Virus genome (UHGV): UHGV-0113881
Length of the DNA stretch: 20,313 bases
Source: a virus
Direction: 5' to 3' (one strand)
Of the stretch, positions 1 through 20,313 are shown one piece after another. Below the pieces are notes generated by a model. It had not been told where the DNA came from and did no database searches. It was given only the letters and a program-made list of their open reading frames with translations. The position numbers were made by a program, and so were the translations under genes. Numbering within the stretch: the first letter of the stretch is position 1; each line of letters starts with the position of its first letter.

Positions 1-118
1 CACAGCCAGCCCATGACGTACCTATATACTCACCGAAGTCTGGCGACTTATATTTGCCATCTGTACACTGGAGGCAATCACAATAGAGATGCATGGTGTA
101 ACTTGCAGCGATAGCCAT
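1..118 (-). CDS. Hypothetical protein, partial (runs off the window start); Cys-rich N-terminus MAIAASYTMHLYCDCLQCTDGKYK...
   Basis: ATG at 118..116 is preceded by AGGAG (6-nt spacer) and overlaps the stop of the upstream gene at 120..122. The frame stays open to the window edge. It is below the ORF-track size cutoff. Confidence 0.3.
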   Translation of the reverse strand, partial: MAIAASYTMHLYCDCLQCTDGKYKSPDFGEYIGTSWAGC

Positions 119-119
119 A

Positions 120-812
120 TCACTCTCCTTTGATGCGAATGCCAGCAAGCCAGTTTCTTATGCCGATATATTCAGCGTTCCTGAAACCGCTTTTTACATA
201 TATAAATGGCAAGCGAAGATTGTGACCATTGGCTGCCAGGTAGTCTTTACAACCCTGTTCGGTGAAACAGCAGGTAACGAATTCATCAATATCTTTCACA
301 GCAACGCGCCGCCATTTTTCTTGTGGCTCTCGAAAGTTTTCGTGAAGTAGTTCGAGACGACGACTTTGGCGTTTATTGGCTTCATTACCATCTTCATCAA
401 CCCAGACAATCCGGTCATAGTCATAATCAGCATCAACAACGATTTCGCGCTTTTGATACACACAAAACATAGGGTCTGACGTTATTCGATTATCCTGTGT
501 TCGAATATTTTCACCGATGATGCCAAACGAATCTGGTGCAGCTTTTTTCTCCAGCTCTGCAATGCGTTTGCTTTGAGCTTCCAGTTCATCAAGAAGCGCA
601 AGCACGGTAGCCGGATTAGCCTTGGCAACAAAATCCCGGACTGACTTACAATCAATCTCCGCAATGGGTTGATACAATGTGTAGCCATGCTGTCTTGTAT
701 AACTACCGTGACGAATAACGAAAAAATCACCGTTTATTTTTTTAGCTTGCCACTTATCTTTACCGGCTTTCACTGCCACATCACGCAGTGCCTGATAGTC
801 AATCTTGCTCAC
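120..812 (-). CDS. Ead/Ea22-like early-region phage protein (230 aa)
   Basis: Track ORF. It carries the motif ANPATVLALLDELEAQSKRIAELE, which I recall from Ead/Ea22-family proteins of lambdoid prophages. It lies at the distal end of the leftward early operon. Confidence 0.5.
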   Translation of the reverse strand: MSKIDYQALRDVAVKAGKDKWQAKKINGDFFVIRHGSYTRQHGYTLYQPIAEIDCKSVRDFVAKANPATVLALLDELEAQSKRIAELEKKAAPDSFGIIGENIRTQDNRITSDPMFCVYQKREIVVDADYDYDRIVWVDEDGNEANKRQSRRLELLHENFREPQEKWRRVAVKDIDEFVTCCFTEQGCKDYLAANGHNLRLPFIYVKSGFRNAEYIGIRNWLAGIRIKGE

Positions 813-1053
813 TGGTTGTCTCCTGCTTCTCTGCCTTCAACACCATGCGAGAACCATCATCAAGTTCCCACGCGATCTCACCACCTTCAGCCATGACCAG
901 TCGCCACACCAATTGAGCAGCCTCATTGGTAACATCACGACCTGGATCATTGCCAACGCGCATACGTCCACCTTCAACATCGCGCATTTTTGCCAGCATG
1001 ATAGTTTTTGATAGCGGTGAAAAACCAAGCTGTAGTCGTGCGGAATTACTCAC
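799..1053 (-). CDS. Hypothetical small phage protein (84 aa from GTG; the track ORF extends to 1074)
   Basis: The track ORF 799..1074 begins at a GTG with no Shine-Dalgarno. An internal GTG at 1053 sits 6 nt after a strong AAGGAGG and overlaps the stop of the upstream 55-aa ORF as GTGA. Confidence 0.5.
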
Positions 1054-1217
1054 TGCTTGCCTCCTTTGCGCCACATCGAATTCAGATATTTGTTTTGATT
1101 CACTGATGGAAAAGAATTTCTCTTAAGCAATTCCTCTCTCGATGGCATTGGCTTTACGCGTTGGCGAATAATCATTTCTGCCGGAAGAATGCCGGGATTG
1201 TATGCAAGTCCTCTCAT
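1050..1217 (-). CDS. Hypothetical small protein (55 aa), translationally coupled on both sides
   Basis: Hand-translated [58 protein letters not shown]. Its start overlaps the upstream stop as ATGA (1214..1217) and its stop overlaps the downstream GTG as GTGA. It is below the track cutoff. Confidence 0.35.
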
Positions 1218-1495
1218 GATTTACTCTCCGCGAACTGGTCAACAGCCGTGCTAAGTGATACACCTAAAGTCTCGATATGCTGCTGAATATCCTGTAGTGT
1301 CTGCGCCTGAGATAACAGGATTTCACGGTTGCATAACTCTTTAACCAGATGCTCAAACTTGCTGTAATAACCGATACGACTTAGTGTTTCTTTCCCTGCA
1401 TTCTCGCCTTCTTTGATAATTCCTCTTTCACTAAGAATCAGGTCGTGTTTGGTTCCGGTAATAACGTATTTTCCAAGGTCGATGTTTAGCTTCAT
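1214..1495 (-). CDS. Hypothetical phage protein (93 aa)
   Basis: Track ORF in the same orientation and operon as the neighbouring early genes. No family recognised. Confidence 0.55.
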
Positions 1496-1511
1496 TGTTA
1501 ATTACTCCATG

Positions 1512-1826
1512 TTAATTTATTCGTATGCCTGCTCTTTCTTCATCGAGTTTTTTTAGCTTGTATCGCATAGCTCTTACTGAATAAATTGAGCGGCAGGTTG
1601 CAATTGCTATTTCTTCTGCGGAGAACTTACCGAAAAGTGATACTTCGGCTCTTGTCCATCGTCTTCCACGAAGTCGGCTAACAATGTCAGCGCCAATCCT
1701 TGTTGCTTTCGCCATTACTGCTTTTTCAGTCCTTTCCAGTTTTTCAGCGATAACTTCAACTGGCATTGTCGCCGCTACCTCGCGCAAGAAATCGACTTCC
1801 CATTTCTCCCATGGAGTCTTTTTCAT
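1512..1826 (-). CDS. Hypothetical phage protein (104 aa), possibly DNA-binding
   Basis: Track ORF with two W-x2-W/E-x-L repeats (WEKWEVDFLREV... and RWTRAEVSLFGKF...) that look like tandem helix-turn-helix or SANT-like units. This is inference only. Confidence 0.55.
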   Translation of the reverse strand: MKKTPWEKWEVDFLREVAATMPVEVIAEKLERTEKAVMAKATRIGADIVSRLRGRRWTRAEVSLFGKFSAEEIAIATCRSIYSVRAMRYKLKKLDEERAGIRIN

Positions 1827-1837
1827 AGTCGATACCG

Positions 1838-2326
1838 TTATTTGATAAGAAGTGAAGGTTTCCCAACTTTGAGTTGAGCGCCGGGGATATTTATTCCTGC
1901 TTTTAGTTGGTGTTTGATTGCCAGTTTGTCGGCTTTAATTGTCGTTTCAAACTCAACGTATTCAGGAGGAAGGGCGCTTGAGTCGATGATTTCTACAGTT
2001 TCTGACGGTTTGCGGATTGTTACCTGGTGAATACCTGCTCGAATCTTTTTCTTGCCAACCATTTCAAGCGATGACGCTATATATGATTTGATGCTCTCAA
2101 TCTTATTTTGAATTACTGCGGCTCGCTCATTCAGTGACTTTGCCTCTTCCTTGAGGCGTTCAGCATAACCAGATTCATTTTTAATAATGGCAAGAAGTTG
2201 CTCTATTTTATCGGTAAATTCTCCTTCCATGCCTTCTATTGTGTCAGCAATCATCTCTGGTTCTAAATCTGAATCCATCAATTTTGCGTATTCATTGGCA
2301 ATTTCATATAGTTTGCTCACTGGCAA
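1838..2326 (-). CDS. Siphovirus Gp157-family protein (162 aa), the usual partner of phage RecT
   Basis: Track ORF. The N-terminal KLYEI..Y..L... coiled-coil pattern and the C-terminal K.QLKAG..IPGA.L motif are as I recall for the Sipho_Gp157 family. It sits immediately downstream of recT. Confidence 0.7.
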   Translation of the reverse strand: MPVSKLYEIANEYAKLMDSDLEPEMIADTIEGMEGEFTDKIEQLLAIIKNESGYAERLKEEAKSLNERAAVIQNKIESIKSYIASSLEMVGKKKIRAGIHQVTIRKPSETVEIIDSSALPPEYVEFETTIKADKLAIKHQLKAGINIPGAQLKVGKPSLLIK

Positions 2327-3215
2327 CCTCCAGTTTCGCTTTGCATTCTGCGTAAATGGCTTGTACGTTCTGCTGCAATTTCATTCCAGATGTCAGGCGA
2401 TATGCTTCTGCAAAATATCGCTTCAAATCATCCATGTTTTCAGCCTGAGCCATTTCATCACAAAGAAGTTGTGCTTTATCCGTTATTTCCTGCTGGCGTT
2501 TCCGTTCATCTTCGCGGATATCTTCCTCTGATTTGTGCGGCATAACTGGTTCAGTCCACACACCTTCTTCTTCGTTTAGTACGTGAATAGCACTATCAAG
2601 ACGTGATGCCTTAGGCCAAAACTTGCTTGCACGCTTTACGACCGTCTTTCGCGCCATCTCATTCCAGTGATTTACCCATGGTCCTTTATCGCTGAATGCC
2701 GCCTTGCTTGTTTTCCTTACAGCCTCAATTTCAGCCAGACTCATCTCTTCCGTTAGATAATCACCTGCTGGCGTCTTAACTGTGCAGTAAACGCCAACGA
2801 TATCACCACGATCACCGAAGGCGTTGTATTTATGGGTTGGTGCTTTATCAAGCCCGTTTGACTCATAGGTATCGTTAGCATGAACAAGTTTTGCCTGACC
2901 CCATGAGATAACACCAGACTCCATTGCAATATGGAGCAATCCCATATAACTGATATCAAGGCACACCATGCCGTCGCGAGGAACCAGATAAGCCAGTTTG
3001 CTGGCCGGGTTTAAGGTGATGCCGATCGCCGCAACATTGATGATGGCGTTCTGTGCGCTGGTTGGATTTGCCAGTGCCGTTTTAGCCAGGTAATCATTTT
3101 TCTGGAAATACTGAATTGCAAACTGGCTTTCCTTAGCCCATGTCACCGTCTGTTCAGTCAATGCTCCGCAGAATAACTGCTCTTGCTGTTTAACGAATTC
3201 AACGATATTGCTCAT
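2304..3215 (-). CDS. recT: RecT-family single-strand annealing recombinase (303 aa)
   Basis: Track ORF. It contains GPWVNHWNEMARKTVVKRASKFWP, which matches the recalled RecT motif GPWVTHWEEMAKKTAIRRLFKYLP, and the expected central region. It occupies the position equivalent to lambda bet. Confidence 0.9.
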   Translation of the reverse strand: MSNIVEFVKQQEQLFCGALTEQTVTWAKESQFAIQYFQKNDYLAKTALANPTSAQNAIINVAAIGITLNPASKLAYLVPRDGMVCLDISYMGLLHIAMESGVISWGQAKLVHANDTYESNGLDKAPTHKYNAFGDRGDIVGVYCTVKTPAGDYLTEEMSLAEIEAVRKTSKAAFSDKGPWVNHWNEMARKTVVKRASKFWPKASRLDSAIHVLNEEEGVWTEPVMPHKSEEDIREDERKRQQEITDKAQLLCDEMAQAENMDDLKRYFAEAYRLTSGMKLQQNVQAIYAECKAKLEVASEQTI

Positions 3216-3523
3216 GCAGCTTCTCCATAAATATGTCTGCGTTTGAATATTGCGAAGGCATATTCAGCCTTAACTCTTTCGGTTATTGCATCCCAGAACC
3301 ATTCAGCGGCTTTTTCCTGATAGTTACAGTCATCATCTTCCAGCCAGTCGATAGCGTCCTTAGTGTGTTCATCTGGTTTATATGAGCGAAGCATTTCGCT
3401 TATTGGGTCGCAACGTTTGCAGAGGCGATCAACTTCACTGTTGATTCGTTCGTAATCTTCATCAGTAAAACTTGCGATTATTTGCGATATTTCACGCTTA
3501 TCATTCAGAGTCAGAATCATCAT
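3212..3523 (-). CDS. Hypothetical acidic protein (103 aa) in the position of lambda gam
   Basis: Track ORF. AGGAG precedes the MMILTL start, and its stop overlaps the recT start as ATGA. It has net negative charge with a DDDD/DEDYE tract. No recognisable similarity to lambda Gam. Confidence 0.6.
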   Translation of the reverse strand: MMILTLNDKREISQIIASFTDEDYERINSEVDRLCKRCDPISEMLRSYKPDEHTKDAIDWLEDDDCNYQEKAAEWFWDAITERVKAEYAFAIFKRRHIYGEAA

Positions 3524-3604
3524 CTTTCTCCTGTTCTTTGTGCTGATTGAGCATTTTGTTCATCTGACGAATGAATTCTTCGTCTGACCAGTTATCTGTA
3601 AAAC

Positions 3605-3757
3605 TCATTTCCTGCGATACCACGGAAGGTTGATAGCTGATTTCATCGCTTTATTTGCTTCAAGCCACATTTTTGAATCACCAATAAATCTGGCTATTAC
3701 TGCTTTGTTTTGTGCTGCACGAAGCATCTGGTGATTGATGGCTATTTCATTGCGCAT
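3605..3757 (-). CDS. kil: Kil-like small protein (50 aa), candidate host cell-division inhibitor
   Basis: Hand-translated ORF MRNEIAINHQMLRAAQNKAVIARFIGDSKMWLEANKAMKSAINLPWYRRK. GGAGG lies 4 nt upstream of the ATG. The core IARFIGDSKMW resembles my recollection of the lambda Kil motif (..TFIGDEKMF..). It is below the track cutoff. Confidence 0.4.
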   Translation of the reverse strand: MRNEIAINHQMLRAAQNKAVIARFIGDSKMWLEANKAMKSAINLPWYRRK

Positions 3758-3876
3758 AACGCCTCCAGTTGTTTCTTTGCTGCTCTGATTAATTGTTTAA
3801 CTCGGCGTGATAATTCAGATTCGTGCGGGTAGAAAGCGGACATGACGCCGCTACCCGCGAGCTGAAAGTGCATCAT
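3742..3876 (-). CDS. cIII: CIII-like small protein (44 aa), candidate FtsH inhibitor
   Basis: This is the internal start (MMHFQLAG...) of track ORF 3742..3981, preceded by AAGGAG (7-nt spacer). The sequence HESELSRRVKQLIRAAKKQL resembles the lambda CIII helix ESLLERITRKLRDGWKRL from memory. The upstream part of the track ORF contains a minus-strand terminator. Confidence 0.4.
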   Translation of the reverse strand: MMHFQLAGSGVMSAFYPHESELSRRVKQLIRAAKKQLEALCAMK

Positions 3877-3940
3877 GGGTAACTCCTTATATTTGATTGC
3901 ATAACGAAAACGCCTCGAGTGAAGCGTTATTGGTATGCAT

Positions 3941-3966
3941 ATAAAAAGGCCCTCACACTGGAGGGC
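3941..3966 (-). terminator. Intrinsic terminator candidate on the minus strand (tL-like)
   Basis: Read on the minus strand: GCCCTC-cagtgt-GAGGGC stem-loop (3949..3966) followed by CTTTTTAT (plus-strand A-run at 3943..3947). It lies between the 67-aa ORF and the cIII-like gene. Confidence 0.4.
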
Positions 3967-4061
3967 AAAGAAGATTTCCAATAATCAGAACAAGTCGGCT
4001 CCTGTTTAGTTACGAGCGACATTGCTCCGTGTATTCACTCGTTGGAATGAATACACAGTGC

Positions 4062-4265
4062 TTATTCGCGAGCTTTGAGCATTGCGTCTGCAAACTTATA
4101 TGCAGCGCTTGCTGCATAATTAACAGCTCCATCAGAATCATTATCGATAATCGATGGATTGCTAATCATTGCTTGCATAGCCTTTGCCGCGAAGTAATCA
4201 CGTAATGTCGCATCACTTGCCATTTCTGGGCGTTTGATATCTGCTTCGTAAAACTCGCACATCAC
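4062..4265 (-). CDS. Hypothetical phage protein (67 aa)
   Basis: Track ORF in the early-left operon. Its start overlaps the stop of the upstream gene (4262..4265). Confidence 0.5.
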   Translation of the reverse strand: MMCEFYEADIKRPEMASDATLRDYFAAKAMQAMISNPSIIDNDSDGAVNYAASAAYKFADAMLKARE

Positions 4266-4558
4266 TCACCTCCCAGAGCCTTGATGATTGCTGCAAAACC
4301 TTTATTAACAGCTCCATACCATTCTGGATATGTTGTCGTTGTTCTATTTTTGGATTGCTTAAGTAATAACTGAAGTGCTTCGAGAAGGTCAGGTGCTGCC
4401 GCTATTAGATTGGCATCTTCAATGCATTGAACTTCCTCACAGATTGCAATATACGAACGCCAGCCTGCGCCATTTTCAAGAGAGTCTGCCTGGATGATTT
4501 TAATCTCATCGCCATCCATCATTATTTCCCACTTACCTTCAGTACCTTTAAATTCCAT
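4262..4558 (-). CDS. Small phage protein with Ead-like motif (98 aa)
   Basis: Track ORF with the motif EDANLIAAAPDLLEALQ preceded by KGTEGKWE, a pattern I recall from a widespread family of small early phage proteins. Confidence 0.5.
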   Translation of the reverse strand: MEFKGTEGKWEIMMDGDEIKIIQADSLENGAGWRSYIAICEEVQCIEDANLIAAAPDLLEALQLLLKQSKNRTTTTYPEWYGAVNKGFAAIIKALGGE

Positions 4559-4597
4559 GTTAGCCTCTGTTGTTTATGCCAAAAATAAAGGCCACCA

Positions 4598-4798
4598 TCA
4601 GGCAGCCTTGTTGTTCAGTTTACCAAGTTCTCTGGCAATCATTGCCGTCGTTCGTATTGCCCATTTATCGACATATTTCCCATCTTCCATTACAGGAAAC
4701 ATTTCTTCAGGCTTAACCATGCATTCCGATTGCAACTTGCATCCATTGCATCGTTTGAATTGTCCACACCATTGATTCTTATCAATAGTCGTAGTCAT
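4598..4798 (-). CDS. ral: Ral-like restriction-alleviation protein (66 aa)
   Basis: Track ORF MTTTIDKNQWCGQFKRCNGCKLQSEC..., which matches my recollection of lambda Ral (same length, same N-terminus, four-Cys cluster). It occupies the expected position just promoter-distal of N. Confidence 0.55.
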   Translation of the reverse strand: MTTTIDKNQWCGQFKRCNGCKLQSECMVKPEEMFPVMEDGKYVDKWAIRTTAMIARELGKLNNKAA

Positions 4799-4876
4799 AC
4801 GGATAGTCCTGGTATTGTTCCATCACATCCTGCGGATGCTCTTCGAACTCTTCAAATTCTTTTTCCATATCTCACC

Positions 4877-5176
4877 TCAAATAAGTGGTTTGCTGCCTAA
4901 TTTCATTTTCTGGCGACCAACACAAGTCACCCCCATTTCACTGCGTGGCTTGCGGTAGTAAATACGGTTCTGTTTACGCTCGACTTCTTCTGCCTTCTTG
5001 CAGCGAAGGCTTCCGAGTGATGCTGCTTTATCTGCTCTGACGCAACCAGAGAGCTTTAGCTCAATTTTTCGCGCCAGTCGCTGCTCTTGCATTGCCTGTT
5101 CACGTTGAGCCTGTCTGCGTGCTCTGCGGCGATTTCTGGCGTTATCGTCAGCCAGATATGTAATTACTACTGTCAT
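4877..5176 (-). CDS. N: Antitermination protein N (100 aa from the MTVV start)
   Basis: The C-terminus RKQNRIYYRKPRSEMGVTCVGRQKMKLGSKPLI matches recalled lambda N (RKNQRTWYSKPGERGITCSGRQKIKGKSIPLI). The arginine-rich motif NARNRRRARRQAQRE lies near the N-terminus. The start MTVVITY resembles P22 gp24 (MTVITYG) and has GGAGG 5 nt upstream. The track ORF 4877..5269 over-extends into the leader. Confidence 0.85.
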   Translation of the reverse strand: MTVVITYLADDNARNRRRARRQAQREQAMQEQRLARKIELKLSGCVRADKAASLGSLRCKKAEEVERKQNRIYYRKPRSEMGVTCVGRQKMKLGSKPLI

Positions 5177-5487
5177 GTTGACCTCCGATGAAACAACTTT
5201 GGAATTGATAGTGATTGCAAAGTGGTTTCTGGCCCCTCGAACTGAGGGGCAGAAAGAGCATCTCGCCACCTAATAGGTCGATGCTCGGATCGAGAGATTT
5301 AATTAACCTCGGTTTTGAAGTTATGCATTCACATAAATCCTCCTGTTGCATGTGCAGCATTGGCTGTGTTTGGCGGCTGCATTTCGCCTATGGAATTGAC
5401 TTTGGCGGTGACGCGCCGGGTGCTTATCTTCAGGTTGCCGTCGTGCAGCTGCACTTCACGTCACCCCAAAGCCAACTACTCTTTGGT

Positions 5488-5529
5488 TCCCGCATTTCGG
5501 CGGGACAATCCCATCAATGTTAAAGAGCC
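5488..5529 (-). promoter_or_regulatory. nutL: boxA (GGCTCTTTAACA) plus boxB hairpin (TCCCGC-cgaaat-GCGGGA)
   Basis: On the minus strand, boxA (5529..5518) matches the CGCTCTTTAACA consensus in 11 of 12 positions. It is followed by a hairpin (5505..5488) whose sequence is identical to the nutR boxB at 7183..7204. It lies between PL and N. Confidence 0.65.
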
Positions 5530-5574
5530 TGCCAATCTGTTCCGTTTGGCTTCCAGCGTCCTGCTGATGGCTAA

Positions 5575-5661
5575 AGAATACTGTAGGTATTTTATTGTGT
5601 AAATACCCAAGGTATTTATTTTTGGTGAAATAATGATAAGCAAATGAATACAAAGGATATT
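5575..5661 (-). promoter_or_regulatory. PL promoter with operators OL1-OL3
   Basis: Three 15-bp sites AATAC-N5-GTATT at 5577..5591, 5602..5616 and 5647..5661 (the last with an ATATT half-site). Minus-strand -35 TTTACA (5598..5603), 17-bp spacer, -10 TATTCT (5575..5580). OL1 and OL2 overlap the -10 and -35. Confidence 0.55.
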
Positions 5662-5748
5662 TATTTTTTTCGGTGTCTGCTTGTTCAGTGCTTTTTATGC
5701 GGGATATGTGAAGTGGATCCCGATAGCTATTGCTGCCGGGATTATGAG

Positions 5749-6117
5749 TTAGTCAGCGAAGGTTAAGACGAGAATTACCTTAATGATGTCTGCTACAACA
5801 GACACGGCCATAGATAAACCAAAGACGATCCAAGCCATAGAGATGTCTTCACTACCATCGTATAGAGTTCCGTAATCACTGGTGTAAGGCGTAAATGTCG
5901 CGCCTTGATACAATAGGTATAAGCTTGATCCATAGAGGATAAATGCAGATATCCCTTGTATTGCCATGATCACCAGAATCATGAAACGAGCTGATCTATA
6001 CGCCCAAGCCTGGCTTATTTTTTCTGATAGAGATTTCGCAATAAAAGCATGCGCTAAGCCGTAAATTGTTGAGATTGCCAACATCCCCAAAAAGCTTGCT
6101 ATAGCGGTTCCAACCAT
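5749..6117 (-). CDS. Small polytopic inner-membrane protein (122 aa from ATG) in the rexAB position
   Basis: Track ORF 5749..6138. The first ATG is at 6117 with AAGGGG 5 nt upstream; an alternative TTG at 6138 overlaps the cI stop. Three hydrophobic helices at about residues 2-26, 44-68 and 93-119. It lies directly downstream of cI on the same strand. Confidence 0.65.
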   Translation of the reverse strand: MVGTAIASFLGMLAISTIYGLAHAFIAKSLSEKISQAWAYRSARFMILVIMAIQGISAFILYGSSLYLLYQGATFTPYTSDYGTLYDGSEDISMAWIVFGLSMAVSVVADIIKVILVLTFAD

Positions 6118-6134
6118 AATCGCCCCTTGCGTGA

Positions 6135-6851
6135 TCAAACCAGCCTTAGTTTTGTCTCAATTGCAACGCCTATAATCTTGCAGTTTCCATTGATTGGCAC
6201 GAGAGGCCATGCAGGATTAAGTCCCTTGAGGTATTTATTTCCGCCGTCGATTATCAGCTTCTTGAATGTTGCTTCGTTAGAGTCAGAAAGTTTTGCTATG
6301 ACCAAGCTGCCGTTGATCGCCTCCCTTCCGGTATCGAAAAGAACGAATGTTCCCTCTGGAATGCTTAACCCAACCGGTGCCGTCATTGAATCACCTTCCA
6401 CTTTAAGCCAGAACGCATTACCTTGAATATGCGCGTCAGACTCAAGCCAAACATCTATGTCTTTAATGGTGTATGGTTCGCATGCTTCACACCACGAGCC
6501 AGCCTGGATACTGCTTAACACCGGATACCTCTTTCCTGCTCTGTATTCCCCTGCATACCTTACGTTGGCATCGCTCTTAAGGCTTTCTGCCTGTTCTGCA
6601 ACCTTGGCAGCAATTGACTGGCTAAAATCAGCAATTGAGACTTGCAACAATCGTGCAAAACCAGATGCAACCTCAACGTTTAGCGCGTTTCTGCCATTAA
6701 GATAATGCCCTACCGCTCCTTGGGTGATACCCAGTTCATCAGCGATTGAGTATTGGGTTATTCCCAATTCTTTCTTTTTTGACTCATACAAAGCCTTAAG
6801 CCGCTTAGCGTCTTCGAGCTGTTCTGTCGTCAGTGATTTTTTATTTTCCAT
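6135..6851 (-). CDS. cI: cI-type prophage repressor (238 aa): N-terminal HTH plus C-terminal S24 autopeptidase
   Basis: It aligns with recalled lambda cI (LTTEQLEDAKRLKALYESKKKELG versus [24 protein letters not shown]). It has the catalytic VEGDSMTAP Ser motif and the FKKL Lys. The recognition helix differs from lambda. The ATG sits exactly where a leaderless PRM transcript would start. Confidence 0.95.
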   Translation of the reverse strand: MENKKSLTTEQLEDAKRLKALYESKKKELGITQYSIADELGITQGAVGHYLNGRNALNVEVASGFARLLQVSIADFSQSIAAKVAEQAESLKSDANVRYAGEYRAGKRYPVLSSIQAGSWCEACEPYTIKDIDVWLESDAHIQGNAFWLKVEGDSMTAPVGLSIPEGTFVLFDTGREAINGSLVIAKLSDSNEATFKKLIIDGGNKYLKGLNPAWPLVPINGNCKIIGVAIETKLRLV

Positions 6852-6857
6852 AGCTTA

Positions 6858-6928
6858 ATTCTAATAGCTAAGGTACTTAAACTAAAAATACCCTGAGTAT
6901 TGATTGCTTTGAATACCTGTAGTATTCT
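6858..6928. promoter_or_regulatory. OR operator region with divergent PRM and PR promoters
   Basis: Sites AATAG-N5-GTACT (6863..6877, OR3-like, degenerate), AATAC-N5-GTATT (6887..6901, OR2) and AATAC-N5-GTATT (6912..6926, OR1). PR: -35 TTGATT (6900..6905), 17-bp spacer, -10 TATTCT (6923..6928). PRM: -10 TAGAAT (minus strand, 6863..6858), ending 6 nt before the cI ATG. Confidence 0.6.
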
Positions 6929-6957
6929 TTGTTCATGGTTAATAACGGAGAGTGCAT

Positions 6958-7152
6958 ATGATTCGAATGACACTTGCCGATTACGCCAAAATCCATGGAC
7001 AGGCTAAAGCAGCCAGTGACTTTGGTGTAATCCAGTGCGCTATCAGCAAGGCCATTCTGGCAGGCCGTAACATCATGGTTACGGTAAAGCCTGATGGCAG
7101 TGTGATTGGAGAGGAAGTTCGTCCTTTCCCAAGCAACAAGAAAAACAAATAG
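6958..7152 (+). CDS. cro: Cro repressor (64 aa from ATG)
   Basis: It matches recalled lambda Cro along its length ([49 protein letters not shown] versus [49 protein letters not shown]). GGAG lies 7 nt upstream of ATG 6958. The track ORF begins at GTG 6952. Confidence 0.9.
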
Positions 7153-7158
7153 TAACAC

Positions 7159-7204
7159 CGCTCTTTAACAGTCATGGTCCTCATTCCCGCCGAAATGCGG
7201 GAAT
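7159..7204 (+). promoter_or_regulatory. nutR: boxA (CGCTCTTTAACA) plus boxB hairpin (ATTCCCGC-cgaaat-GCGGGAAT)
   Basis: A perfect boxA consensus at 7159..7170 is followed 12 nt later by an 8-bp stem with a 6-nt loop (7183..7204). It lies between cro and cII, as in lambda. Confidence 0.65.
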
Positions 7205-7260
7205 ACAACGCGCATAAGTTGATGCGCATAACTTCTTATTTGTTAAGGAAATACTTACAT

Positions 7261-7539
7261 ATGGAACTTACAAGTACTCGCAAGAAAGCGAATGCAATTA
7301 CAAGCAACATCCTGAATCGAATTGCTGTACGTGGTCAGCGAAAGGTTGCCGACGCGTTAGGGATTAATGAATCGCAAATTTCGCGATGGAAAGACAGCTT
7401 CATCCCAAAAATGGGAATGCTTCTGGCTGTTCTTGAATGGGGTGTTGAAGACGAGGAGTTGGCGGAACTGGCTAAGAAAGTAGCCAGAATGCTGACAAAA
7501 GAAAAAGCCCCGAAGAACGGCGAATTCTTCGAGGCCTGA
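7261..7539 (+). CDS. cII: CII transcriptional activator (92 aa)
   Basis: It contains ESQISRWKDSFIPKMGMLLAVLEWGVEDEELAELAKKVA, matching recalled lambda CII (KSQISRWKRDWIPKFSMLLAVLEWGVVDDDMARLARQVA). Track ORF 7174..7539 is over-extended through nutR; the ATG at 7261 is the likely start. Confidence 0.85.
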   Translation: MELTSTRKKANAITSNILNRIAVRGQRKVADALGINESQISRWKDSFIPKMGMLLAVLEWGVEDEELAELAKKVARMLTKEKAPKNGEFFEA

Positions 7540-7573
7540 TGTAGAAAGACTGGATCAATCCACAGGAGTAATT

Positions 7574-7735
7574 ATGACAAAACGTCGTAAGAAATACCAG
7601 GAAAAAGAAGAGATTCGACACCCTGATTCACCTGAGGGATTAGTGGTAGCCGCAGCAAATAACAGGGCGTTCGCAGAGCGCCTTGTTGGTGTTTACAGAC
7701 TAGCCAAAGCAGGAGTGAAACATGGGCGTCGTTAA
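7574..7735 (+). CDS. Hypothetical small basic protein (53 aa) between cII and the replication gene
   Basis: Hand-translated ORF MTKRRKKYQEKEEIRHPDSPEGLVVAAANNRAFAERLVGVYRLAKAGVKHGRR. AGGAG lies 5 nt upstream of the ATG. It is below the track cutoff. A small ORF occupies this position in P22-like phages, as I recall. Confidence 0.4.
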   Translation: MTKRRKKYQEKEEIRHPDSPEGLVVAAANNRAFAERLVGVYRLAKAGVKHGRR

Positions 7736-7785
7736 GTTAGCTGATTACAGGCATAACCCTGTACAACATCAGGAGGCATCCAGTA

Positions 7786-8612
7786 TGGGGTATGTCTCTA
7801 TACACCGCCAGTTTATGGACAGCAGGCTCTATAAGGACTCTCAGGCAGTACATCTTTGGCTTCACTTAATCCTCAAGGCTAATCACGAATCTACTGTCGT
7901 CAATACGGATATCGGGCCGATAACTATTGATCGCGGTCAGATGATAACTGGACGCCCGTCGCTGGTCAGAGAAACATTCATCCCCGACAACAAAGTTCGG
8001 AGCTTATTACGGACTTTTGAGTCGAAAGGGATGCTTAATATTTGCGCGATGGGGAAGAAATTTAGCCTGTTTACAATCGTTAAATATGACGATTTTCAGG
8101 CAAAAAATTGTCCAACGGTTGTCCAACGATTGTCCAACGCAAACATCAGTAATGGCGCGGCTCTCAGCGGAGATTGTCCAACGGTTGTCCAACGGTTGTC
8201 CATAAACAATAATATAAATAATATCTCTAATACTGACGTATTAGAGAGTGCCACAGCAGACAAAAAGTCTGACAAGAAAAAACCTTCCGTTAGCTGTCAG
8301 GATGTTGTCGATGCTTACCACGAAATCCTTCCTGAAGCGCCAAAAATCCGCGCACTGAATGACAAGCGTAAAAACCAGATCCGAACGTTCTGGCGCAAAG
8401 CCGGAGTGATAACCCGCCAGCTTGACGGGCATGGGTTCACGATGCAGGACTGGAGAAATTATTTGAGCTACGTAGGCGAAAATTGCCGATGGATGTTCGA
8501 AGAGCGTCCAAACCATCAACGCGGAACCGTCTGGCACAAAAAGGGATTTGATTTCCTGCTTAACGATAATACCTACCTGAAAGTTCGTGAGGGTGAACAC
8601 GATGACCGATAA
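7786..8612 (+). CDS. Replication initiation protein (O-like, origin-binding), about 275 aa
   Basis: Track ORF 7722..8612. An internal ATG at 7786 has AGGAGG 9 nt upstream. The gene contains the iteron array, and its product carries the repeated peptide CPTVVQRLSN encoded by the iterons. It is followed by the helicase gene. Confidence 0.8.
8107..8247. repeat. Origin of replication: six 11-bp iterons in two clusters, then an AT-rich tract and a 10-bp palindrome
   Basis: Iterons (A)TTGTCCAACGG at 8108, 8119 and 8130, and again at 8174, 8185 and 8196 (the last degenerate). These are followed by AAACAATAATATAAATAATAT and the inverted repeat TCTCTAATAC-tgac-GTATTAGAGA (8224..8247). Confidence 0.75.
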
Positions 8613-10038
8613 TTTTTATGCGCCGCCCCATAGCATCGAGGCAGAGCAGGCGGTGATTGGTGGATTGCTTCTGGATGATGACAGCAGTGAGCGCGTCCAG
8701 AAAGTCCTGGCGATGCTGAAGCCTGATTCATTTTACAGTCGACCACACAAAATCCTTTTCGAAGAAATAACCAGAATGCACCGTGAGCAAAAGCCAGTAG
8801 ATGGCCTGACGCTTTTCGATGAACTGGAGCGTAAATCGTTAACGGCGTCTGTTGGCGGTTTTGCTTATATCGCTGAGATCGCAAAGAACACGCCAAGCGC
8901 AGCAAACATCGTTGCCTATGCAATGCAGGTTCGTGAAACCGCAATGGAGCGCTACGCCATCAACCGCATGACTGAAGCGACGGAATTGCTCTATTCCCGC
9001 AACGGAATGACTGCAACGCAGAAGTACGAAGCTATTCAGTCGATTTTCACGCAACTGACAGACCATGCAAAAACCGGATCGCGTCGCGGCCTTCGTTCAT
9101 TTGGTGAGGTCATGGAAGACTGGGTTAGCGACCTTGAGAAGCGATTTGACCCGTCAGGCGAACAACGAGGAATGAGCACAGGGATCCCATCGCTGGACAG
9201 GATGCTGTCACCGAAAGGTCTGGTGAAAGGCTCTCTGTTTGTCATTGGCGCTCGCCCTAAGATGGGGAAAACGACGCTATACAGCCAGATGGCAATCAAC
9301 TGCGCAGTGCATGAGAAAAAGCCCGCTCTGATGTTCAGCCTTGAAATGCCCGGTGACCAGATACTGGAAAAACTGGTAGGGCAGAAGTCAGGTGTTAACC
9401 CAAATATTTTTTACCTTCCAGCGACAAATGACGCTGATGACGGCTATCAGGGTGATTACGATGGTGACTTCAACAGGGCGATCGAAACAGCAAATCGCTT
9501 GAGTGAAATCGACCTGCTTTACATCGACGACACGCCGGGATTATCTCTGGCTCAAATCGTCAGCGAAAGCCGTCGAATCAAGCGAGAAAAAGGATGTGTT
9601 GGCATGATTCTGGTCGATTACCTGACACTAATGACCGCTGAGAAAGCCGATCGTAACGACCTTGCTTACGGCATGATCACCAAAGGACTGAAGAACCTTG
9701 CCAAAGAGCTTGATTGCGTTGTTGTGCTTCTGACGCAGCTTAACCGCGCACTGGAAAGCCGAACCAATAAACGCCCATTACCAAGTGACTCGCGCGATAC
9801 AGGGCAGATTGAACAGGATTGCGATTATTGGGTGGGGATCCATCGTGAAGGTGTTTTTGATGACAGCGTTCCGCCTGGTGAAACCGAACTAATCCTTCGT
9901 CTCAATCGTCATGGCAATACCGGCACGGTGTATTGCATTCAGGCAAATGGCGCTATTTATGACACAGACCAACAGTCTGCTGAAATGCGCCGCCGTGAAC
10001 GCGAGGAACCGCAGTCCAAGAAGAAAGGAGGATTCTGA
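8602..10038 (+). CDS. DnaB-family replicative DNA helicase (478 aa)
   Basis: Track ORF. It has a DnaB N-terminal domain signature (PHSIEAEQAVIGGLLLD), Walker A GARPKMGKTT and Walker B ILVDYLTLM. GAGGG precedes ATG 8602, which overlaps the end of the O-like gene. Confidence 0.9.
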   Translation: MTDNFYAPPHSIEAEQAVIGGLLLDDDSSERVQKVLAMLKPDSFYSRPHKILFEEITRMHREQKPVDGLTLFDELERKSLTASVGGFAYIAEIAKNTPSAANIVAYAMQVRETAMERYAINRMTEATELLYSRNGMTATQKYEAIQSIFTQLTDHAKTGSRRGLRSFGEVMEDWVSDLEKRFDPSGEQRGMSTGIPSLDRMLSPKGLVKGSLFVIGARPKMGKTTLYSQMAINCAVHEKKPALMFSLEMPGDQILEKLVGQKSGVNPNIFYLPATNDADDGYQGDYDGDFNRAIETANRLSEIDLLYIDDTPGLSLAQIVSESRRIKREKGCVGMILVDYLTLMTAEKADRNDLAYGMITKGLKNLAKELDCVVVLLTQLNRALESRTNKRPLPSDSRDTGQIEQDCDYWVGIHREGVFDDSVPPGETELILRLNRHGNTGTVYCIQANGAIYDTDQQSAEMRRREREEPQSKKKGGF

Positions 10039-10066
10039 TGACCATCTACATCACTGAGCTAATAAC

Positions 10067-10098
10067 AGGCCTGCTGGTAATCGCAGGCCTTTTTATTT
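10067..10098 (+). terminator. Intrinsic terminator (tR2-like) between the helicase and ninB
   Basis: AGGCCTGC-tggtaatc-GCAGGCCT stem-loop followed by TTTTTATTT. Confidence 0.65.
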
Positions 10099-10114
10099 GG
10101 GGGAGAGGGAAGTC

Positions 10115-10555
10115 ATGAAAAAACTAACCTTTGAAATTCGATCTCCAGCACATCAGCAAAACGCTATTCACGCAGTACAGCAAATCCTTCCAGACCCAAC
10201 CAAACCAATCGTAGTAACCATTCAGGAACGCAACCGCAGCTTAGACCAAAACAGGAAGCTATGGGCCTGCTTAGGTGACGTCTCTCGTCAGGTTGAATGG
10301 CATGGGCGCTGGCTGGATGCAGAAAGCTGGAAGTGTGTGTTTACCGCAGCCTTAAAGCAGCAGGACGTTGTTCCTAACCTTGCCGGGAATGGCTTTGTGG
10401 TAATAGGCCAGTCAACCAGCAGGATGCGTGTAAGCGAATTTGCGGAGCTATTAGAGCTTATACAGGCATTCGGTACAGAGCATGGCGTTAAGTGGTCAGA
10501 CGAAGCGCGACTGGCTCTCGAATGGAAAGCGCGATGGGGAGACAGGGCGGCATGA
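10115..10555 (+). CDS. ninB: NinB recombination protein (146 aa)
   Basis: It appears close to identical to my recollection of lambda NinB ([31 protein letters not shown]...). Start taken at the ATG 18 nt into the track ORF, after GGGAGAGGGAAG. Confidence 0.9.
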
Positions 10556-10728
10556 GACGACAGCGACGAAGTTTCACCGACATAATCTGCGAAAACTGCA
10601 ATTACCTTCCAACGAAACGCTCCAGAAATAAACGCAAGCCAATCCCAAAAGAATCTGACGTAAAAACCTTCAACTACACGGCTCACCTGTGGGATATCCG
10701 GTGGCTAAGACATCGTGCGAGGAAATGA
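10552..10728 (+). CDS. ninD: NinD-like small zinc-ribbon protein (58 aa)
   Basis: [30 protein letters not shown]..., matching recalled lambda NinD. Its start overlaps the ninB stop as ATGA. Confidence 0.8.
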
Positions 10729-10730
10729 CA

Positions 10731-11084
10731 ATGGATTATTCACAGTTAAGTGATTTTGAAATTAACAAGCGAGTGGCAATTTGCTGTGGATTTGCTCCCG
10801 AAGATTGCGAAATCGCAAAGTTGGGAACATCAATCGTTGGTGTTGAGTGGGATGACGAAACTGGTTATGCAATAAAAACGGTTGATTACTGTAAAAGCCC
10901 ATCAGACGCAGAGCCGATTATCGTAGAGAACAGAATTGGCATTATTCCAGCGCCAGAAAATGGATTATGGAAGGCAGCGCATAGAAAAGTTGGCAGTGAT
11001 AGTACCCCATATCATATGACTCAAGATGAAAACCCACTCCGCGCCGCCATGATTGTCTTTCTCATGATGCAGAGAATCCAATAA
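10731..11084 (+). CDS. Hypothetical nin-region protein (117 aa), possibly NinX/DUF-type
   Basis: Track ORF 10689..11084. The ATG at 10731 has GAGG about 8 nt upstream. Family assignment is uncertain. Confidence 0.5.
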   Translation: MDYSQLSDFEINKRVAICCGFAPEDCEIAKLGTSIVGVEWDDETGYAIKTVDYCKSPSDAEPIIVENRIGIIPAPENGLWKAAHRKVGSDSTPYHMTQDENPLRAAMIVFLMMQRIQ

Positions 11085-11260
11085 TGCTTAGCCCATCCCA
11101 ATCCATTCAATACCAGAAAGAAAGCGTCGAGCGGGCTTTAACGTGCGCTAACTGCGGTCAGAAGCTGCATGTGCTGGAAGTTCACGTGTGTGAGCACTGC
11201 TGCGCAGAACTGATGAGCGATCCGAATAGCTCAATGTACGAGGAAGAAGACGATGAATGA
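11084..11260 (+). CDS. ninF: NinF-like protein (58 aa)
   Basis: Hand-translated ORF MLSPSQSIQYQKESVERALTCANCGQKLHVLEVHVCEHCCAELMSDPNSSMYEEEDDE, matching recalled lambda NinF. Its start overlaps the upstream stop. It is below the track cutoff. Confidence 0.75.
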   Translation: MLSPSQSIQYQKESVERALTCANCGQKLHVLEVHVCEHCCAELMSDPNSSMYEEEDDE

Positions 11261-11975
11261 GTTAATAAATGGCAATGCCATCAAAATGACAAGCATTGAA
11301 ATCGCTGAGTTGGTGGGTAAGCGTCATGACAATGTGAAACGTACCATCGAAACGCTGGCTAAAAATGGTGTTATCCGGCTTCCTCAAATTGAGGTTTCCG
11401 AAAGAATCAATAACTTAGGGTTCAATGTTCAGTACGAGCATTACGTCTTCGAAGGCGAACAAGGTAAGCGAGACAGTATTGTCGTTGTTGCCCAGTTGTC
11501 GCCAGAGTTCACCGCTCGCCTTGTTGACCGCTGGCGAGAGCTTGAAGAAGCTGCGGTTAATATCCCAAAAACGCTACCAGAAGCGTTGCGCCTTGCTGCT
11601 GACCTTGCTGAGCAGAAAATGCAACTGGAAAACCAGCTCGCAATTGCCGCACCTAAAGTTGAGTTTGCCGATCGCGTTGGCGAGGCCAGCGGAATTTTGA
11701 TTGGAAACTTTGCAAAGGTTGTTGGAATTGGTCCAAACAAACTGTTTGCGTGGATGCGAGATCACAAAATCCTTATTGCTTCAGGTTCCCGGCGAAATGT
11801 GCCAATGCAGGAATATATGGAGCGCGGCTATTTCACAGTGAAAGAAACAGCGGTCAACACAAATCACGGAATACAGATATCGTTCACCACAAAAATCACC
11901 GGGCGTGGTCAACAGTGGCTGACCAGAAAGCTGCTCGATAACGGAATGCTGAAAGTAACAGGGGAGGCTGCTTAA
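11253..11975 (+). CDS. Rha-family phage regulatory protein with a C-terminal KilA-C/ORF6C-type domain (antirepressor-like, 240 aa)
   Basis: Track ORF. The N-terminus (ELINGNAIKMTSIEIAELVGKRHDNVKRTIETL) is typical of the Rha domain. The C-terminal half (ASGILIGNFAKVVGIGPNKLFAWMRDHKIL) is typical of the antirepressor C-terminal domain. These are recalled family signatures. Confidence 0.7.
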   Translation: MNELINGNAIKMTSIEIAELVGKRHDNVKRTIETLAKNGVIRLPQIEVSERINNLGFNVQYEHYVFEGEQGKRDSIVVVAQLSPEFTARLVDRWRELEEAAVNIPKTLPEALRLAADLAEQKMQLENQLAIAAPKVEFADRVGEASGILIGNFAKVVGIGPNKLFAWMRDHKILIASGSRRNVPMQEYMERGYFTVKETAVNTNHGIQISFTTKITGRGQQWLTRKLLDNGMLKVTGEAA

Positions 11976-12265
11976 TGGCTAATCTACGCAAAGAAGCACG
12001 CGGCAGAGAATGCCAGGTACGTATTTACGGCGTATGCAATGGCAACCCTGAAACTACAGTTCTGGCACATTACCGGATGGCTGGAATTTGCGGAACGGGA
12101 ATGAAACCTGACGACCTGATCGGAGCATGGGCTTGTAGCGCGTGTCACGATGAAATCGACCGACGCACCCATAACCTCGACAACAAAGACGCCAGACTTT
12201 ACCACCTGGAAGGCGTGATCAGGACGCAGGCGATACTGCTGAAGGAGGGGAAGATTAAGCCATGA
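11975..12265 (+). CDS. YbcO-like (DUF1364) putative nuclease (96 aa)
   Basis: It closely resembles recalled E. coli DLP12 YbcO (MADLRKAARGRECQVRIPGVCNGNPETSVLAH...CSACHDEIDRRTH). It sits directly upstream of rusA, as in DLP12. Confidence 0.7.
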   Translation: MANLRKEARGRECQVRIYGVCNGNPETTVLAHYRMAGICGTGMKPDDLIGAWACSACHDEIDRRTHNLDNKDARLYHLEGVIRTQAILLKEGKIKP

Positions 12266-12624
12266 ACGAATATCAGTTTGTGCTTCCATACCCGCCGTCG
12301 GTGAACACCTACTGGCGAAGACGGGGAAGCCAATACTACATCAGCGATAAAGGCCAGAAATACCGAAAAGACGTTCAGAAAATCATCCGCCAACTCAAGT
12401 TAGACATTTTCACCAAATCACGACTCCGTATCAAAGTCATCGCAGACGTTCCAGACTCCCGCCGCCGCGACCTCGATAACATCCTGAAAGGTTTACTCGA
12501 CTCCCTTATCCACGCCGGATTTGCGGAAGACGACGAGCAATTCGATGACATTCGCGTAATTCGTGGTGTGAAAGTACCAGGCGGAAGGCTTGGAATAAAA
12601 ATCACCGAACTGGAGAACGTATGA
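12262..12624 (+). CDS. rusA: RusA Holliday-junction resolvase (120 aa)
   Basis: It carries the RusA signature PDSRRRDLDNILKGLLDSL, including the catalytic Asp residues, and the GGRLGIKITELE C-terminus, matching recalled E. coli RusA. Confidence 0.9.
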   Translation: MNEYQFVLPYPPSVNTYWRRRGSQYYISDKGQKYRKDVQKIIRQLKLDIFTKSRLRIKVIADVPDSRRRDLDNILKGLLDSLIHAGFAEDDEQFDDIRVIRGVKVPGGRLGIKITELENV

Positions 12625-12809
12625 ACGCCACAATTCAAACGATACCAGAGCTTCTTATCCAGACACGAGGCAATCAGACCGAAGTGGCGAGGATGCTTTC
12701 CTGCGCAAGAGGAACAGTGCTCAAGTACAACCGAGACAGCAAAGGCGAGCGTCACGTAATAGTTAACGGCGTCCTGATGGTCAAACAGGGCAAGAGGGGA
12801 AGACGATGA
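12621..12809 (+). CDS. ninH: NinH-like protein (62 aa)
   Basis: It contains GNQTEVARMLSCARGTVLKY...IVNGVLMV, matching recalled lambda NinH (GNQTEVARRLKCSRGTVRKY...IVNDVLMV). Confidence 0.8.
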   Translation: MNATIQTIPELLIQTRGNQTEVARMLSCARGTVLKYNRDSKGERHVIVNGVLMVKQGKRGRR

Positions 12810-13429
12810 GACTCGAAAGCGTAGCTAAATTTCATTCGCCAAAAAGCCCGATGATGAGCGACTCACCACGGGCCACGGCTTCTGACTCTCTTTCCGGTAC
12901 TGATGTGATGGCTGCTATGGGGATGGCGCAATCACAAGCCGGATTCGGTATGGCTGCATTCTGCGGTAAGCACGAACTCAGCCAGAACGACAAACAAAAG
13001 GCTATCAACTATCTGATGCAATTTGCACACAAGGTATCGGGGAAATACCGTGGTGTGGCAAAGCTTGAAGGAAATACTAAGGCAAAGGTACTGCAAGTGC
13101 TCGCAACATTCGCTTATGCGGATTATTGCCGTAGTGCCGCGACGCCGGGCGCAAGATGCAGAGATTGCCACGGTACAGGCCGTGCGGTTGATATAGCCAA
13201 AACAGAGCAGTGGGGGAGAGTTGCTGAGAAAGAATGCGGAAGATGCAAAGGTGTCGGCTATTCAAGGATGCCAGCAAGCGCCGCATATCGCGCTGTGACG
13301 ATGCTAATCCCAAATCTTACCCAACCCACCTGGTCACGCACTGTTAAGCCGCTGTATGACGCTCTGGTGGTGCAATGCCACAAAGAAGAGTCAATCGCAG
13401 ACAACATTTTGAATGTGGTCACACGTTAG
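12806..13429 (+). CDS. Q: Late-gene antiterminator Q (207 aa)
   Basis: From memory it appears essentially identical to lambda Q (MRLESVAKFHSPKSPMMSDSPRATASDSLSGTD..., Cys cluster CRDCHGTGR...CGRCKGVGYS). Its start overlaps the ninH stop. Confidence 0.95.
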   Translation: MRLESVAKFHSPKSPMMSDSPRATASDSLSGTDVMAAMGMAQSQAGFGMAAFCGKHELSQNDKQKAINYLMQFAHKVSGKYRGVAKLEGNTKAKVLQVLATFAYADYCRSAATPGARCRDCHGTGRAVDIAKTEQWGRVAEKECGRCKGVGYSRMPASAAYRAVTMLIPNLTQPTWSRTVKPLYDALVVQCHKEESIADNILNVVTR

Positions 13430-13472
13430 CGGCATGATTGCCACGGATGGCAACATCTTTACGGCATGATAT

Positions 13473-13510
13473 TGACTTTTTGAATAAAGTTGGGTAAATT
13501 TGACTCAACG
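13473..13510 (+). promoter_or_regulatory. Late promoter PR' with qut site
   Basis: -35 TTGACT (13473..13478), 17-bp spacer, -10 TAAATT (13496..13501), followed by TTGACTCAACGATGG. This matches my recollection of the lambda PR'/qut sequence. Confidence 0.8.
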
Positions 13511-13536
13511 ATGGATAAATGCACTCGTTAAATAAA

Positions 13537-13572
13537 GCCCTGAGTTAATAGCTCGGGGCTTTTTGCGTTTTA
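13537..13572 (+). terminator. Promoter-proximal intrinsic terminator (tR'-like), about 30 nt after the predicted PR' start
   Basis: AGCCCTGAG-ttaatag-CTCGGGGCT stem (9 bp with one G-U pair) followed by TTTTGCGTTTT. Confidence 0.6.
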
Positions 13573-13864
13573 AGCACGGACTTTCTGAAAGCACATCAAA
13601 CCAAATACCAGACAGACCAAAATAATCACCTTATCCGCTGTGGCTACGGTGCGGTGTGCTTTGCATAAAAGAAAACCAGCGCAATGGCTGGCTTCGTGAA
13701 AGCGGGTGGCAAGAGGCTGCGCTAACAACCTCCTGCCGTTTTGCCCGTGCATATCGGTCACGAACAAATCTGATTACTAAACACAGTAGCCTGGATTTGT
13801 TCTATCAGTAATCGACCTTATTCCTAATTAAATAGAGCAAATCCCCTCAATGAAGGGGTAGAGC

Positions 13865-14068
13865 ATGTACCGTATGGACAAAATCAGAGAATGGTTCAGT
13901 TACAGCTTCGGAGGACTGACTGCGATGGGTGGCATTCTCTCCCTGAATGACTGGGCTGTCATCATTGGTATTCTTTGTACTGTCGGCACATTTGGCATCA
14001 ACTGGTACTACAAGCGCAAAGAGCGCGAGGACAGATTGAATGGCAATGTCACCGGCACTACGAAATAG
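13865..14068 (+). CDS. Class II holin (67 aa) with dual-start motif, S21 pinholin-like
   Basis: Two transmembrane helices ([17 protein letters not shown] and [20 protein letters not shown]) and a charged C-terminus. The MYRMDKI start has two Met codons flanking a basic residue, like the MKSM start of phage 21 S. The RBS is GGGGTAGAG. Confidence 0.8.
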
Positions 14069-14543
14069 CGTAATAGCGGCGATAAGTGGCGGGGCTATTG
14101 CTATAGCATCTGTGTTAATCACTGGACCAAGTGGTAACGATGGTCTGGAAGGTGTCAGCTACATACCATACAAAGATATTGTTGGTGTATGGACTGTATG
14201 TCACGGGCATACAGGAAAAGACATCATGCTCGGTAAAACGTATACCAAAGCAGAATGCAAAGCACTCTTGAATAAAGACCTTGCCACTGTCGCCAGACAA
14301 ATTAACCCGTACATCAAAGTCGATATACCGGAAACAACGCGCGGCGCTCTTTATTCGTTCGTCTACAACGTGGGCGCAGGCAATTTCAGAACATCGACTC
14401 TTCTTCGCAAAATCAACCAGGGCGATATCAAGGGCGCATGTGACCAGCTACGTCGCTGGACATACGCTGGCGGTAAGCAATGGAAAGGGCTGATGACTCG
14501 CCGTGAGATTGAGCGTGAAGTCTGTTTGTGGGGGCAGCAATGA
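14040..14543 (+). CDS. SAR endolysin (T4-lysozyme-type glycoside hydrolase, 167 aa)
   Basis: N-terminal Gly/Ala-rich signal-anchor-release segment ([19 protein letters not shown]). Catalytic triad spacing E-x8-D-x5-T in [16 protein letters not shown]. From memory it is very similar to phage 21 R. Its start overlaps the holin end. Confidence 0.85.
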
Positions 14544-14977
14544 GCAGAGTAACCGCGATTATCTCCGCTCTGGTTATCTGCATCATCGTCTGCCTGTCAT
14601 GGGCTGTTAATCATTACCGTGATAAATCCATTGCCTATAAAGAACAGCGCGATAAAGCCACGTACATCATTGCTGACATGCAGAAGCGTCAACGTGATGT
14701 AGCAGAACTCGACGCCAGATACACAAAGGAGCTTGCTGATGCTAACGCGACTATCGAAAGTCTCCGTGCTGATGTTTCTGCTGGGCGTAAGCGCCTGCAA
14801 GTCGCCGCCACCTGTGCAAAGTCAACGACCGGAGCCAGCAGCATGGGCGATGGAGAAAGCCCAAGACTTACAGCAGATGCTGAACTCAATTATTACCGTC
14901 TCCGAAGTGGAATCGACAGGATAACCGCGCAGGTTAACTACCTGCAGGAATACATCAGGACGCAATGCCTTCGATGA
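14540..14977 (+). CDS. Rz: Rz i-spanin (145 aa)
   Basis: [28 protein letters not shown] matches the recalled lambda Rz N-terminus. N-terminal transmembrane helix plus coiled-coil. Its start overlaps the endolysin stop as ATGA. Confidence 0.9.
14733..14924 (+). CDS. Rz1: Rz1 o-spanin lipoprotein embedded in the +1 frame of Rz (about 61-63 aa)
   Basis: Signal peptide with lipobox LLGVSAC, a Pro-rich mature region ([12 protein letters not shown]) and a C-terminus LNSIITVSE resembling lambda Rz1 (LNGIISPSE). It lies entirely within Rz. The start may be at 14733 or 14739. Confidence 0.8.
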
Positions 14978-15424
14978 TAGCGATAATTTTACTCATCATC
15001 CTTCACATCTGGCTCTGTAGACAGGGTGGTGATCACTTCTGGAGTGAATCCAGATTAAACATCTCATTGCTGATGCTTGATATTGAGCATCTTGCGCGCG
15101 GTAAGGGGCTGCGTTGAGATAAGAGCCAGTTCATTACAAAGCCTATCTACTGGTGGGCTTGATAATGAAACCGGAATTTATTCTGGGTAACCAGTTACGG
15201 CAGTACCGCGAAACAACCCAAGCCAGTAAGTGGGGAAATAACACTGGCAGCCACTGAAAGATGAACCTCCTGCCTTATGGCAAAAAAGATTCTTTGTGGT
15301 GGCGGACTGATGGAAAGACATCGGTTATTGCAGAGACCATTCAATGAGTGGTCTCGACAATGACTTATACCCTACACGGGATAACTTAACTGATATCCCT
15401 TTTAACGGATAAACGGAGCCAACA

Positions 15425-15667
15425 ATGGCAGAGATTATTCCCATGACTGAAGAACAGAAATTCCAGTTAGAGATTTATAAACTGGTCATGAACCAGAACG
15501 CAGCCGCAGAGGAAGCATTTCAATTCATTGGCACTGACGAGCTGAAGCTTGAGCTATTCAAAATTCACTTCCAGTCAGGCGGCGCTAATTCAGATATCAC
15601 GACCCGCACTATCGAAGCGGTGCGTAAATCGAAGGAAGCGTTAGACCTGTTCACTACCGGAGTGTAA
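15425..15667 (+). CDS. Hypothetical small acidic protein (80 aa)
   Basis: Track ORF. GGAG lies 6 nt upstream of the ATG. It is the first gene of a tightly packed three-gene cluster upstream of terS. Confidence 0.55.
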   Translation: MAEIIPMTEEQKFQLEIYKLVMNQNAAAEEAFQFIGTDELKLELFKIHFQSGGANSDITTRTIEAVRKSKEALDLFTTGV

Positions 15668-15670
15668 GAG

Positions 15671-15958
15671 ATGACTGAACAAGAAATGCCGAGATACCAG
15701 TGCCACAAAAAAGTTCGCGCCCTGAAGATTGGCTCTATAGAACATAAGCCAAACCCAGATCAGTCTGGTAAGACTGGCTCTTCTAGTTATGTGGCAATTA
15801 TTCATCCGGATGATAAGAAATACGCAGCATTTGATGTTAGCGCGGAATATATCTGTAAGCACCGACCAATGTCTGGAGGCTATTACGTTGTCTATGAGGA
15901 TGGATATGAATCATATTCTCCTGCTGAGGTATTTGAGTCTGGATATTCAAAATTATAG
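15671..15958 (+). CDS. Hypothetical protein (95 aa)
   Basis: Track ORF starting 4 nt after the previous stop. Tyr/Gly-rich C-terminal half (GGYYVVYEDGYESYSPAEVFESGY). No family recognised. Confidence 0.55.
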   Translation: MTEQEMPRYQCHKKVRALKIGSIEHKPNPDQSGKTGSSSYVAIIHPDDKKYAAFDVSAEYICKHRPMSGGYYVVYEDGYESYSPAEVFESGYSKL

Positions 15959-15967
15959 GAATCCTCT

Positions 15968-16147
15968 ATGACAAGCGTCGTTGATCTTGGTAAGGAGAAG
16001 AAATTCCCAATTACTCAAGAGCTATACGAGAGGCTGGAAAGCGTCATCCATGATTACGATGGTGAAATCAGTTTATGCGAGGCGATTGGCACACTCGAAT
16101 TGCTGAAGCAGTCACTGATTGAAGGCGCGAAAGAGTCCTCAACCTGA
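15968..16147 (+). CDS. Hypothetical small protein (59 aa)
   Basis: Hand-translated ORF MTSVVDLGKEKKFPITQELYERLESVIHDYDGEISLCEAIGTLELLKQSLIEGAKESST. AGGAA lies upstream. It is below the track cutoff. Confidence 0.45.
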   Translation: MTSVVDLGKEKKFPITQELYERLESVIHDYDGEISLCEAIGTLELLKQSLIEGAKESST

Positions 16148-16170
16148 AATAACAACTAAGTGAGATGAAT

Positions 16171-16593
16171 ATGGCGACTGAACCAAAAGCTGGTCGCCCC
16201 TCTGATTATATGCCGGAGGTGGCTGACGATATCTGCTCGTTGCTTTCTTCTGGCGAAAGTTTGCTGAAAGTATGTAAGCGTCCTGGTATGCCGGATAAGT
16301 CCACTGTTTTCCGCTGGTTGGCAAAGCATGAGGATTTTCGCGACAAGTACGCGAAGGCAACTGAGGCACGAGCTGATTCTATTTTCGAAGAGATATTCGA
16401 AATTGCTGACAATGCGATTCCAGATGCTGCTGAGGTGGCAAAGGCAAGACTTCGCGTTGATACCCGCAAATGGGCGCTGGCCCGAATGAATCCCCGTAAG
16501 TATGGCGACAAGGTAACTAACGAGCTTGTCGGTAAGGACGGCGGCGCAATTCAGATTGAAACATCACCGATGAGCACTCTATTCGGAAAATGA
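16171..16593 (+). CDS. terS: Terminase small subunit (140 aa), Sf6/P22-like headful type
   Basis: MATEPKAGRPSDYMPEVADDICSLLSSGESLLKVCKRPGMPDKSTVFRWL matches my recollection of the Sf6-type small terminase. Track ORF starts at 16165 (MNMATEPK); the ATG at 16171 is preferred. The terL start overlaps its stop. Confidence 0.85.
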   Translation: MATEPKAGRPSDYMPEVADDICSLLSSGESLLKVCKRPGMPDKSTVFRWLAKHEDFRDKYAKATEARADSIFEEIFEIADNAIPDAAEVAKARLRVDTRKWALARMNPRKYGDKVTNELVGKDGGAIQIETSPMSTLFGK

Positions 16594-18005
16594 CCTCGAT
16601 TAATCCTATCTTTGAACCGTTCATTGAGGCGCATCGCTACAAAGTTGCCAAAGGCGGTCGAGGTAGCGGTAAGTCATGGGCAATTGCGAGGCTGCTTGTT
16701 GAAGCGGCGCGTCGGCAGCCTGTGCGTATTCTCTGCGCTCGTGAACTGCAAAACAGTATCAGCGATTCGGTAATCCGGTTGCTTGAAGATACCATCGAGC
16801 GTGAAGGGTATTCGGCTGAGTTTGAAATTCAGCGTTCAATGATTCGTCATTTCGGAACGAATGCTGAATTCATGTTCTACGGCATAAAAAACAACCCGAC
16901 GAAGATTAAATCGCTCGAAGGCATTGATATCTGCTGGGTGGAAGAAGCGGAAGCGGTAACGAAGGAATCATGGGATATCCTGATACCAACCATCCGCAAG
17001 CCATTTTCCGAAATATGGGTGAGCTTTAACCCGAAAAACATCCTCGACGATACCTATCAGCGATTCGTCGTAAATCCTCCAGATGATATTTGCCTGCTGA
17101 CGGTGAACTACACCGACAACCCGCACTTTCCTGAAGTTCTCCGTCTGGAGATGGAAGAGTGTAAACGCAGAAATCCGACACTGTATCGTCACATCTGGCT
17201 TGGTGAGCCAGTAAGCGCAAGTGATATGGCAATCATCAAACGTGAATGGCTTGAAGCCGCAACCGATGCGCACAAGAAACTCGGATGGAAAGCGAAAGGC
17301 GCTGTTGTCTCTGCGCATGATCCATCAGATACAGGGCCAGATGCTAAAGGTTATGCATCGCGTCACGGTTCGGTAGTTAAGCGCATTGCCGAAGGTCTGC
17401 TGATGGACATCAACGAGGGGGCTGACTGGGCTACTTCGCTGGCGATTGAAGACGGTGCTGACCACTACTTGTGGGATGGTGATGGTGTCGGTGCAGGGCT
17501 ACGCAGACAGACAACGGAAGCGTTCTCCGGCAAGAAAATCACCGCCACGATGTTCAAGGGCAGTGAATCGCCATTCGATGAAGATGCGCCGTATCAGTCC
17601 GGAGCTTGGGCTGATGAAGTCGTACAGGGCGACAACGTTCGCACTATTGGCGATGTATTCCGCAATAAGCGAGCGCAATTCTATTACGTGCTGGCTGACA
17701 GGCTGTATCTGACATATCGGGCGGTTGTCTATGGGGAGTATGCAGACCCCGACGACATGCTGAGTTTCGACAAAGAAGCGATAGGCGAGAAGATGCTGGA
17801 GAAGCTGTTTGCAGAACTTACGCAGATTCAGCGCAAATTCAATAATAACGGGAAGCTGGAGCTTATGACTAAGGTCGAAATGAAGCAGAAGCTCGGTATT
17901 CCATCTCCTAACCTGGCTGATGCGCTGATGATGTGTATGCATTGCCCGGAGTCGGCTGCGCAACCCGACTATTCCAGTTACTCAATTCCTTGTGGTGTAG
18001 GTTGA
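16590..18005 (+). CDS. terL: Terminase large subunit (471 aa)
   Basis: Walker A KGGRGSGKS near the N-terminus, an ATPase domain and a C-terminal nuclease domain, typical of Terminase_3-type large subunits. Its start overlaps the terS stop as ATGA. Confidence 0.9.
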   Translation: MTSINPIFEPFIEAHRYKVAKGGRGSGKSWAIARLLVEAARRQPVRILCARELQNSISDSVIRLLEDTIEREGYSAEFEIQRSMIRHFGTNAEFMFYGIKNNPTKIKSLEGIDICWVEEAEAVTKESWDILIPTIRKPFSEIWVSFNPKNILDDTYQRFVVNPPDDICLLTVNYTDNPHFPEVLRLEMEECKRRNPTLYRHIWLGEPVSASDMAIIKREWLEAATDAHKKLGWKAKGAVVSAHDPSDTGPDAKGYASRHGSVVKRIAEGLLMDINEGADWATSLAIEDGADHYLWDGDGVGAGLRRQTTEAFSGKKITATMFKGSESPFDEDAPYQSGAWADEVVQGDNVRTIGDVFRNKRAQFYYVLADRLYLTYRAVVYGEYADPDDMLSFDKEAIGEKMLEKLFAELTQIQRKFNNNGKLELMTKVEMKQKLGIPSPNLADALMMCMHCPESAAQPDYSSYSIPCGVG

Positions 18006-18006
18006 T

Positions 18007-20205
18007 ATGGCAGAAAAAAAGATGACTGACTGGCATCGCAAGGTGCTGTGCAACTTTGATAATGCCTGGTCAGCAACGCAGGATATGCGTGAGCAGATTA
18101 TTGAGGCTCAACGTTTCGTCCGGGTGTCCGGCGCACAGTGGGAAGGCAGCACAAACGCTGGTTACTCATTTGATGAAGGCAGGTTTGAGCATTACCCGCG
18201 CTTTGAACTGAATAAGATTGCCCGTGAATGTGATCGCATCATTGGCGAGTATCGACAGAATCGCATCAGCGTTAAATTCAGGCCGAAGGACGATAAGGCA
18301 TCGGAAGCGTTAGCCGAAAAGATGAACGGCAAATTCCGCGCTGACTATCAGGAAACATCCGGTGGTGAAGCGTGTGATAACGCATTTGATGATGCTGTAA
18401 CGGGCGGATTCGGTTGTTTCCGCATGTGTGCCGATTACGAAGATGAAATGGATCCGAGTAACGATCAGCGACGCATCAGCCTTCTCCCTGTTTACGACCC
18501 AGCGACATGCGTCTTCTTTGATCAGGACAGCAAGCAATATGACCGCTCTGATGCTATGTGGGCTATGGAAATGTTCTCCATGACGCCCAAAGCGTTCGAG
18601 GCTGAATACCCTGATTCCATCGCGGCAAGCCTTTCTCGTGATGGCACTGGCACTCAGTATGACTGGTCAACGCCCGATGCCATCTATGTTGGACGCTACT
18701 ACGAAGTTCGCATAGAGAAGGTGAAGCTCACGGCGTGGCGCAACCCTGTTAGCGGAGAAACGGCAATCTATGATGAAGAGCAAATCAAAGATATTGTCGA
18801 CGAACTGACCGATGGTGCATTCGAACTGATCGGTGAGCGGACGGTGAAGAAACGCAGAGTTTATTGCGGTCTTCTGTCTGGCGCTGAATGGCTGGAAGAA
18901 CCTAAGCGTATTCCGGGCGAACATATTCCTCTCATCCCGGTATATGGGCGTCGTTCATTTGTTGATAATCAGGAGCGAATCGAAGGCCACGCAGCAAAAG
19001 CGATGGATGCACAGCGTCTTGAGAACCTGATGGTTTCCATGATTGCAGATAACGCCACTCAGGCTGGCGGTGATGGCATTCCTATCGTGGATGTTGATTT
19101 CATTCCCGGCCCATTAATGAATCACTGGGCAGAGAGGAATAAGAAAAGACCAGCAGTTCTTCCCATGACCAGCAAGAAGGACAAAAACGGAACGGTCATT
19201 TCAGAGGCTCAGGTTGCTGGCTGGACTCCTCCAACACAAATGCCTCCAGCTCTTGCCGGGCTATTGCAGTACACCGGAACGGCTATTCAGCAAATTACAG
19301 GTGCGTCGCAGCTTGAGAACATGCCGAGCAACGTCGCCACCGATACCGTTGATAGCATCTTTAACCGGATGGATACGCAGTCCTATATCTACATGGACAA
19401 CATGGCTAAATCCATGCGTCGCGCTGGCGTTGTGTGGCTTTCTATGGCGCGTGAGGTCTATGGCAGTGATACGCCGATGCGTATCGTTAATGAGGACGGC
19501 AGCGATGACGTGGCGCTGATGACTGGTGAAGTGGTTGACCGTCAGACAGGGCAGGTTATCGCGCTTAATGACCTTTCGCAGGGCAACTATGAAGTGACTG
19601 TCGATGTCGGTCAGTCGTTCGCTACTCGCCGTGATGCAACGGTTAAGTCGTTACTTTCCATGCTGGCACTTATCCCACCAGGAACGCCGAAGCACGACCT
19701 TGTATCGTCGATGATTCTCGACAATATGGACGGCGAAGGGATGGACGACCTTAAAGAATACAACCGCAATCAGTTGCTTCTGTCTGGAGTTATAAAGCCG
19801 AGAACGCCAGAAGAGCAGCAAATGGTTGAGCAGGCGAAACAACAACAGGCCAGTCAGCCGGATCCGGCTATGGTTGCTGCGCAAGGTCAGCTTCTTGCAG
19901 GTCAGGCTGAATTGCAGAAAGCGCAGAACGAACAGGCAGCCATTCAGGTTAAAGCATTCCAGGCACAGACTGATGCTCAGGTTGCAGCGGCAAACGTTGT
20001 GAAAATCCTCGCATCTGCCGATAGCCAGCAGAAATCTGATATCCGCGAGGCTCTGAAACTGCTCGGACAGTTCCAGCAACAGCAAGGAGACAATGCCCGT
20101 GCTGATGCAGAGCTTGTCCTGAAAAGTCAGGCACAGGGTCATGCGCAGCGCATGGACATCAGCAGCAACCTGCAAAAATCAACTCAGCAACAACCACAGC
20201 AGTAA
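18007..20205 (+). CDS. Portal protein (732 aa), P22/Sf6-like
   Basis: Long colinear resemblance to recalled P22 gp1, including RRRVY, GEHIPLIPVYG and the C-terminal barrel region DPAMVAAQGQLLAGQAELQKAQNEQ. It starts 1 nt after the terL stop. Confidence 0.9.
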   Translation: MAEKKMTDWHRKVLCNFDNAWSATQDMREQIIEAQRFVRVSGAQWEGSTNAGYSFDEGRFEHYPRFELNKIARECDRIIGEYRQNRISVKFRPKDDKASEALAEKMNGKFRADYQETSGGEACDNAFDDAVTGGFGCFRMCADYEDEMDPSNDQRRISLLPVYDPATCVFFDQDSKQYDRSDAMWAMEMFSMTPKAFEAEYPDSIAASLSRDGTGTQYDWSTPDAIYVGRYYEVRIEKVKLTAWRNPVSGETAIYDEEQIKDIVDELTDGAFELIGERTVKKRRVYCGLLSGAEWLEEPKRIPGEHIPLIPVYGRRSFVDNQERIEGHAAKAMDAQRLENLMVSMIADNATQAGGDGIPIVDVDFIPGPLMNHWAERNKKRPAVLPMTSKKDKNGTVISEAQVAGWTPPTQMPPALAGLLQYTGTAIQQITGASQLENMPSNVATDTVDSIFNRMDTQSYIYMDNMAKSMRRAGVVWLSMAREVYGSDTPMRIVNEDGSDDVALMTGEVVDRQTGQVIALNDLSQGNYEVTVDVGQSFATRRDATVKSLLSMLALIPPGTPKHDLVSSMILDNMDGEGMDDLKEYNRNQLLLSGVIKPRTPEEQQMVEQAKQQQASQPDPAMVAAQGQLLAGQAELQKAQNEQAAIQVKAFQAQTDAQVAAANVVKILASADSQQKSDIREALKLLGQFQQQQGDNARADAELVLKSQAQGHAQRMDISSNLQKSTQQQPQQ

Positions 20206-20295
20206 TTAACCCATAACGTGCAATGGCTGTCTTTATGAGGCCTGGCACCCTATTGCCTTCCGATGGGCTGAACATCGAGTAAACAGGGGTAACAA

Positions 20296-20313
20296 ATGGA
20301 CCAGATGGCAGAA
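20296..20313 (+). CDS. Start of the next head gene (possibly scaffolding protein), partial at the window end
   Basis: ATG at 20296 (MDQMAE...) preceded by CAGGGG; this is the position of the scaffold gene in P22-like phages. Only 6 codons are visible. Confidence 0.3.

Follow-up and report, generated by a model that had tools for sequence, protein, structure and literature searches.

hkaS, a gene for a predicted three-helix inner-membrane protein behind the repressor of HK620-type prophages, and a possible superinfection-exclusion factor

Genes placed directly after the repressor of a prophage are expressed in all lysogenic cells, and those that have been studied, such as lambda rexAB, have repeatedly proved to be defence genes. 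Two further defence genes that adjoin repressors are 933W stk, encoding a kinase, and BTP1 bstA, encoding a cytoplasmic DNA-binding abortive-infection protein. Of the two lambda products RexB is a membrane protein with four helices. Other phage proteins of the inner membrane manage with a single gene: T4 Imm and HK97 gp15 are small entry blockers that act alone and do not kill the cell. P22 SieA, also in the inner membrane, is by itself sufficient to block DNA delivery, again with the cell left alive (PMC10883804 / PMC10461980). The slot behind the repressor is recognised as being prophage-expressed, like rexAB, and holds genes 44/45 in phage epsilon34 (PMC2629481). Rex-type systems described so far all depend on a pair of genes, and their RexB-type effectors, which are membrane proteins, show little conservation of sequence (PMC12894663).

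Here we compare with these systems a locus in the virus genome UHGV-0113881, the whole stretch of which (20,313 nucleotides) was analysed and is referred to below as the window. The elements of the locus are the following.

5568-5603, minus strand: PL promoter, an exact match to the HK620-annotated sequence.
5576-5592 (OL1), 5601-5617 (OL2) and about 5623-5639 (OL3), minus strand: left operators, exact matches to the HK620 annotation.
5636..5666, minus strand: tIMM-equivalent stretch, mapped approximately from the HK620 annotation; an AT-rich palindrome overlapping OL3.
5717..5742, minus strand: GC-rich hairpin AUCCCGGCAGCAAUAGCUAUCGGGAU found by RNA folding, 7 nt past the hkaS stop and without a U-tract.
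5749..6117, minus strand: coding sequence of hkaS, 122 codons and a stop; the product is a predicted three-helix protein of the inner membrane, N-out/C-in.
6118..6138, minus strand: cI-hkaS junction as read from the sequence, with the cI TGA, a non-conserved TTG and the Shine-Dalgarno sequence AAGGGG.
6135..6851, minus strand: cI repressor (HTH_3 and Peptidase_S24 by Pfam), upstream gene of the same inferred operon.
6862..6935, no strand assigned: OR3-OR2-OR1 and PR, identical in sequence to the operators and pR annotated in HK620.

The open reading frame behind cI spans 5749..6138 on the minus strand and encodes 129 aa if counted from a TTG. It matches the profile of PHROG 6534 with an E-value of 2.9e-77, residues 8-129 corresponding to profile positions 1-122 of 122. 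Since the seven extra residues of the TTG form are not covered by the profile and are missing from all other lineages, the TTG at 6138-6136, which overlaps the cI stop codon TGA (6137-6135), was rejected as the start in favour of the ATG at 6117-6115. The latter is the start used across the family, giving a protein of 122 aa whose initial Met is the first residue in all homologues aligned, and a Shine-Dalgarno sequence, AAGGGG, is found upstream of it at 6128-6123. The protein is 95% identical to HkaS of coliphage HK620 (AAK28867) and 95-98% identical to the HK620 and RefSeq proteins (WP_000233126/8/9) as a set, all of them of 122 aa and encoded by coding sequences of 369 nt. In HK620 the gene likewise lies between cI and OL, and the operators and PL are those of the window; the two cI repressors are 99.6% identical at the amino-acid level, and the window's immunity region is 99% identical in DNA to those of HK620, HK630, HK140 and mEpX2. 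The window gene is thus the hkaS of HK620, catalogued already as PHROG 6534, and we consider its identity, coding status and membrane location, taken jointly, to be very probably right. Any novelty of the sequence itself is thereby lost, given that the 2001 GenBank record of HK620 already carries hkaS, labelled 'unknown', with tIMM downstream of it. No functional study of hkaS, and no phenotype, transcript or protein data, were found in the literature searched.

The position of the gene was correctly described in the original prediction: hkaS lies on the cI strand between cI and OL1-OL3/PL, as rexAB does in lambda, and begins within about 20 nt of the cI stop, the actual gap being 17 nt. In 80 of 81 related loci it is likewise directly downstream of cI and upstream of OL/PL, and in 80 of 81 the intergenic gap is 17-20 nt. 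A consensus scan revealed no promoter- or terminator-like site between cI and hkaS, and it placed a promoter-like site on the minus strand at 5603..5575. The OL/PL block (5568..5639) forms the downstream boundary of the slot, OL3 beginning around 110 nt past hkaS. The divergent PRM expected to drive cI-hkaS must lie within 6862..6935. Between cI and OL, hkaS is the sole ORF backed by any family or annotation; there is therefore no second gene to encode a RexA-like partner.

How the transcript ends is less clear. The hairpin at 5717..5742 is a candidate for forming the 3' end of the immunity transcript or stabilising it, or else it is a weak terminator. The scan called no intrinsic terminator on the minus strand between cI and PL, passing over the tIMM-equivalent stretch as well, and the folded hairpin lacks a U-tract, so that the transcript end in the window phage is uncertain. 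Every rex-slot lineage nevertheless has a hairpin or terminator 3' of hkaS and before OL, and in one Buttiauxella locus (L014) it is a terminator of canonical form, a hairpin with a U-run. In prophages of the HK620 type, lambdoid and P22-like, hkaS is the second and last gene of the cI immunity transcription unit. Since it follows cI by 17 nt with a ribosome-binding site of its own, and a hairpin or terminator precedes OL, it would be made in lysogens by read-through from PRM; the gene layout suggests that it would also be made from PRE during establishment. HkaS is accordingly a small prophage inner-membrane protein encoded in what, by its layout, should be a lysogen-expressed unit. It shares its slot with epsilon34 44/45, 933W stk and BTP1 bstA, which are variable accessory genes, expressed in lysogens and either co-transcribed with the prophage repressor or adjacent to it, but the cargo proteins are unrelated to it, Stk being a kinase and BstA cytoplasmic whereas HkaS is a small membrane protein.

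A 19-residue Kyte-Doolittle scan shows three hydrophobic segments in HkaS, at about 1-27, 42-66 and 91-122, each scoring above 1.6, and the AlphaFold2 model (mean pLDDT 93) has three long helices and a β-hairpin. Together with the lack of a second gene before OL, these results bear out the description of a single protein of 122-129 aa with three helices and no RexA partner. By the positive-inside rule, the N-terminus is predicted to be periplasmic and the basic loop 27-44 (net charge +3) cytoplasmic; the hairpin loop 71-93, acidic (net -4) and rich in Tyr and Gly, would again be periplasmic and the invariant C-terminus, VLTFAD, would lie at the cytoplasmic face. A further invariant motif on the predicted cytoplasmic side is QxW.H(R/K).ARF. 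Helix 1 has a face of small residues (G3, A5, S8, G11 and S16, all invariant), while invariant polar or charged residues fall within the helices at Gln54, Asp110, Lys113 and Thr119, with Asp110/Lys113 forming an invariant pair within helix 3.

Sequence searches leave the family isolated. In about 15 billion proteins it forms a single cluster at 50% identity, and when 1.84 billion cluster representatives were searched exhaustively by HMM, the family itself and one 44-aa fragment were the sole matches. Pfam at E<=1 gave no match except a sub-threshold one to TssN; no relative was found in NCBIfam or by profile search of PDB sequences, no defence-system family of PADLOC-DB v2 matched at E<=10, and a BFVD fold search produced no match. 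The family is therefore a true orphan. The claim that the protein belongs to no characterised family holds in substance, but not in the sense of an unrecorded sequence, PHROG 6534 and the HK620 annotation already including it. Direct profile comparisons were equally negative, hhalign probabilities being 0.3% for lambda RexB and 0.2% for each of HK620 HkaP (SieB-like), lambda S and the P21-type holin of the window itself, with no Pfam holin family at E<=1. Across these searches no homology or fold similarity to known exclusion proteins was detected. P22 SieA, T4 Imm and HK97 gp15 do resemble predicted HkaS in being small, single-gene inner-membrane proteins of phages or prophages, but they give no Pfam or PHROG cross-match and no BFVD fold match to it, and their genes lie elsewhere, sieA being in the ant region of P22.

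The original prediction had raised the possibility of a RexB-like channel acting alone. Lambda RexB and HkaS are both small polytopic inner-membrane proteins encoded between cI and OL in the PRM operon. Yet HkaS has 122 aa and three helices against the 144 aa and four helices of RexB, there is no sequence relationship between them, and HkaS comes without the RexA partner of the two-component lambda system, so a relationship to RexB as such finds no backing. A RexB-like function is a separate matter: oligomers of HkaS might make a gated pore or membrane-perturbing assembly that does the job of RexB, triggered directly by a phage or host cue with no RexA-type sensor, depolarising the infected cell and so aborting the infection. 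The shared slot is in keeping with such an abortive-infection effector, the invariant Gln54, Asp110, Lys113 and Thr119 could line a pore, the small-residue face of helix 1 is typical of helix-helix packing, and RexB-type effectors are poorly conserved in sequence (PMC12894663). Even so, the 0.3% hhalign result and the missing fourth helix speak against it, as do the absence of a partner gene when every described Rex-like system has two (PMC12894663) and the fact that a constitutive pore requires gating, of which the HkaS sequence gives no hint. A suicide effector would also make less sense in the late, lysis-region location of a sister clade described below. On balance we think this account distinctly unlikely.

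The conservation of the gene was assessed at several depths. All 90 copies examined are intact; frameshifted alleles occur in HF4s, in some E. coli and in two metagenome contigs. Comparison with the Hafnia-type allele gives a dN/dS ratio of 0.15-0.17, and comparison of two distant lineages, in which synonymous change is near saturation, gives 0.04. With 90 intact copies and these ratios, hkaS is not a chance ORF but a real gene under purifying selection. Its reading frame and its length of exactly 122 aa do not vary between lineages, and 37 residues stay invariant even where lineages share just 53-60% identity. Polymorphism points the same way, piN/piS being 0.27 (111 copies) for hkaS versus 0.02 for cI, although this value together with the occasional frameshifts shows that constraint on hkaS is only moderate. 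As the synonymous divergence of the two genes is similar (0.76 for cI, 0.63 for hkaS), and their piS as well (0.028 and 0.033, respectively), they are evidently inherited as one unit. The proteins differ markedly in pace, dN being 0.107 for hkaS compared with 0.015 for cI, and amino-acid identity 60% compared with 84%; faster change in HkaS fits with a protein involved in conflict.

The same figures bear on whether hkaS does anything at all. It might be a functionless passenger, trapped between cI and OL in a place from which its removal by recombination would break the immunity module. Its 1:1 linkage with cI, its raised amino-acid polymorphism (piN 18 times that of cI) and the frameshifted alleles listed above are what one would expect of such a gene. 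Against this, dN/dS stays far under 1 whatever the depth, with a minimum of 0.04, the 37 invariant positions and the constant frame and length persist in divergent lineages, and the family survives in another slot where there is no cI. That hkaS lacks any function is thus extremely improbable.

The family is confined to prophages of Enterobacterales, namely those of E. coli, Salmonella, Hafnia and Buttiauxella. Among 5426 complete E. coli genomes, 146 (~2.7%) contain hkaS, the same count as for the window's cI type, and these include Stx-phage backgrounds; all 147 E. coli copies are chromosomal. Carriers of the cI-hkaS pair comprise the P22-like HK620 and HF4s, the lambda-like HK630, the Stx-type phi296 and phi367, and Stx2c phages. 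The GC content of hkaS is below that of neighbouring genes. The gene is found with two different repressor DNA-binding domains, the Buttiauxella lineage combining another such domain and another cro with the same repressor C-domain and hkaS. A sister clade is found in another accessory slot, which has phage tRNA genes on one side and the lysis cassette on the other: in three independent contigs it lies 22 nt after a phage tRNA-Thr and directly upstream of a holin-endolysin-spanin cassette that is already complete, with no cI there. A functional tie between hkaS and cI specificity was considered and rejected because the Buttiauxella DNA-binding domain and cro differ and the sister clade lacks cI. 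Low in GC, restricted to prophages, and present with two repressor types and in two slots, hkaS behaves as an accessory gene.

The second slot invites comparison with holins. Class I holins such as lambda S105 resemble HkaS in length (about 105-120 aa), in having three helices and in the predicted N-out/C-in topology. An antiholin-like HkaS could delay or tune hole formation, or guard the lysogen from premature lysis by a leaky holin; the layout suggested by hydropathy and charge distribution, and the place of the sister clade directly upstream of the lysis cassette in three contigs, would suit that role. There is, however, no sequence similarity (hhalign 0.2% against both lambda S and the window's P21-type holin; no Pfam holin match), and HkaS ends at helix 3, without the charged C-terminal tail typical of holins. 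More than 95% of known copies are in the repressor operon, far from lysis genes and where no holins are made, a place that a lethal holin could not occupy. The lysozyme gene of the window (14040-14543) is about 8 kb from hkaS, adjacency to lysis genes being seen in the sister clade only, where the cassettes are complete already. A lysis-timing function is for these reasons very unlikely.

A role in lysogenic conversion outside phage defence is another possibility. E1/Ia-type colicin immunity proteins are three-helix inner-membrane proteins of about 110 aa, so that HkaS resembles them in size and helix number, and the family is limited to gut Enterobacterales, among which colicin warfare is common. 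HkaS might correspondingly confer immunity to a pore-forming colicin or microcin, or modulate a host membrane protein such as a protease, a transporter or a component of a stress pathway; the invariant QxW.H(R/K).ARF and VLTFAD motifs suggest a conserved host-side partner over a variable phage target. But no colicin- or microcin-immunity family matches in Pfam at E<=1, where sub-threshold TssN stands alone, no toxin gene is nearby, and both slots used by the family are phage slots. Colicin immunity genes, moreover, are normally plasmid-borne beside the colicin, whereas 147 of 147 E. coli hkaS copies are chromosomal. We regard this reading as unlikely.

The reading that we favour, tentatively and at rather less than even confidence, is that HkaS, in the manner of other cargo of the slot and of other small inner-membrane proteins of prophages, is a lysogen-protecting accessory, most likely a non-lethal superinfection-exclusion factor at the inner membrane. 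It would interfere there with entry of the incoming phage genome, using either its periplasmic hairpin or a host membrane protein on which the phage depends, and would require no sensor partner. Exclusion fits both genomic contexts, as it would be useful in lysogens (the rex slot) and during late lytic growth (the lysis-region slot). Counting against exclusion is the fact that the cI-hkaS module rides on very different virions, P22-like, lambda-like and Stx-type, which makes it unlikely that the protein blocks in a way fitted to the injection machinery of its own carrier; the moderate constraint on the gene counts against it too, small three-helix membrane proteins serve many other roles, and the position of hkaS may reflect nothing more than hitch-hiking between cI and OL. 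It is possible, if doubtful, that HkaS founds a new family, without structural assignment, of anti-phage proteins that act alone at the inner membrane, the 122-aa gene by itself excluding heterologous phages by entry block or by partner-free abortive infection, and forming a mobile cassette for the two classical lambdoid cargo slots, the one behind cI and the one that separates late tRNAs from lysis genes.

If HkaS does exclude phages, it would be a new minimal membrane defence without a known fold relative, and relevant to predicting host range in phage therapy of E. coli; otherwise hkaS simply adds to the conserved accessory genes of prophages. Nothing in current understanding is overturned by these results, whose value lies in a well-defined and cheap experiment: hkaS is an easy test case, being one small gene carried by the tractable phages HK620, mEpX2 and HK630. 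A minor peculiarity of the window's HkaS is the substitution H40Y, position 40 being His in every other lineage aligned.

The open reading frame behind the repressor gene, called hkaS in the HK620 record, does lie where lambda carries rexA and rexB, on the same strand as cI. The features that establish this are:

5749..6138, minus strand: hkaS reading frame, 129 aa from a TTG overlapping the cI stop, as read from the sequence
6128-6123: hkaS ribosome-binding sequence AAGGGG, upstream of the ATG at 6117-6115
6135..6851, minus strand: cI repressor gene, 238 aa, with HTH_3 and Peptidase_S24 domains
6958-7152, divergent from cI and to its right: cro
5576-5592: OL1, exact HK620 match
5601-5617: OL2, exact HK620 match
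about 5623-5639: OL3, from the HK620 annotation
5568-5603: PL, exact HK620 match
5717-5742, minus strand: stable GC-rich hairpin (about -15 kcal/mol) without a U-tract, 7 nt past the hkaS stop

The CII gene is also divergent, on the right side of cI, and the N-type antiterminator gene is on the left. Since the sequences annotated in HK620 as OL1, OL2, PL, nutL and OR1-3 are matched exactly in the window, and cI is mapped, hkaS is placed between cI and OL/PL. The slot holds no further gene, in agreement with the original description of a single gene lacking a RexA partner. The reading frame itself also stands, but not its TTG start: the family-wide start is the ATG at 6117-6115, giving 122 aa and a gap of only 17 nt from the cI TGA (6137-6135).

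Some neighbouring genes merit comment. The mechanical N frame (4877-5269, minus strand; 130 aa from a GTG) is longer than the likely gene, which probably starts at an ATG near 5175 (MTVVITYLADDNARNRRRARR...) and encodes a product with an arginine-rich motif. Likewise, the mechanical cII frame (7174-7539, plus strand; 121 aa) is overlong, the probable start being the ATG at 7261 (MELTSTRKK...). The PL-to-N leader (5176-5567), with nutL inside it at 5488-5529, is about 390 nt and exceeds that of lambda; in the equivalent region of another locus (L009:938-1354) the RefSeq annotation of one genome has a hypothetical protein on the plus strand. A Rha/KilAC antirepressor-type, roi-like gene in the nin region (11253-11975, plus strand) is a second regulatory input to the lysis-lysogeny switch, unrelated to hkaS.

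The window genome is a P22-like mosaic (Lederbergvirus) with a P22-type portal. Its immunity region (5400-7200) shares 99% identity with HK620, HK630, HK140, mEpX2, HF4s, vB_EcoP_phi296/phi367 and two Stx2c phages. The HK620 record gives the hkaS product as "unknown" and draws the tIMM terminator downstream. HkaS matches PHROG 6534, a family of unknown function, over all 122 positions (E=2.9e-77) and, by sequence and location alike, is a member of it. The gene is therefore already known as a catalogued frame within a recognised accessory slot, the genes of which have been noted as "like rexA and rexB" (PMC2629481). Carriers number 16 among 50,697 phage records and 146 among 5,426 complete E. 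coli genomes, where the gene is chromosomal every time; cI of the window type is likewise found in 146 E. coli genomes. Source records, from E. coli, a few Salmonella and Hafnia paralvei, label the product only "hypothetical protein".

A consensus scan found no minus-strand promoter-like sites over the stretch from cI to PL, nor any terminator-like ones between cI and hkaS. A GC-rich hairpin occupies the equivalent place in every rex-slot lineage, its sequence differing each time; in the Buttiauxella locus L014 a U-run follows it, making a canonical terminator. This layout is the one to be expected if hkaS closes the PRM/PRE immunity transcript, which the HK620 annotators took to be the case, and the position of hkaS appears to be a lysogen-expressed one. 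The HK620 record puts tIMM elsewhere, on an AT-rich palindrome that overlaps OL3 and corresponds to about 5636-5666 in the window.

Across 81 loci from IMG/VR and genomes, 17-20 nt separate the end of cI from the hkaS ATG in 80, the single exception beginning at a contig end. Left of OL the genes vary, with several N types and differing early genes, and carrier virions are P22-like, lambda-like or Stx-phage-like; cI, hkaS and OL therefore travel together as a modular block. In a Buttiauxella lineage (L014:4333-5369, L131:1102-2138) the repressor N-terminal HTH domain and cro differ from those of the window, the S24 C-domain is nearly the same, and hkaS comes next. This chimera places a recombination joint inside cI, between its two domains, and hkaS can thus accompany more than one operator specificity.

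A sister clade at 57-59% identity (L002:51-419, L128:2393-4475, L129:29-2327) lies in the late region with no repressor nearby, a placement annotated in none of the records examined. Here hkaS, which has carried its ribosome-binding region along, starts 22 nt past a phage tRNA-Thr, the last gene in a cluster of three tRNAs (called Met-CAT, Phe-AAA and Thr-TGT), and is followed by a 72-aa frame, a P21-type holin, lysozyme and an Rz spanin. This site between tRNA cluster and lysis genes is the stx slot of Shiga-toxin phages. Found there and in the rex slot, the family therefore behaves as a mobile accessory gene of two classical lambdoid cargo slots. The sister-clade context would suit a holin modulator, but such a role is distinctly unlikely for a protein that elsewhere sits in the repressor operon, shows no similarity to holins and lacks their C-terminal tail.

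HkaS belongs to an extremely narrow family. Across 5.8 billion clusters, a word-indexed search turned up 11, and when 1.84 billion 50%-identity representatives were searched exhaustively with a profile, nothing emerged beyond the representative of the family itself and a fragment of 44 aa. The sole carrier among 185,579 species-representative genomes is an uncultured Buttiauxella (54% identity). Nothing matched in NCBIfam, PADLOC or PDB sequences, nor in Pfam at E<=1 except a sub-threshold TssN, and the structural model had no Foldseek match in BFVD or PDB at E<=0.001. When profiles were compared, lambda RexB, HK620 HkaP (SieB-like), lambda S and the P21-type holin of the window each scored a probability of 0.2-0.3%, giving no backing to a kinship with RexB, SieB or holins. 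HkaS falls outside the RexB, SieB, holin and PADLOC families because neither homology nor their defining features were found. The description as an orphan therefore holds where function and fold are concerned, but not for cataloguing (HK620 hkaS, PHROG 6534).

All 90 extracted copies keep the 122-aa frame. Against the Hafnia-type allele (dS 0.63-0.75) dN/dS is 0.15-0.17, and it is 0.04 between two distant lineages. Among 111 E. coli-type copies piS is nearly equal in hkaS and adjacent cI (0.033 vs 0.028), but piN is 18-fold higher in hkaS (0.0089 vs 0.0005), giving piN/piS of 0.27 vs 0.02. At deeper divergence cI retains 84-97% identity and HkaS falls to 60-80%. hkaS and cI are thus passed on as a pair, HkaS evolving 4-7 times faster as a protein, under constraint that is clear yet much weaker than that on cI. 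These selection data make a functionless passenger highly improbable. Degraded alleles are few: one cut to 77 aa by a frameshift, present in HF4s and some E. coli, and those of two metagenome contigs. The 77-aa remnant is annotated in phage HF4s (L012:1501-1865) and, since E. coli FVEC1302 and T426 share it, represents a circulating allele rather than a sequencing error; the contigs (L126, L127) carry a different frameshift, at codon 75.

The three predicted helices are borne out by a 19-residue hydropathy scan, with three segments above 1.6 (about 1-27, 42-66 and 91-122), and by an AlphaFold2 model from a six-sequence alignment (mean pLDDT 93.2, pTM 0.80), with helices at 2-29 (plus 31-38), 41-74 and 89-121 and a beta-hairpin in 75-88. 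Loop 27-44 carries K28, K33, R41 and R44 against E32, and loop 71-93 has D81, D87, E90 and D91 with no basic residue; by the positive-inside rule the N-terminus and hairpin would be periplasmic, and loop 1 and the C-terminus cytoplasmic. Nine aligned sequences, whose lineages reach as low as 53% identity, share 37 invariant positions, including:

G3, A5, S8, G11, S16: small-residue face of helix 1
K33, Q36, W38, A43-R44-F45: cytoplasmic loop
Q54: helix 2
Y67-L68-L69: periplasmic end of helix 2
A95-W96
D110, K113: within helix 3
VLTFAD: final six residues

HkaS is a three-helix membrane protein, conserved and maintained by selection, that is restricted to prophages and has no partner gene. The intramembrane Q54, D110 and K113 could fit a partner-free, RexB-like abortive-infection effector. 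The rex slot is common to HkaS and lambda RexB, but with RexA absent, no homology, and all Rex-like systems being two-gene (PMC12894663), we consider this unlikely. A non-phage conversion function, for instance one that confers immunity to pore-forming colicins or modulates a host membrane protein, would agree with the similar architecture and the predicted cytoplasmic face of the invariant motifs; lacking homology and toxin context, it is rather unlikely. Tentatively, we favour non-lethal exclusion at the inner membrane, a possible role inferred because HkaS acts alone, has a conserved, predicted periplasm-facing hairpin and evolves quickly relative to cI, and because in late-region copies blocking secondary infection would still be useful and suicide would not. 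Functional precedents also favour exclusion: Imm and HK97 gp15 are membrane exclusion proteins, as is SieA (PMC10883804). HkaS may be functionally like such single-gene proteins. Any self-directed entry block should be viewed with caution, as phages with unrelated virions share the cI-hkaS module.

To a specialist hkaS will be unsurprising, yet as a possible new, minimal defence at the membrane it makes a clean and inexpensive candidate; the analysis adds how extremely narrow the family is, that it occupies a second genomic slot, how selection on hkaS differs from that on cI, and a confident structural model without relatives. At codon 40 (window 5998-6000), within the conserved cytoplasmic motif QAW.H(R/K).ARF, the window allele has Tyr; the residue is His in all eight other aligned sequences and in all remaining alleles of the 90 translated copies.

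Follow-up and report, generated by a model that had tools for sequence, protein, structure and literature searches.

In a prophage of the Sf6/HK620-like (P22-like) type, the three small genes directly upstream of the small terminase gene are a conserved pair of P22 genes, orf80 (ORF1) and orf59c (ORF3), between which a separately mobile gene (ORF2) has been inserted. ORF2 encodes a spike-less remote homologue of the OB domain of Dec, the decoration protein of phage L. We hold these gene identities and the mosaic organization of the cluster with high confidence. All three genes would be co-transcribed with the late operon and would act as independent accessory genes rather than as one machine, with ORF2 serving as a soluble ligand binder; for this reading as a whole we estimate a probability of about 50%. 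The window is the whole stretch of DNA analyzed, 20,313 nt of the virus genome UHGV-0113881, and all positions refer to it.

Organization of the three-gene cluster

The features of the cluster and its right border are collected in Table 1. The preliminary description had presented three tightly packed genes, each with its own ribosome-binding site, and both the coordinates and the sites bear this out: the gaps are 3 nt between ORF1 and ORF2 and 9 nt between ORF2 and ORF3, and purine-rich Shine-Dalgarno-like sites can be read directly in front of each ATG (GGAG 6 nt before that of ORF1, GGAG 9 nt upstream of that of ORF2 and AGGA 7 nt upstream of that of ORF3). That the ORFs are real genes is confirmed by full-length PHROG matches for all three (E between 1e-41 and 1e-53) and by dN/dS values of 0–0.45 for ORF1 (0.03–0.45 against distant alleles), 0.08–0.19 for ORF2 (against alleles 69–87% identical) and 0.06–0.42 for ORF3. 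All three are under purifying selection.

Table 1 Features of the cluster and its right border (positions in the window)
Feature	Position	Strand	Description
ORF1	15425..15667	+	80 aa, ATG start; DUF2560 family, corresponding to P22 Orf80, HK620 HkbM and Sf6 gp67
ORF2	15671..15958	+	95 aa, ATG start, TAG stop; stand-alone, spike-less OB-fold domain of the Dec type (phage L)
ORF3	15968..16147	+	59 aa, ATG start; corresponding to P22 Orf59c, HK620 HkbN and Sf6 gp68
Inserted module	15663..15988	+	Last ORF1 codon, whole ORF2, spacer and first 7 ORF3 codons; from DNA alignment
ORF2 TAG stop and 9-nt spacer	15956..15967	+	ORF2 and ORF3 share a reading frame; read from the sequence
Small terminase subunit, Sf6 type	16165..16593	+	Pfam PF20901 (Sf6_terminase), E=7.8e-45; phrog_1482; right border of the slot

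The cluster occupies the right end of a variable slot that extends from the lysis genes to the small terminase gene (terS), whose ORF starts at 16165 and contains an Sf6 gp1-like Met at 16171. Comparison of gene content showed that the same slot in relatives holds genes for Rha, KilA-N, Gp49-family, GIY-YIG, HNH, HslV-like, HExxH and Dec proteins, in agreement with the earlier proposal that cargo accumulates between the lysis and packaging genes. A scan of positions 14900–16700 detected neither promoter-like nor terminator-like sites on the coding strand, and a Rfam scan of positions 14900–16300 returned nothing beyond chance.

The P22 gene pair and the ORF2 insertion

ORF1 is a member of the DUF2560 family, matching PF10834 with 147.7 bits (cut-off 25) over profile positions 1–72 of 72, and falls into phrog_571; DUF2560 was the sole match in Pfam, NCBIfam and PADLOC profile scans. 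The protein is 98.7% identical to P22 ORF80 and 100% identical over 79 aa to its HK620 and Sf6 counterparts, from which the gene differs by seven synonymous and no non-synonymous changes, and it resembles all three in length and position without any material difference. ORF1 (pI 4.7) is predicted to be an acidic four-helix protein (AF2 model, pLDDT 86.5), and a Foldseek comparison of this model with the PDB gave a best match no better than E=3 and no functional lead.

ORF3 is assigned to the Orf59c/HkbN family by a match to phrog_3546 over residues 1–59 of 59 (E=7.9e-42), and its position directly upstream of terS, shared with P22 Orf59c, HK620 HkbN and Sf6 gp68, also fits. It equals these proteins in length and is ~90% identical to them (89.8% to P22 orf59c, 91.5% to HK620 hkbN). 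The family is narrow, comprising only 72 clusters, nearly all of them >70% identical, and judging by the mostly enterobacterial names of its members it is confined to enterobacterial phages. Pfam and NCBIfam scans of ORF3 gave no match, and a PADLOC scan gave only a chance-level match to JetB (E=0.013 over 23 residues). ORF3 is acidic (pI 4.5) and probably forms a helical hairpin, as judged from its sequence pattern alone. Together, ORF1 and ORF3 are the small, acidic and phage-lineage-restricted orf80/orf59c pair of P22. The impression that none of the three genes can be recognized by function stands, no function being known for any of them.

In P22, HK620 and Sf6 the homologues of orf80 and orf59c are adjacent and ORF2 is absent; ORF2 is therefore an insertion between them. 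Its borders were mapped by DNA alignment with HK620, Sf6, Bas106 and Dewey, and E. coli genomes that lack ORF2 become homologous again from query position 319 (window position 15989) onwards. The first seven codons of ORF3 belong to the ORF2-bearing module, and the protein begins with MTSVVDLGKE in place of the VSRVINLGKE of P22 and HK620. ORF2 has a GC content of 41.3%, compared with 45.7–50% for its neighbors, and is a separately mobile, lower-GC insertion. ORF3 is missing beside the ORF2 relatives of Dewey and of Citrobacter and Morganella prophages, and in Bas106, which carries ORF2 and ORF3, all that is left of ORF1 is its 3' end. Among E. coli prophages the linkage of ORF2 and ORF3 is constant, and natural fusions of the two (158 aa) exist in which the TAG stop is changed to GAG or CAG. 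The C-terminal extensions of two distant relatives, P0036 and P0054, seemed ORF3-like by eye; a recurrent ORF2–ORF3 architecture was nevertheless rejected, as the only matches of an ORF3 profile are the five stop-loss fusions from E. coli, all nearly identical.

With two genes forming a conserved P22 pair and the third moving separately, the cluster is not the compact unit that had been suggested. We consider it highly improbable that it is a toxin–antitoxin-like pair or a compact defence unit encoded by the prophage, which had been among the initial suggestions. The genes are indeed small, acidic and tightly packed in a known cargo slot, and one ORF2 relative, in Cronobacter prophages, forms an opposite-strand cassette between terminator-like hairpins together with a two-TM protein and could be expressed from the prophage (a Rfam scan of this cassette found nothing beyond chance). 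Like the replication-module location of other family members, this cassette is typical of accessory or moron genes. The genes of the cluster, however, occur separately, so that co-occurrence is not obligatory; they match no toxin, antitoxin or defence model in PADLOC, Pfam or NCBIfam; their strand carries no promoter- or terminator-like site; and the obligate pairing, domains and own promoter of type II toxin–antitoxin systems are not found. Moreover, P22 deleted for orf25–orf80 and retaining orf59c is viable both as lysogen and as phage (PMC11016777; bioRxiv 10.1101/2023.08.15.553423).

The same deletion bears on the possibility that ORF1 and ORF3, and perhaps ORF2 with them, assist DNA packaging as accessory factors acting with the downstream small terminase. 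Such a role would fit the genomic position well, since ORF3 abuts terS in P22, HK620, Sf6, Bas106 and the window, the complete trio adjoins terS in 37 of 37 close loci, and in other phage types a relative of ORF2 is frequently found immediately ahead of terS or TerL. Yet P22 without orf80 grows normally, the gene being dispensable for lytic growth and lysogeny (bioRxiv 10.1101/2023.08.15.553423; PMC11016777), and in Dewey, Citrobacter prophages and ST64T the place of ORF3 is taken by other genes. The identical trio also precedes two unrelated terminase types, and a specific protein–protein partnership is therefore unlikely. The lysis–terminase junction is simply a site of cargo accumulation, and we regard a packaging function as very unlikely.

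ORF2 and the capsid decoration protein Dec

ORF2 matched no Pfam, NCBIfam or PADLOC profile, and single-sequence searches of PDB sequences gave nothing meaningful. The A1 profile matched Dec when compared with PDB sequences; hhalign aligned ORF2 and Dec across the whole OB domain with 79% probability (E=1.6e-5), a 256-sequence profile of the ORF2 family scored Dec at 16.5 bits, and Dec was the best structural match of ORF2. The two proteins share the core motifs A-L-x-I, P-x-x-G-G-Y and F-E-x-x-Y (Dec of phage L/ST64T, PDB 6E3C; Newcomer et al. 2019, PMC6449081). Pantoea phage PdC23 gp07 provides an intermediate that scores 57 bits with the ORF2-family profile and aligns with Dec without gaps. 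ORF2 thus has an N-terminal OB-fold homologous to Dec residues ~10–89 and is a remote homologue of the Dec OB domain, the sequence E-values alone being marginal.

This homology raises the question whether ORF2 is itself a Dec-like decoration or cementing protein, made late and, as Dec does at quasi-three-fold sites, binding and stabilizing mature heads, with ORF3 perhaps supplying the oligomerization that the spike supplies in Dec. The genomic context is compatible with this possibility: the close phage L relative ST64T carries dec in the slot that ORF2 occupies here, with 3 nt separating the gene from terS downstream, and the late-operon setting of ORF2 is interrupted by no promoter- or terminator-like site on its strand. 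The constant, in-frame linkage of ORF2 and ORF3 in E. coli prophages and their occasional 158-aa fusion recall the Dec layout of an OB domain followed by a C-terminal extension. Furthermore, PdC23 gp07, whose gene directly follows the major capsid gene, may be a real head protein, and the ORF2 homologue of GP4 (gp05) is encoded in the head module, flanked by the genes for the portal and the major capsid protein.

The features through which Dec binds capsids are, however, missing from ORF2. Dec has a C-terminal three-stranded spike (residues ~90–134) that makes the trimer and is needed for capsid binding, Dec1-98 alone failing to bind virions (PMC11398494), whereas the last residue of ORF2 is the one that aligns to Dec A89. 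The capsid-contact residues of Dec, K30, Y31 and Y49 (site 1) and Y71 and E73 (site 2) (PMC6449081), align to E24, H25, D55, D77 and Y79 of ORF2, so that none of the five is kept, although this comparison is to be read with caution, the coat protein encoded here being of another type. Nor is the gene tied to one capsid type, as would be expected of a Dec-like decorator: ORF2 alleles ≥96% identical are found with an Sf6-type head module at 17 loci and with a P22-type module at 20. Between these divergent modules TerL shows no detectable similarity and the portals are 32% identical; it is established that the coat type follows the TerL/portal type. Across phages with unrelated capsids the family is 50–60% identical, and homologues 50–56% identical occur in HK97-like, BPP-1-like, GP4-like, P1-like and jumbo phages. 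Other members carry a Tad2 or Acb2 domain in fusion or are located in replication modules. The GP4 head resolved at 3.7 Å contains gp2 and gp1 only, and the gp05 homologue is absent from it (PMC9698820). Finally, P22, HK620 and Sf6 carry ORF3 without ORF2, and no distant family member has an ORF3-like extension.

Because ORF2 has neither a trimerizing spike nor the contact residues of Dec and is not linked to any one type of capsid, we lean towards its being a soluble binder and not a capsid cement, and judge a decoration role to be unlikely. The outcome that the preliminary description had named as fatal to its proposals, conserved virion-associated genes with a structural role, applies to ORF2 by half: the protein is remotely related to a virion protein and lacks what that protein requires for capsid binding.

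The ORF2 family and known phage systems

ORF2 belongs to a family of at least 4,900 clusters at 50% identity for which we found neither a Pfam model nor a publication, and a literature search on DUF2560, hkbM/hkbN, orf59c, Dec-like proteins and Bas106 found no functional study. The Tyr/Gly-rich C-terminal half of the protein, pointed out at the outset, proved to be a genuine signature: residues 48–95 contain eight Tyr and four Gly, and this stretch corresponds to the most conserved motif of the family, GGYYVVYEDGYxSYSPAxAFExGY. A second, invariant motif, MPRYQCHK, is located at the N-terminus and is missing from Dec. The invariant residues of the protein are Y9, K13, K19, H64, Y71, Y75, D77, Y79, S81, S83, F88 and Y92. 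An assignment of the Tyr/Gly motif to the Gp49 family (Pfam Phage_gp49_66; N4 gp49/Sf6 gene 66) was rejected, since hhalign with Sf6 gp66 gave a probability of 0.9% and no family member matches PF13876 within the OB domain. Gp49 is a frequent neighbor or fusion partner of the ORF2 family.

Strictly conserved motifs rich in Tyr, His and Lys in phages with unrelated virions suggest a soluble binder. The ligand of ORF2 would be conserved and not part of the virion, be it a host factor that is itself conserved or a small molecule derived from a nucleotide, and the protein would most plausibly belong to the host-interaction or counter-defence repertoire of the phage. Terminase, portal and lysis genes are among the commonest Pfam families in a census of flanking ORFs at 31 non-redundant viral loci, and a virion-related role is therefore possible.

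The initial proposal of a defence or anti-defence unit fared differently in its two parts. The defence unit is contradicted by the lack of any matching PADLOC defence model. The anti-defence part gains support for ORF2 only, and only by association, in that other members of the family occur in fusion with full domains of the Tad2-like type (PF11195, 76 bits) and of the Acb2/Tad1 hairpin type (PF24729, 42 bits), and gp12 of the P1-like phage Ro157c2 consists of an ORF2 domain and DUF2829. ORF2 itself matches no such model; it has no Pfam match, and Tad1, Tad2 and Acb2 are not among the PDB fold matches listed. Similarly, no anti-defence family was recognized among the 25 commonest flanking Pfam families at the 31 viral loci, which comprise packaging, lysis, replication and DUF genes instead. 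The fusions may reflect no more than small accessory genes lying side by side and then losing a stop codon, since this demonstrably happens with ORF2 and ORF3. We therefore put forward a counter-defence role of ORF2 only tentatively. It is rather doubtful that the family as a whole makes up a widespread and hitherto unrecognized class of counter-defence proteins of phages that use the Dec-type OB-fold, such as sponges or inhibitors of a conserved immune signal or host factor, with Dec as an exaptation that acquired a trimerizing spike in the same P22-like slot.

For the cluster as a whole these results change little, as two of its three genes are long-known P22 ORFs described as dispensable and the slot was already known to collect cargo. 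ORF2, by comparison, links Dec, the sole structurally characterized relative, to a phage protein family that is very large but has neither been named nor studied, and shows that in most cases the Dec-type fold lacks the spike to which Dec owes its role as a capsid cement. Caution is advisable where labels such as 'Dec' or 'capsid decoration protein' are copied onto family members in annotations. As a candidate for a new function in host interaction or counter-defence, ORF2 can also be tested easily in tractable E. coli phages, of which Bas106 carries the gene and HK620 and Sf6 do not.

Among known systems, the Tad2 (DUF2829) and Acb2/Tad1 sponges, which sequester cyclic-nucleotide or ADPR-derived immune signals, are, like ORF2, small, soluble and widely mobile phage accessory proteins; they share neither sequence nor fold similarity with it, so that the likeness is a lead only and not a sign of membership. 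PdC23 gp07, annotated as 'Dec protein OB-fold', is a clear member of the ORF2 family (80 aa, OB domain only, spike-less) that, unlike ORF2, has no MPRYQCHK motif and is more Dec-like. The genes for Dec and ORF2 both lie in the late operon of a P22-like phage, after a DUF2560 gene and upstream of the small terminase gene. Dec looks like a specialized offshoot of the ORF2 family that gained its spike in the same genomic slot, which offers a plausible evolutionary origin for this decoration protein.

Layout of the slot upstream of the terminase genes

The window, a prophage of the Sf6/HK620 type among the P22-like phages (Lederbergvirus), carries in succession lysis genes, a 50-aa ORF, a stretch of ~300 nt, three small genes (ORF1, ORF2 and ORF3, together the trio) and the genes for TerS, TerL and portal. 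The preliminary description had located the trio exactly, and we confirm its spacers of 3 and 9 nt and, from the sequence, a ribosome-binding site for each gene (GGAG or AGGA, 6–9 nt 5′ of each start codon). It was also right that this slot is variable, since gene content differs among relatives, which carry Rha, KilA-N, Gp49-family, GIY-YIG, HNH, HslV-like or HExxH genes, or Dec, the capsid decoration protein of phages L and ST64T.

Features of the window between the lysis genes and the terminase genes
Feature	Position	Remarks
Holin, endolysin, Rz/Rz1	13865-14977	lysis genes
50-aa ORF, Sf6-gp65-like	14965-15117	overlaps Rz end; full-length phrog_11822 match
Stretch of ~300 nt without long ORF	15118-15424	between 50-aa ORF and ORF1
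28-aa ORF	15277-15363	within the ~300-nt stretch
Terminator-like hairpin	15287-15266	minus strand, 5′ of ORF1
ORF1	15425-15667	80 aa
ORF2	15671-15958	95 aa
ORF3	15968-16147	59 aa
Small terminase ORF	start 16165	followed by TerL and portal; all Sf6-type

Because no promoter-like or terminator-like site was detected on the strand of the trio from 14900 to 16700, the trio would most simply be part of the late transcript; late antitermination is established for P22-like phages. The lack of such sites, together with the lack of a PADLOC match, speaks against the earlier proposals of a defence unit or a toxin–antitoxin pair.

Several further features of the slot were observed. The 50-aa ORF has a hydrophobic N-terminus; phrog_11822 is the Sf6 gp65 family, and ORFs of this type are kept beside the spanin gene in many relatives. 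The stretch 5′ of ORF1, which P22-like phages conserve, includes the 28-aa ORF (MAKKILCGGGLMERHRLLQRPFNEWSRQ), whose ST64T counterpart is fused in frame to DUF2560 (p48, 118 aa); fusions of this type probably explain many database gene calls of 102–129 aa for DUF2560. P22 carries the opposite-strand pid moron between orf25 and orf80, whereas this stretch of the window contains no pid-sized ORF. An HExxH protein of ~125 aa (HECAH or HEACH), which has no Pfam match, recurs in the slot (ST64T p49 at 23069–23458 of locus L008; 5300–5671 of locus L012) and adjoins Dec in ST64T and an ORF2 homologue in Citrobacter prophages.

Identity and mosaic arrangement of the three genes

All three ORFs are real genes, since they are under purifying selection and have full-length matches to PHROGs, all of unknown function. 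ORF1 differs from its HK620 and Sf6 counterparts by seven synonymous and no non-synonymous changes, and dN/dS amounts to 0.08–0.19 for ORF2 (against alleles 69–87% identical) and 0.06–0.42 for ORF3. ORF1 and ORF3 are already-known, uncharacterised P22 genes. ORF1 belongs to the DUF2560 family (147.7 bits), with 98.7% identity to P22 ORF80 and 100% over 79 residues to both HK620 HkbM and Sf6 gp67; ORF3 shares 89.8% identity with P22 Orf59c and 91.5% with HK620 HkbN. The P22 order is orf80, orf59c, gene 3, and HK620 and Sf6 are alike. Both families are narrow: DUF2560 is present in 179 phage records, most of its matches bearing names from E. coli and Salmonella and others from Shimwellia and Serratia, and the ORF3 family comprises only 72 clusters, nearly all >70% identical, and 45 phage records. 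The AlphaFold model of ORF1 shows four confidently predicted helices (pLDDT 86.5) for which we found no structural neighbour in the PDB. Both proteins are acidic (pI 4.7 for ORF1, 4.5 for ORF3), and neither yielded a clue to its function. A role as packaging factors, also suggested earlier, is disfavoured: the same trio precedes both Sf6-type and P22-type modules, and deletion of orf25–orf80 in P22 yields viable phage (PMC11016777).

ORF2 is an insertion between ORF1 and ORF3. DNA alignment shows that the ORF1 stop of HK620 and Sf6 runs directly into ORF3; relative to these phages, an extra segment (~15663–15988) is present in the window, as in phage Bas106, and is composed of the last ORF1 codon, the whole of ORF2 and a variant of the first seven ORF3 codons. 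The GC content of ORF2 (41.3%) lies below that of both neighbours. ORF3 occurs in 159 of 5,426 complete E. coli genomes, ORF2 together with ORF3 in only 49; in E. coli prophages ORF2 is always accompanied by ORF3. The trio is not an obligate unit, because (i) ORF1 is reduced to a 3′ remnant in Bas106, (ii) in Dewey, ORF1 and a 67%-identical ORF2 are followed by an HslV-like gene in place of ORF3, (iii) Citrobacter prophages have ORF1, ORF2 and then the HExxH protein, and (iv) a Morganella HK97-like prophage carries the ORF2 homologue alone, with lysis genes on one side and an HNH/terS pair on the other. The full trio is present in each of the 37 IMG/VR loci with an ORF2 at least 96% identical (L018–L053, L058, L098) and is followed by Sf6-type terS/TerL in 17 and by the P22 gp3 type in 20. 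Two packaging modules behind one trio imply a recombination junction between ORF3 and terS.

ORF1 alleles of 78–79% identity are also found beside the same ORF2, implying a second junction between these two genes. ORF2 codon 41 (15791–15793) encodes Val in the window and Gly (SYGAxI) in most aligned relatives. The closest ORF2 alleles differ from the window by no synonymous and 1–4 non-synonymous changes, which may reflect relaxed selection in resident prophages.

ORF2 and ORF3 lie in one reading frame, with nothing but TAG and 9 nt (15956–15967) between them. Natural ORF2–ORF3 fusions, in which TAG has become GAG or CAG, are represented by five database proteins of 158 aa, of which one comes from an intact prophage. 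A diverged pair at locus L078 (ORF2 87%, ORF3 71% identical) keeps frame, TAG and spacer.

Relationship of ORF2 to the OB-fold domain of Dec

ORF2 has no match in Pfam, NCBIfam, PADLOC or PDB sequences. Its family is very large: a word-indexed search returned 442 matches, and an exhaustive search of 1.84 billion representatives returned 4,913 clusters at E ≤ 1e-3 and 3,103 at E ≤ 1e-10; members occur in 562 IMG/VR contigs. Two invariant blocks, MPRYQCHKxVxALKI and KHxPxxGGYYVVYxDGYxSYSPAxAFExGY, flank a variable loop. The 4,188-aa database protein P0190 gives 28 separate matches to profile positions 66–91 and is presumably an unrelated Tyr/Gly repeat protein; the GGYYVVYEDGY-type motif alone can thus yield spurious profile matches.

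From profile searches, hhalign, Foldseek, an intermediate sequence and a shared slot, we conclude that ORF2 and the OB-fold domain of Dec are remotely homologous. Against PDB sequences, the family profile found Dec at E = 0.81, and a 256-sequence profile at 16.5 bits and E = 0.068 in the same search space. In hhalign, ORF2 6–95 pairs with ST64T Dec 10–90, the whole OB domain (79% probability, E = 1.6e-5). The AlphaFold model of ORF2 (pLDDT 81) has Dec (PDB 6E3C) as its sole Foldseek match at E ≤ 1e-3, with a TM score of 0.62 and 24% identity. In sequence, Pantoea phage PdC23 gp07 (80 aa) links the family to Dec: it reaches 57 bits with the ORF2 profile, and its alignment to Dec 11–86 needs no gaps. 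The dec gene of ST64T occupies the same slot as ORF2, after a DUF2560 gene and 3 nt upstream of terS.

Cement protein or binder of another ligand

ORF2 is probably not a Dec-type cement, as it lacks three testable defining features of Dec. Dec has a C-terminal spike, whereas ORF2 ends at the end of the OB domain; Dec1–98 folds yet fails to bind virions, the spike being required (PMC11398494). The Dec residues in contact with coat protein, K30, Y31, Y49, Y71 and E73 (PMC6449081), pair in hhalign with E24, H25, D55, D77 and Y79 of ORF2. Furthermore, the near-identical trio is joined to two different head-assembly modules whose portals are 32% identical and whose TerL proteins show no detectable similarity.

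Homologues of 50–56% identity that keep the invariant motifs are encoded by phages whose virions are unrelated (Ralstonia GP4, Morganella HK97-like and Cronobacter BPP-1-like prophages, P1-like and jumbo phages), and other family members lie in replication and nucleotide-metabolism modules. In L016, a Cronobacter prophage (4100–5600), the homologue is on the strand opposite TerL and portal, with a strong terminator-like hairpin on either side (4964–4980 and 5309–5328). Here, ~900 nt 5′ of the gene contain only short, spurious-looking ORFs and no called gene, its 3′ neighbour is a 61-aa two-TM protein, and Rfam gave nothing significant in the region. A surface that stays so well conserved in phages with such dissimilar capsids speaks for a conserved ligand outside the virion. 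The main rival, a Dec-like virion role, draws on the position of the GP4 homologue gene inside the head module and of spike-less PdC23 gp07 (L101 3971–4213) directly downstream of the major capsid gene; the latter, annotated 'Dec protein', may be a genuine head protein. The GP4 head at 3.7 Å contains gp2 and gp1 only, with no sign of gp05, the ORF2 homologue (PMC9698820), and we consider such a role for ORF2 distinctly improbable.

ORF2 is probably a soluble OB-fold protein that binds a conserved ligand other than the capsid and acts in host interaction or counter-defence, the counter-defence part being tentative and rather doubtful. Fusion partners of the OB domain among 64 longer family members are crAss001_48-like (7), Gp49-family (4), Tad2-like (3), Acb2/Tad1 hairpin (2) and DUF551 (2) domains and several more that each occur once; the matches to Tad2-like and Acb2/Tad1 domains exceed Pfam thresholds. 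Gp12 of the P1-like Escherichia phage vB_EcoM-Ro157c2YLVW (L100 3480–4157; 225 aa), adjoining ssb, combines an ORF2-type OB domain with a Tad2-like (DUF2829) domain; we take its position to be that of the P1 isaA/isaB gene interrupted by IS1. Since phages use Tad2 and Acb2/Tad1 as sponges for bacterial immune signals, the fusions tie ORF2 to counter-defence by association. This association is weak, because loss of a stop codon between adjacent small genes suffices to create a fusion, as in ORF2–ORF3. We recognised no anti-defence family among the commonest Pfam families of flanking ORFs at 31 viral loci, and a fold search of the PDB found no resemblance of ORF2 to a solved sponge structure.

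As a cluster the trio is ordinary, but its middle gene makes a large, unstudied family accessible to simple experiments, for which tractable E. coli phages exist. ORF2 should not carry a decoration-protein annotation, though relatives are already so labelled; it is best filed as a Dec-type OB-fold without spike, and it suggests where Dec came from.
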